DNA of 63,916 bases, counting the filler, from Lenisia limosa (lineage: Eukaryota; Protista; Breviatea), in assembly GCA_001655205.1 (NCBI GenBank). It is 9 parts of 9 records of this genome, joined end to end, with 100 filler letters (N's around TTAATTAATTAA, not from the genome) between each part and the next. Parts side by side here need not be neighbours in the genome. Positions count along the whole stretch, not along the records: positions 16,893 to 21,114 come from LPNZ01000668.1; 8 more parts are not named here. One strand, written 5' to 3'. This document shows, one piece after another, positions 1 through 63,916 of this stretch (position 1 is the first letter of the stretch; the number at the start of each line of letters is the position of its first letter). The translations under genes were made by a program, and so were the position numbers. The notes under the pieces are model-generated. The model was not told the origin of the DNA. It saw nothing but the letters and a program-made list of their open reading frames with translations, and ran no database searches.

Positions 1-2249
1 GACAGTGATGTGAGCAGCTCATTGGACCGGGTGGGGTGGGAGGTACAATTGGTAATTGATGAAAGGAAATTCCGGCTAGCAATACACGAGCAAATTGGGG
101 GGAGGTAAGTGGAAAATGAAACAAAAAAAGCACAAAATGAACACTGTGGCTGACAACACACGAGAGGGTTTATAATGAGGTAGGGGGGTGATTCAGAGTT
201 TCAAGAGAGGATGTTGTTTTAGGTTTTTTTTTTTTTTTATCTTTTCTAAACATTATGATTTGGATGACCCCAGTCAGATACTCCTTTTTCATTTCGCATT
301 TCTATTCATATACAGTGAGGGATAAGACTTGACCGATTTGCTATGTGATTTCCCAGGGAAAATCGGTCAAGACTGGTCCTGGTCACTGTTTATATTCTCT
401 TCTTACCACGTTAGGTTACTGTGGATTCCCCCGTCCGTGTCGCCACTCCAGAACACTCGCCAATTGTATGGGGATATTTCAAAAGCCTATATAGCCCAGG
501 CACATACAATTCCTCGATAAATCTATTTTTTGCTGAAGATCATTTTGATATTCCATCCGTCCCCCAGCTATCTCATTTCCCCATATNNNNNNNNNNNNNN
601 NNNNNNNNNNNNNNNNNNNNNNNNNNNNNNNNNNNNNNNNNNNNNNNNNNNNNNNNNNNNNNNNNNNNNNNNNNNNNNNNNNNNNNNNNNNNNNNNNNNN
701 NNNNNNNNNNNNNNNNNNNNNNNNNNNNNNNNNNAAGCGGAAGATGACGGCTGGATCACGGCTCGGAGTAAAGTCCAGGTCAGGCTTCCGGGCCTCCACT
801 CGTCTTCTTTTACTTTGTTGTTACCAACCCTTGTGTGATGCCAGACAACAAAATTGATTTGGGCTTTTCTTTGTTTCATACATTTTCCCCTCCCCTATCA
901 TGCTTTAAGAGCCTTATCACCTTCTCTCTTACATATCCTCTTCCTGTCTATGGTTTGTGTAATATACTAAATATCATACATATATATGTGATTGTTATCA
1001 TGACACGTACCTATAATGCAATAAAAATGGGAAACTGTTTTCATGTTTTTTCATGTTTTCCCTGTGTAGTTTTCCCTGTGTAGTTTGATTGAAAGACTTT
1101 CCTCAAATTATGGATATTTTTTATGAAAGGATTATCTTATATTCAGTACCCGGCTCACCCCTCTAGGTGCGCAGAGCACGTATGATGCGCTCACGTGTTG
1201 CGCCACAAACCGCCTCAGAGGACCATGCCGATGACGAGGCATCCGACATGTCACCCCTTGTTTGCGGCGGCAGGTTACAATTTGTACAAAAGAGCTCTGA
1301 TTGGGACTCTTAGAAACATGATAGTGTGGACGGCTTCGGCCGGATATCATCATATTTTATTTCTCACCTCTATATCTAATAAGCTGACCGAGCTTCAATT
1401 TTCATAATTTGGGCTTATCCAGAAAATCTGAATTTCAACAATCATTGATATATTTCGATGGTTTAGCAATCCTTATCCTACCGGAGTGAAATCTTAATCA
1501 TAACCTGTCCAGGCACCCCCCACTCCGGAGCCAGTGGAGGAAGAGATGCCTGATGAGGCCCTCGAAAAACGTGGGGGGTTGTGGATCTGGCTTGGGTTTA
1601 TTTGGGTTTCAATTCTCAGCTGATATTTCAAACCGGAAGATATTTCAAGAAGTGACTTTGACCTGTGTATTTTACCTGCTAAACGGCTCAATTCCCATTT
1701 CCCGACTCAAGCGGTGACTCAATAATCCTCCACAGCTACTGAAGAGTCCCTCGAAGCCTCCCAGATACCCTCAGTACCTGTGGTGGACAAAGTGAAAGAG
1801 AAAACTCAGCCAGAAACACCCCAAAAAGAGGAGCCGAAGGTTAAGGTTCATAGGGTATCGGCATCTCAGAAAGAAAGAAAACGAAAAGCCAATCTTCGAA
1901 AGAAAGAAAAGAAGAAGGCCGAAGCTCAGAAAAAGGTATGACTGGGGGGTTCGGCCATACATAATATAATTACCTATGACATACAATAGAAAGCTGTGTA
2001 CACAGAGTTGTAAGGCAAATGATTGGGTGAATTAATATTTGCTAATCCAATATCTCTTATAAGCGTGATGATGTGGACTTCGGCCAGATACAACCTAATT
2101 TTTTTATTTCTCATTGATATACATACAATATCAAATAAAAATTGTATACAACAAGTACACACATCTCTCATTTACAACTCCTATGATATTTGAAGTTATT
2201 CTTCTAGGCTGAATTGGAGAAGTACCAAACCTCTCCCACCTGTCAGTAG
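1..2249 (+). CDS. 5'-partial spliced gene, unknown protein with acidic/Pro-rich middle and Lys-rich C-terminus
   Basis: GT-AG bounded exons read by eye: AEDDGWITARSKVQ (~737-779), EDHADDEASDMSPLVCG (~1220-1273), APPTPEPVEEEMPDEALEK (~1511-1570), ATEESLEASQ...KERKRKANLRKKEKKKAEAQKK (~1729-1936), AELEKYQTSPTCQ* (stop 2247-2249). No family recognised. Confidence 0.55.
312..389. mobile_element. Hairpin/MITE-like element family R4, copy 1
   Basis: ACAGTGA...TCACTGT ends plus inner CTTGACCGATTT/AAATCGGTCAAG inverted repeat; related sequences at 9881-9945 and 59536-59580. Confidence 0.55.
1988..2121 (+). repeat. Dispersed repeat family R2 (~135-150 bp), representative copy
   Basis: GCAGAAAGCTGTGTGCACAGAGTTGTAAGGCAAATGATTGGGTGA...AGCGTGATGGTGTGGACGGCTTCGGCCAGATACAACC...ATTTCTCATTGCTAT. 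Other full or partial copies at ~1310-1375, 8466-8592(-), 9176-9305, 11085-11165, 11490-11570(-), 14539-14683, 50215-50280 and 62925-63080(-, gapped). Confidence 0.85.
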
Positions 2250-2395
2250 TTTGTTGGAAATATATCTAAGTAACTGCAATGTTGGTCCTCACTCCAACTC
2301 CACCCAGGGAAAGCCATACATCATCACTCTTATGAATAATAATAATACATTTACCAATACAATAATACTAGAGATGACAGTTAGTTATAATGAAG

Positions 2396-3867
2396 TTAGT
2401 ACTTCAGTCCCATCTTCTTCAGGGGCACGCAGTAACGGGTGGTGGTCTCGTTGCAGCTGGAGCATTAGAAATATAATAATTACAAGTATAATATGATATA
2501 TAATCCATAACCAATAACAAGGGAGAATTTCAAAAAGAAGGTAATCCTTACTTCCAATTTTCATCAGTCGGGCCCAACAAACATTTGAATAGATGGAGAC
2601 TCGCAGCTCTCATCACAGACCACACCATTCTTCATTGCGAAGGTGTAGATGCGCTGTGGGCATGAGCGGTTGGGACCATTTTCACAACATCATTTTCAAA
2701 ACAAATATCTTAAAATATCATCTAATTTGGCCAGCCCCCCCCCCCCCCCCNNNNNNNNNNNNNNNNNNNNNNNNNNNNNNNNNNNNNNNNNNNNNNNNNN
2801 NNNNNNNNNNNNNNNNNNNNNNNNNNNNNNNNNNNNNNNNNNNNNNNNNNNNNGCATTGTACGCACGCGGAATTTCATCTAAGGTAAAGTAAGACAGTTC
2901 AACTTCCACTGTTTAATTTCATCATTCACAATTGATCACGCATGAATATGCTCAGCTCAGCTCACCTCGTAGACTACTGTATCGTTCATGGTGACCTTCT
3001 TAAGACCTTCAGGAATCTAAACCATTACATGTGGTGATACGAAGAGTATGAAATGGCACTTATCATAATGGAACATATCAAGGCGAATTGAAAACTGCAA
3101 GAGCATGTGAATTAAGGAATAATGAACCTATGGATATTTATTATAATAGAGCCTACATGCTTCTAAATCCAGTTTAGCCAGCCCCTCTTGCCCACCTCCT
3201 CATCATCACCAACGTAATCAGCAGCCCACATGCGGAGTTCTTCGGGCTTAACCTGGGGAAGGGGGGGGGGGGTAAGAAAATGTATATAAAAAAACCCCAA
3301 AACCAGATAATTAAAATCATTGGGTTGAATAAAGCCCCCCCCACGGCGCTAGGGTCGTCAAAGTAGAAACTGATGCCGCTCTTCCTTCCCATCAGCTTCT
3401 CAAACTGTTCGGTTAGTAATGTTACGAAGTACATAGTGGGAATTTAGTTCATAAGGACCATGAATGGAATGCGGCACATCTGTCGGGGGAATGTGATTGG
3501 CCAAAAAAAAGTCAGAATTCGCAGAGCCCATACCTGTTCAAAAGCCTTGCAAGAGTCAGAATAAGATCCCTTCCTGCAGTAGACAGCAAGGGTTCCGCCC
3601 TTGATCTAAACGCATCAGCAATTGAACTTCGTAGTGATCTTCTATCATTGCGTACCATGATCAGGAAAAGAAAACCCACAAAATACGACACACAACACTT
3701 CCTCTCACTTTGTTGATTTTGATCTTTCCGAATTTCACAGCAAAGAAGTCGAAGAACCAGAGCACGGTAACGACGAAGGCAACAGCACCAATAAGGCAGA
3801 GGTACAGTGGTGAGGAGTAGACGGTCTCAATGACTGCGCGCATGTCAAATTGGGAAGTGCTTTCCAT
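2396..3867 (-). CDS. TEX264: TEX264-like protein (N-terminal TM anchor + GyrI-like domain)
   Basis: Spliced: MESTSQ...LCLIGAVAFVVTVLWFF...KINK|IKGGTLAVYCRKGSYSDSCKAFEQ|FEKLMGRKSGISFYFDDPSA|VKPEELRMWAADY...|IPEGLKKVTMNDTVVYE|MKFRVRTM...|...TRYCVPLKKMGLKY*. Parallels from memory the TEX264/GyrI pattern (G.Y, YYDNP..VP...R, FMCPL). Orthology not verified by search. Confidence 0.65.
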
Positions 3868-4322
3868 AATTCTTCAATAGAAGGGTAGGAAGGGGACAAG
3901 GGTCAGAGGTTGGAGCAAACGGTCGAAATAAGAAGCAGGAAATGTTTCTCGGTTATTTATGTTTGCTTAACGGAATTCAAAATAAATAACACGCGTAAAA
4001 GGGGTAAAATTTGAATAGAATCGAAGAGAAGAATACTTAAATACTCAAAATTGACCGCCCGGAAATCAGATTCAAGATGTATTCTACTCCAATATTCTTC
4101 GGTAAACTAATAAAATAATGTTAATTATAAAAAATCTGGCTTAATAACAAGACATTGAAAGGATTGTTCCACCCATATTGTTGATTGCGTTAGCGCGAGT
4201 CTATTTAAAGGAAAACAATTTTTCTATTAATCCTTTTCGTTAAACTACTATTGTTCGCAAAAATAACCAACGAACATTAAATTTGCAGACTAAACACTGA
4301 GTAGTCTATAAGGCAAGTCACT

Positions 4323-5648
4323 ATGGAGCCACAGAGAAAAGCGCTTGTCCTAAACGCACTGGCAGCATTGGGCGTTTTTATGTTTTGCATTCTTACCAAC
4401 GAAGCCTCGTGGGAGACTCCTTTCAAAGTCGGATCTGGTTGCCTTCCATTGTTGTTATCGTGTTATTATGGATGGGCTTCAAATACGTTTTCAGGCTGAA
4501 AAAAAGAACCGTTCCACAGTGCATACCATAGACATTTTTCAATACATCATCAGCATCACATCAACACCAACATTAACATTACTTACAACAACTCGTCACC
4601 ATCACCAACAACATTAACATTATCAATATCAACACCAACGTCAACACCATTTACCATCAACATCTTACATGAACAGGCAGACACCCCTGGGTTCTACTCG
4701 ACATTGACAAGACTTCTGGCTGTCCAGTCCATTTTTCTTGGCTTGAGGTTTGCCTCCAAGGTTCGAAGGGATGTCACCGTCAAAATATCGGGGATTCACT
4801 CCTGGTTTTTGGATAGATTTAGCGTTGGTTGCTTGTGTTTGTTATTTTTGTTTTGTTGTTTGGAGTTTTAGATTGTTCGGTTGATTAGTACCTTTACTCT
4901 TTCCACCTCGAAACTGCCTTCGTTTTACTAGTGATGGGATGTGGTACTGCAGAAACAAGTGGCCTCTGCTTTTTTTGTTTTGTTATTATCAACCCTCGTG
5001 TGTTGTCAGCCAACAGAGTCGATTTTGGGCGTTTTTGTTTCATTAATTTTCCAATTTTACCCCCCCCCCCCAGTACATTGAGGCGAAGGACCCACACCAA
5101 GATCAGGTTGTTGTCGGAGCTGAGGCCCCCGTCTACTTTGTCTGTGTCTTAACTTACAGTGGGGGGGGGGGCTTCGTTTCGCTCTCTTTTGCTGTGGGTA
5201 TTTTGAAAATGTTCCATTGCTACCCCCCCCCCCTGTCTGTAAGCTTCTGTTTGTGTTTACTTTATTGGTGGTTGGCTAATTACCTTCAACCCCCTCCCCA
5301 AATCATTTTTCTTACCAGCAGTCTACATGCTGGGTGATGTGTTGCGTTCGGAGTTCGTTTTCGCTGGAGTCTCCGTCATTCTCCTCACAATGTCCTACTC
5401 AATATACGCTGGCAGGATTTATATCCGTGGGGGGGGGGGTATAAATGTTGGATACATCCTATTCAGTCTCAACAGTTTCCTCGTTAAAACTAGCCTCTCC
5501 GTTTTTGCTTGTTAAAAAAGTGACAAAGAGCCAACATAGAACAACCCATCAAATTGAGGCCATTTACTCACCATATGTAGCGACGGTCCACTTCGAGTCT
5601 CCATGCTCCCCCAGAATCCCAGAGAAGGCGGATAAGAAGCAGGATTAA
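4323..5648 (+). CDS. Small multi-pass membrane protein, unknown function
   Basis: Exons MEPQRKALVLNALAALGVFMFCILTNEASWETPFK|...TLTRLLAVQSIFLGLRFASK|YIEAKDPHQDQVVVGAEAPVYFVCVLTY|...SEFVFAGVSVILLTMSYSIYAGRIY|...PEKADKKQD*, with several hydrophobic helices. Confidence 0.55.
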
Positions 5649-6329
5649 AGGGTTGTATTCATTTCTGTACCATATATTATCTTGTAGTTTTAAGTTTATG
5701 CACTTATTTGCTTTTTTGCTATTCTGTGATGTAGCACCATGCTATTTCTGACCAAAGATATATACAAGAGCATTTGGCCAAAGCCACATTGAGAGATATT
5801 GACTTGAGCATCTGGCAGCAATACTCCGGCACACATACAACTATGTACATACTATTATAGCCAAGAAGTCCATCCACACGAACACTATTGCCTAAGAATC
5901 CCCAAGTTAGTGATATCCCCCCCCCCCCAGGNNNNNNNNNNNNNNNNNNNNNNNNNNNNNNNNNNNNNNNNNNNNNNNNNNNNNNNNNNNNNNNNNNNNN
6001 NNNNNNNNNNNNNNNNNNNNNNNNNNNNNNNNNNNNNNNNNNNNNNNNNNTATCGATATCAAGGTTTAATCGAAAATTTCAGTCTTTAGGGAAGCCCTAG
6101 CTACAACCAAGAAATATCCCCACGTTTAAGCAGGAAATTAATACTCTCTGCACTTATAACCAAGAATCTCATCACTTAGTTGGGTATTATATCCTGGCAC
6201 TTATAAGCAACAAGATTATCCCCATGTTCGTGTGAAATATACGTCCGCACATTGATTCCCCCCTTGTACCAAGATATTATACCAAGAAACATGCATTGCA
6301 GAGCCGGGGGTCTCCCTCGCCGGCTAGCA

Positions 6330-8050
6330 CTATACCGACACAACCGGCGCAAGAGCGTGAGTTACTTCAGGAACATAGTAGTACACCGCCAGCATGCAGA
6401 CGTAGATCAAAGTCAATGACCATCCTGGGGAGGGGGGTATAATTGAAAGTTTAAAATGGAATATGAGCAAAAATATATGGGGGAAATCATGGGTGAGAAC
6501 CAGGTTTGAATGTAATTAGCCGCCCACCAATAAAGTAATTGGATCTACCATCAATGGAAATGTAGTTTATGATCACCACTGAGATCAGAATGGCAAACCT
6601 GCGGGAGTGAGAAATTGGAGGGATCAAAGTTGTAAATATCACATGAAAAACCAATTCGAGAAATCCTCCACGAAGATTGTCACAAAGCCCCCCCCCCCCT
6701 CGAGAGACTTTACTCTTTATGATCCTAGTTTCAATAGAGACTTTACTCTTTATGATCCTAGTTTCAATAGAGACTTTACTCTTTATGATCCTAGTTTCAA
6801 TAGAGACTATACTCTTTATGATCCTAGTTTCAATAGAGACTTTACTCTTTATGATCCTAGTTTCAATAGAGACTATACTCTTAATGATCCTAGTTTCAAT
6901 AGAGACTTTACTCTTTATGATCCTAGTTTCAATAGAGACTATANNNNNNNNNNNNNNNNNNNNNNNNNNNNNNNNNNNNNNNNNNNNNNNNNNNNNNNNN
7001 NNNNNNNNNNNNNNNNNNNNNNNNNNNNNNNNNNNNNNNNNNNNNNNNNNNNNNNNNNNNNNNNNNNNNNNNNNNNNNNNNNNNNNNNNNNNNNNNNNNN
7101 NNNNNNNNNNNNNNNNNNNNNNNNNNNNNNNNNNNNNNNNNNNNNNNNNNNNNNNNNNNNNNNNNNNNNNNNNNNNNNNNNNNNNNNNNNNNNNNNNNNN
7201 NNNNNNNNNNNNNNNNNNNNNNNNNNNNNNNNNGAAATGCCGATGAGAACCGGGATTTCGAGAAGAGCGATCTGAATCAATAAATTCCGTCAGTTTTTGA
7301 AGACAATCTTGGAGTACAGAGTAAGGAGATATTACTTTTGACAATAAAAGAAGAATAAAAAATGGCAGAAAAATTTGTTGCACAGTATAGGACTTCTGTA
7401 GCGTCACTAAATGACCATCTGTATCAATACTTGAAAACATTCAACTCTCTACCCCCTTCTTCACTAATGGGATTTGTTTGTATATTTTTCATCCTTATTT
7501 CCCAATGTAGGCCAACAGATTTGATTCTGGGGTTTTGTTTTGTACCGTAAATGTTTTAAACCCCCCTCCCCCTCGGACCTGCACTGCAGCGGCGAGTCCG
7601 ATTTCGATGGAAAGGTCAATGCGGTTCTGGAGGGCAAATTGGACCGCGTTCACCATTTCGGCAATGTTCGGTACCAGGGCTGCGGGGGGGGGGGGGGNNN
7701 NNNNNNNNNNNNNNNNNNNNNNNNNNNNNNNNNNNNNNNNNNNNNNNNNNNNNNNNNNNNNNNNNNNNNNNNNNNNNNNNNNNNNNNNNNNNNNNNNNNN
7801 NNNNNNNNNNNNNNNNNNNNNNNNNNNNNNNNNNNNNNNNNNNNNNNNNNNNNNNNNNNNNNNNNNNNNNNNNNNNNNNNNNNNNNNNNNNNNNNNNNNN
7901 NNNNNNNNNNNNNNNNNNNNNNNNTCGAGATCAACACATATCAATAAATCCTCAATCTATTTGGAACTTTCATCTCCCCTTCCCCTACCAATACAAGTTA
8001 CTCCAACAAAGCCCTCGGGAATATCGAGAGCGTTCAGCGTCGGTTTCACC
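6330..8050 (-). CDS. Vnx1/CAX-type cation/H+ exchanger (CaCA family), 3' part only
   Basis: Exons VKPTLNALDIPEGFVGVT, AALVPNIAEMVNAVQFALQNRIDLSIEIGLAAAVQ, IALLEIPVLIGI, FAILISVVIINYISIDGRSNYFI, GWSLTLIYVCMLAVYYYVPE. These match the Vnx1/CAX alpha-2 repeat (ALVPN..E..NA..FA...I.LS.EIG) and the C-terminal DG.SNYF motif. Confidence 0.85.
6703..6943. repeat. 33-bp intronic minisatellite (at least 7 units, runs into a gap)
   Basis: GAGACT(T/A)TACTCTT(T/A)ATGATCCTAGTTTCAATA repeated head to tail with no spacers, inside an intron of the exchanger gene. Confidence 0.95.
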
Positions 8051-8639
8051 TTGACAATGAGGGGGAGGTAATGACTTAGAAATAATATATAGCAATGAGA
8101 AAAAAAAAAATGNNNNNNNNNNNNNNNNNNNNNNNNNNNNNNNNNNNNNNNNNNNNNNNNNNNNNNNNNNNNNNNNNNNNNNNNNNNNNNNNNNNNNNNN
8201 NNNNNNNNNNNNNNNNNNNNNNNNNNNNNNNNNNNNNNNNNNNNNNNNNNNNNNNNNNNNNNNNNNNNNNNNNNNNNNNNNNNNNNNNNNNNNNNNNNNN
8301 NNNNNNNNNNNNNNNNNNNNNNNNNNNNNNNNNNNNNNNNNNNNNNNNNNNNNNNNNNNNNNNNNNNNNNNNNNNNNNNNNNNNNNNNNNNNNNNNNNNN
8401 NNNNNNNNNNNNNNNNNNNNNNTAGGAAAATTTATGAAACAAAACAAAAGCCCAAATCAAGTCTATATATAGCAAGGTTGTATCTGGCCGAAGCCATCCA
8501 CAACATCACGATTATCAGAGATTATGAATTAAAGTATATATTATTCACCAATCATTTGCCTTACAACTCTGTGCACGCGGCTTTATGCGTGCCTCTAGTC
8601 AAAGATCATCATTATTACGCTCATCTCTCACCGTCGTCG

Positions 8640-8754
8640 TTGTTGCGCCCTCTCACCATCACCATATTGCGCCCTCTCACCATCACCATATTACGCCCTC
8701 TCACCATCATCGTTAATAGGCCCTCTCACCATCATCGTTAATAGGCCCTCTCAC
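8640..8754. repeat. Short tandem repeat (24-25 bp units, CCCTCTCACCATCA core)
   Basis: About 5 units seen at the scaffold end. Confidence 0.8.
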
Positions 8755-8798
8755 NNNNNNNNNNNNNNNNNNNNNNNNNNNNNNNNNNNNNNNNNNNN

Positions 8799-8810
8799 TT
8801 AATTAATTAA
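8799..8810. other. Artificial six-frame-stop scaffold linker TTAATTAATTAA
   Basis: Identical 12-mer flanked by N runs also at 11748, 16837, 21159, 23311, 24759, 46038 and 58672. Confidence 0.98.
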
Positions 8811-9359
8811 NNNNNNNNNNNNNNNNNNNNNNNNNNNNNNNNNNNNNNNNNNNNAGGGAGCCATAACCTGAACTGTGAGGAGTGTGGCGTGTGTGTGTTT
8901 TTGTTCTTTTTTTAAAAAAAATGTTTGGTTGGATATTCAAACACTCATACATTGCTTTTCTAATCTTGTCTTATTGAAATAACCCCCGGTTTTAGAACGA
9001 GTTTCTTCATAGTAGATACAAAATACATGTATATCACTATAGTATGATATGTATACAAATTATACTATATTATACTATATCATATGATATAATACTATAG
9101 CTATACTATATTAAATATGAAATATATAATACATTTATCGATATGTAAAATATAATTTTGAATGACCTGAACTGTGAGTAATCTGTGTGTGCACGTTGTA
9201 AGGCAAATGATTGGGTGACTTAATATGATACTATAATAAAAAAAACTCTGATTAGCGTGATGATGACTTCGGTCAGATACTACCTTCTTATTTCTCATTG
9301 CTACATGAATATACTATTCTATGTTTGCATAGAAAGGGGGGGGTACGATCCCCCATTAG

Positions 9360-10925
9360 CATAATACCCCACAAACCGAGTGGCTGAACCCCGTACTACT
9401 CCGTCTTGTGCTCTACAGAATTAATAATAATTGTAAAAAAAAAATGGGAGGGAGGGGGAGTAAAATTAACAAATTCATATACTATGCATAGTATTTGAAA
9501 AAAAATAAAAGCCCAAAATCAACTCTGATATACCCCCCACTGCGCCAGCGCTCATGTCCATTAAGGGGTGATCCCCTACATCCACGGAAATTATGGAACT
9601 GCTTTGGGACCGGCTGCTTTCCTTCTATATATGGTAAGTCTTTCCTAATTTGGTAATTCTTTTCTTTAATACTTGCGAGTGTTTACTGATAGTATTGTAT
9701 CTATATAGCTATGATAGCAATGAGAAATACAAAACAAGGTTGAATAATACATAGCGATATAGCATTAAAATGATATGGCTGTTTCTCTTAAAATATGTAT
9801 GAATGCTGGGTGAAATAATATACTAAATAATATACTACAATTCAATATCTTTTTATTTCGCATTGCTATATTATACAAATAGTGACCGGGATAAGTCGAC
9901 TCTCTTTGGGAAATTATTGAACAAATCGGTCAAGACTTATCCCGGGCAATCGCCCAGGTATGTATGGGGCACACCTCCCCCTACGGAGTTTTGGATTTGT
10001 AGAATGGAGTCGAAATTGAGGTTTGAGCTTGATGGGAGTGACTTGAAAGAAGTATTTGGGACCATTAGCTGCGGGTTTACCTGGGGGGGGGAGAGTGAAC
10101 AAAAGAAATATGTTATTACTGCGATAATGTCGATAAAAGCCTACAATAATCGATAGATCTAGTCCCCCTCCCCCCACAGTGGTAGAACTAATGCCATAGA
10201 CGGCAATTTCACCCTGACTGGAGTGGACAACACTCGGCAACTGACTAAGCTTCACAGCCACTCTCTTTCTCTTTCCGCCATCGTCAATCATAAGCCAAAG
10301 ACTCATGGACGTATCAGTCATGTCTCCAAGAAGCATAGTCCTAAATCATAAGCCAAAGACTCATGGATGTATGTATCAGTCANNNNNNNNNNNNNNNNNN
10401 NNNNNNNNNNNNNNNNNNNNNNNNNNNNNNNNNNNNNNNNNNNNNNNNNNNNNNNNNNNNNNNNNAAATCCTGAAGATTATTAGAAAGAAACAAAATCCT
10501 GATAGCATCTTAAATAAAATCCTGATAGCACACTAAGACTGAGAAAGAAATAAAGTCCTGATAGCACATTCAGAGCTTCACCCCCCCATTATACACCCCC
10601 ATTAGACACCCCCATACCCGCTGAGGCCTTCGGCAAACTTCTGCGTACACACCATAGTACCTGGGTTACGTAAGTAATGCATGTAATATAAGTATTTCAC
10701 ACCTCAACGTATACGCCTTTANNNNNNNNNNNNNNNNNNNNNNNNNNNNNNNNNNNNNNNNNNNNNNNNNNNNNNNNNNNNNNNNNNNNNNNNNNNNNNN
10801 NNNNNNNNNNNNNNNNNNNNNNNNNNNNNNNNNNNNNNNNNNNNNNNNNNNNNNNNNAATAAAACGGCCCGTGGTCATGGTAGGTCCGGTTAATTGGAAC
10901 TTCGGAGCTCCACACACAACCACGC
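9360..10925 (-). CDS. Fragmentary spliced gene, unknown product
   Basis: Exon-like segments with GT/AG ends: WSSEVPINRTYHDHGPFY, YYGVYAEVCRRPQR, DDGGKRKRVAVKLSQLPSVVHSSQGEIAVYGISST, GKPAANGPKYFFQVTPIKLKPQFRLHSTNPKL. Frames not fully linked. Confidence 0.4.
9881..9945. mobile_element. Hairpin/MITE-like element family R4, copy 2
   Basis: Perfect 12-bp inverted repeat CCGGGATAAGTC (9886-9897) / GACTTATCCCGG (9934-9945); shares AAATCGGTCAAGAC with 312-389. Confidence 0.55.
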
Positions 10926-12009
10926 CGGCGACAGACCTAAAACACAGTAAAGACGTGTTTCGATGTTGCCCTAGATTTTGAAATAATTATTTATTGTTCA
11001 AATAAAAATAGTTAGTTTTTGTTTTCTCTCACTCTCTCTCTCCATATCCCCCACCACACACTCCATAAAACAATCCGTATATTATTGGAATATCTCTTCT
11101 GAGCGTGATGGTGTGGACTGCTTCAACCAGACACAACCTTTTTTTTTATTTCTCCTTGATATCATATGATATATCCCCTCCCCCATCCCCCTGCCAGTAG
11201 CCAANNNNNNNNNNNNNNNNNNNNNNNNNNNNNNNNNNNNNNNNNNNNNNNNNNNNNNNNNNNNNNNNNNNNNNNNNNNNNNNNNNNNNNNNNNNNNNNN
11301 NNNNNNNNNNGATCTGAAAAATATCGATATTTATCGAGAATTCAGTCTTTTTTGAACCAGAAGCTCTATCGCTACACCCCAGCTCCATCATCTTCCCTAA
11401 CACCCCAGCTCCATCATCTTCCTGAACACCCCAGCTCCATTATAGCAGCACCGCACGCACATAAGACCATTATCATATCATACGATATAAATAGCAATGA
11501 GAAGTTAAAAAAAAAAGGTTGTATCTGGCCGAAGCCATCCACACCATCACGCTGATAAGAGATACCGGATTATAGTTTATTAATATGATGTATTACGTCT
11601 ATTATATACCCCCCCCACCTCCCGGTAGCAAGGCCGGCACGGACTCTGATTCCGCCTCGGAAGTGCTTATTTAGAATTTCCACCTGGACAATAACCACTT
11701 ATGNNNNNNNNNNNNNNNNNNNNNNNNNNNNNNNNNNNNNNNNNNNNTTAATTAATTAANNNNNNNNNNNNNNNNNNNNNNNNNNNNNNNNNNNNNNNNN
11801 NNNCCCCCACATGGCTTTTTAGATAGTATATCATATCATAGTATATGATAGTACATAGTATATAAATATTCTACATTGTATACCATATATCAATATATGA
11901 GATATAGCTATATGCATAATATATATAATATATGTTATACTACTATTACGTAATATAATACCTTTGATATTCATTCGTTATCTTTGATTACCTAACTCCT
12001 ATTTAGAAG

Positions 12010-15000
12010 AATTTTACGGCCTTAAGAAGTACCGCGCTGAAAAAAACATGGGAAATGTTCAAACACCTAACAAAAACTTTACAGAGGTATTTTTATCAGA
12101 GAAAACTCTTTGTTTTATCACTTTGAAAGATGATAGATATATGATTGTTTTGAAACTCCTTTTCTTTTGACTGTTATAGATTATTGAAAGATACAACATT
12201 TACAAGAAACTATTGAAACTGATAGATTTTGATGATATTCAAAAACTCTGTTTCAATGTCATGGAGAGAGAAAATGTAAGATGCGGATTATGATGTGATA
12301 ACGAAGAGATATGAAGTTGACAAGATACTGAAGGTGATTTAACCAAGTATTCTTGCTAAATTCAGATGTTTATACGAAGACTTCTTTACTCATAATCCAG
12401 ACCACCAACCTTCAAGATCGGTTTGACGCTGTCTTCGTTGATGAATTCCAAGATACCAGTTTGGAGCAGGTGGGGTATTCTGGTGTTTGCTTTGTATTTG
12501 TTACAAAAACTTGATTGTGATTAAACCAGTTTTTTCATTTTCAGGTGCAATTTCCTTTTTTGATTCAGAGCATGACAGTTAATATTTAGCTTGGAATTTT
12601 GAAGTATATCGTTGGAGAAAAGAAAAATGTTATGGCTGTTGGTGATCCGGTAAGCACCTTTATTGAGATATTGTATCATTTAAATGGGTGTTTACAATTA
12701 CTATTTAGATGCAGATGATTTATACCTGGAGAAATGCTTGCGCTCAGAATCGACAGTGAGGTTATTTTTCTATTGAAACTGAACTCTTTCAAAATAACAA
12801 ATCTTTATAATCTAGGGACTTCATTGAACACTTCCAAGCTATTACTCTCCGTTTGACTACAAATTATCGTTCTTCGCCTCTTGTCATCGAAAAGTCATTA
12901 CACATGCTCAAAACTATGTTAAACAAGTATCAAGTGTTTGTGGGCTTCTTGGAGTGTCTTAGTACAATTTTAGTAGATATACTCAAGGCGGGATACTATT
13001 ACATGATAACTATGTTCATTGGTACATATGTATGTCTTGAGAGCATGACAGACTTGAAACTTGTTTTTCAAAATGAATCTACAGTTAAAGAGGACTAAAC
13101 AGCTGAGACAACTAACTATAAAGGGAAAATTATAACCCAAATAATTCAAAGACTAGACTTAAATACACCAGGACTTGAGGGTACCTGGGTGAGAAAAGTA
13201 ATAGAATACTGTATAGTACAGGTATAGTACAATATTATAGAGGTTGCGAAAAACACAACTTTTTCGGAAGAAACAATTGCCGCTTCCGATGGCTTCCGGC
13301 AAGGAAAGTCTCTGAATTTTTTGGCAACTTTCTTCTCAGATATCCTCGGATGTATTAGAGTTGTCCCTTCTTCTTCACCAGTTCCCTTTCAATAATTAAT
13401 ATTTGTTACTGGATATCAAATGTATAAGCTGCATGTTGTATAACATGCCTATTTGTCCTTGGGAGAGCTATGATGAGTTTTTTTACAAGGCAGCACCCAC
13501 TTTCTTCAGCACAATAAACATCGCATTAACATTAGAATATTACAATAAGGGGATTTAGAAGCATAAAAAGAGAAGTGATAAAGACATTGGCATCTCCAAC
13601 ATCCAACTCAACAATATCTTATCTTGTATTGAAGAAAGTGGGCCAGTGTTGGGGGGAATCTTTGCAGAACCTGAACACCAAAAACCAGTCAGAAAGCCCT
13701 TCAGATAAAACTCGTACAAAGTTTACAGAACCTCTCATCTAGTATATTAGTATGATCATTACATATTCATATACCATATATTTCATATGAAAGTGATTAT
13801 CAATTATTTTATGTGAAACCTTTTAGAACCTTTAATGAAGGCGACCTGGAGATGCACGCACCTGAAGGCAAAACCAGCGAGGAGTCTTTTTTCCGAATTG
13901 AAACGTTTGACAATGTTAACGAAGAAGCCACATTCTGTAGGGAGGGGTCATCACATTTTGATTGTGATATTTCGTTTTTTTATCAACCTTTTTACAAGGT
14001 TCTATTCCAAAGAAAAAAAGAGTATTTCATACCCCACTAACTTGTAATAGATGCAAAGACACTCCAGCCAAAGTTGGATCACTCTGTCGCAGTCCTCAGC
14101 AGGTTTGTCACAAAGCAAATCCCCAAGAACCCCTTTTGTCACACATAACTCCCTTCCTTTTTTTTAAAAGCCTTTTTTGATGAAAATTTGAAACAAGGAT
14201 GTAAAGACTATTTGGGGTAAAGCCACGGCCACAGCGATAACCTCTTCCAGTAACACTACCTCCATTATTCCCCCATTTCTTAACTCTCTTGATTTGTCTT
14301 AATTCCTGAGCTTTAATCGGAGGCTTCTTCTTAATATTTCAGTACCAATATTATTCTATTCACATGTTGGGGACAAAGAGTGGGAAATAGTTGGAATTTT
14401 CAAAATATAATTGTCAAAAAATTCAAAGATTGGATTTACACTCAGGAGTAGATATAATATTATGTACATACAAAATCATATATTATGATATTATAACTAG
14501 TATTTTAGATATGATATACTATATTGTATGCTGAGGACGCACGCAGAAAGCTGTGTGCACAGAGTTGTAAGGCAAATGATTGGGTGAATTAATACTATAC
14601 TATAATGCAATATCTCTTATAAGCCTGATGGTGTGGACGACTTCGGCCAGATACATCCTTTTCTGTATTTCTCATTGCTATATATCATATATTGACATTG
14701 GGCGGTGTAATGTACCGACTATCTAGATTTCACTCACGCCTTGACACCCTTGAGAAGGAGCTCAAAAAAAGGGGTAAAACAACAATACGCCTTGGCAACA
14801 ACGATATCAACTCTTTTACAAGAAAAATCATCCAGCTTATTAAAGGTATGCTGTTAGTAATTGTATTTTTTGTGGCTACTATTTGTGACTATTCTAATGC
14901 TGCAGCTGCCGTAAAGCCAGGCATTGCCCCCGACCTTCTTTNNNNNNNNNNNNNNNNNNNNNNNNNNNNNNNNNNNNNNNNNCATTTCCTGTTCTCATGA

Positions 15001-16639
15001 TTTTTTTTATGGTCTTTCGCAGTTACAGTGATGACTGTTTATCTAAATGATATGATATCTTCATTGATGTGGATGACGACTTCCGACACTAATTACGTGG
15101 TCAGGTTTGCCCCAAGGAGCCCAATTCAGATCAGTGTACTGACATTCATTCTATGCTGAGTCAGGTAAGGTATTTTGGTCAAGGATAGGCATCAATTAGT
15201 AATTTTCTTTTGATGTAAAATGGCAGTTTCCTTGGAAATATTAGAACAACATACAAGTGACCACAATTATCACTTTAGAATGAGCCCCAAGTTGACAAAC
15301 TGACCGAACCTGATCTCAAACTGGCTGCTGAAGAAGTAAGGATTTGATGATTAAACCTTATTTTTATCAACCNNNNNNNNNNNNNNNNNNNNNNNNNNNN
15401 NNNNNNNNNNNNNNNNNNNNNNNNNNNNNNNNNNNNNNNNNNNNNNNNNNNNNNNNNNNNNNNNNNNNNNNNNNNNNNNNNNNNNNNNATTACAATTTCA
15501 TTTGACTATGTCAGTTTTTCGATCCGCTACATGCTTAGAATTGCTGCTGATATTATCCTTGAGAAGCATCCCAGCGATAGTGCCACAATATTTGATTCTT
15601 TGAAGGTAATGACTTTTGTTCATATTTTTGGTCTTGGCGAGATAGCTGTGTTGTATTTCCACTTTGTGAGAAATTAGATTTACTCTTTCAATTTCAGTTG
15701 TCACTGATGTAGGTGCTGATCAAATGTTGCCCACTCATCTCGCTTGAACCTTTCACCCAGGTTTTGGGGCTCTCTCTACGTTACGATATCGTGTTACTTC
15801 AAATATTATGGCATTTGGTGTTTTTTTTGGTGTATTTTTATTTTGCGAACATACCCCTTGAAGAAGAGGTTTTTTTACTTTTTTTAGCAATTACAAAAAC
15901 TTTGTGACAGGGTGACGCTTTATATTAAAGGAGACTCAGAAAGTGACAGTATGTTATCAGGGGTTCGTTGACGATTTTGTATGGCAATAGATCGGTTGAT
16001 TTCCACACTCAATTCCTTATTATCTTCAGAAACAGCCGTTCACCTTCTCACTGCGCACTCTGCAAAAGGTCTTGAAGTAGGCTGAAATAAATAGTATTAA
16101 ATTATCATTGAATTTTGCTCAAGGCAAACAAAACAACGTTAATTCGCCTTCATTACGCAGTTCGACGAAGTTGTCATCCTTGGTGCTGAAGCTGACACGT
16201 TCCCAGCTTTCAATTGCCAAACTTTAGAGGCCGAGATAGAAGACGGGAGGCTATTCTATGGTTAGGTCACTCGGCAGAACCCAACATTGTGTATTCTACC
16301 CAAAGCTTTGTAAATTTGCCGAACTGTGGAAAATTTTACACTTTTTGCAGTTAAACTTGCCTCATTTAGAGTGAAATTTCACCCAAGGGGTAACTTTACC
16401 CAAATTTTAACAAATAACGTCAACTTTTAGCAATAATTTTTCAAATCATAGTGGAAAAATTAACAAATGTTGCCAATCGAAGTAATCTGCCAGTTACATT
16501 CAGTTCAATTTATTGACCTTTGAAAGTCACTTTTCTAGTTGCAATGACTCGTGCAAGGAAACAACTGCATATTTCGAAAACCAAAAGACAAGGGTGGGTG
16601 AACAAGAAAAAATCACCATTTTTGGAGGGACTTGAGTAA
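12010..16639 (+). CDS. UvrD/PcrA/Rep-family (SF1A) DNA helicase, intron-rich, 5'-partial
   Basis: Motifs in order across exons: IDFDDIQ, FDAVFVDEFQDTSLEQ (II), VMAVGDP|MQMIYTWRNA (III), TTNYRSSP (IV), ETFDNVNEEATF, SVAVLSR, LLTAHSAKGLE|FDEVVI (V), GRLFY|VAMTRARKQL (VI); stop 16637-16639. Confidence 0.9.
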
Positions 16640-16892
16640 CCTTCCCCCTGCTGTCTTGTTTATTTGTTAATAGTGTGTTATTATTAGATTATTATTGGCT
16701 TTTCTGTTGTTTATTTTATGATGAAAGCTGTTGAAAATTTTGAATTGAATCATTGGTAAGGGTGTTTGATGGAATCATGTTACTGATACTACNNNNNNNN
16801 NNNNNNNNNNNNNNNNNNNNNNNNNNNNNNNNNNNNTTAATTAATTAANNNNNNNNNNNNNNNNNNNNNNNNNNNNNNNNNNNNNNNNNNNN

Positions 16893-19041
16893 TAACAAAA
16901 GTGGCATTTGCATTTCCAGTATTTTGAAATCTGATAATATAATCTAAATATTCATCTGTTTCATCAAGAGTTATAGTTAAGCCTTGCAGAACTCTTTTGT
17001 CATTAGGGTCAAAGGCATTTACAACAATTTGGTCTAATTCATATAAGTTGTCATTTGGTGTAAAATCATTTGGGTTTGGTGTTACTATTGCGGTAAAGCT
17101 TAAAATATCGTCTGTATTTACAATTGGTGGTGTAAAATTTTGCATTGTAATATCAATCTCAATGCTTTCAAATGGTTGGATAGTTCCTAAACTAAAGTTT
17201 AAACTATTGGTTGTTGTGCTTGTTTCATTAGGAATAGCTGACACATATGATTGTTTTGTATTATCAAAAGTAAACTCAGCTGAAATACCATTAATAATTT
17301 CTGTACCAATATTTTTTATTACCAATTTATAACGAGACTGAAAACCTGGTCTAGCCTGATTTATTGGTAAAATAGTAATATTTAAATCCTCTACGATTTG
17401 ATTTGCTGTTAAACAAAAATCAACTTGTTCTGTGGACATTGTCGAAAAATCAACGGATTCACTTTGAGGTGTTGCAGTAAAATAATTGGGTAAATTGGAA
17501 ATATAAACAGTTTGATTTCCTGTATGAACAGGTATCTCATAATTACCGTTGATTACAATACTAGAAACATCAAACATATTTAAATCTTCGGCCTTAACTA
17601 GTAAATTTGTTGCTTCAATATCTAAAATATTACATCCATCATTATTTAAATCGTAATATACAGAACCGACGATGGTGTTACAATTAGCTGAATCACCATC
17701 TCCAGAAAAATACCAGCCTTTGTTGTATTGCAAATAATTGTGAGCATTAAAATTACAATATTCAAGACCATGCACACCAAGACTTATATTGTTTATATCT
17801 GTTGAAGCTAATTTTAATAATAATTTATCATAATGATAAATACTTAAATTTGAGTAGGATAACATATCACCCCAACCATAAGAATAACTAAGGCTAGAAA
17901 AATCCCAAGATGACAAATCTTGATCAAAACTTGTTGCATTTTTAAACATTTCATACATGTAATTAACATTTGAAGTGTTCCAATTATCTAATGGCTGATT
18001 AAAACTAGATGCACCAAAAAACATGCTCCATAAAGTTGTTACATTGGATATATTCCAACTATTTAAGGGTTTATTATAATTTGAAGCATATGCAAACATA
18101 CTACTCATATTAGTGACGCTTGAAACATCCCAAATATCAATAGACTGATTGTAACTTGAAGCTTGATAAAATAACCGTGTCATGTTGGTTACATTAGAAA
18201 CATCCCAACTATCGATGGGTTGGTTAAAGGATGTTGCGCCTTGAAAAACACTGACTAATTCTGTTAAACTAGATGTATTCCAATTACCAATAGGTTGATT
18301 AAACGAAGTTGCCTCAAAAAACATCTCATTTATATTAGAAACATTAGAGACATCCCAACTATTTAAAGATTGATTATAATTAGAACAACCTGAAAACATA
18401 TATGACATATCTGTGGCATTAGACACATTCCAATTATCTAAGGATTGATTGAAATTTGATGCATTTGCAAACATTTCATACATATAATTAACGTTTGAAG
18501 TATTCCAATTATCTAATGGCTGATTAAAACTAGTACATCCCCTAAACATTCCGCCCATATTAGTGACATTAGAAACATCCCAATTATTAATATTTTGATT
18601 GAAATTTACACATCCATCAAACATAAATGAAGTATCGGTGACTTGACTTAAATCAGGAGCATCTGTAGCGTTAATAACTAAGTTTGAGCAATTACCAAAC
18701 ATACTTGCCGTAGAATTCCAAACAATATCTCCCCATTGTTCCACACTTAATACATTCTCTTTTGTGTATTCGTTTAAATTTAATTCAGGAAATATGCCTG
18801 AAATACTAATGTTGTATATGCCTGTTTGAGAGTATGAATGTTGTAGAGACTGAGTTTGATTATTTAAAATTGTTCCATCTCCGAAGTCAATGGTAAAATT
18901 ATAATTTGGACTATAAGAGTATACAACTAAAACAAAATCAGAATTATCAATTGTTGCTTCCCATGTCAATATAAAGGGTTCTTGCGCTCTAATACTAATA
19001 GTCATTAAAAAAAATATAAAAAATAAGGTTTTTTTCATCAT
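16893..19041 (-). CDS. BspA/DUF285 repeat surface protein with signal peptide and DPNDK-type C-terminal domain, 3'-truncated
   Basis: MMKKTLFFIFFLMTISIRAQ signal peptide; FTIDFGDG; about 10 repeats of FNQPLDNWNTSNVxxMxxMF; AFDPNDK...YIIRFQNTG region as in probable T9SS cargo proteins. The ORF track's 16837 end lies in the linker. Confidence 0.9.
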
Positions 19042-19077
19042 ATTGTTTTTGAATTCGGTCTTTACTAGGTCAAACTT

Positions 19078-19215
19078 ATGCCCAACGGTTTTGTATAACC
19101 GTCAGTTACGGGTTAAAGTACTCAAATTTTTCGGTTTAGGACTGACGTTAGCAATTCCGAGTGGATTCGGACGTAGTCGAATCCGCCGTAATTGCGGTTA
19201 TACATTGTTGTGCTT
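19078..19215 (-). repeat. attC-like palindromic site C (138 bp)
   Basis: Minus strand: AAGCACAAC-aat-GTATAACCG-caa-TTACGG...CCGTAA-ctga-CGGTTATAC-aaaacc-GTTGGGCAT, with an inner hairpin GGATTCG/CGAATCC. Confidence 0.75.
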
Positions 19216-20009
19216 TCGTTATTTTAGTCATATTCCTCGATTAATTTATAGAGGTTTTCTAATTCAGTTTTAAGTCTTTGTTAGTTTTCAATCTGTACAT
19301 TAGAGTTATAGAATATATTGTCTACTAAACTCTCAAACTTTAAAATATTCAGCACATTTAAATTATTGTGGTTGCTAAATTTTGAAGGTCCGATTAGTTC
19401 TCCATGAGCAGTGTGTTCATAGTCCATCTGTCTGAAGCTGATATGCTCATATATAAACGGATAAAAATATTCATTAAGGTCTTCGTTCATGTATTTTTCT
19501 CCACTTCTAACCTCTTCGACTAAAGATGGCAAACCGTATAAAAGTGTCTTTAAGGAATCGGATTTAATGAGTGCGACTTTTCCAGTATTCAGTCCTTCAT
19601 TTAAGGTTCCGTTTTTAAACTCCATGTTGCCATTTGCCATAGATATATTAATTAGGCTGTCCAATGTCTTGGAAGAAAGTTTAGTTATATCTTCTCCAAA
19701 CATTTTTAAAATAGCCAATGAACTACTCCTCTGGTTTTCTTTTTTTTCAATTTCCTCTTGTGTAAAACCTATATTACTTTTTACTTCTGCTTTTAGTCGT
19801 GCAACAAACTCATTAGATTCTTTTAAATTGCTTTTGCTTATGTTCCAGTTATTAATCTGTAATGCAATCAATATTCCAATAACGACAAGAATAATTTCTC
19901 CAATCGCATACTTTAAATACTTTCCAGTTTTACCTTCAGAGAGTAAGTTTTGTCTGATTTTTCTAAAAAATTTTATCATTGGTTATTGGTTGGTCATAAT
20001 GAAGCACAA
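19086..20009 (-). mobile_element. Putative gene cassette carrying the DUF6090 gene (924 bp)
   Basis: Starts with (G)TTGTGCTT at 20010-20002. The exact complement AAGCACAAC is at 19215-19207, 8 nt after the in-frame downstream stop at 19224-19226. Confidence 0.7.
19281..19979 (-). CDS. DUF6090 family protein (possibly truncated by a premature stop)
   Basis: MIKFFRKIRQNLLSEGKTGKYLKYAIGEIILVVIGILIALQINNWN is the characteristic Flavobacteriia DUF6090 N-terminus. Confidence 0.9.
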   Translation of the reverse strand: MIKFFRKIRQNLLSEGKTGKYLKYAIGEIILVVIGILIALQINNWNISKSNLKESNEFVARLKAEVKSNIGFTQEEIEKKENQRSSSLAILKMFGEDITKLSSKTLDSLINISMANGNMEFKNGTLNEGLNTGKVALIKSDSLKTLLYGLPSLVEEVRSGEKYMNEDLNEYFYPFIYEHISFRQMDYEHTAHGELIGPSKFSNHNNLNVLNILKFESLVDNIFYNSNVQIEN

Positions 20010-20136
20010 CGTATTGTATATGAAAAGTAGCGGATTTTACGCACTAACTTTTCAGATTATAAATGGCATTAAATTTATAAAATTCATTTTCATTTTAGCA
20101 CTTAAACCGCTATTTATTATATACGTTGTTAGCTGC
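20002..20136 (-). repeat. attC-like palindromic site B (135 bp)
   Basis: Minus strand: GCAGCTAAC-aac-GTATAT-aataaa-TAGCGG...CCGCTA-cttttc-ATATAC-aatac-GTTGTGCTT. Confidence 0.75.
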
Positions 20137-21065
20137 TGCCTTTTTAATTTGGTTCAATCTTTAAGGATGTCATTGTCAAAGAACCTCCAACGGGTTTATC
20201 GTTAAATAAGGTTATTTCTTCCTTTTCTTCTCTTAAAGCCAAGGTGTAGAGTAGTGGCAAATAGTGTTCGGGTGTAGGAATAGCCAAATCAAAAGCTCTT
20301 CCTTGTGATTTGAAATCAATCAAGGGTTGAAAATCGCCACTTAAAATATGATTTTTCATTTTTTCGTTGGCTTCTGTTGCCCAATCAAAAGCAAATTCTT
20401 CGTTGAGTTTGTTCCAAGCAACCATTCGCAGGTTATGTACCATATTTCCACTTCCTATAATAAGTACACCTTTTTGTCGAAGAGCACTAATTTGTTTCGC
20501 CAATTCGTAATGATAATGGGCAGGTTGTGTATAGTCTATGCTCATTTGAATTACGGGAATGTCTGCATTTGGATAAAGGTGCTTTATAACACTCCACGCT
20601 CCGTGGTCAAGTCCCCATTTGTCATCTAATTCTACCTTTGTTTTCGTGATTAGCTGTTTGGTTTGGTTTGCTAATTCTGGACTTCCTGGTGCTGGATATT
20701 GTATATCAAATAATGCTTGCGGAAAACCACCAAAATCGTGAATAGTTGGTGGGTTTTGCATTGCTGTTACATATGTTCCTCTGGTTTCCCAATGCGCAGA
20801 AATACATAGTATGGCGTTTGGCTTTTCTATTTCTTTCCCAATTTTTCTAAAGCCTTGAACAAATTCGTTTTCTTCAATAGCATTCATTGGGCTTCCGTGT
20901 CCAAGGAATAATACAGGCATTTTATCTGTATTACTCATTGATGAAGTCATTTTATTTAAATCTTTTAAATTCATAGTAGAACCTATTAATGGTAATAATG
21001 CCAATGATTTTAAGAACCTTTTTCTATCCATTTTATAGGTATTTGCTTATTCAGGTTGCAGCTAA
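20010..21065 (-). mobile_element. Putative gene cassette carrying ygiD (1056 bp)
   Basis: Starts with (G)TTAGCTGC at 21066-21058. The exact complement GCAGCTAAC is at 20136-20128, 7 nt after the stop. Confidence 0.7.
20144..21031 (-). CDS. ygiD: 4,5-DOPA dioxygenase extradiol (LigB-fold)
   Basis: MPVLFLGHGSPMNAI, ISAHWET, TIHDFGGFP, GLDHGAWSV, GSGNMVHNL and AIPTPEHYLPLLY motifs. Confidence 0.93.
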   Translation of the reverse strand: MDRKRFLKSLALLPLIGSTMNLKDLNKMTSSMSNTDKMPVLFLGHGSPMNAIEENEFVQGFRKIGKEIEKPNAILCISAHWETRGTYVTAMQNPPTIHDFGGFPQALFDIQYPAPGSPELANQTKQLITKTKVELDDKWGLDHGAWSVIKHLYPNADIPVIQMSIDYTQPAHYHYELAKQISALRQKGVLIIGSGNMVHNLRMVAWNKLNEEFAFDWATEANEKMKNHILSGDFQPLIDFKSQGRAFDLAIPTPEHYLPLLYTLALREEKEEITLFNDKPVGGSLTMTSLKIEPN

Positions 21066-21114
21066 CGTGTTTGGCTATGGTTTCGTTGCGTGGTTTAAGC
21101 ACTTAATTTAGCAA
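21058..21114 (-). repeat. attC-like site A, 3' half only (truncated by scaffold end)
   Basis: Minus strand ...CATAGCC-aaacac-GTTAGCTGC; same GTT core and spacer geometry as sites B and C. Confidence 0.6.
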
Positions 21115-23057
21115 NNNNNNNNNNNNNNNNNNNNNNNNNNNNNNNNNNNNNNNNNNNNTTAATTAATTAANNNNNNNNNNNNNNNNNNNNNNNNNNNNNN
21201 NNNNNNNNNNNNNNGGGGGGGGGGGGACAAAGGTGGTAAATAGGGCTTCCTTTTCCCTATGGTCCTAAAAAAGACTGAAATTCTCGATAATTCGATAATT
21301 CCTCGATAACCTGCATCATCATGATGGGGTGGGTGGAAGGATTGATAGTTGCCCGGGGAATCCAATCCTACCAATATAGCTATAACTACCATCAGTCACG
21401 GGCACCCTTTGAAGTTGGCTATCATGGAGTTTAAAAGAACAAAACAGGGGAATGTTTTAAAAAAAATTTTCAGTAGTGCCCAAAATTACACATAAGCCAG
21501 ATACAACCTTATTGTTTTTGTAACATTGCTAAATATTTCGAACGAACCTGGTCAAAGTTGGTGACCCTTGCACTGACTTACTATAGGGCAAGAACCTAGT
21601 GAACCAGCGGGAGATGCTGCCGATTCTGTGTTCCTTGGGACTCGATATCGCCCCACTCGCGAACCAGTTCTCCAAAGATTCCGTTTTCCAAACTGTGGGG
21701 GGGAGGTGAAAGTAGTATAGAATGTCTTTCATATATTTTTTATACAGATTTTATGATTTTTTTTTTTTAATATTATGTGTGTAGGGTTATGGTGTATTAC
21801 ACATCATATGAATTGTTTTATGCTGCTCCCCTATATTCCTGCTAACATTTCAGTATCTGAAGTTCGGCCACAGCCTAGCATTTTACTTGCCCATACCTAA
21901 GGCGTAGGGGGGGGGGGGGGGGGGNNNNNNNNNNNNNNNNNNNNNNNNNNNNNNNNNNNNNNNNNNNNNNNNNNNNNNNNNNNNNNNNNNNNNNNNNNNN
22001 NNNNNNNNNNNNNNNNNNNNNNNNNNNNNNNNNNNNNNNNNNNNNNNNNNNNNNNNNNNNNNNNNNNNNNNNNNNNNNNNNNNNNNNNNNNNNNNNNNNN
22101 NNNNNNNNNNNNNNNNNNNNNNNNNNNNNNNNNNNNNNNNNNNNNNNNNNNNNNNNNNNNNNNNNNNNNNNNNNNNNNNNTCAAAGTAGGACCTGAGCTA
22201 TTTGTGTTTATGAGAGAATTGTCCAAAAAAAACAGCATTTTTGTTATTTATTGGGCCAACTGGGATGTTTTTTAATCATCAATCATAAGTTATTGTCTAG
22301 ATGAATAAATTCTAAGGGATACCATAAACAAATTAACATTTCGCTTTGTTTTTGTTTTTTACTATTTTTCCTCGATATAGCTCTTCCTCTCAGTAAGTAA
22401 GGATAATCCGCTATGCCTTTTGACTATCTGCCTTTCCTTCCAGATCTGACTTTTCAGTTCCATCGGACATCCGTTGAATTGGGACATCAACGTCGTGGCG
22501 TGGGGGGGGGGGGNNNNNNNNNNNNNNNNNNNNNNNNNNNNNNNNNNNNNNNNNNNNNNNNNNNNNNNNNNNNNNNNNNNNNNNNNNNNNNNNNNNNNNN
22601 NNNNNNNNNNNNNNNNNNNNNNNNNNNNNCTGACAACACACGAGGATAATATATAATGATATTAATAGATTTGATTTGTACATCATATATATGAGTGCCG
22701 CCGAACTGACCATGTGACAGGCCTGTGAGCTTCCAGGAATGTCTCCAGGAGTACAGCTACGCTGAAGAGGTGCGGGGGGTAGTGTACTGAAGGAGGTGTA
22801 TTACGTTTTCTTTTTCTCACAATCGGTTTCATAATATTTTTTATATAATATATTACATGTATAAATATCTATAATACATATTATATATAATATTACTGTA
22901 TGCATATATCATATACTATAAATATATGATATACTATAATACATGTAAAAAATATTATCATATGCAATATTTTAAAATACCTCTACCCACACCCCATTAG
23001 ATATATTTATTACAAATAACAATTATTACTTCCGTTAGGAAGTAAACAGCATATAAC

Positions 23058-23135
23058 TAGGGCTTCACTTCGTTTCGAAAAAAATTGATTAAATATCGAT
23101 AGTTTTCGAGGATTTATCGACGAAGTGAAGCCCTA
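23058..23135. mobile_element. MITE family R1 (TA-flanked, GGGCTTCACTTCG TIR), representative copy
   Basis: TA|GGGCTTCACTTCG...CGAAGTGAAGCCC|TA with a 13-bp perfect TIR. Related copies at 46128-46217, 48282-48373, 48774-48872, 50337-50432, 53369-53455 and 53914-54011; partial ones near 6050, 11310, 21241, 35540, 46970, 47680, 49312, 52300 and 56557. Confidence 0.85.
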
Positions 23136-23464
23136 CATATAACCATTGGGTTGTTATACCCTATTATAATACCCTATTATTTCTTCATGCTATTAGGTTG
23201 CCATACCCGTGAGGGAGCCTCCAACCCGCACCCAAATGTTCGACTTACTCCTTGCTGAAGGTGGGGNNNNNNNNNNNNNNNNNNNNNNNNNNNNNNNNNN
23301 NNNNNNNNNNTTAATTAATTAANNNNNNNNNNNNNNNNNNNNNNNNNNNNNNNNNNNNNNNNNNNNGATAATATAATAATTTCACTGAGTTGATTTTTTT
23401 TGTTTTTGTTGTTGTTCATAAATTGTCCATTTTTACAGTTTCCCATTTTACTCCCCTCCCCCCT

Positions 23465-24590
23465 CCAGAAGATGACGATTCTGAAGATGATGTTCTCAAT
23501 GCCTCCCAAGGCAGACGGCTTCTGGCCGGGTGAGCAATGTTGACTAATTCCGCTCAAGTGAGTGGGAATTGGAGAGAAATTGAAAAGTCGAGATTTCCAA
23601 GTGGTTGGAAGAAATATGAAAACTACTTGACACATTCTAATATGTACAAGGATTCGACCCACTTCCGAATTATCCATAGGAGGGAGAGGGGAAACATTCA
23701 TAAAGGTGTAATACATTCTCTAGCAGAAAGCGCATCAACTTGGGTTTAAGATTCCCAGAGGCTTTATCAGATTTCCATTATAATTCCTCAGGCACTCTGG
23801 AAGTTACCTATCGCCAGGACGTCCACTCAGGTTTTATTAAGGTTGTATTTTGTATTGGATGTATCAAAGGAACGACATGGCTCGAATTCGATCGTAATTA
23901 CTGGCTCTTGATGTGAGGAAGGATGTTAAAGGTACCCTCTGATTCACAATACAAATAATATACATTATATACAGTACGTGAGATAAGTAATTGCACTAAG
24001 TTTGTGTAACTTTTCGCAATTTCATTCATTTTGAGTGAAAAAAAAACGGCATTATGCACAAAAAATAGTTTTTTTTTTTTCAACTGGTTCGATAAATCAA
24101 TGCAAACTGAGCCAAATACGCAGGGTGTATTTTACAATTGAATCAAGGTCTGAGATGGGACGGTTGGGATTTCCTTGAGAGTGTTTGGGAATCCCAAATT
24201 TATTCAGATTTCAAAAAAAAAAATCCCCGGGAACCATGTAAACTGGACCCATCTTTTTCATAAGTCCCAAGTCAAAGCGTTGGTGAAGACGCAGGGTTCA
24301 GATGTGGGGTCGTAGAGCTGGATCAGCTGGCTAAAATCATAAAGATGCAGGAAAAGCTTGAATACAGCCAAGACAAGACGGTAATACCCTTCGGGGGTCG
24401 ACGGGATTGATTTCTAATTACATAGAATTCTGTTTATTAGAGCTCCAGGCAATATTAGTTTGTTGATATGTGTTGATATTATAATATTTAATTAATATTG
24501 CCGTTATAGAGGATAAACGGTGGAAAATGTCAAAACGACCAATCAGCATTGTTATTATGCATTAAATAAGGCACTACCAGGACTTTTTAA
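23465..24590 (+). CDS. Internal exons of an unidentified gene
   Basis: EDDDSEDDVLNASQGRRLLA, EALSDFHYNSSGTLEVTYRQDVHS, ELDQLAKIIKMQEKLEYSQDKT and VENVKTTNQHCYYALNKALPGLFK, each with GT/AG-like ends. Confidence 0.45.
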
Positions 24591-24841
24591 GGTCAGTTTT
24601 CTTTCCCTTCAAAGCGAGCTTCAACTGGTCCTTCTGGTACCACGTGGAACTGCCCTGTCTAACGGTCACACTAGCAAGCTTCTTTGCTACCACGCTATCA
24701 ATGACAGAAGGTGANNNNNNNNNNNNNNNNNNNNNNNNNNNNNNNNNNNNNNNNNNNNTTAATTAATTAANNNNNNNNNNNNNNNNNNNNNNNNNNNNNN
24801 NNNNNNNNNNNNNNCTCTTTCACGACCCCCCCCCCCTCACA

Positions 24842-27800
24842 GCTTGGATTCCTCCAACTCAACGATGTTCAAGGAATTAACATATACTCTGCCTTCCATT
24901 CCAGCCTCATGGAGCGTACGTTTGACCCATTCTCTATCCGTCTAGTCCCCACGGGGGCAGCTGAAGTGGGGGGGGGGTGACTATCGCGCTTCGTTTTTTA
25001 TTGCTTTTAAGCAAAAAAAAAACCAATCATATTATCTTGTTGCAGTACTTCTTTTTTTGGATCGTCCTTTTTTTGAGTAGAATTTTCTCCTGTTTAACTT
25101 CACCCACCACTAGTTTGTGTTATCCGACGGGTCGTCCCATTTTGAAGAGGTGGGGTGGACGTTACACCTTTGAATGCCGTACAGCCTTTCAAGCTCGAGA
25201 ATTTCAACATTGGAACTGAACTGACCCACTGTAGAATTCTTTAACCTTCGACATAATGAAAGAAATGTCTGAGAAGGCACGGCAAGTGGCTCTCAAAATG
25301 GACCTGGCAACATTCAAGTTGGCGGCTCAGTTTTATCGTGTTCTTAGGACATAGTATCTTGAGCTCTTTCAAATCACCTGGGGCTCCAACAACCATAAAC
25401 TAATCCCCTTCAGACGCACTTTGGCCCAACAGACGTCCAATAATTCTGAGACAACCAACATTGCCATTTTCGTCATCTTCTTGGCAGCAATGACAATGAC
25501 CGCTTTGGGCATGTCACAGTCCGATGATCCCCTCAACACTAGTGCAGATTCTCAGTGCGTACGGCTTTCAAAAGATCAGGCAATCCACCATTAACATTGT
25601 AGATACAGCGCAGCCATGCAGTTCATTCAACGTCTCATCGTCGCAATAATCTCTATACTCTCCATTATGGTCAGGCAAAAGTCAGCCTTCCTGTCCATTG
25701 TTTTTTCAGGCATAGCCATTTGTAAGCTGGTGGCTATTGATTTCTGAATTTCAATATCCAAAACAACTCTCGATAGTCGGTCTCTTTATCGAAATGGGAC
25801 GTCTTTTCGCTCACGACTCTCAGGTATCACATCAGTGGTTTTGGTCATCTACCCCTTACCTTATGTTGTCAATGACTTTCTCTTCATCGTTCTCACAATG
25901 TTCTCTCTTACTGGTTTGTTGACATTGGAATTTTGCAGTTTTTTTGTGTGTGACTTGGAATACCGTTCTTCAAATGCCACTAGCGTTTTGACAATTCAGG
26001 GAGTGGGGCCACATTTACATCGGCGCTATTCCTCTGGATGACTGCACTCACGTCCATGCTGACTTGTTCTGTAATATGGGGCTCCGAAGGCTCAGCCAAC
26101 AACATCATCATCACCATTTTCTGTCTTGTTGTACTTGGTATGAGAGGAAGGGGCTTTCTGTCGTTGTTGCCTTGAACACGTGTCACTCTTCAGGTGCCAC
26201 AACTAGTGTAAACATTGCTGACAAGTTGCGAATGATGACACGAACTGTGATTCTCAGTCGCTGGGCTTTGGAAGAGGAGGACAAGTCTGACGCCGTGCTC
26301 TCCGCAATCATACCGGAGGAAATAGTCCAAATCCTTATGCGTCTGCTGGAGTAAAACAACGGGATTATTTTTATCTTGATGAGACTTACAGTATAGAAAT
26401 CAACATTAGCGACTCGTCAAAGGTGGTGAGCGTTGCTGAGAGTTACCATGAAACCTCGGTACTCTTCTGTGTTCTTTGGTATGCAAATTGAGCCCAAATA
26501 AATGAATAGGATATACACAGGTATTTTGCGGAATAAATGATAACAAGAAGATGATAAATGATGACTCAATAAAAAGTGGCTGGTTTCTGGATGATAATTG
26601 ATTTGTGTTTTCCCCGTTTTCCATATTTGTACAGTCGCGGCTGACTCCCCCTTCAGTGGTTTCAATGATTTATTGGACTCTCTTGGAAGCCACGAAGCAG
26701 TGGTTATTCTCAACGATGTTTTCAATATGTTTGACAGGATTGTCCAGCGGCATAAGGTGTACAAGGTCTGAAACAAAAGGCATACGGCAACGTGTAATTC
26801 CGAATTCGTCTTGCTCACGCCACAGGTTGAAAGCGTGGGGTCAGTTTTCATGTTGTCAAGTGGAGTGCCGACACGCCATGCACTCCATGCTCAAGCGTGC
26901 ACTGATGCTGCCCTCGACATGCTGAAGGTGCGAATATGGGGCAAATGTTTGTTTCACATCCGTTCAATAAGTACTTATTTTATCGCATTTGTCAACTGAT
27001 TCTCTTAGACAGTGGAGGAGGATCCAACAACTAGTCGGCACCAAGTTAAGCTGCAGATCGGCATCAACTCCGGCCCTGTAGTTGCAGGCATTTTGGGTCG
27101 CACCACGTTCCACTTCACACTGGTCGGGTCAACAGTCAACGTCGCGTCTCGCATGATGTCCAAGGGACTACCCGGCAAAATCCAGGTACAGCGGTGATTT
27201 GTTGGACTAAGGGGTTGGGATGTTTCAGCTCCTCAGTATTGTCCTAGGGTGTTTCATGAAACAATAGCAGTGTTACCTCTTTGGGAGTTTACCCGTGTAG
27301 ATTCCTGAAAAGACCAAGATGGCCCTCGAGAACAACGGATATATCATTAAGGAGCGAGGATTGGTGGAGCTCAAGGTAAAGAGGAATAAATAACTGTACT
27401 GCTTGTTAAGGATGTCTTTTGACTCCTCATTGTTTTAGGGAGTTGGAGAGACAATGTGTTACTTCGTTGAGGGCAAAACAGGCATTATTTGCAGTGAGCT
27501 GTTGTTTATTTCATATACTTGGTGTGACATTGGACATTTGCGCTTATAATGTTCAGAATGGAAGCACCCAGCCAAGAATGACACTGAGGATGTGTACTCT
27601 GTTTTGGGACAAAACTCGAAGGTGAGCCTGTCTTTTGCAATTTCTTGTTCGCACCATGCTAACTCAGTAGGAAATGTCGGAGTCTGTGGAAGGGATGATT
27701 AACAATGGGCGTGCACCTGGTAAGTTATTCTAAAAGACAAACGCAGTGCTCTGATCTACTCATCTGCTAATTTAGTGACATTTGCCATTTGATAACTTCT

Positions 27801-30800
27801 TAGCTTCATCCTTCATTTGCATTATTATTCCCTTCATACAAGCCATAACCACACAGGCCTGCCAGTCCCAACACAGCGCAGCCGTGGCCGCCGAAAGGCT
27901 GTAGGCTCCCTCATGCAGAACATGACCGCCCTGACTCAATTGGCCGAAATCCAGGTGCGTGTCCTTGAGTTTTCTTGTAATTAGCAATTAGGGTAGTAAC
28001 GTGACACACCTCCAAAATCTGGAGTACTCGCCTCGGGGCATGACGTCACGCCAAAACACCCTGAATTCAAGCACGGTGTCCTCACTCACTGATGAAAGAA
28101 AACCTCTCAATCAGAAGTTCAAAGTACGCCCAACTCTCAGTTGTTTGCGCTGTGTTTCATGTTTGGCTAACAGGTTGCCAATTTTCCAAATGAATAAATG
28201 ATCAATGATCCCATAACTCCGCTCAGGATAAACGACCAGTGACCCCCGAGCAAACTGGCCTAACCTTTGCGACCGAAGCGTCTTCTCCTTTCTGGCTGAC
28301 ATTCACGTACGATTCTGTCATGCTAATCAAGTCTTCACTTCCTTCTTGATACTAGATGATATTACTTTTGATGTGGGATTTTTTTGATTTACCCCTTTAG
28401 TCCCGAGTATCGAGCTGAGGAAAAAGCCTTCCGTCGGCGTGACACCGCATCCTCGCACTCCATCATGGCGGCCCTGGCCTGGGTCTCTATGCCGTATAGT
28501 CTCTATCTGGCCCTGAGTTACAGTGAAACCCTACTGGCAGGAATTGCCTGGGGGTCCTTCATCGCCGCCTTTGCCATTATCATTGAAATGGTTTGAGTGG
28601 TATATAAGTATGAGCAACAGCATTCAAACATTCTCCATCCAGTAGTATTATTTCACTGCAATACAAAATGCCCGAATCAGTATGGCGGACCTCCTGAATT
28701 TACCGAATAGATGGTGTCAAACTCCATCACGATTTCTGCACAGTCTCGCATCATCTGCATCTTCTTATTAGGGCTTACTTTTGACATTTCTTCTGTGACT
28801 CTTGCGCATAACAAGCTGATTGGTATGGCGTGCGATTGTCATTATGTCATACAGCTTTAGAACAGTCCCAATATAGTAATTATATCATATTTCACTATGA
28901 AGTAAAAGTCAAAGCATATGATGTGACCCAAAAGGTGACGTTCATTGGGCCAACTACCTCGGGATCCGTTGTCTTCTCAGCTGGATAGTTACAATGTACA
29001 GCAATTTGCCGTTTGCGATGCAGTTTCCCTTAGAGGTTTTTTCGATCGCTGCGAGTGTCTATGGTGGACATGAAGCAAACCTGGGTGGGTCATTTTGATC
29101 GGCAATGAATGTTGAGGTGTAAAGTTGTAGATAATCTGTTCTGTGATACGAGTACTTATATTCTCCCCTATTGAGCTGACAGTTCTAACTCTATAGAAAT
29201 GGAGTCTGTCATTGCTCGAAACGTCGTGTTGTTCATTGTAGCGGCTGTCGGACTGATTTGCTGTCATAGGTATGTAGGTGTTCCCAATGACGATGCAATT
29301 TCGCTTCCCAAATAACTGAAATTCTCCATAAATCCTCAATAATCGATGTTCACAACTCGTCTTTTCGTAGAGCAATTTTGTCCAAACAATTTGATTGGTA
29401 ATTGTGACAATTGAGGTGGGAGAGGCTTCGACGACAGGTATTTTGGCAGCTTCGCGAGGCCCTTCAACACCGAGAGCACACTACCACTGTTTTGTCCAAT
29501 CTGGTGCCTTCCTGCACAATTGCTGCTCTTTTGGAAGGTTGGTTTGCAAATTAGTCAGTATCAAATTTTTTAAAGACAGTAATGATTATTCGGAAGTGGA
29601 TGATATACATACATTACGGTTTCACTTCTCCCAACTCATCAAACAGGGCAAAGAGCTGTGGTAGAGACGTATAAAACAGCAACCGTGCTGCAGGTAATCA
29701 GAACTACCAATTGATTATCATGATGCAAGATGTAATCATGACGCTTAAATGTTCCAAACAGGAGTGGAAGAATTATACCCCCTTCTAACTATGTCAGTCC
29801 GATCTTGTTGGCTTCACCCGAATGTGCAGTACCATGGAGCCTGGTGGGTACTGGGGTACAGAATTATGAAGACTCTAATGTTGATTTGTGATAATGCTGA
29901 ATCATGATCCCCCTCTGTCAATAGCTTAGTAATTTGGGATATAACTCGTCCAGCTGACATTTTCGAAACGCTGACGGCGATTTATGGAGATTTTGATGCT
30001 CTTGCCACTCTCTACAATGTGTTTAAGGTGTATACCATTGGTGTGTGGTGACAACTATTTCCCTTCACTATCCTGTTAGCATATTCCATCATCGAGGGAT
30101 TGCAGTATTGGGTCCTGACCTTTAGGTGATGCCTACGTTGCTGTTGCCGGTATCCCGAAGACTGCGCCCAAACATGCTTATGCTGTTGTGAGCCTTGCAA
30201 CTGCCATCATCGATGTGGGCGTAGATGGTTGCTTGTATCCAGTGAAAATTTATTTCACCCCGTGCCGCGGTCCTGACCATATAGACCCTCCGTGTATGGC
30301 GAGAGAACAATCCCACTGGACCCAACGTGTCGATGCGGGTCGGTGTGGCCACCGGGCCAATCATCGGCGGAGTCTTGGGTCTCGCCACCCCCAGGTATGC
30401 TACTGATTATGTTGGAAATATTGGGTATTGCATGAATCCAGGAACGTTATTGACTCCACTAGATTCCTTATTTTTGGAGATGCCATGACAAGAGCAGAAA
30501 AAATGGAGCAAACTGGTTAGCAACTACTAACAGGGCTATAAAACGCAATTCCAGCCTCACACCTTCAGGCATCCCTTGGCACCTGCACTCAGACCGAGCC
30601 ACTATTGATGACCTAGCCATCCAGGTTTGCCCCGTTTTAACACCTCTTTATGACCTTAGGCGTCTTTCTCTGTGACACGCCGCGCGGATTTGTCTCACAA
30701 GGAAAAAGAAACGATCGGAGTGGGTTTTGTCGTGATATTTAAACTAGAAACTAATAATTAACTTTGTTGTATGTACGGCTTTGGTCAGATACAACTTTCT

Positions 30801-31580
30801 CATTTTATAACTTTTTATGCATTGATCGGGCCTAACAAGACAGGAGGCTAGCTTCTTGATCACCTCTAAGACCCATCAAATGCATGAGGCCACCCAGCCA
30901 ATGCCAATACTGAGTCGTGAGGGGGCAACAGAACGGATATGATATCTGGGATATGCGGTGATGCATGCAAACATTTCTTTGAAACACAACACTGCAAATT
31001 CATATTCTTCAGCGAAACGACCGATTACTCCGGTCATCCAAATCGTAGATCCCACCGCAAGAATGAGAGCAGGTTGGCCCCACTCCCCGTTTTTTTTTTT
31101 TTTTTTTTTTTTTTNNNNNNNNNNNNNNNNNNNNNNNNNNNNNNNNNNNNNNNNNNNNNNNNNNNNNNNNNNNNNNNNNNNNNNNNNNNNNNNNNNNNNN
31201 NNNNNNNNNNNNNNNNNNNNNNNNNNNNNNNNNNNNNNNNNNNNNNNNNNNNNNNNNTTCTAATGTACGCTTGTTGCAAGTGTTCTGGATGATTTGTTCT
31301 AACAGTATCTTAACTTTGTGTGTAAGATAGCTTGGGATTGAACCTCTCAAATTGGCTTTCCCCCTGATCTATGCCCAGGAGCTCACCCTTCCTCCCGACT
31401 TCATCCCAGGCGGTATTGTCACCCCAATCGTCACTCCTCTCACCGGTGAGAAGCCCAAACTTTCAGGCATAGTATATCAAAGGGTCCAATTGACTGTTTT
31501 TTTCACCCCCCCCCCCAGGTTCTGATATGGACTGGATCGACTACGCATTGAAGAGAGGTTTCAGTGACTGTGAGGAGTAA
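24842..31580 (+). CDS. Multi-pass class III nucleotide cyclase with two catalytic domains (TM-C-TM-C), 5'-partial
   Basis: Domain 1: EEEDKSDAVLSAIIP, SVLFCV, LNDVFNMFD, KVESVGSVFM, IGINSGPVVAGILG, GSTVNVASRM. Domain 2: SDLVGFT, YGDFD, KVYTIG|DAYVAVAG, MRVGVATGPIIGGVLG, FGDAMTRAEKM. Hydrophobic exons precede each domain; stop 31578-31580. Confidence 0.88.
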
Positions 31581-31812
31581 ACTGTCATCTTCTGAGTAGC
31601 TTGCACATATTATTTAATTTTTCGTATGTATTTTCCGCATCCATTATGTATTTAGTATTATTACCTCAACTGTTTGGATTCCCAACTCATGATTTGAGAG
31701 GCATTTCTCGCACAGAAATCAATGATAAGATAAAGAACAACAAACAACAAGTTCACCAGCCGGAGCAGTAGGGGTGAACTGTCCAAACGAAACCACCTGT
31801 CCAGAACACAGG

Positions 31813-34690
31813 TCAACAGCGGCGTTTTGATGAAGAACCATGAAGATACTCTCTCACCACATCATGCCGATTGCCAAGGGTCAGGTCAAAGGGTGGTCTG
31901 GGGGGGGGGGGNNNNNNNNNNNNNNNNNNNNNNNNNNNNNNNNNNNNNNNNNNNNNNNNNNNNNNNNNNNNNNNNNNNNNNNNNNNNNNNNNNNNNNNNN
32001 NNNNNNNNNNNNNNNNCCTGAAATTTTTTTTGTAACCCCCAAACAAAGCCACTTCGTAGCTCTTAGCGTGCTGCATGATGTTGAAAACTCTGTTATTGGG
32101 AGGCAAATGGGAAAGAAGAATATACTTAACGTTCCTGAAGCCGTTTTCAAGGTCAAGAGACTAAACTGTAAAACGCAGGAGAGACGAAGTTCAGAGATGT
32201 TGCTTATGTGCTACGGTCCCAAAAAAAGTGAATATTTCGATAAATCCTCAATAGATATCTCTTTTTCGGACCATAAGGAAGCCCTACTTATTTATGCCTC
32301 CCCCCACCCTGCGCATGAAATCCGCGCCTGAGACTGAGGCGTTGACTGTTGTGCCTTCAGGGTTGAACACACCCATTTGGTTCATCCCGGCCCGGCCAAT
32401 CATGACTCCTTGACACCCTGTTGCATGAGAAGTCACTTGCTTCGGCGTACCGGATTCCTCGATCCATTTCGAGCCGTCTTCATAAGACGTCACGTCACCG
32501 TTGGCGATAATCGGAATATTTACTGCTCGCACCAGCTCTGGCAGCCATTCCCTCCGAGCCTCTGTCTAAATTGAGTTATAATGGGTTCAAATGCACGTAC
32601 ACCAGCTTTGTCTCTTAATTATTTCTCCAAATGTCAATAAACGTTTGTTCAAAGAAAGCAAAGCACCACCAACTTGTAATCAATAGCATTATATGTGATA
32701 CCTTGATTGGAAAACTCACCTTCTTCGGCCTGTCGTTGGGGAATCTGCAGTGAACCCCGATAGAGTGAGCTCCTGCACTTTCCGCTGCCTTGCAGAGCGC
32801 TATCGTACCGTCTAACTAAAATCGTAATCGAGGGTCTAACCCCTAATTCATAGGGGACATCACTACACAAGAGCTTCCTCAGTACAAAACCACCCAAAAC
32901 TATATGACATGCAGCAACGACCACCAATCAAGCCCATGCCAGGCAATGCCTACATCTTTCCGGAGAAGTCTGATTTTACAGGAGACCGGAACGGGTAGGT
33001 TGCGACGCAAAGTGGATATTATCTACAAAATTACCAATGGAGCCAGAGGGTTTTGGGCTAATGTTCATAAGAAATCCAGACATACGTCAAAAATCTTCTC
33101 AGGTTTCTCGAGAAGTGCTTGTCCCATTCCACCCTAAGAAGTGAAAGACCAGTCATATCCAGAAACAATGCCGATTAAATGCTCAAATGTAAAAACTAGG
33201 ATCCGCCTCCTCCAGCTTGTAAACAGCCCCCCACTGATGTCGAGAACTTCACGGGGCATCCGCAGTTCAAGTCCACGGCTGAAAAGTCCCGCGCTCTACG
33301 GTGTAAGAAAACGCAACTCAATATTTGCCATAAGTCATTCACAGTATTTCTTGAAACCTTCACCCAAGTGTAACTTTTTCCTTCCCAGCATACGCCACGC
33401 TCGCACCAGCCAGGGCTAAGGAGTTAATGGAGAGTGGGAGGAATGGTTGATTTCTCACATGAAATATTGATGACTAAGCACAACAAAGCCTCCACCCTAT
33501 CCCGCACACCATCCTCAGCTGACGCAGCGCCGATTTGAAGGACCACGCGATTCTCATCCGGAGAGGTGCGAAGCGTCGTCACGGGATACTCCTGCCAGGG
33601 ATGCGTCATCAAATGCATAAAAAGCTTGACAAATATTATCCACTTCATTTTGAAATAACCAATTTTTGATAATATTGATAGTAGCTCCCTTCCCCTCGAA
33701 AAAAGTCAATAATAATACAGTCTGTTCGGGACTAAAGATGAAGATTGACCTGGAGTTATTTGATGTTCACTCAGAAACCTGCACACTTTTGACGTTCTAC
33801 CGTTTGCAACAGCATTGTGGTGCTTCAAGTACGTATCAATCTGAAATGTTGACCATTACGCTATATTTTTTACCCTCAAAGAGATATCGATACTTGAATA
33901 CTCATTCAGACCACCTCTGGGCATCAAAAGGAAATCAGCGGTGGAACTAGCAAATTAAAAGTAAAACGCACATCCCCAACCTGGTCTGGGGCCACGAAAT
34001 CCACAGTTGCAAGCCTTTCATTGACAAATCTCTTGCAAGACGCCAAACGAATGGAAACAGTCTAATCAGTGAAGTGAAGGGGGCAGGACACACGGAATAA
34101 AGTTGAGAGATTGTTTCCAAAGATCCCAAAAAGTATGAAAATGAGCCAACCTCTTCTGTGTAGGCTACATCACAGCCATAGTCTTGAGCAACCAGGCGAT
34201 AAGGCAAAGTACCTAAAAGAGTGTAATTGGCTGTAGTGCTGAAGACGGCTGAATTGTTGCCACGGATTGCGAAATACTCCGACAAGAAAATATCACATAC
34301 CACTTTGAAATACAATACAATACAAATCCAATACCAAAAGAAAACATTAAATAGTGATGTATAGCGGAATAAATCTGACAAATTATTGACTAAAGGGGTA
34401 CTGTTTCCCAATCTGAAGCGAAACAAATCACAGGATTTGAAAAAAAACCCCATAACAATTGGAAAAATCACATTAAAATGAATAATCTTTGATTCATTAT
34501 AAACTTCACTGCAACATCGAACCGGCCTACTGATTCTGACCATCGGAGCCAGGACGCGGTCGTTCTTCTTGAAGGTGAATGTCGTGTCAAAGTCCCTCGT
34601 CCGCAGGGGGTGTCTGGCGGGGAAGGCCTCGTCAAATGGCACATTGCTCTCCTCAATTGCTATTGTGTCCATTGCGCTGCTTGTAGTCAT
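31813..34690 (-). CDS. DUS2: tRNA-dihydrouridine(20) synthase 2
   Basis: VLAPMVRI|GTLPYRLVAQDYGCDVAYTEE, RLASCKRFVNERLATVDFVAPD, RVVLQIG, DLNCGCPVKFSTS, IPIIANGD, GVMIGRA. Confidence 0.9.
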
Positions 34691-34990
34691 TGTTGGGGCG
34701 TAGTGGCTACGATGCTCAAGAGATGCGCAGCTGGTGTGGCTCAAATATGTAGTCAATGCTTACTTAGCCCATAAAAATGTGTATATATTTTTATTTTAGT
34801 CACTTTAAGAATGGATAGGCTAGCAAAGAATGGATAGGCTAGCAAAGTGAAGTTTGCACTGGTACAACTTCAAAACCAAGCCAAGCAGTTTATCACAAGA
34901 CTTGCACCACTTGCTATTCCCCAGCTATTCCCTATCGCTTAATAAGAAACTGTAGCTGTGTATAAGATATTCCGAGGACCCCGTTCAGAA

Positions 34991-37010
34991 ATGAAGGCCT
35001 TGTTCTTGGCCAGCGCATTCCTGGTGGTCATCTCTATCATCTCGGCAACGAAGGTTTTGGAGGAGTTCTCTTCTCTCAATATAGCACAATATTCCGAGAC
35101 CATGGGTTTTGGTGGCGAGCTTGTCACGAATGGTAACTTCGAAGATGGTAGGCTGGTCCTGTTACCTGTTCGTTTGTTGCACAGCTGTTTTTGAAGCTAT
35201 CTATCTATCAAGATCAAAGCATGATGGATTCATTGTATAGCGTCTCAAATTACTGAAGAGGAATATTTTGTATTGGACAGGTTAAAATGTTAAAATCTAT
35301 GATACAAACAATTCCATTTTGTCAAGGAAAATCCAGACTTAGATTGATATATGATTTCCTTGCTGCATTTATTGATTTGATCAGGGTTAAATAACTGGGC
35401 CATTCCTAGTTCCTCAGATGGATGCACAGCGACTATTGTTACAAATTCTAACTTTAAAAGTGGTGGGTACCGCCGCCGGGTCCTCCTCTCTGGTTCCAGG
35501 TATAAAAGAGAAGGTGGAATCGGAGTTATTAGCCATCCTTGTTACGTTCAAACTCAGATTTTGGGGATCCTCGAAAACTATCGATATTACAACACAGCAT
35601 TTCTGTTAATCATCCGCTATGTAAATATCACATGTGTTGTACCAACGTATTTTCATTCAGTAGCCTTGAGCTTTACTGCTCCGGATCAGGAGAATGTCAC
35701 TATTCTGGTAACTGCAGACACTCTTGTTGATGTTGCTGATAAGGTGAGTCATAATAGAGAAATTAATCATGACCTTGCCAACTGTCTGTAATTTTCACTT
35801 CTCATACTTTTTCGAGATTGGTTTGTTATCTCATACAAAACAAATTATGTTCATCATTACAGACTGTAGACCCCTACTATCTACGAGTGCGTTTGGCTGT
35901 TGATTGTGAAGACGGATCAAATGATCAAATTCGACCCAACTTCATCAGGGATTCAGTTTTATCATGTGGGTGTTTGAGTATTTTAACTGTTTAATTCCAA
36001 GCATACATACGTATTATACCGTTCAACCTGTTGAACTATGTTGAGATGACAGTACCTCCTGAATTTGATAGGAATTAAGAGCCATGAAGAAGCCATCGTC
36101 CATCACCGTGTGGGTCACTATCGACAAGGCTCTTGGATCCTTCTATATCGACAATCTGTCCGTCCAAATGGGTATGTGGCGGAGTGATTGTGACTTTTTC
36201 AGCATTTAGTCCCGGTGGACGTGCAGGTCCGTTGCAAGGACACTCTTCTGTTAGTATCGGTGGGCGGATTGCCTTCTATAGGTTGAAACATCAAATAACT
36301 GTGAACTTGCTGATCACCATTTTCTGTTCACATTACAATTCAGCTGCTGGTGAAGTTCCGACGGAGTCAAATGCGGTGGCGTCAGTCACTTCTCTTAATA
36401 ATGAGTTCCAAATGTAGTTCTCTTCAGGTTTTGTCAACCGTTTAGATCTACTGATCCCTTAGGCGGTCATGTTGTTGGCATCGTGTCACTGAATGATGGC
36501 GTCAACCTGGCCAATTGTGAGGCAACGTATGAGTCATGACGGTTTGCATATCGTTTTTTTATCCAAATGAGACTTTTATATATCATATAGTATGTCACAT
36601 GAGAAATCTTCAGTCACTTTCGCCCCTGTCGTTACCGAGGTATTGCACGGCAAATGGTGTTATAGTTCATTTCAATACCATAAGCCATGCATACCCTTCC
36701 CCTTCAACGCTGTAACCTCCACGAAGAGCACCCCCACCAAGCGCAGGGTATGTTGGAATGTGCAATTGTTTGTATTTCTGTCATTATTCATGCAGATTTT
36801 TTGTGGATGGTCAGTATGTCCATAACAATGTTTTGCCCTGATGTTTGACATTACAGAGGACCGGCAAGACATGCACCGCCTGCAAGACTGCCCCCTCCAG
36901 GTGGGAACCGTCTTGTCGATTAACCTTTGACCCCCTTGTAAAGGTACACTGAAATGATATTGTAGGTCCTATGCCTCGAGGCCCCCCACCCTCAAGGCGG
37001 CGGTAAACGA
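34991..37010 (+). CDS. Secreted protein, possibly with a carbohydrate-binding (CBM-like) N-terminal module; 3' end uncertain
   Basis: Signal peptide MKALFLASAFLVVISIISA, then ELVTNGNFED (resembles CBM4/9-type starts) and multiple further exons. Confidence 0.5.
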
Positions 37011-37105
37011 TTCTTTTGGGTTTTTCTTCATGTTATGTATTGATGGGTTCCTCTATCCTCTGACAATACTAATATACATCCATAATACACTTTAAACTAC
37101 CATGC

Positions 37106-39314
37106 CTACTCCTCTGCCTCATCAGAGACCTCCTCAGCCTCGTCCTCTTCAACAGCCTCCTCAGGCTCGCCGATGATGACCTTGCCCTCCTCTGCCGCCT
37201 TCTTCTCCTTGTACTCCTTCAGGTCGATGGCGTACTTCGCTGCCAGCTTCTGCATGGGTTAGTCCGAAGCAAGACGATATGGGATGGAGGCGATGAACTG
37301 ACCTTGGCAACAAGCTCGAAGACAAGCTTCTCCTCCTTAGACAGGCCCCTCCACTTCTTGGCGCCTTCAGTCATGATGTACTTATTCTTGGCGGAAGCCT
37401 GGGGGTAAGAGAGTGAGGGGGGGGGNNNNNNNNNNNNNNNNNNNNNNNNNNNNNNNNNNNNNNNNNNNNNNNNNNNNNNNNNNNNNNNNNNNNNNNNNAC
37501 TGAATCTCCTCGGGGTGTTCACGAATGTGTCTAAGGTACACCATGTAGGAGGTCAGAGGGCGCTTGGGGGCATTGGGATCTAAGAGGTGAGCATCATAAA
37601 TAAAAAATCAAAGCAAGAGTGTTTGTGAGAGGCAGTTTGTCTTGGCGAACCTCTTTTCATGTTGGTGGATTCTGGTTTCTCTCCCTTCTTAGCAGTCTTC
37701 TTGGGACGGTAGTTGGGATACTTCTCCTACACCATCATCAATCTCATTATGAAAAGATGAAGCTGAGATGAGCTCATTATTCAAGCATTCCTCAAGCTCA
37801 TGTCGCACCTTGAACTCAGCCATGGCGATCTTGAAATCTTGTTGAGCCTTCGCAGCCATTTCGACGAAAGGCTTCTTCTCCTCGTCGGAAAGAGCCTTGT
37901 ACATCTCACAGCACTTGGTCATGACAAGCTGGGGTGTGAGAAACAATTCGACTCCGCTGACAATAGTGTACTGCACTTACAGTGTACTTGAAGGCGTCCC
38001 CGTGTTCGGCCTTAAGCTGCTCAGTGACCTGGGGTGTCAGAGATATTCCGTGTACTTAGTCATTAACATCATTGTGTTTATGTAGGATATTGATTGCGTA
38101 TTCAGCAGCTATACCCTGACATACCTCATTACGGATGCCATTACTGTAGAGGATGTGTGCAGACAGGCCACGTTTGGGGGGAGGGGGAATGTTGGCTTGG
38201 TCATCTTCCTCCGCTACAGAAGGGGGGAATTATGAAAGGCTAATCAGAAGATTAACAAAGAGAGTATATAAAAACATACCAGGGCGCTTGAGCTCATTGG
38301 TCTTGATCTAAACAGATGAGAAGTGCAAACAGAACAGAAACTTCGAAAGTAAATGACACTTCAATGGCCAACCCTGAAGGCGGCAATAGCCAGCTTGTAC
38401 TCCTCCTTCTTGGTCTTGATAATCTCTTCAATTTCCTGACAAATGAGGATCTTGCAGTTGACAACGATGATGGACACATTATTCTCCAACAAACCTCCTT
38501 CTGCTCTTCAGTCATTGTAACAACAAACTCCTTGGCAGCAGAGCGCTAAAAGGTAAGACAACTTAAATCCTGAATATTGTGTACTCAGGATAACAACCTC
38601 TGTTTCGCACCTTTTCAGCAGCTTTGCCTTCAAACTAAAGAGTAAGCAGAGTTTGTTTCTCACAGGAATTACAAATGTTTAACAAACCTTGTCGCTGTAC
38701 TTCTTCAGTACGACATCAAGGAATGATGGGCATTTCTTCGGCTTAGGGGCAACCTTCTCCTCGTTGTCTTCCTCCTTTTCGTCTTCCTTTTGCTTGACTT
38801 CATCTTCATCCTCAGTTTTCTCAGACTTGACTTCCTTCTTTTCCTTCTTGCGGGACTTCTTCTTCTCGGCAAGCTATGACAATTATTGCAAAATTGAGTT
38901 TGAATTGCAGGGTAGAAGGGGAAGGAGGTAGTTTCATTTCTTGGAACTGTGGGAAAGGCGCCAAAACCAACCTTGGCCTCTGCGTCAGCTATCTTCTTAG
39001 CATGCTTGGCTTTGAGGGTTTCAAGCTCTTCATCAAACTCCTTCCGCATCTCCTTCTTCTGTCACAGTGAACAACGATTCTATCATCATAACGCCAAGAA
39101 ACTCCAATTTTTATCCCTTCACAGACCTTAGAGCCGCTCAGCTTCTCAATCTGTTCCTTCATTTCATTCTCACGACTCTTGTAGTCGCCTTCAAGACGAG
39201 CAGTAAGCTTTTCAACCCTGAAAGAGGTGTAAAAACTTTCAAACGCATCATAAAAATGCAATTACAGTCAACGAAGTCAAAACAACATTGTTGCCAATCT
39301 TACTTTGAGGTCAT
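37106..39314 (-). CDS. Multi-HMG-box chromatin protein with acidic tail
   Basis: MTSK|VEKLTARLEGDYK..., a Lys/Glu-rich linker, HMG boxes (CCEMYKALSDEEKKPFVEMAAKAQQDFK; DPNAPKRPLTSYMVYL...KKWRGLSKEEKLVFE) and an acidic end EEDEAEEVSDEAEE*. Confidence 0.85.
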
Positions 39315-39576
39315 GATTCACTTATTGAACACGGTTGTGTACAAATATAGAAAGAAAAAAACAAATAACTAAGTGTTTTTCACATTTCTCAACAAAAGGC
39401 AGATTTCCCGGTACGGGGGCTGGTGCGCTCTTGTCCTCTTCTTTTCTCTTGCCTTTTTTTTATTAGTTTGGTCATAATTTATTTAAATCAATCACATTGT
39501 TCAATTTTCTAATCTTCTAGTCTTCTAGTTACTAAGGTAAGCAAATTAATTGAATGATTGTTCAGTCATCATTGCA

Positions 39577-40795
39577 ATGGTGGTATCAAGATCAAGTGCA
39601 GCAGAGATGGTACCCCTAACACAAGGACCTTCTAACATTGCCAAATTTGTGAATAAGGAAGACAGGTTGGTGGGATTCAAAATGGTTGGTGGTTTGACAA
39701 CTAGAAAGGAAGACGCACATTGGACAAATGTTGCACCAAAGGGGTCATCCGAACGCTACCCTTGCTCTGTTGTCTGGACACCAATTCCTGTCATCACGTG
39801 AGGGGTGCTATAGTACAGGGCAAGATGGGGTTGGAATGTGTTATCTATTCATCAAGACGTGAATTTGGGGATTTGAATCGCGAAAAAGTCTGGTTCGACA
39901 AGGATAACATAAAGGGGCAAGGTAAACATACTATTCGATTTTTCGAGAGTCTTACTCAATCAAGGTGGATTTTGCCTTTTGTTGGGCACATGGGAATCTG
40001 TAGTAGCGATGGAGTGATTCATGACTTTGCCGGCCCGTACTTTGTTTCCAACGATAATATGGCGTTTGGATGGCCAACAAGGTTTGTCCATGGTTATTGC
40101 CATCGACATTTGATAACAAGAAAAGTCTAGCAATGGCTTTTACTTTTCCCATACACTTCTTCATGTGCTCAGAGTTCTACGTTTAGACCCCCAGAAAGTG
40201 GCCTTTCGCCGACCGGGTGAAACTGGGATTGAGGCCTGGGACAGGGCCATTGCAGAGTGCAGCAATGCGTATGCTGAAGAAATGGTGGGGTTTTAGGTGT
40301 TAATGTGCTTTCCCCCATGTTACCATATGTAATTCTCACACTTTAGTACAACTTCTTCACGTGAGTTGAGGGCAGTCACACTGTTCCCAAAGGAGGGAGG
40401 AATGATCTATGTTGAGATGATTGTTATGAAGGCTCTCTCTGTCCTGATTCTGTAGTAATAACTGCCACTCCTTTGCTGCCTGTTGTCTCACTCGAATGCA
40501 GTATAATGAAAGCACAGGTAGGGTCAATAGAGCTACTTATGGAATATTTAGTTTTTTTTTTGTTTTTTTTTTACCTTCCAGGACATAACATGATAACTTT
40601 GGCATGGCGTTGCTTTTGGACACCTTTTGTTTCGTAAGGGGGCAATATTCCAAGAATAATCGACTCTCGATAAAATTTCAAAAATAAGTAAAATTTGCTT
40701 TTGACCTGTAACTGAACAGGTTCCCTCGATTTTTGAAGACTGTCATCCCCTTTCTGTTTTTTCTATTTATCCTTTTCTTCGTCATCAACAGGTAG
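39577..40795 (+). CDS. TMEM222: TMEM222/RTE1 (DUF778) membrane protein
   Basis: [15 protein letters not shown]|[50 protein letters not shown]. Confidence 0.92.
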
Positions 40796-41087
40796 GCATA
40801 GATGACTGAAGTTGTATAGTATGGTGTATAGTATGGTGTTGGAATGTACAATACTTGATAGATTTACTATGTATTTTTTTCCTCAAGTCCTGTGATAATA
40901 CAATGCATCTTAACCATAAAACACCAAAAGAACGGCACTTCAGCGTTCCTTCAACCCCAATTTACTCCTGAATTGTCTGGATCAAACGTGACTCTTCATC
41001 AGGCTCAGCAATGTAACTAGTGTTATAAGAGATGAATCAATAAAGTCAAAAATCAATCCTCGTAACATCAGAAAACACCAACGCCAC

Positions 41088-44000
41088 TCACTCGCCATCC
41101 TCAAAGTTGTGATGAATTGGTTGGTGCTTCTTGGCAAGAGCACACGCCACCGTAGCGAAGAGCAGGAACATAATGGCTGTCAGGACAGCGAAGAGGTCTC
41201 GTGAAGACTGCGCGTTCTCCTTATCCGTCCTGACGTGTTAGGTCCGTTAGAACAGCCAAAGTCGTGATTAAAGATGGTTCAGCATATAGGATTATGATCA
41301 AGAGTTCTGTAGCCCTTATGAACAGCAGCGAAAAACAACAGTCGTAAGCCTCACTGTGTTCGAAGGAGCTCAGCCTCAAGGTCAAATAAGTTCTCAGCCT
41401 GGCATGTCATGTTGTTGAAAATAAACCTAAAGAATAAGTTGAACATGTTAAGTCAAAATGATATCGTCTACATAAAGGTTGTTACTGGAGAACTCTTCTC
41501 CACCAACCCTGTGTGACATTGACAAACGTTGTCGTTGCAGAAACTGTCACCAGCACATTTGCACAGGTCATTTCTGAATAGTTAGACGAGGGACAATAAA
41601 GCATAGAGGATGCTATATCAAACTGCGAAATATTTGAGCAGAAGAGGCCGCAATCCCAAGCTTACGATGAAAAGAAGTAGGTATCAACGTTGTGCGTGGT
41701 GGTGATGAGTGCCAAAGAATGACCGTCGATACTTGCCACTGCAGACACCGATGAGGCTGGAGTGGACACTGGAGAAGCAGTTCGCGACACACTGTCAATC
41801 TAAACCGGTCATTCAAGCGTTCACATGACTCAAAGCTACTCCACATAGTGCGATATTCTGATATGAAATGTGAACCAAGTTTGAAATTCCTGAATAAAGG
41901 AATTCAATTTATCAAATGTTCTGCGATCTTTTATTCACTCACACACATGTTTGAAGTTAAGATGAACTCACTACATACACACATAGTAGAAAGTACAATA
42001 ATACGTAGCATATGTTTTGTTATGATATGTGTCAACAAGAAGTATCCAGCAGAAGCTGTAACCATCACGTTTTGAGGGTTTTATAGTCTGATAATGCGTT
42101 ATTATTTAACGCAACATACTGTGTAGAGATCGCCATTGGCAAGTACGAGCACAATGTGGTCACCAAGGGGAGCCATTGAAACGGGTCGGACAGACTCTGT
42201 TTTGTCAGAGTGTAGACAAACGTCATTATTGATGATTTATTTCTTCAAAAATTTGGTTATTCTCATCAAGGTATCGATAATTGGCGTTTTGTTGAAGCGG
42301 AGCAAAACACGTAAACAAACCTGGGAAAAGCGTGTTGATACCTCTGTCAATGATTGTTGGAGGTTCATCCTGAACAGTGTGAATCTAAAGAAGCCAAAAT
42401 AGGAATGGCGTGAAAAGGACGAGTATCGCACCTCAACGTAAAGAATGTCAGCGAAAAGAACGTTAGTGCGTCTATGGTTGTACTCATCACGGCCGTAAAC
42501 AGAAGCAACAAAGCGAAGGGAGTCAACAGGGCCTGCGGAAGGACGCGCTGTCTGCAACGTCACATCGGAAGTGAAAATAGTCAATAAAGATTCCTACCAC
42601 ATAAGGGTTAAGTCAAGATTCCTACCACGTAAGGGTCAATGTCTTGCCAAAGAGTGGACATCCAGGATGTGAGAGCCATAGGGATGGAGGCTCTCACCCG
42701 GTGGCCGTCTTCTTCCATTTCCAATAGTGTCACTGGGGGGTCAGAGGGTTTCAAACAATAAAATATTCATAAAACATTTTAATCCCATTTAAAAAACGTC
42801 ATTATGCTCCCCCCCCCTCACCTGAACCTGCCACATTGACCATGACAAACACACTGCGGATAGAAGGGCTGAGACTGCGAACTGGGATAACTCCCACCGT
42901 GCCTTCAACATAGCTTGTTTCCTAGGTATGAACATCCAAGAAGAGCAGAGAATCATTAAAACATGGCTTATTCACAATTCAAAAAGCAGTCAATCTGCCA
43001 CGAACCTTTTGCCAAACGACTTCGATTTTGACGTTCTCGGACCAGTATTTGTCCATTTTGGACACGGCAATAATGCCGGGGTATGGTTGGGTTTGGAGTC
43101 CTCCAGGAGTGTAACTAGGATACACACGGGGGTTTAATAAACCTGGAGGGGGGGGGGTTACTTTTATTTGACGAAATAAAAATTTCATTTCCTATGCCAA
43201 GTTTCTCAAATCTGCAGACCAGTGAGAAGGAGACGATCACCCAGAGAAAATCCACTGTGGACAGCAAGACCTGGAATCTCAAGACCGAAGATGTCTGAAA
43301 TGGTCATGAAATTGGATGTAAAGTCGAATATTATCATTTCTTGAGGTGCTATCACGTACCATTCTGGTTGATGATGGAGACATGGCACCCCAGGAATGGG
43401 GAGGAGTAGAGTCCTCCAGGATTATGACGACCAATAATAGCCTAAATAATCAACAAAGTACCATGTATTTAAGTTTGGGTGAAATTTGATAACATTACAA
43501 GAGTAGTCCGCAAAGAGAGCGATTGTCTTGACCCTTTGAAGAGAACCCATAATATGAATGGAATAATAAGCCCCTCACCGTCTCGCCAGTAGCCAGCCGG
43601 AAGCCTGATACCCCGCCTGTCGATAAGCTGTGGGGGATTATGACGAAAGGGAAATATTAGAGGAAGAATGCTCATGAGAAATATATATGATATATATAAA
43701 TAAAACACGAAGAAAAACATGTAAGCAAAGACATTGTGTAGGTAAATAAGCTCCAGGGAAACGCTGTTTTCCAACCAAATAATTAGATAACATCACCAAC
43801 CTGGCCGGAGCTGAAACTCCTTCTTTGTTCTTTTTAATCTGGAAAAGTGAAGGAAAACAGAAAATATGTTACAAGTGAGATTCAGAGGAAGGAACAATAT
43901 TTCCATGAGAGGCCTACCACTCCAGTAACGCATTCAGGTCCTTGAGTTAAAACGTAGACTGATTTATCTTTAGTAGCAACAGCACCTGTTGGAGTACAGC

Positions 44001-44088
44001 CAATCACATCATCAGAGCCTTTGAAAGAAGTGTCTTGCACCGCCTGCGCCAAGAATAGACACAAACACAACAATAAATAGCGAATCAT
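41088..44088 (-). CDS. Type I surface protein: signal peptide, EGF-like Cys module, single TM
   Basis: MIRYLLLCLCLFLAQA...; DLCKCAGDSFCNDNVCQCHTG|FIFNNMTCQ; LFAVLTAIMFLLFATVACALA TM; stop 41088-41090. Confidence 0.65.
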
Positions 44089-44426
44089 CTTATTTAGGCG
44101 AGAAATTGAGAAATCCAAATTTTCACATTTAAAGGGGTCCATCCAGAGATCTCTCATTGCTTTTGTCCGTGCAATATGCTGCTTTTTCTTTCTTTCTTCT
44201 TTATATCGTTCATAATATAATAAATAATATTGTTTTAATAATATAAAAAGCGAATTAGCAAAACAGGATCTTCTTCACTTTCACAAGCAGAAATTGTATG
44301 GTTTGGTAGATATAGCAATGAGGAGTTTTTTTTTTATGAGCTCATTATGGGTAATTAAACCATGATTTACTTACATTTCCCCCTCCCCCCATTCCATTTT
44401 CTTTTTTGATTCGCTTACCGTCAAAG

Positions 44427-45993
44427 ATGCCAGTCTATTTCAGGGCAGTGGAGTTCTTCTCAGGAATAGGAGGCATGGTTGGGAGAGGGGGGGGGGTTGT
44501 CATGTATACATTAAGGGGCTACGTGAGTATTGGTGGTCTGGGTAGTGACTTCATCAGAGAACTTTCGTTACCATTTTGACAACATGGCTGCTTCCTTTGA
44601 CAAGTTGTAGCATTATGCCTTCAAGAAAGCCGGAATTAATGGTGAAATCTGCAATGCTGTGGACATTAACCAGATCGCAAATGAAGTCTATGAGAAAAAT
44701 CATGGTGGGTGCTGCTACTAACAAGATGAAGTGCAGTACCATCAAAGGCCATTCACTCATTTACAAAACAGGAATTAAGCCGATAAATAAGGATATTAGT
44801 TCCATGAGTCCCGAGGAGATTGTTAAGTTGGCATCCCACCCATTCAAAAGGAAATGTTGGTGTGAACCATGTTGAGAACATTTGTTTGACGATTTAGTTG
44901 AGATCAATGACGAGTTTGAGCAGATGGAATGGGACTATTCGCCGATTATGTGGCTTTTGTCCCCCCCTTGTCCTCCGTATTCCAGACTTGGTTAGCTAAG
45001 GAATACAAAGGGGGACACCTGAGATGTTGCCATTTTAATATTGAAATTTTGAATCTTTACAGAATGTGGTGGAACATTAACTTATTTTTGAATATTGCAT
45101 ATAATAGTATTACACCAGGTGAAGCTCTATAAACATCTATGTATTCATGCAATAAGTTGTCTATCTATGGCTTCTTTGTTACCAGTTAGGAAACCAAAAA
45201 GGTGCCGAAGACGCTCGAGCTGACTCTTTTCTACATCTCATAGAGTCCCTCCCGAAAATGAGGTACCAACCATCTGTCATGCTTGTTGAGAACGTGGTTG
45301 GCTTTGAGAAGAGCGAAACCCGAACGAAACTTGCAACAATGCTCCACGCTAATGGGTGGGGGCTGTCGTAGTAATTATTTGGAACCTGCAGCTACAGATT
45401 ACAGTTTATAGACTGAATCTTTGGAACCCTAATTCTCCAGGTATAATTTCTGTGAGTTTGTTTTGTCTCCTGATGTCTTCGGTTTTCCCAATTCACGCTC
45501 TCGCTATTTCCTTATGGCAACAACCCAAAAACTGAGAACCCCATTCTACACCCCTTCCAAGCCCAAAGGTGGGGTTTAAATTTGTTTTTGATCAGGAGAA
45601 AAAGAAACTCACCTTAATGGAAGGATAAGTCCAGAAACGTTATGCACGGAAGCATAATTGTATGACTTCAGTAATTCACAACTTTTAACTGTGATAGAAT
45701 ACACTTTTTTAACTACCTAGAGGATGGCACGCGAACTTTGGCTCCTTTCACACCCCATGACTTCATCCCCCGCGTCAGGTTTGTGGGGCAGAGTGCACCT
45801 TTGCTATATCATACATGTAACTTTGAAGGCTTCATCTGATATTCCAGCTTCACCCCTGAGCAACTCATTGGAGACAAAAGGGCGCAGAAAGCTCTTGAGA
45901 TTCTACCACGTATCCGCCCCGTTCCGGAGGACGACTCCCTTGACCCCCGCAGGTTGACAGAACCTCCAACTGCTGAGCTCGTGAGAAGATATA
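44427..45993 (+). CDS. TRDMT1: DNMT2 tRNA (cytosine-38)-C5 methyltransferase, 3'-partial
   Basis: RAVEFFSGIGGM|HYA (I), AVDINQIANEVY (II), SPPCPPYSRL (IV), ARADSFLHL, LVENVVGFEKS (VI), LSPDVFGFPNSRSRYFLMA (VIII). DNMT2 layout. Confidence 0.88.
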
Positions 45994-46293
45994 NNNNNNN
46001 NNNNNNNNNNNNNNNNNNNNNNNNNNNNNNNNNNNNNTTAATTAATTAANNNNNNNNNNNNNNNNNNNNNNNNNNNNNNNNNNNNNNNNNNNNTATTTCT
46101 CATTGCTATTACATATGTAGATATATCTAGGGCTTCCCTGTCCCAAAAAAAAGGCAGAATTTCTCGATAAACCCTCGATAAATATCGATATTTCATCGGT
46201 CATTGTAGGAAGCCCTAAATATCGTAGAAGTTCCATATTCTCACCATTAATGCTGGTACTGCAACCTTCAGTCTTTCCCTTCCTTACCCCCAG

Positions 46294-46903
46294 GTATTTT
46301 GCTCAACGCTGTTCTCACCAACCTGAGATTCACCCTCGACTCTGAACTTCAGAAGGTATGTAATTTGGGCCAAAATATTTTGTTTGGAGTTGTTTTTATT
46401 AGGTTTTAGTAATGTATTCACCAGGCTGGCTCGGGCTTATTTTTGTTTTTGTGTTTTTGTCATCTGGCTTTCGTCTAGTTTTCGCGTTGTTTGCTCGTGT
46501 TTGTTATTGCTTGTTTATTTTGTTTGGAGTTTCAGATTATTCGGTTCGTGATTAGTACCTTCACGATTCTTCATCGAGATTTCCTTCGTTTTACTCCCCC
46601 CCCCCCCCCNNNNNNNNNNNNNNNNNNNNNNNNNNNNNNNNNNNNNNNNNNNNNNNNNGCTCGGCATCTGTGTCGGCTGCATCATGTACAAGTACTTCTT
46701 CATTGCTCGGTAAGTCCGGGCCGGGGACATTTCGGCTTGTCAAAAATGGGGTGGCATTTTGGACTCTCCCCTATTTCAGTTAAACTTCTTTTTTTTGTCT
46801 CACCGTTTTAGCGACAAATACCATTTGTCCGACTGCAAGGCCAAGCTCATTCCTGCGCCCGGCCCGGCTAAGAAGTCCAGCAACCCCGTCCGTGACACGT
46901 AGG
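46294..46903 (+). CDS. 3' exons of an unidentified membrane protein
   Basis: ILLNAVLTNLRFTLDSELQK|...LGICVGCIMYKYFFIAR|DKYHLSDCKAKLIPAPGPAKKSSNPVRDT*. Confidence 0.45.
46430..46609 (+). repeat. Intron 3'-end repeat family R3 (long form), representative copy
   Basis: GTCATCTGG...GTTATTGCTTG...GGAGTTTCAGATTATTCGGTTCGTGATTAGTACC...TTCTTCATCGA(A/G)ATTTCCTTCGTTTTAC+C-tract. Near-identical copies at 54340-54535(+) and 63718-63890(-), partial at 4820-4900; short form at 5008-5073, 23385-23467, 54725-54783, 57300-57397 and others. Confidence 0.8.
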
Positions 46904-47759
46904 CGGCAAAATGGATTCGTCATCGTTGTTATTAGGGCCTCATTTCGGTTCAAAAAAGACAATAATACTAAATAGTTTTCAAGGATTTATCGAGAAATTC
47001 AGTCTTTTTTCGAACCGAAGTGAAGCCCTAGNNNNNNNNNNAGAAGAAGAAGGAAGAAGAGCGTCTGAAGAGACAAGGTATATATCTGGGGTATACATTG
47101 CTGGAATTTACTATTGTGCCCATTTTTAATGTAACTGCTTTTTTAGCTCGGAAAGAAGAAATACAAAAGAAAAAGGAGGAGCAGCGCGTCAATACTATTG
47201 GTAGGATTTCCAAAAAAATCCAATTTTGAGGATGAGTGTCAGGATTTTCATTACATCAATTGATTATTTAGCTCAGAGAGCTGAAAAAAAGACAGAAAAA
47301 GAGAATGCCAAGATACTTGGTAAGAGCTACTTATATCGGGTTTTACTTACTCTACTTAGCTCGCAAAACGGAAACCCCAGCTAAACAATCCAACAAAAAA
47401 GGTTTCTCATATTGATGAAAAATTTATCTCTTTTATGTATACTAGATTTAACTATTTTAGGCCGTCGCTCTCGAAAATAGCTTTTTGATTGCATTGTTTC
47501 CCTTGTTATGTTTTTTAAATACATTTTTCACTTATCATTTATCGCCTCTAAGCTTAACAAATAGATAATAAGAGGAACTAGATGATACGTATTTTAGAAA
47601 TACAATTTTCAAAAATTGGGCCCCTTTATATTCACTTGGGCCCCTTTTTATGCACTGGGCCCCTTTTTATGCACTGACCTATTTATCAAGGATTTATCGA
47701 AAACTCAGTCTTTGTTTTTGGACCGAGAGTGAAACTCTACCTTAAACGCATTGAACTAG

Positions 47760-50700
47760 GTTACCCACCTTCAAATCCGCTTGGTGCAGCTCACGAGCCA
47801 ACTCTAAGAAAGTGAGCAAACAACCTCCGAAGAAAAAAAAACTGTACTACATCTTTATTTTTTTGTTTTACACACAAATAAACCCCTCCAAAGAAGTCCG
47901 AACACACTCACCAAGGTCGTTCCGGGCTTGTTCGAGCTGTTTTTGGGACTTGAGATTGGCATCCTCAAGGGTCGCCACCGTAATACTGCACAGAGTGAAT
48001 ATTTGATATTGATTGGAAGAGGAAGTGGGGTGTTTAGGGCTATTTAATGGGGTATCAAGAAACGACAATCAGAAAAGGTACAAGTGCTGGAAATTAAAGG
48101 CAGATGGGTGGTGTAAAAAGATAAAAAAAATCAAAATCAAAACTAGAAAAAGTACTCAGCTGACAAACTTGGTTCTTTTTAGAATCCTAGTGAAGCCCCT
48201 CGTACCTTGCTTTATCCAAACGGTCATCAATAGTTGGCTGTTCATTCTTTTCAGACTCCTGAACAATTACAAGATTATATTTAGGGCTTCAATTCGGTTC
48301 GAAAAAAAAAACTACAGTTCTCGATAAATCCTAGAAAACTATCGATACTTTCCCGAACCAAAGTGAAGCCTTATTGATATTGTCACAAACATAATGAGAT
48401 TTTCCCAATCTGTTATTAATCCTTCTTCGTGTGCCACATTGCTTACCAATTCATGAACACGCGAAAGGGCAAAATCTAGCTCAGTCTTCAACTGTGCTAC
48501 TTCTTCCTGTTGGGTCAGGATGGAAGAAATGAAATTCATGAAATAATCAACATATATATCTCTATTGTTCTCTCAAAATCAAGATACACATTCAGAATAA
48601 CTTATATTTCCCAATATTTTTGATTTTTATTTGAGGATATTCTCTTTCGGTTGAGAAAAAAGACGTTGAAATAGCAGATATCCCCCAAACAGAGTTGTCA
48701 TTCAGGGGGGAAAGGACACCGGGGGGAGGCATGGTCCAGGCTTTCATGGGGAGTTCCTAGTGCTTGAGTCGTGTAGGCTTCATTTCGGTTCGAATAATAC
48801 CGATAAAATATCGATAGTTTTCAAGGATTTATCGAGAAATTCAGTCTTTTTTCGAACCGAAGTGAAGCCCTAGTCGTAGAAAAAGACGACGACGGCTTTC
48901 GGTAAATCCTCGACATACAATGTATATCGATAGTATTCCAAGTGAATCCCCTTATTACATCTTGAGCACACCAAGCTCCAAGAAAAATAATACGCTGTGA
49001 CACCAATTAAAAAAAGCACACATACCATTGCAACATATTTAAAAAATCCTCAATAGTTAATCTATACATACATACGTATTGAATGTATTCGAGACATTAG
49101 ATATTAAATCTCTAATCTGGTGGAAAAAATATTTAAAAAATGAAAAAATGTCTGTGTTAAAAACGTGTGTGCCGCGGGTAATGATTCCATAGTATCATCA
49201 ACCCTTGGACAATTATGGCTGTATGTACCAGAGTATCATCAACCCTTGGACAATTATGGCTGTATGTACCATGTATCACATTCATATACTAGCAGTATTA
49301 TGTATGATAATTAGGCTTCACTACGGTACGAAATAGTTCAGCAAAATATCGATAATTATCCATAATTTCTACAGAAATTCGGTTTCTGGACCAGTGATGC
49401 CCATATGATACTCAATAAGCCAACCTGGGGTACCGGAGGCGCAGGCCAGGGCTGATCCTCATTGGCGGACAGGACCAGTGCCAAACGGAGCTCTTCTGNN
49501 NNNNNNNNNNNNNNNNNNNNNNNNNNNNNNNNNNNNNNNNNNNNNNNNNNNNNNNNNNNNNNNNNNNNNNNNNNNNNNNNNNNNNNNNNNNNNNNNNNNN
49601 NNNNNNNNNNNNNNNNNNNNNNNNNNNNNNNNNNNNNNNNNNNNNNNNNNNNNNNNNNNNNNNNNNNNNNNNNNNNNNNNNNNNNNNNNNNNNNNNNNNN
49701 NNNNNNNNNNNNNNNNNNNNNNNNNNNNNNNNNNACACACAAAATAATCACATAGCATTCTTTGTACTACCCAACTTAAAAACACCCACTGATACTCCAA
49801 TTTAGTGTCCTTCGTATCCTCTCCCCTCCAACCACTCCTTATTGTCCTTTCTCCAGGTCCTTAGTTCCTCTACCCCATCCCCCCAGCTACCTTATTTTCC
49901 TCGGCCCTCAAGGCGGCTACGGCGGCGTCAGCTCTTCCTGNNNNNNNNNNNNNNNNNNNNNNNNNNNNNNNNNNNNNNNNNNNNNNNNNNNNNNNNNNNN
50001 NNNNNNNNNNNNNNNNNNNNNNNNNNNNNNNNNNNNNNNNNNNNNNNNNNNNNNNNNNTCTGACTCTGGAATGTCAGGAAAATGATGCCCCATTCCTCTA
50101 TATAAACGGAATTTATTTTATTTGGACGGATTCTAAAATGCAAGAAATTGACTTTATCCTTATCCAAAAAACTGAAGGCTTGCCATTCTGAAAAGTAATA
50201 TTGTGCTTAGTGTATAATATAACTCTTCTAGCGTGATGTTGTGGACGGCTTCGGCCAGATAAAACTGTCTCATCTCTATATACTCTGAACACTGATACTC
50301 CCTCGACTATATGCTATCGTCAATATCCATTATAAGTAGGGCTTCACTTCGGTTAGAAAAAAAGAATGGTGTTTCGATAAATTCTCGAAAACTATATTTT
50401 ATCGGTCTTTTTCTTACCAAAATGAAGCCCTAATTATAAGCGCCTGCCGAATACACTTATTAATATCTCTTATAAATGATGGTGTGGTGGAGCTACGCAT
50501 ACCAGTACGTTTATAGGCATATAAATATTAATACAAGTATCAAGCCAAAGTTTTGCGCACCATCACGACAAAATGGATATCATATCAGTTTTTGGATCAT
50601 TTTCACACGTGTGAACTATCTTTTTCCACGCAGTGATATGATACCTCATATCCACTCGTATGATAATTAACCGAGAAGTCTCAATGATACTCTGATACAC

Positions 50701-51760
50701 TCCACTCGGATGAAACCTCGTGCTATCTTCGTTCATCATTTCGACTCAAAATTCGGCCAAATGATCATATCACTAGTGGATATGGGTTGCACTTTAGGTA
50801 TCCCCATTACCAGCAGCAGCAGTTTGAGTTGCTAAAAGAGACTCCAATTCAGCGATACGCAGCTTGGCCTTATTAAGATCCTGAAAAAGTAAAATGAAGA
50901 TGTAAAAATATCATACTAATATACATACATACATGTATATTATGAAGAGATTCAGTCTTCAGGGGGTTCACAGGTAACAACCTTTCATTGAGAACTATCT
51001 CTCTCTTATAATGACACGGTAAGCGTAATTCACCCCTTAAACAATGGCAAAATTATCCTCTCACTGCAGTAACAGATTCCGAGGGAGAAATAACGGAACA
51101 CTTTGCCTATGAAATGAGAAAACCATCGACTTTCAATGATAATAATGATGGTGATGGTGATGGTGATGGTGATGGTGATGGTGATGGTGATGGTGATGGT
51201 GATGGTGATAGTGGTAATGATGATATGATAAGAATGAATAATAATAATAATAATAGAAAAGTGTTAATGATGGTGATGCTGATGATGACAACCCCTCCAC
51301 AGTAAACAAATCTTCGTTGACTTTGGCAAGTTCTGTTTTGAGGAGAGCGATTTCCTCCTGACTGCTTTGCTTGCTGGAGCCATGAATAAAACCGTGAACA
51401 AAATTGCTGAAAAGAGAATATATTAAATACAATCTAGGGATACGAAATAACACAGAGGGATGCCGAAAGGGAGAGAAGATGTGAAGATTTTGAAAGGAGA
51501 AAAGATATAANNNNNNNNNNAGTTGGTAATGGTGATGGTGATGGTGATGGTGATGGTGATGGTAATGGTAATGGTGATAGTGGTAATGATGATATGATAA
51601 GAATAAATAATAATAATAATAATAGAAAAGTGTTAATGATGGTGATGCTGATGATGACAACCCCTCCACAGTAAACAAATCTTCGTTGACTTTGGCAAGT
51701 TCTGTTTTGAGGAGAGCGATTTCCTCCTGACTGCATTGCTTGCTGGAGCCATGAATAAGA
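47760..51760 (-). CDS. Scattered exons of a coiled-coil protein, incomplete model
   Basis: QEEIALLKTELAKVNEDLFTVE (twice), DLNKAKLRIAELESLLATQTAAA, GRADAAVAALRAEENK, EELRLALVLSANEDQ, EEVAQLKTELDFALSRVHEL, VATLEDANLKSQKQLEQARNDL. Confidence 0.5.
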
Positions 51761-51880
51761 CCGTGAACAAAATTGCTGATAAGATAATATATTAAATACA
51801 ATCTAGGGATACGAAATCACAGAGGGATGCCGAAAGGGAGAGAAGATGTGAAGATTTTGAAAGGAGAAAAGATATAAGGA
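51110..51880. repeat. Tandem duplication of a ~360-bp unit containing one exon and a (GATGGT)n microsatellite
   Basis: 51146-51509 and 51520-51877 align with scattered substitutions and are separated by a 10-N gap. Confidence 0.85.
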
Positions 51881-52066
51881 TTATGAAATGGAGACCTTTG
51901 ATGAGAAAAAAATAGGCATAGCTCCAGCATTATAATGATGTTGATAATTGAAACTATAATAAGATTGCACATCATAGAGACCCCCCCCCCACATTTCCTT
52001 GAGTTCCTCCCTTAGCTGACAGCGATCATGGCCCTGTGACAGNNNNNNNNNNTTTAATATGGGGAA

Positions 52067-57974
<5,908 letters not shown>

Positions 57975-58167
57975 GCGTCCCGCTCATACGCCGGACCGGG
58001 GCCTTGAACGTCGCATTCCGCTTTTGATACCTTCCTTTTTGGGAGGTGCTGCGAGTTGAGTGTGGAGTTTGAGGTTATTGGTCCGGTAGAGCGGGGCGCG
58101 CCGGCGATGGCTGTGACGTTTCTGTCATAGTCATCAACGGTGTCGGGCCACTCGTCATTGGTCCCTG

Positions 58168-58244
58168 GTGACCTCTTCGGAGGAATTGTGACGATCTATC
58201 GGCCACTGCTTAGCAACCGATAGATCTGAGATCGCCTTGGTCAC
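58168..58244 (+). promoter_or_regulatory. SECIS element in the TXNRD 3' UTR (type II-like, non-AA apical motif)
   Basis: GTGAC (58188-92) + GATCTATCGG / CCGATAGATC 10-bp helix + TGAG (58227-30), giving a tandem G.A core; apical CCAC-UGC-UUA-GCA-A; about 215 nt after the stop. Confidence 0.8.
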
Positions 58245-59574
58245 GCCTTCGGGCAGGGGATGGCGGGGGTTTGACCCTTGGGGGTTGGTTGGTGGGGTGC
58301 CTTTATGGTAATGTACGTTTTTGTGACTTTATATTATACATTTTTGCATTCTTTTTTGAGAGATGTGGGAACTGGGAAATCCTGATTTATGAAGCTGTTA
58401 TCTATTAATGTAGCAATGGCAGCCCCCCGACTAAATAGATCATACACTACATTGGAATAAACCACTATATATCGACTTCAGCCTGAGGTTCTGCGAGACC
58501 CTCTTCTTCGTTGCTAAATGGTAAGGAAATAAATGTATTATGTGTGGTACAAGAAAATGGTAAAAAAAGTGGTTCGTGGAGGGAGGGGAAATATACATTA
58601 AAATATATATGGGGAGGGGGGGGGGGTNNNNNNNNNNNNNNNNNNNNNNNNNNNNNNNNNNNNNNNNNNNNTTAATTAATTAANNNNNNNNNNNNNNNNN
58701 NNNNNNNNNNNNNNNNNNNNNNNNNNNATAGGGGGGGGGGGGGTAAACTAGTTAGGCGAGGTGCTGAGGACTTTCGCAAAGCTTAATCATGCGAAAGGCT
58801 TCCACGTTAATTTATTTTGGCTCTCTTTGGTATGGAATAGCCCCCCCCCCTAACAGGAAGGAGAACCGTAGGTTTCAGCGTAGAAGTCTTCGGTGTATGT
58901 GGGTGGTGCTGCCAAATCCACTGCAAAGAGCCTTATGAGTTAATATTTTTATCATGATAAACATGGCTTAGAATAATGATATCTTACAAAAAAAAAATAT
59001 ATATTATATTATATGTAATACATAGCTACATGATATTTTCATTATTTTGTTTCCTATTAGGGGAATTGTACCTGTCAGGGTACCCTGCCATTCTTGCTAA
59101 CTGTTGTTCACACAAACTATGGTTAATAAAGGGTTGACAATGCATAAAAAGCAATGAGAAATGTGTTTGTTAGGCCGCCTAAGGAAAACACTTAGAATAT
59201 GACTGACACACTACGGCTTGGGGTTCTTTTGAAAACGTCAAAGTTCCCATATTTTACATGGGAATCCCATGGAATTTTATGGAAATTTGAAGAAATGTAC
59301 GGGACCAGTCGATGCGCCGAAGTGCAGAGGGGGTCTATTCCTATTCCCATCAAACCAAACCTAGTCCAAGCCTCCCCAGTGCCATCGTAGAAACATCATG
59401 CAGATCCCTTAAAAGTAAGAATTCGGATGGTTGAAAATTATTTCGTAAAAATAGGTTTTTGAGAACAAGAAAAGAAACCCAAGGCGTTAACGAATCAATA
59501 CCAATACACAACAAAGGATTACAATTTTTTTTGTGTGTGATTTCCAAAGGACAATCGATCAAGACTTATCAGGG

Positions 59575-62500
59575 TTAGTGAATATTCACATAAATGACTC
59601 TGTCCCCAATCCTTTGCGAACAGAAGAACAACGCCCTCCTCACCCAGAACCCTTCCGCCACCCAGGTTGCCATTGGGGGGTTCGGCCTTTCATGGCATTT
59701 TGCACTCATCACGGTGGCGTTGGCGTAGTAGTCAGCAACGATTTCAGTCATCTTGTTTTGAGTAAGATCAGTGGATATTGCAAACCAAGAACTCTCATTT
59801 GTATTTGATGAAATACATACCAAGTCTCTGATATTTTGCCCTTCCACTTCCAGGTTGTTAGTAGTGATGGAATTGCCATGTATGGTGTCACTTGTTACAT
59901 TTTGAGCTAGGAGGGTTGGAGCCTTTCCTCTGGTTCTAAAGACATTAACTCCTAACCCAGTCCAAAACAGATCACGGGATGTTAGTATTTCAACAACCAC
60001 ACCACTTAAAAATTTGTGTGTTTTTCGTGTTATAGTATACAACGCTCATCAATTCCAGCTCAGCAATGGAGATCATCACTCACATTAAGAATGCAGTTGC
60101 CTGAAGATGACAACACGAAAAGACCAACAATGACAGGGAGTAGTACATCACCTTCATTCTTTATTAAGTCAACTGGGATAAGTTAAAACCCAGGTTCAAT
60201 GAACACTAATACACTAATAACTAATGCTAATCTGCTAACTAAGGCGGATGTTGTTGGTGGGTGGGCTCCTCGGCTCTTCTTTATGCTTTTATAATGCTTG
60301 TCTCAAAATTGATACAACCAAGAAACAACTCTCCACTCAGACTGATATTCATCCGAGACTGTCCGGGGGGGACTTTATGGCGGGGAGTCTTTCTTTCCAA
60401 AAATCCACACTCATCCAACATCCACCCTTTACCCTCCAGGGGCTCCGTGGACGCTTGCGGAGCGTGTGTTAAACTCAAGGGGAGATTTTGGGGGGTCCAG
60501 TGTCCAGAATCCATCCATCTCAAAACATGCTCTTAAATCCTAAATCGAGCTGATCACTGGATCACTGCAACAACCAACAAAACAGATACATTGCACTGAC
60601 ATTCAAATGGTCCATCTGTAAGAACAGGAAAACTTCAATCCGTACACATGGCACCATTAACTCATAAGAAGGAGGGGCGTTAGCTAGCAATAGTACTGCC
60701 GTGGATGGAGTACATGCAGTATATGACGAGGAGGGCAAAGGCCATACACGTCAGCGTAACTGCTATGAGGGCCCACGTGACTGGTTGGGGAAGAGGAAGA
60801 TTGTCCACCCAGAGAACAACCTGGAGGGGGGGGGGGGNNNNNNNNNNNNNNNNNNNNNNNNNNNNNNNNNNNNNNNNNNNNNNNNNNNNNNNNNNNNNNN
60901 NNNNNNNNNNNNNNNNNNNNNNNNNNNNNNNNNNNNNNNNNNNNNNNNNNNNNNNNNNNNNNNNNNNNNNNNNNNNNNNNNNNNNNNNNNNNNNNNNNNN
61001 NNNNNNNNNNNNNNNNNNNNNNNNNNNNNNNNNNNNNNNNNNNNNNNNNNNNNNNNNNNNNNNNNNNNNNNNNNNNNNNNNNNNNNNNNNNNNNNNNNNN
61101 NNNNNNNNNNNNNNNNNNNNNNNNNNNNNNNNNNNNNNNNNNNNNNNNNNNNNNNNNNNNNNNNNNNNNNNNNNNNNNNGGCAGAAAGAAGGTCCGTCTG
61201 TGATGTCAATACGGAAATGGAACATCTCGCCGGATGAGAAAATGATGCCATGGGGGGTGTTGGGGTTGCCAATTGCGTCGTTTGTATTCGAACTGGGAGG
61301 AGGGAGGGGTAAATATGGTATTATATAAAAATATAAAAATGTACTGTTGGCTTAGCATTTGATCACGCGACAAAAAAAAACTCCAAAGACCTCCCCCCCC
61401 CCCCCNNNNNNNNNNNNNNNNNNNNNNNNNNNNNNNNNNNNNNNNNNNNNNNNNNNNNNNNNNNNNNNNNNNNNNNNNNNNNNNNNNNNNNNNNNNNNNN
61501 NNNNNNNNNNNNNNNNNNNNNNNNNNNNNNNNNNNNNNNNNNCGGCCATTGAGTTCAGTCACTGTGTACTTCCAAGTGAGAGGACGATCCGCCCGGCGGT
61601 CCTCCTCAATTACCAACGTCGGAACAAATACCTGCGAAGGAAGTGAATTGGTTTACAACAAGCCTGGAGCGACCCTTTGTTTACCAAATATTTATCTCAA
61701 TTTCTAACTTTATTGCTTTGCTCTGTTAAAAATTGCCAACATTTTCTTTGAAAAGCCCCCTGCAAACTTCGTTCATGTTGTGGTTGAGAACCGTTGTGAT
61801 GCAGTCTGAATTCTCAACCAGCGGCCTGATGTTGCTGGTCGAAGGGCAGTCACAGTCTATGCGGCTTTCTTTGTTAAGGCAGTTCTTGTAGATACCTGGG
61901 GGGATTGTGAAAAGCTATACATACACCACACAAACAAAGCAAATTGCGACACACATACATTTTGTTCGATTAAAAAAACAGTAAACAAAACCTCACAGTC
62001 TTAGTACTAATTCCTAAATACTACGAAAAAATAGAAGAAAAAACTTACCCCCCTCGCACCTGAATCCTTTGACACTTTGAAATGATTTCGGTACTTAGGG
62101 AGACTGGGGTCAGCATGGTACATATTGTCGGTGGTTGGGATAGCGGCACCCCTGTTGCTTGGGGGGCGGTAGTTGACAACAAGGTCGCGGAACTTATTAA
62201 GGCCACTGGAGTGTTACGCAAATGCTTTTCTCACGGTTCAAAAAAACAGTGAAAATATAGATAATAGGATTTTTCAAGATACTATGTTGGTAAATCCCTG
62301 GTTTCGTTTTCGACGCTCACCTTGTATAAGTTGCAGTGCCCTCCAAGATTTCCTCAGCGGTGAAAGGGGTATCCCACATCAGTTGCTTTGTTGAGGAGCT
62401 GTGTGAAAGGTTATTTGATTGAAACATTTTTTGAGGGTTGAATCTTGGAACTATTTTGTCGGTGAAGGACTAAGTATCAGATACAATATAAACTTCTGCC

Positions 62501-63720
62501 ATACCATGCTGATATTAGCTTCAGGGTAGCAAAGGAAACTGGACATCCGACAGGGACATTCGGGACAATGGAAATGGTGGCGCTCTGTGAATATTAATAA
62601 AAACACATGAATTGCCTAAGATACACTTCTTGAATTGTCTGATATGATTAGATGTCTTCGAAGTCGAGCCAAAAAGTACTGCGGAAACCCCACCTCATTA
62701 TTGCGATCCGTGCTGTTTGCCTGGACAGTGTAAAGATGCCATGTTTGATGGGAAACTTCGGTGGTGGCGTCAGAAAGGGTCAAGTCGGCCGCCTGGGACG
62801 GGGGTTAAGGAGAGTTGTCGGGGCTTTACATGAAGGGTGGGAGAGCGTTAGGAGGCGGCGACTCCAATTAGATTCCTCGAGAATTTCATGATAAAAATGG
62901 ATAGTTGAACAAAACAGCCACATGCAATGAGAAATAAACAAGTTGTCTCNNNNNNNNNNNNNNNNNNNNNNNNNNNNNNNNNNNNNNNNNNNNNNNNNNN
63001 NNNNNNNNNNNNNNNNNNNNNNNNNNNNNNNNNNNNNNNNNNNNNNNNNNNNNNNNNNNNNCACAGCTTTCTGCGTGCCTCCCCAGCATTAATAGTATAA
63101 CCATTCATATGACCACCTGACCGATCAGACCCCCCCCCCTCCCACCAGTCCGGAAGAAGACATGACAATTGCATTGGTATCGAGAGGAACAAGGCCAACT
63201 GAGTACACCGCACTTTCTCCTTTGTCCTGAGAAGTATGGTAAATAATTGAGTGAAATACTCATCAACAAGAGTTGATATCACATGTAATAAAACATCCAT
63301 TCTCACCAAATAAAGCTCTTCCGTGATGTCAACAGTGGAGTTAACGGAGAAGTATGATGCAGAAAGACTAGCAAAAATCGAGACTGAGGGACATTTTTCG
63401 GGTGCTAAAAAGTCAGACAATTGGACTGGTGAATGGCAAAAAAGAAAGAGAGTGTGTGAAAATACGGACTTTTTCAAGACTGAGGGGTTGTTGAATGAAA
63501 AAAATAAACAAGAAAAAAAACAGAAGCTTGAACAAGGCTGTTTGGGGAGCACATTTCAAGGCCTCTCTTACCCACCAATCCACATATCTGCTGCTCCAGC
63601 ATCAGCAACATGCGTCCATTCACTACGACTCAAGACGACATCTGGAACCGTGGTTTTTGATAAAACGGTTGCGGATGTGCTTGATGTCACTTCCGTCACG
63701 AGATAGTCCGCGGCTGGGAG
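59575..63720 (-). CDS. Large single-pass surface glycoprotein, 5'-partial, unknown family; 3' end uncertain
   Basis: Many GT-AG exons (SEWTHVADAG, KNCLNKESRIDCDCP, LVIEEDRRADRPLTWKY), a TM WALIAVTLTCMAFALLVIYCMY, and downstream exons beyond the TM. Confidence 0.55.
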
Positions 63721-63916
63721 GGGGAAAGGAAATTTCGATGAAGAATATTGGCGTAAAGGTACTAATCATTAACCGAATAATCTGAAACTCAAACAAAAAA
63801 CAAGCAATAACAAACAGAGCAACCAACGCTAAAACTAGACAAAATCAGATGACAAAAACATAAAAACAAAAACAAGCCCGAGTCAGCCTTTGAAGAGTCC
63901 CACCACCCTGATCACC

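Follow-up and report, generated by a model that had tools for sequence, protein, structure and literature searches.

A probable integron-type cassette array of a Bacteroidota bacterium in the Lenisia limosa assembly, and a short tyrosine recombinase as its candidate integrase

Does a Flavobacteriaceae-like contig in the genome assembly of the protist Lenisia limosa (GCA_001655205.1) carry gene cassettes of integron type and, if so, which recombinase would move them? The IntI-specific additional domain has been required of integron recombinases by Nemergut (2008), by IntegronFinder (2016 and 2022), which uses it as intI_Cterm, and by the archaeal survey. Under an IntI-domain definition the Bacteroidota are nearly free of integrons (PMC9024848), in agreement with the original prediction made from this locus, which called integrons sparsely described in the phylum. 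That prediction read three genes, each preceded by a long imperfect hairpin, as excisable cassettes moved by an unseen tyrosine recombinase.

In this paper we analyse this array in the window, a stretch of 63,916 nucleotides joined from nine records of the assembly, in which positions 16,893 to 21,114 (the piece) come from LPNZ01000668.1. The piece is compared with a longer contig that contains it exactly (L006), with other loci (numbered L001 onwards) and with metagenome contigs.

Cassettes and sites in the window

The LigB/ygiD, DUF6090 and DUF285 genes are co-oriented, as originally described, and were confirmed as open reading frames on the - strand. All of the core motifs that had been named, GTTAGCTGC, GCAGCTAAC, GTTGTGCTT, AAGCACAAC and GTTGGGCAT, were found on that strand where they had been placed. 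The array enters the piece with the 3' part of an attC-like site of the preceding cassette (21058..21114, -), which is cut by the piece edge and is complete in L006. The R' of this site is GTTAGCTGC (21066-21058, -), and we infer a crossover between G21066 and T21065; homology among five contexts of the LigB cassette has its first shared base exactly at this crossover.

Cassette 1 (20010..21065, -, 1056 nt) consists of a LigB/ygiD-like extradiol dioxygenase ORF (21031-20144, -, PF02900) and its own attC-like site, and extends from 5' TTAGCTGC... to 3' ...CAATACG. The cassette's 5' end, GTTAGCTGC, is complemented exactly by its R'', GCAGCTAAC (20136-20128). Site 1 (20002..20136, -), which matches our hairpin model R1 with 100 bits (E ~1e-17), is made up in order of R'' GCAGCTAAC, a spacer, the stem GTATAT.../...ATATAC with a variable loop, a 5-nt spacer and R' GTTGTGCTT, and the stem is long, imperfect and covarying. 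Cassette 2 (19086..20009, -, 924 nt) holds a DUF6090 ORF (19979-19281, -, PF19578) and its own attC-like site, and here too the cassette's 5' end, GTTGTGCTT (20010-20002), and its R'', AAGCACAAC (19215-19207), are exactly complementary. Site 2 (19078..19215, -; model R1, 90 bits) runs from R'' AAGCACAAC through the stem GTATAACCG.../...CGGTTATAC to R' GTTGGGCAT (19086-19078), and belongs to a subfamily that recurs in other arrays, with near copies in L002 (at 8082 and 8825), L038 (at 6517) and L019. Both complete intergenic hairpins are more stable when folded than shuffled sequences are (z = -2.3 and, for site 2, z = -3.5). Circles excised from the window would have the predicted junctions ...CATATACAATACG|TTAGCTGCAACC and ...TATACAAAACCG|TTGTGCTTCATT.

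Cassette 3 (16893..19085, -) is cut by the piece edge, and its DUF285 repeat protein gene begins at 19041. L006 contains the gene in full, and its 898-aa product has DUF7619 and a C-terminal sorting domain of the T9SS (Pfam). The attC-like site of the cassette lies outside the piece and is matched by the model at L006 4938-5073. The core ATGCCCAAC, which had been predicted to follow the DUF285 stop codon, is present there. L006 has nine co-oriented genes, and six of the eight complete ones are followed by a site. A scan of the piece with Rfam 15 gave matches at chance level only; to our knowledge, Rfam has no attC model. The window's own contig has no recombinase gene.

The site family, its crossover signature and cassette movement

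A covariance model of the hairpin (R1) replaced a first crude hairpin scan, which was noisy and missed many sites, and identified 144 sites, spread over 86 loci. Each unit consists of a single gene and, behind it, an imperfect hairpin site of 60-200 nt, usually ~135 nt. The cores read 5' N6-YAAC-A and 3' C-GTTR-N5, so that YAAC and GTTR equal the canonical integron consensus. AAC and GTT are invariant in the seed sites; among 108 non-seed matches 105 have AAC and 97 have GTT in register, with Y before AAC in 104 of 105 and R after GTT in 95 of 97. The cGTT hairpin end seen in the window is a property of the family, C preceding GTT in 36/36 seed sites and in 96/97 non-seed sites with GTT in register. 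Compensatory changes occur at all 14 stem pairs. A top-strand A·C mismatch is found in 35 of 36 seed sites, two further A·C positions are frequent, and the spacer is asymmetric (2-3 vs 5-6 nt). A folded canonical attC has two extrahelical bases and an unpaired central spacer. No conserved single-base bulges were seen in the site family, and the mismatch and the asymmetric spacer could fill the role of extrahelical bases. The bottom strand folds more stably in 98 of 130 sites (p = 9e-12). Near-identical hairpin subfamilies recur inside genomes.

Units are exchanged at G|TT. The stretch beyond GTT is therefore part of the next cassette and complements that cassette's own 3' core. In 80 neighbouring pairs from related loci we compared the six bases after GTT with the six that precede AAC in the following site. 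R' and the following R'' were perfectly complementary in 52/80 pairs and at five of six bases in 10/80; a perfect six-base match was found in 0.96% of random pairs. The core match is thus far beyond chance, as had been claimed from two cassettes, and the cores do match less well inside one hairpin, where they are perfect in 7 of 130 cases. Seven perfect links follow one another in L002, and one variant cassette is compensated, GTC being paired with GAC. The array-wide comparison of R'' with the upstream R' that had been proposed as a check showed the cassette-own rule to be kept across arrays and in many genomes.

The LigB gene occurs with 0-3 nt differences in L001/L005/L010, L002/L007, L003/L004 and L006, beside unrelated neighbours. 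Its cassette has been found in at least five gene contexts, among them directly beside a recombinase gene as the first cassette, and its breakpoints are G|TTAGCTGC and ...CATATACAA-N3-7-G|TT. L010 shares its upstream context with L001 and L005 and has a different downstream cassette. L003 has a LigB cassette of 35% GC within an array of 53-56% GC, and one cassette piece is common to L020 and L024. Contigs from independent samples depart from the window exactly at the cores, at 21062-21067 and, in several contigs of runs X1 and X15, at 19208-19213. The claim that the cassettes are site-specifically mobile, with crossover at G|TT, is supported by this identical cassette in different neighbourhoods and by homology that breaks at the cores.

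The spacer before G differs among copies of the LigB cassette (TAC, GACC, TACGTCC), a variation that simple G|TT exchange leaves unexplained. In L002 and in run X15 the LigB gene also occurs with another site body. A search of the metagenome contigs for a LigB circle or tandem junction gave no matches, and two raw-read runs contained no reads from this organism. A single joint in run X1 from 19209 to 21058 was considered as an excision product and rejected, as it is away from G|TT, its short side has 29 letters and it involves a repeated site subfamily. After LigB in L001 comes a block with Vsr, Dcm, DrmE, NERD and a helicase, whose R'' partner, GTGCCCTAAC, was not found in the DNA available, so this defence-like block is not assigned to the cassettes.

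The hairpins might be ordinary intergenic repeats, either REP-like or terminator hairpins, with complementarity arising by chance or by local duplication. Such repeats would agree with hairpins that are located after stop codons and that form near-identical subfamilies within genomes. We find this reading hardly credible in view of an identical unit of gene and hairpin in unrelated contexts with base-exact borders, of neighbour complementarity that is perfect in 65% of pairs against 1% by chance, of window hairpins with no T-run after them, and of sites that are tied to a recombinase gene (below). Identity with REP/RAYT elements was also rejected: no RAYT-type (Y1 HUH transposase) gene is present in the loci, and where REP palindromes are short and dispersed in the genome, the sites are clustered beside a tyrosine recombinase gene, with cores that are cassette-specific and linked between neighbours.

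A short recombinase and an attI-like point

In L001, L005 and L010 the same LigB cassette is the first one beside a divergent gene for a tyrosine recombinase of 272 aa. The unseen tyrosine recombinase of the original prediction has therefore been found, next to the same LigB cassette, but it is not a canonical IntI, because it lacks the ~43-residue IntI-specific additional domain. Proteins of this family are ~272 aa long, have all of the catalytic residues (R, K, HxxR, H and Y) and occur across the Bacteroidota, with at least 7,854 database proteins matching at E <= 1e-20. Residues 175-196 (22 residues) align where VchIntIA has 179-243 (65 residues), the matches to TIGR02249 and PRK15417 are split in two around the insertion and fall under the cut-offs, and in a multiple alignment with IntI1 the IntI-specific domain is a gap in 7/7 Bacteroidota sequences. 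The best NCBIfam match is a XerA-type model (210.9 vs a cut-off of 220 bits). A C-terminal SP(L/F)D tail is common to the recombinase, IntI1 and VchIntIA, and is absent in E. coli XerC. IntI1 sits on a long, unsupported branch of a tree with two outside references only, and because this placement is unreliable we draw no conclusion on ancestry.

Array geometry was determined in 80 loci that were fetched by the recombinase alone. Sites are carried by 46 of them, and 120/122 sites have one of two placements relative to the recombinase gene, upstream and on the - strand, or downstream and on the + strand. Model matches are absent in 34 loci, which may have short flanks or other site subfamilies, or may be cassette-free copies. 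One clade has the recombinase gene divergent from the array, other clades have the two co-oriented, and all 26 divergent loci form one supported clade of the recombinase tree. In divergent loci an attI-like point with an exact 9-mer partner of the first R'' is present in 24/27, at 87-89 nt before the start codon in 18 and at 111-343 nt in the other 6. In co-oriented loci the 9-mer partner is present in 18/19, and in 12 of these it lies 50-181 nt after the gene. The attI-like site reads ...GGATATCCAGTAG|TT, and its region contains a short inverted repeat. Ten loci share an identical attI 31-mer, after which 8 different first cassettes are found, and homology among the loci starts at this point.

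This geometry also bears on whether the arrays are canonical ones whose true IntI is elsewhere or lost (CALIN), with the short recombinase as an unrelated neighbour. CALIN are common in other phyla (PMC4889954), the contig of the window is without a recombinase, and the cores equal the canonical consensus. We nevertheless judge this explanation to be very unlikely. Loci fetched by the short recombinase carry the sites, nearly always on the expected side and strand; the insertion point is at a fixed distance from its gene; array orientation tracks its phylogeny; and a 100% identical recombinase gene moves with different arrays. Moreover, gene calling gave no recombinase of IntI size in the loci examined, and IntI-domain surveys found almost nothing in the phylum (PMC9024848).

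The window, then, very probably contains a section of a Bacteroidota cassette array of integron type, to which a cognate short recombinase and an attI-like point belong. We judge the system to be a real one of integron type, and its recombination is deduced from sequence. Acting as IntI does, the recombinase would recombine two hairpin sites to release a cassette as a circle, and would insert such circles at attI. The substrate would probably be the folded bottom strand, because the stem covaries and the top-strand A·C reads as a G·T wobble on the bottom strand. As the IntI-specific domain is missing, recognition of strand and orientation would probably rest on the invariant mismatch and the spacer of 2-3 vs 5-6 nt, rather than on bulged bases. 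The additional domain near patch III is necessary for the activity of IntI1 (Messier and Roy 2001), which counts against the short recombinase as an integrase.

The same cassettes and recombinase might instead use a double-strand, Xer/dif-like exchange at the short cores, with the inverted repeats serving in transcription termination, mRNA stability or cruciform formation. The recombinase is indeed XerA/XerC/XerD-sized and colinear with these proteins, it lacks the IntI domain that reads the extrahelical bases of a folded attC, and the short inverted repeat of the attI-like region resembles a two-arm core site. Against such an exchange, the AAC and GTT cores are ~120 nt apart and meet in the hairpin only, and the duplex offers no conserved second arm, since what lies to the right of G|TT changes with the cassette. 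It also has to be set against covariation at every stem pair, the systematic A·C (top) vs G·T (bottom) with a more stable bottom strand, and a single site orientation per array where dif modules alternate. We consider double-strand exchange unlikely. Identity with dif modules themselves was rejected, as the sites are hairpins of 60-200 nt and not 28-bp sequences with two 11-bp arms and a 6-bp spacer.

We incline, by a little, to extend the integron-type reading to an undescribed, phylum-wide class of Bacteroidota integrons with a short, domain-less integrase, a differently built folded site, and both sedentary chromosomal and mobile arrays. The data suggest hosts in the Flavobacteriales, Chitinophagales, Cytophagales and Sphingobacteriales, and an IntI/Xer-like integrase. 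Carriers include Flagellimonas okinawensis, F. pacifica, Zobellia russellii KMM 3677, Pedobacter agri, Flavobacterium seoulense EM1321, F. faecale WV33, whose genome is complete, and plasmid NZ_CP092416.1. We found no description of a short-integrase system in Bacteroidota in the literature searched, which took in few subscription journals. A recombinase without the defining IntI domain is probably the reason for the near-absence of Bacteroidota integrons in surveys. If the phylum-wide reading is true, the additional domain is not required for integron-type recombination, and domain-defined surveys have missed a large share of integron diversity.

Relation to known systems and a mobile class

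The superintegron of Vibrio cholerae shares with these arrays co-oriented, mostly single-gene cassettes that end in an imperfect inverted repeat (YAAC...GTTR), exchange at G|TT with R'' complementing the cassette's own 5' end, site subfamilies within a host, a divergent tyrosine recombinase gene with attI beside it, and better folding of the bottom strand. It differs in host phylum, which here is Bacteroidota, in site length, the sites here being mostly 135 or ~200 nt, and in its recombinase, VchIntIA having the ~43-residue insertion that the Bacteroidota recombinase (~272 aa) does not. Canonical attC sites have two bulged extrahelical bases, whereas the Bacteroidota sites have the A·C mismatch and asymmetric spacer; the integron-cassette reading of the original prediction is supported, although the sites depart in detail from canonical attC.

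Spirochaetes and other phyla have 'inverted' integrons, in which intI points the same way as the cassettes. Part of the Bacteroidota family is likewise co-oriented, with the array downstream of the gene, and these recombinases fall outside the divergent-architecture clade; the Bacteroidota recombinase differs in having no IntI domain. The integrons of Archaea are similar in that they extended the range of arrays to a group thought to be integron-free, and in giving evidence that cassettes have moved between distant taxa. Ghaly et al. (2022, PMC9668308) report that the archaeal IntIs retain the IntI-specific domain and that attC folding is canonical; the Bacteroidota recombinase does not retain the domain. 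With the Xer/pdif modules of Acinetobacter plasmids our system shares a recombinase of Xer-like size and colinearity and discrete gene modules bounded by recombination sites. Those sites, however, are alternating 28-bp sequences with two arms, and those here are long, one-way hairpins with cassette-specific cores; unlike the pdif modules, the Bacteroidota arrays have a dedicated insertion point beside the recombinase gene.

If activity is confirmed, these arrays would widen the known host range of integrons, would offer a natural comparison for the reading of folded DNA without the I2 insertion, and would make visible a cassette pool in marine, soil and wastewater Bacteroidota. To this pool belong genes of defence-like type and for T9SS-secreted proteins, a gene of the beta-lactamase family, and erm(F), which a mobilizable plasmid carries.

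One class appears to be mobile: its recombinase gene is 100% identical in seven genomes of at least two genera, with different cassette arrays, and its hosts are marine Flavobacteriaceae. In both annotated loci, L020 and plasmid L091, this gene lies between Tn3-family transposase and resolvase genes. In these respects the class resembles the mobile class 1 integrons, which are carried by Tn402/Tn21-type transposons; the two differ in recombinase family, attI sequence, hosts and the orientation of erm(F) described below. With an identical recombinase gene in several genera, the mobile class merits attention in resistance surveillance. On the mobilizable plasmid L091 the cassettes include a DHFR-family gene and erm(F), the latter reversed in orientation inside its own cassette.

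A cassette array and its crossover signature

The piece at positions 16893-21114 of the window is a section of a genuine integron-type cassette array. Its three genes, named here by Pfam from gene tables, lie on the minus strand and encode a LigB/ygiD-like extradiol dioxygenase (21031-20144), a DUF6090 protein (19979-19281) and a DUF285 repeat protein that runs from 19041 and is truncated at the piece edge. Each intergenic region on this strand holds a long imperfect hairpin that starts N6-AAC-A and ends C-GTT-N6; compared with shuffled sequence, both complete hairpins have the better fold (z = -2.3 and -3.5), and an Rfam search of the piece gave no match. The original prediction, which had read these genes as cassettes from the complementarity of the outer cores (R'' and R'), placed four 9-mers correctly on the minus strand, and the core that it expected after DUF285, ATGCCCAAC, stands directly 3' of the DUF285 stop in L006, a longer contig holding the piece. 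Further R'/R'' links in L006, beyond that prediction, match at 8/9, 9/9 and 10/10 positions, and a related locus, L002, has seven perfect 9-mer links in succession. What the original prediction saw, and how it read it, are both upheld.

A covariance model was made from a seed alignment of 36 sites. AACA and CGTT are invariant in these sites, and RNAalifold predicts a 14-pair stem with compensatory changes in every pair, while the R''/R' ends are left unpaired within the linear site, as is expected if the two ends belong to different cassettes. The model found 144 sites across 86 loci. Between R' of one site and R'' of the next, all six bases match in 52 of 80 neighbouring pairs and five of six in another 10, against 0.96% and 4% for random pairs from different loci and 7/130 and 13/130 for the two cores within one hairpin. 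The majority of non-matching neighbours are separated by more than 1 kb, where an intervening site was probably missed by the model. Matches outside the seed have Y before AAC (104/105) and R after GTT (95/97), which is the canonical YAAC/GTTR pattern. An ORF-less mini-cassette of about 150 nt, with 5' start TCGATGGCC and R'' GCCATCGAC, carries GTC/GAC in its cores instead of GTT/AAC, which assigns the triplet's third base, at the least, to the downstream cassette. This mini-cassette lies at the attI-like point in one genome (L021); in two further genomes it follows a different site each time (L026, 7221-7361; L028, 8764-8904). On these sequence comparisons, there is little doubt that cassettes would be exchanged at G|TT.

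Three sites (L075, 17630; L090, 17972; L018, 8250) terminate in CG|TCAG(G/A)CTGT... instead of CG|TT, and the bases after the CG|TCAG end are common to L075 and L090 although the sites differ. No matching R'' lies downstream within the available flanking sequence, and these endings may mark the place where an array stops, or an element that was inserted. Beyond the piece in L006, three consecutive intergenic regions (5830-7480) hold site remnants only, either R'' without its partner arm or R' GTTAGGCAC together with a 5' half that is degenerate; site decay appears to have fixed these cassettes. Upstream of the piece (L006, 1-60), GTTGTGC and GCACAAC lie 5 nt apart immediately before a full site and may be an empty cassette made of a site alone.

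The LigB cassette in other contexts

An exact-protein look-up returned ten loci for LigB, the first cassette of the window. L006 contains the piece base for base, with LigB in the same gene order, and continues beyond it. The LigB gene differs by 0-3 nucleotides among loci, and its neighbours are unrelated: it is the first gene beside a divergent tyrosine recombinase in L001, L005 and L010 (the last with a downstream cassette unlike that of the other two), L002 and L007 have it among a row of small co-oriented genes, with an IS110-family element next after it, and in L003 and L004 it has an unknown gene on one side and an AraC-type gene on the other. Homology begins at G|TTAGCTGC in every context and stops at ...CATATACAA followed by a 3-7 nt spacer and G|TT. 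The L003 cassette, at 35% GC, stands in an array whose GC is 53-56%, and this difference points to movement between distant hosts. Contigs from two other sequencing runs diverge from the window at the cores, namely at positions 19208-19213, 20129 and 21062-21067.

The LigB cassette at ~9966-11034 of L003 and L004 (GCA_049647565.1, GCA_049651045.1) has this 35% GC among cassettes of 53-56% GC in both assemblies; the arrays also include a beta-lactamase-family gene, and only some of their sites are recognised by the covariance model. Directly after the LigB cassette in L001 (10988-20888; also L005, L008 and L009) is a block of Vsr, DNA methylase, DrmE_C, NERD/PhoH, helicase and MZB genes that looks like a DISARM-like defence system; as a candidate large cassette it has no matching R'' in the available flanking sequence. 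No circle junction was present in the metagenome contigs, and raw-read runs contained no reads from this organism. One 825-nt contig of run X1 joins window positions 19209 and 21058: the first site's 3' end (through GTTAGCTGC) runs into AACAATGTATAACC..., which is the second site subfamily's 5' arm. This joint is not at G|TT, its short side is 29 letters only, and the contig probably comes from a different locus in that organism.

The IS1111-attC group of the IS110 family targets integron attC sites. In L002 (10905-12115; also L007) an IS110-family element (DEDD_Tnp_IS110, Transposase_20) interrupts the site that follows LigB, separating R'' (GCAGCCAAC AA) from the stem, and the site body beyond it is of a subfamily unlike the window's, as if two IS copies had recombined. 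The site body that comes after an identical LigB gene and R'' differs from sample to sample (window 20129 in run X15; L002, 10896), so the site body is exchangeable while R'' is kept, a swap that is not accounted for by exchange at G|TT alone.

A short recombinase, its attI-like point and a mobile class

The 272-aa protein beside LigB in L001 matches PF13495 and PF00589. Eighty loci with this protein were gathered, one genome per species and regardless of sites; every label is Bacteroidota save one MAG, and the hosts include Flagellimonas, Zobellia, Maribacter, Croceitalea, Flavobacterium, Pedobacter, Algoriphagus, Sediminibacterium and others. The site model has matches in 46 of the 80, with 69 sites upstream of the recombinase gene on the opposite strand, 51 downstream of it and sharing its strand, 2 elsewhere and none in the remaining combination. 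In the recombinase tree all 26 divergent loci fall in one supported clade and the co-oriented loci outside it. This short recombinase is quite probably the agent of cassette exchange.

An attI-like point was sought as the exact 9-mer complement of the nearest site's R'', towards the recombinase gene. Divergent loci have such a partner in 24 of 27 cases, 87-89 nt before the start codon in 18 (context ...GGATATCCA(A/G)TAG|TT) and 111-343 nt out in six. Co-oriented loci have one in 18 of 19, 50-181 nt after the gene in 12 (...GTATAT(T)TAnnAG|TT) and inside a preceding site overlooked by the model in six. In ten loci that have exactly the same 31-mer attI, three of them metagenome contigs retrieved by the 31-mer alone, eight different first cassettes come directly after it; a matching R'' lies downstream in nine, and the flank of the tenth is too short. 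Where loci have a common attI, homology begins at the attI-like point and continues through the recombinase gene.

An 816-nt recombinase gene is 100% identical in L018-L021, L023, L024 and L091, carried by five Flagellimonas species, an Arenibacter and a plasmid. The arrays beside it are not the same, and in most of these loci identity over the adjacent resolvase region is only ~88%. In L020 a Tn3-family transposase gene stands on one side of the platform and a resolvase gene on the other, and an identical recombinase gene in Tn3-family surroundings recalls class 1 integrons on Tn21-type transposons. L091 (NZ_CP092416.1), a mobilizable 48-kb plasmid of Flagellimonas marinaquae, has the same platform at 10810-13724: the recombinase gene (12906-13724), an attI-like point near 12816, a first cassette with erm(F) in reverse orientation (site 11655-11518) and a second with a DHFR-family gene (site 10944-10810). 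The R'' cores of both match their own cassette 5' ends, and the platform is bordered by a gene for a Tn3-family transposase and one for a serine recombinase.

Relation to IntI and anatomy of the sites

Members of the family are named 'site-specific tyrosine recombinase/integron integrase', 'XerD' or 'site-specific integrase' in databases. The top NCBIfam match of the short recombinase is an XerA-type model (210.9 bits, cut-off 220); TIGR02249, the integron integrase, scores 178.8 bits (cut-off 265) in two stretches. Residues 12-178 and 244-317 of VchIntIA (2a3v) align to recombinase residues 9-174 and 197-270, so that 65 residues are replaced by 22, whereas XerA (5hxy) aligns colinearly. In a multiple alignment the insertion is present in IntI1 and absent from all seven Bacteroidota sequences and XerC, with catalytic R, K, HxxR, H and Y invariant throughout. 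By tblastn, IntI1 has 26.5% identity to the query (300 codons vs 257). An SP(L/F)D C-terminal tail is common to the short recombinase, IntI1 and VchIntIA but not XerC. Judged by sequence, the short recombinase falls outside IntI as that family is defined, and we file the system as one that works like an integron, a variant of integrons outside the IntI-defined family.

Reviews name Bacteroidota among integron-bearing phyla (PMC8618304, PMC9668308), and IntegronFinder 2.0 gives for Bacteroidetes only In0 from earlier work and one complete integron, in Salinibacter ruber (PMC9024848); the surveys consulted all require the IntI domain (PMC2426708, PMC4889954, PMC9668308). No published description of this Bacteroidota cassette and short-recombinase system was found in a literature search of incomplete coverage. 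The evidence around the window extends the picture by a cognate family of recombinases, by an attI-like site, by two architectures and by a mobile class.

Compared with canonical attC, the sites have a conserved A·C mismatch and an uneven spacer (2-3 nt on the 5' side vs 5-6 nt on the 3' side), but no conserved single-base bulges in the stem of the 36 seed sites. The mismatch occupies an invariant stem position in 35/36 seed sites, two more positions have A·C in one third of sites, and a top-strand A·C corresponds to G·T in the bottom strand. Folding with DNA parameters gives the bottom strand the greater stability in 98/130 sites (mean 1.5 kcal/mol, p = 9e-12), in agreement with a substrate that is the folded bottom strand, as it is in integrons; on this modelling we lean towards the folded bottom strand as the recombination substrate. 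A second size class of ~200-nt sites (e.g. L002, 7436-7635; L038; L049; L081) has an extra internal palindrome like GCCAAATTTTTAAATTTGGC and A-rich runs in the loop, and many 135-nt sites have common loop motifs, for example AAGTGCTAAA and CCACGCAAC.

Follow-up and report, generated by a model that had tools for sequence, protein, structure and literature searches.

What separates the genes at positions 16,893 to 21,114 of the window, by which we mean the whole stretch of 63,916 nucleotides analysed here, and does it move those genes? An earlier note on this DNA had picked out three sites in this piece (LPNZ01000668.1), called A, B and C below, and proposed that they belong to a lineage-specific family of recombination sites with a non-classical attC architecture. 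Following this up, we delimited the features below, the sites themselves being read from the sequence:

21058..21114, minus strand: site A, 3' part only, clipped at the edge of the piece
20009..21065, minus strand: LigB cassette, opening with the TT of GTT in site A and closing with the G of GTT in site B
21031-20144, minus strand: ORF for a LigB-family extradiol dioxygenase, 295 aa (Pfam PF02900, 7.7e-25)
20002..20136, minus strand: site B, attC-type, 135 nt, running 20136-20002
19085..20009, minus strand: DUF6090 cassette, bounded by GTTGTGC at the end of site B and by the complementary GCACAAC at the start of site C
19979-19281, minus strand: ORF for a DUF6090 protein, 232 aa (Pfam PF19578, 3e-09)
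19078..19215, minus strand: site C, attC-type, 138 nt, running 19215-19078
16893..19085, minus strand: start of the next cassette, which begins after site C's GTT
19041 to beyond 16893, minus strand: ORF for a secreted DUF285/PKD repeat protein, >715 aa (Pfam PF03382, 5e-97, with PKD and DUF7619), clipped at the edge of the piece

Site B consists, in order, of R'' GCAGCTAAC, the spacer AAC, an L'' box beginning GTATAT, an L' box ending CATATAC, the spacer AATAC, GTT (20010-20008) and GTGCTT; site C consists of R'' AAGCACAAC, the spacer AAT, an L'' box beginning GTATAACCG, an L' box ending CGGTTATAC, the spacer AAAACC, GTT (19086-19084) and GGGCAT. The AAC core, 3-nt spacer, GTATA(A/T) and TATAC boxes, 5-6-nt spacer and GTT that the earlier note had ascribed to both sites are all in place, as are the mostly unalike central sequences of B and C and an additional GGATTCG/CGAATCC hairpin in the variable loop of C. 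Site A had been said to match on its surviving half; this holds for its geometry (a 6-nt spacer, AAACAC, followed by GTT at 21066-21064 and then AGCTGC) and not for its inner box, which is CATAGCC rather than TATAC. The outer cores, GCTAAC...GTTGTGC in B and GCACAAC...GTTGGGC in C, conform to the RYYYAAC/GTTRRRY pattern of attC sites, and the L boxes pair.

The sites share with the classical attC substrates of IntI1 and of Vibrio cholerae VchIntIA/IntI4 (PDB 2a3v) an imperfect palindrome of RYYYAAC...GTTRRRY form with L boxes, a spacer and a variable loop. Their spacers, however, measure 3 nt between R'' and L'' and 5-6 nt between L' and R', a geometry that departs from the classical one, in which the unpaired spacer is usually 5-6 nt in each arm (PMC5027507).

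A rule of complementarity joins each site to the next. The GTTAGCTGC of site A is the exact complement of site B's GCAGCTAAC, and GTTGTGC of site B pairs with GCACAAC of site C; in Mesonia sp. K7, the closest genome found, seven of the eight junctions among its nine sites fit the same rule, the eighth not having been read. A strict pattern scan of all loci fetched by that stage found the 6 nt after GTT and the 6 nt before the next AAC to be complementary at all six positions in 95 of 199 pairs of successive sites on one strand; for random pairs the figure is 0.8%, and for the two ends of one site 1.5%. A looser pattern, without the conserved A and C, gave 860 matches against ~650 for neighbouring geometries and was dropped because this background was too high.

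The LigB cassette is itself shared between genomes. It is 99.25% identical over 1068 nt to positions 9959-11025 of the K7 contig L001, with different neighbours on both sides; the two copies differ by four internal substitutions and two changes in the 3' spacer, and the homology starts in site A, immediately 5' of GTT. This cassette, with its near-identical copy of site B after LigB (L001 10896-11031), and a homologue of site C (L001 8969-9105, 90% identity) are all that this piece and K7 have in common. Site C also has 85% identity with an attC of another locus (L303 5683-5819), the first one to follow a bacterial-type recombinase gene. The K7 array starts at an attI-like GATATAACGA immediately before GTT, with ordinary genes upstream, and five of its nine sites have the spacer AAGACC.

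Where, then, is the point of exchange? In its spacer, and nowhere else, site B of the window departs from its K7 copy, a difference not predicted by pure exchange between the G and the TT of GTT. It prompted us to consider a crossover 5' of the spacer, which was ruled out by larger comparisons: in loci outside the window, the spacer stays linked to the body of the upstream site, and whatever follows GTT to the downstream cassette, indicating exchange at or beside GTT, which could be mapped to within about 3 nt. Among the Polaribacter phage isolates Freya_1 to Freya_10, cassette differences of 0-4.1 kb have their junctions at the GTT of attI (L283 4100-4098) and the GTT of the site at 894-1029.

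These observations bear on whether the sites are REP/MITE-like repeats or T4-type promoter-stem-loop repeats, between which genes are shuffled by homologous or illegitimate recombination with no dedicated site-specific recombinase. Like such repeats, the sites are palindromic, numerous and scattered, and in large phages they occupy the plastic regions; but shuffling of that kind fits poorly with exchange points so narrowly confined, with 6-nt complementarity that joins neighbouring sites rather than the ends of one site, and with strict site polarity and tight linkage to one recombinase family and an attI-like site (see below). We consider this explanation very improbable.

Folding and covariation both point to a conserved hairpin. 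Both strands were folded: those of site C beat all 200 shuffles (z -3.4 and -3.7), and site B gave a weaker signal (z about -2.1); strand asymmetry is weak in the window's own sites. A covariance model built from 15 sites contains 17 pairs, of which eight show compensatory changes, and 94.9% of cells are paired, a share that drops to 24-39% if partners are offset by 1-3 columns; across the 15 sites, AAC, GTT and the L stem either stay invariant or covary. Sites B and C score 109.8 bits (E 3e-20) and 110.4 bits, respectively, with covariance model R1, both being among its training sequences. Two conserved stem positions are not Watson-Crick pairs, including an invariant A (alignment column 24) facing a nearly invariant C, and they resemble 1x1 mismatches (top A-C, bottom G-T) or small internal loops more than clear bulges; on our reading of the alignment, these conserved mismatches would take the place of the extrahelical bases of classical attC sites, a G and, six base pairs on, a T in the L'' arm, which steer binding to the bottom strand.

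Across the wider set, 443 of 521 sites (85%) have the more stable fold on the bottom strand, with a mean gap of 1.8 kcal/mol, compared with a strand difference of 2.12 kcal/mol in classical attC sites (PMC5027507). Among 32 bacterial-type sites, whose bottom strand is non-coding, that strand folds better in 26. In keeping structure while varying sequence, and in the better folding of the bottom strand, the family thus resembles classical attC sites.

Recombination might nevertheless act on double-stranded DNA, each L'-spacer-R' forming a Xer-type core as in XerC/D pdif modules, with the elements and the recombinase otherwise as we describe them. The pdif sites are 28-bp, double-stranded and dif-like and are served by the housekeeping XerC/D of the host, whereas here structured palindromes of 57-200 nt form arrays headed by a dedicated recombinase gene and an attI-like site. 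Classical exchange by tyrosine recombinases on double-stranded DNA requires identical overlap regions; spacers vary widely between neighbours in one array, which speaks against such exchange, although overlap homogenisation could give the AAGACC found in five of the nine K7 sites. The two systems do have in common that gene modules are edged by Xer-type recombinase sites, described for Acinetobacter plasmids and XerC/XerD in PMC7399989. Also in favour of a double-stranded substrate, the linked enzyme can be aligned over its whole length with XerA/XerC/XerD-type proteins and has no I2 helix, the element that published work (PMC7790495) ties to the switch to single-stranded substrates. A double-stranded core, however, needs neither the full palindrome of 45-200 nt, which is structurally kept with compensatory changes distant from the core, nor a bottom strand that folds better in most sites. 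We therefore judge recombination on double-stranded DNA unlikely and retain a folded single strand as the probable substrate.

How widespread are such sites? With the covariance model, related sites turned up by the hundred in chromosomes of Flavobacteriaceae and in contigs from phages, cultured Polaribacter phages included. Site lengths in the family group at about 57, 97, 135 and 200 nt, the last of these beyond the published 57-141 bp range of attC sites. In the bacterial arrays, the sites lie directly 3' of ORFs. Conserved throughout this wider family are the spacer lengths (3 versus 5-6 nt), an A directly following AAC and a C directly preceding GTT. The GTATA/TATAC box, which the earlier note had described at these sites, is confined to one subfamily; the wider family also has GGCTA, GTGTA, AAATA and GCGTA, each with a matching partner. 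The sites form a large Bacteroidota-specific family whose 5' half consists of 6 nt, AAC, a 3-nt spacer starting with A, an imperfect stem with conserved mismatches and a variable loop, and whose 3' half has the stem's partner, a spacer of 5-6 nt with C as its last base, GTT and 6 nt.

If the sites were structured RNAs, Flavo-1-like or not, or transcription terminators that happen to lie between genes, they would likewise be intergenic and hairpin-forming and, in the bacterial arrays, sit directly 3' of ORFs. Yet an Rfam cmscan of the piece at E<=10 returned neither Flavo-1 nor any real match, and a scan of nine array-rich loci at the gathering threshold returned one tRNA and otherwise nothing, Flavo-1 included; the equivalence with Flavo-1 suggested in the earlier note is not supported and was given up, although both are repeated structured elements of Flavobacteria. 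Site orientation relative to genes, moreover, flips between bacteria (nine same strand, none opposite) and phages (four same, 74 opposite), whereas with respect to attI and the recombinase the sites always point the same way. The strand that folds better in bacteria is not the transcribed one, and an RNA or terminator would leave both the boundary rule and cassette swapping unexplained. This reading is scarcely credible, and we continue to treat the elements as recombination sites.

We wondered which enzyme acts on them. No recombinase gene was found in the window or in the 20.9 kb fetched of K7 contig L001 (Pfam on all large ORFs; tblastn at E<0.1), so the enzyme of the window's genome has to be deduced from other loci, in which arrays occur in two layouts. 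In the bacterial layout, to which the window's array corresponds, the array lies downstream of a gene for a recombinase of 345-386 aa: across 19 loci on metagenomic bacterial contigs, 31 of 31 matches are downstream of this gene and on the same strand, and in 11 loci an attI-like GTT lies 39-212 nt past the stop codon. Housekeeping genes stand upstream of the recombinase gene, and the protein has an N-terminal extension of 75-110 aa, with no Pfam match in the one tested. Among the bacterial arrays retrieved through LigB, the integrase candidates adjoining arrays in loci other than L001 proved to be housekeeping genes or IS110 or IS91 transposases; at the end of locus L018, an IS91 Y2 transposase and a Xer-like fragment lie on the wrong side of the array and were for this reason taken as IS-borne.

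In the phage layout, the array lies upstream of a gene for a shorter recombinase of 263-270 aa, and its ORFs are directed at attI. Loci retrieved solely by recombinase homology carry arrays: all 210 of 210 model matches are on the strand opposite the gene, nearly all of them upstream, and the pattern scan around the recombinase gave 220 upstream matches on the opposite strand, four upstream on the same strand and nine downstream. Where at least 1.5 kb of upstream sequence was available, a site was present in 46 of 48 loci. An attI-like site, GTT with 6 nt that complement the R'' of the first detected site, precedes the start codon by 24-44 nt in 19 loci, mostly inside a conserved TATATA(A/T)-rich motif that adjoins the GTT; the attI-like sites beside recombinase genes, in both layouts, are all in loci outside the window. 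Early candidates in phage loci (SNF2 helicases, terminases and methylases) marked the contigs as phage and included no recombinase; the recombinase of locus L088 was found by phmmer with E. coli XerC. A DNA search of one phage array against isolated phages gave no match; the Ingeline, Freya and Leef phages emerged when the recombinase protein served as the query.

The linked recombinases belong to the Xer/IntI clade but lack the additional domain of IntI. All six catalytic residues, R-K-H-R-H-Y, are conserved in 64 of 64 distinct phage-type recombinases, and the proteins align with XerA in a single stretch. The region aligning to IntI4 residues 182-265 is 36 residues long rather than 84, and the insertion, with its intI_Cterm/I2 helix, is absent from the 64 distinct phage-type proteins and from all eight bacterial-type proteins tested. 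With the NCBIfam model integrase_gron (TIGR02249) they score 129-246 bits, short of its 265-bit cut-off, and in every case the match falls into two parts; in the phage type, the K-to-H spacing is 58-60 residues, shorter than the 68 of XerC. Unlike the gene of a classical IntI, which diverges from cassettes expressed from Pc, the recombinase gene is on the same strand as the cassette ORFs in both layouts and never divergent from them.

Phage CALINs, including that of Polaribacter phage P12002L, have been reported by Qi et al. 2023 (PMC9892861), who treated two P12002L sites called by standard tools as ordinary attC sites; in their E. coli assays, IntI1 did not recombine attC1 and did recombine attC2. 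Neither of these two sequences, the only ones that standard tools called, is among the about ten sites that model R1 finds in this phage. P12002L_attC1 (L201 30003-30061) is a member of the site family, in its 57-nt class, whereas P12002L_attC2 is the reverse strand of a terminal junction with GTTAGGCAC. The failure of attC1 with IntI1 fits a different cognate enzyme; equally, it means that the sites are not proven substrates of any integrase. In contrast to the platform described here, that study reports no cognate recombinase, attI or site family for P12002L.

Could the sites instead be ordinary attC sites of a canonical IntI, additional domain included, that is encoded elsewhere, the window being a classical CALIN or the distal part of a chromosomal integron? 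The R''/R' cores do fit RYYYAAC/GTTRRRY, the boundary rule is the classical one, the 135-138 nt of sites B and C fall within the published size range, integrons have been reported in Bacteroidota in general terms, and the attC2 junction sequence that IntI1 recombined bears GTTAGGC. Against this, no array-adjacent recombinase that we found carries the IntI insertion, IntegronFinder surveys of Bacteroidetes report only In0 elements plus one complete integron in Salinibacter, the spacer geometry is not classical, and attC1, the true family member, was not recombined by IntI1. A canonical IntI encoded elsewhere is, in our judgement, quite unlikely.

As the earlier note had proposed, sites B and C would represent a lineage-specific family of attC-type recombination sites whose spacer geometry is non-classical; this reading is strongly supported by boundary complementarity, the shared cassette, stem covariation, bottom-strand folding and linkage to a recombinase and an attI-like site. 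Sites A, B and C probably delimit three mobile cassettes, for the LigB dioxygenase, the DUF6090 protein and the DUF285 protein, in a chromosomal array of a Mesonia-like Flavobacterium, whose cognate enzyme would most likely be a Xer/IntI-clade recombinase without the additional domain.

By analogy with integrons, the bottom strand would form a hairpin and a tyrosine recombinase, which we infer to be the Xer-like one, would cut and swap strands at the conserved C-GTT; exchange there would leave each cassette with the part of its own R' beyond the exchange point at its 5' end. The likeness to classical integrons extends to exchange at GTT, to cassettes that start with the end of their own R' and to an attI-like site beside a tyrosine recombinase gene; the single-stranded folded substrate and the exact cleavage position are suggested by this analogy and by the fold asymmetry. 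In bacteria, the putative cognate enzyme would be encoded directly upstream of the array and on its strand, with the attI-like site past its stop codon; in phages, it would be encoded directly downstream, with the attI-like site about 35 nt before its start codon.

We lean, with some reserve, towards a distinct class of integron in Flavobacteria (Bacteroidota) and their phages, defined by a Xer-like integrase without I2 or additional domain and by its own attC geometry (3 versus 5-6 nt spacers, mismatch-based strand asymmetry). It would occur in a chromosomal form (recombinase, attI, cassettes) and in a phage form (cassettes, attI, recombinase) that rearranges cassettes among co-isolated phages. 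Reverse, or inverted-integrase, integrons have canonical IntI proteins and classical attC sites, whereas the enzyme here lacks the additional domain and carries the N-terminal extension. The bacterial layout is nonetheless like theirs, for example in Treponema denticola, in that the recombinase is directed at attI and the cassettes and lies on the cassette-ORF strand; a Treponema 'reverse integron' is mentioned in 10.1101/2020.05.09.085589. We found no description of this recombinase/attI/array platform in the literature covered, which excluded subscription journals.

Integron surveys of genomes drop recombinases without the extra IntI domain (PMC4889954), and the definition of an integron deems that domain necessary on folded attC; here, hundreds of orderly arrays adjoin recombinases without it. 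Should these enzymes prove active, one could test directly how single-strand cassette recombination originated, and a distinct class, if true, would mean either that cassette capture arose independently or that an ancestral stage of integron evolution has survived. Surveys report almost no complete integrons in Bacteroidetes, and a large pool of accessory genes in marine Flavobacteria would have been overlooked. Many flavobacterial phages, cultured ones included, would bear a cassette-capture platform, making phages carriers of complete platforms; an 'integrase' in a flavobacterial phage has been interpreted as indicating a temperate lifestyle (PMC8776804). The sites that standard tools missed in P12002L indicate that a dedicated model is needed. 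The arrays themselves consist mostly of single-ORF cassettes and, as in classical integrons, include a toxin-antitoxin cassette.

All three ORFs in the Mesonia-like flavobacterial piece at 16893-21114 are on the minus strand, and the imperfect palindromes that an earlier note had read as attC-type sites are intergenic, lying between them:

21031-20144, minus strand: ORF, LigB-family extradiol dioxygenase (PF02900)
19979-19281, minus strand: ORF, DUF6090 protein
19041 to beyond the piece edge (16893), minus strand: ORF, large secreted DUF285/PKD repeat protein
truncated by the piece edge, minus strand: site A, visible end ...CATAGCC, AAACAC, GTT, AGCTGC
20136-20002, minus strand: site B, 135 nt; GCAGCTAAC, AAC, GTATAT..., ...CATATAC, AATAC, GTT, GTGCTT
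19215-19078, minus strand: site C, 138 nt; AAGCACAAC, AAT, GTATAACCG..., ...CGGTTATAC, AAAACC, GTT, GGGCAT

Read from the sequence, the site geometry that the note had described is real, only the inner box of site A (CATAGCC) deviating from it. The loop of site C holds an inner hairpin, GGATTCG/CGAATCC. Site C folds far better than shuffled sequences on both strands (z about -3.5); for site B the difference is weaker (z about -2.1). The third cassette (16893-19041) encodes a DUF285/PKD product of more than 715 aa and, at over 2.1 kb, is unusually large for an integron-type cassette.

Each site's GTT end is complementary to the AAC end of the following site rather than to its own: GTTAGCTGC of site A is complementary to GCAGCTAAC of site B, and GTTGTGC of site B to GCACAAC of site C. 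Such complementarity is exactly what a site-specific exchange at GTT would leave behind in an imperfect palindrome, and is the hallmark of integron cassettes; were the palindromes RNA motifs, terminators or REP-like repeats, complementarity between neighbouring sites would not be predicted. In a stricter pattern scan of all loci collected up to that stage, the 6 nt after GTT complemented the 6 nt before the next AAC at all six positions in 95 of 199 consecutive same-strand pairs, against 0.8% of random pairs and 1.5% when the two ends of one site were compared. When a given site body is followed by different cassettes, the spacer goes with the site; when a given cassette follows different sites, the post-GTT sequence goes with the cassette, which places the exchange at or beside GTT.

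The closest LigB protein match in a genome scan (100% protein identity) was in Mesonia sp. K7 (locus L001), which shares with the piece only 21073-20008 (99.25% over 1068 nt), plus a 90% homologue of site C elsewhere in L001. From GTT core to GTT core the LigB cassettes differ by 4 substitutions and 2 changes in the 3' spacer, while the flanks beyond the cores are unrelated; the same cassette thus has different neighbours in two related genomes. Both spacer changes, counted among these six differences, fall in site B, whose 3' spacer is AATAC in the window (20011-20015) and AAGACC in K7 (L001 11017-11022), the latter common to five of the nine K7 sites. Spacers are generally the most variable portion of otherwise identical sites, phage sites included; an exchange purely at G|TT would not predict the site B difference.

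The K7 array comprises nine sites, all on the same strand as the genes (L001 8969 to 20470), and obeys the boundary rule at 7 of 8 junctions, the remaining one (R'' of the fifth site) lying outside the stretches read. It starts at the junction of GATATAACGA with GTTGGGCTT, whose GTT and following 6 nt complement the R'' of the first site; no recombinase was found within the 20.9 kb of L001. The first cassette (L001 8416-8962) carries a ParE toxin gene, upstream of which a small ORF probably encodes the antitoxin; toxin-antitoxin cassettes of this kind are often carried by sedentary chromosomal integrons. In an Algibacter MAG (L007 56-4824) a 4.6-kb block of six genes ends with LigB and is bounded by GTTAGCTGC and GCAGCTAAC, the cores of the single-gene window cassette, with which the block shares the first ~14 nt past GTT. 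The block opens in the same way in Mesonia profundi (L008, from 83 to the locus end; LigB 3540-4427), where the locus ends just past LigB. The window/K7 cassette may have arisen by deletion from a multi-gene cassette.

We aligned 15 sites from the window and five loci (Mesonia sp. K7, Mesonia profundi, an Algibacter MAG, a Flavobacteriales MAG and a Bacteroidia MAG) and built from them a covariance model, R1, whose training set includes sites B and C. Invariant across the alignment are AAC followed by A, GTATA and TATAC, a stem A, the A at position four of the 3' spacer, and GTT. The 17-pair structure has 94.9% of cells paired, against 24-39% with the partners slid, and compensatory changes occur in 8 of the 17 pairs. 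Further R1 matches, on the gene strand in every case, came from Mesonia hippocampi, Lutibacter, Gaetbulibacter and several Flavobacteriaceae, Cyclobacteriaceae and Saprospiraceae MAGs. Distant members replace GTATA with GGCTA, GTGTA, AAATA or GCGTA, with matching partners, and retain the 3 versus 5-6 nt spacers. Classical attC sites measure 57-141 bp and usually have 5-6 nt of spacer in each arm (PMC5027507), so the label "non-classical" is justified for the spacer. Lengths from AAC to GTT cluster at about 45-48, 85-88, 120-126 and 185-195 nt, which are discrete classes in phage loci L081-L282. One 57-nt site (...TGATAAACAA...TTGTTTATCA, TCGGAC, GTT) is almost unchanged in many unrelated phage contigs, a recurrence resembling that of Vibrio repeats in superintegrons.

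At least 120 IMG/VR loci matched in an exact-pattern scan, and in 80 of them R1 found 229 sites, frequently in dense arrays with short cassettes; terminases, SNF2 helicases and methylases are among the products encoded there. A phmmer search with E. coli XerC against all ORFs identified one recombinase adjoining an array (L088), whose relatives were then gathered by protein homology alone. On the loci so obtained, none of the 210 R1 matches shared a strand with the recombinase gene, and nearly all were upstream of it; the pattern scan placed 220 sites upstream on the strand opposite to the gene, 4 upstream on its own strand and 9 downstream. At least one site was present in 46 of the 48 loci with 1.5 kb or more upstream of the recombinase. 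In 19 phage loci a GTT and its following 6 nt, 24-44 nt before the start codon, complement the R'' of the first detected site; it mostly sits inside a conserved TATATA(A/T)-rich motif adjoining GTT and, judged by sequence, is an attI-like site, the junction where the first cassette would join.

These phage-type recombinases (263-270 aa) keep the residues R, K, H, R, H and Y in 64 of 64 distinct proteins and align continuously with archaeal XerA. They have 36 residues where IntI4 has residues 182-265, and thus lack the additional domain of integron integrases. Their nearest NCBIfam model is XerA_Arch (181-191 bits; cut-off 220), and the integron-integrase model gives 129-158 bits (cut-off 265) in a match broken in two. 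Neighbouring genes encode ribonucleotide reductase, a DnaB-like helicase, an SbcC-like nuclease and RIIA; the loci are large virulent-type phages. A tRNA gene (L290 7852-7937) lies within one phage array region, between sites 7599-7736 and 8235-8369.

Sites or recombinase relatives also occur in cultured phages. Polaribacter phage P12002L has about ten R1 matches, and two of its sequences were called attC sites by Qi et al. 2023, who found that IntI1 did not recombine attC1 and did recombine attC2 (PMC9892861); attC1 (L201 30003-30061) does belong to the family, in its 57-nt class, and attC2 is the reverse strand of a terminal junction that contains GTTAGGCAC. Proteins with 37-40% identity, annotated "integrase", are encoded by Cellulophaga phage Ingeline and by Polaribacter phages Freya and Leef; they were taken as signs of a temperate lifestyle in the paper describing these phages, integrons going unmentioned (PMC8776804). 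Ten Freya isolates (43,978 to 48,920 bp) differ by 0-4.1 kb directly upstream of this gene. Homology to Freya_10 (L283) begins at its attI-like GTT (4100-4098) for Freya_1 and at the GTT of its site at 894-1029 for Freya_8; Freya_5 matches only about 13% of the region, split into two pieces, and Danklef_1-5, of a different phage genus, have 38% of it (L283 1-4150) in common at 97% identity. Among the co-isolated Freya phages only cassette content upstream of the "integrase" varies, with junctions at GTT cores (L283 1-4150). A ~195-nt Freya_10 site drawn by eye (L283 3795-3990) overlaps the annotated ORF Freya10_10 (3844-4089) over most of its length; either sites of the long class encode a small protein within the loop, or this ORF was called spuriously.

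Scanning metagenomes with the recombinase alignment recovered relatives at 40-49% identity with the opposite layout: in 19 loci, 31 of 31 R1 matches were downstream of the recombinase on its strand, as were the cassette ORFs. PurL, IlvD, LeuB, Tgt and molybdopterin-oxidoreductase/NrfD respiratory-complex genes lie upstream, so these loci are bacterial chromosomes. In 11 loci a GTT complementing the first detected site's R'' follows the stop codon by 39-212 nt (attI-like). A short inverted repeat precedes TATAA(N3-4) and this GTT (L344 10830-10868, L339 2640-2680, L307 2570-2605, L326 10850-10885), and may be the recombinase-gene terminator or part of the site. The bacterial-type recombinases (345-386 aa) have the same Xer-like core, without the IntI insertion, and an N-terminal extension of 75-110 aa (L357 9662-9985; equivalents in L300, L303, L326, L339 and L307) that the phage type lacks; Pfam gave no match to the extension from L357.

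This bacterial layout is the one that fits the piece, in which ORFs and site top strands share one strand. Bacterial-type sites score 85-102 bits with R1, about equal to Mesonia sites, and site C shows 85% identity with the site that comes first after the L303 recombinase. No recombinase gene can be seen in the window or beside the K7 array, so its probable link to this genome is drawn from the resemblance between sites. In L018 a Flavobacteriales cassette array ends distally with an IS91-family Y2 transposase and a fragment of a Xer-like recombinase (19362-20820), on the side opposite that expected for the array's own recombinase.

The attC reading is supported and extended; in its favour are the boundary rule, a cassette shared between genomes, covariation and linkage to a recombinase and attI-like site. 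We infer that the sites operate like attC sites and the platform like an integron, and likewise infer catalysis, a single-stranded substrate and the exact bond cleaved. The platform differs from the classical integron in the additional integrase domain, the 5-6/5-6 spacer and the divergent gene arrangement, which were not encountered here. The additional domain is regarded as required for action on folded attC sites, and genome surveys drop recombinases without it (PMC4889954). For Bacteroidetes, IntegronFinder 2.0 reported only In0 elements plus one complete integron in Salinibacter (PMC9024848), and we found no description of an integron-like platform of these arrays in the literature, our coverage being of non-subscription journals. 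Identity with the Rfam Flavo-1 motif, also proposed earlier, is refuted: Rfam, the check suggested for it, has no family matching the sites, either in the piece at E<=10 or in nine array-rich loci at the gathering threshold.

Going away from attI, site polarity is always R'' to R'. Cassette ORFs point away from attI in bacteria (9 on the site top strand, 0 opposite) and toward it in phages (4 same strand, 74 opposite). The bottom strand is the more stable in 443 of 521 sites, by a mean of 1.8 kcal/mol (2.12 kcal/mol for classical attC; PMC5027507). The same is true of 26 of the 32 bacterial-type sites, whose bottom strand is non-coding. The fold asymmetry tracks site polarity, not transcription, which speaks for selection acting on a folded strand of DNA and not on an RNA.
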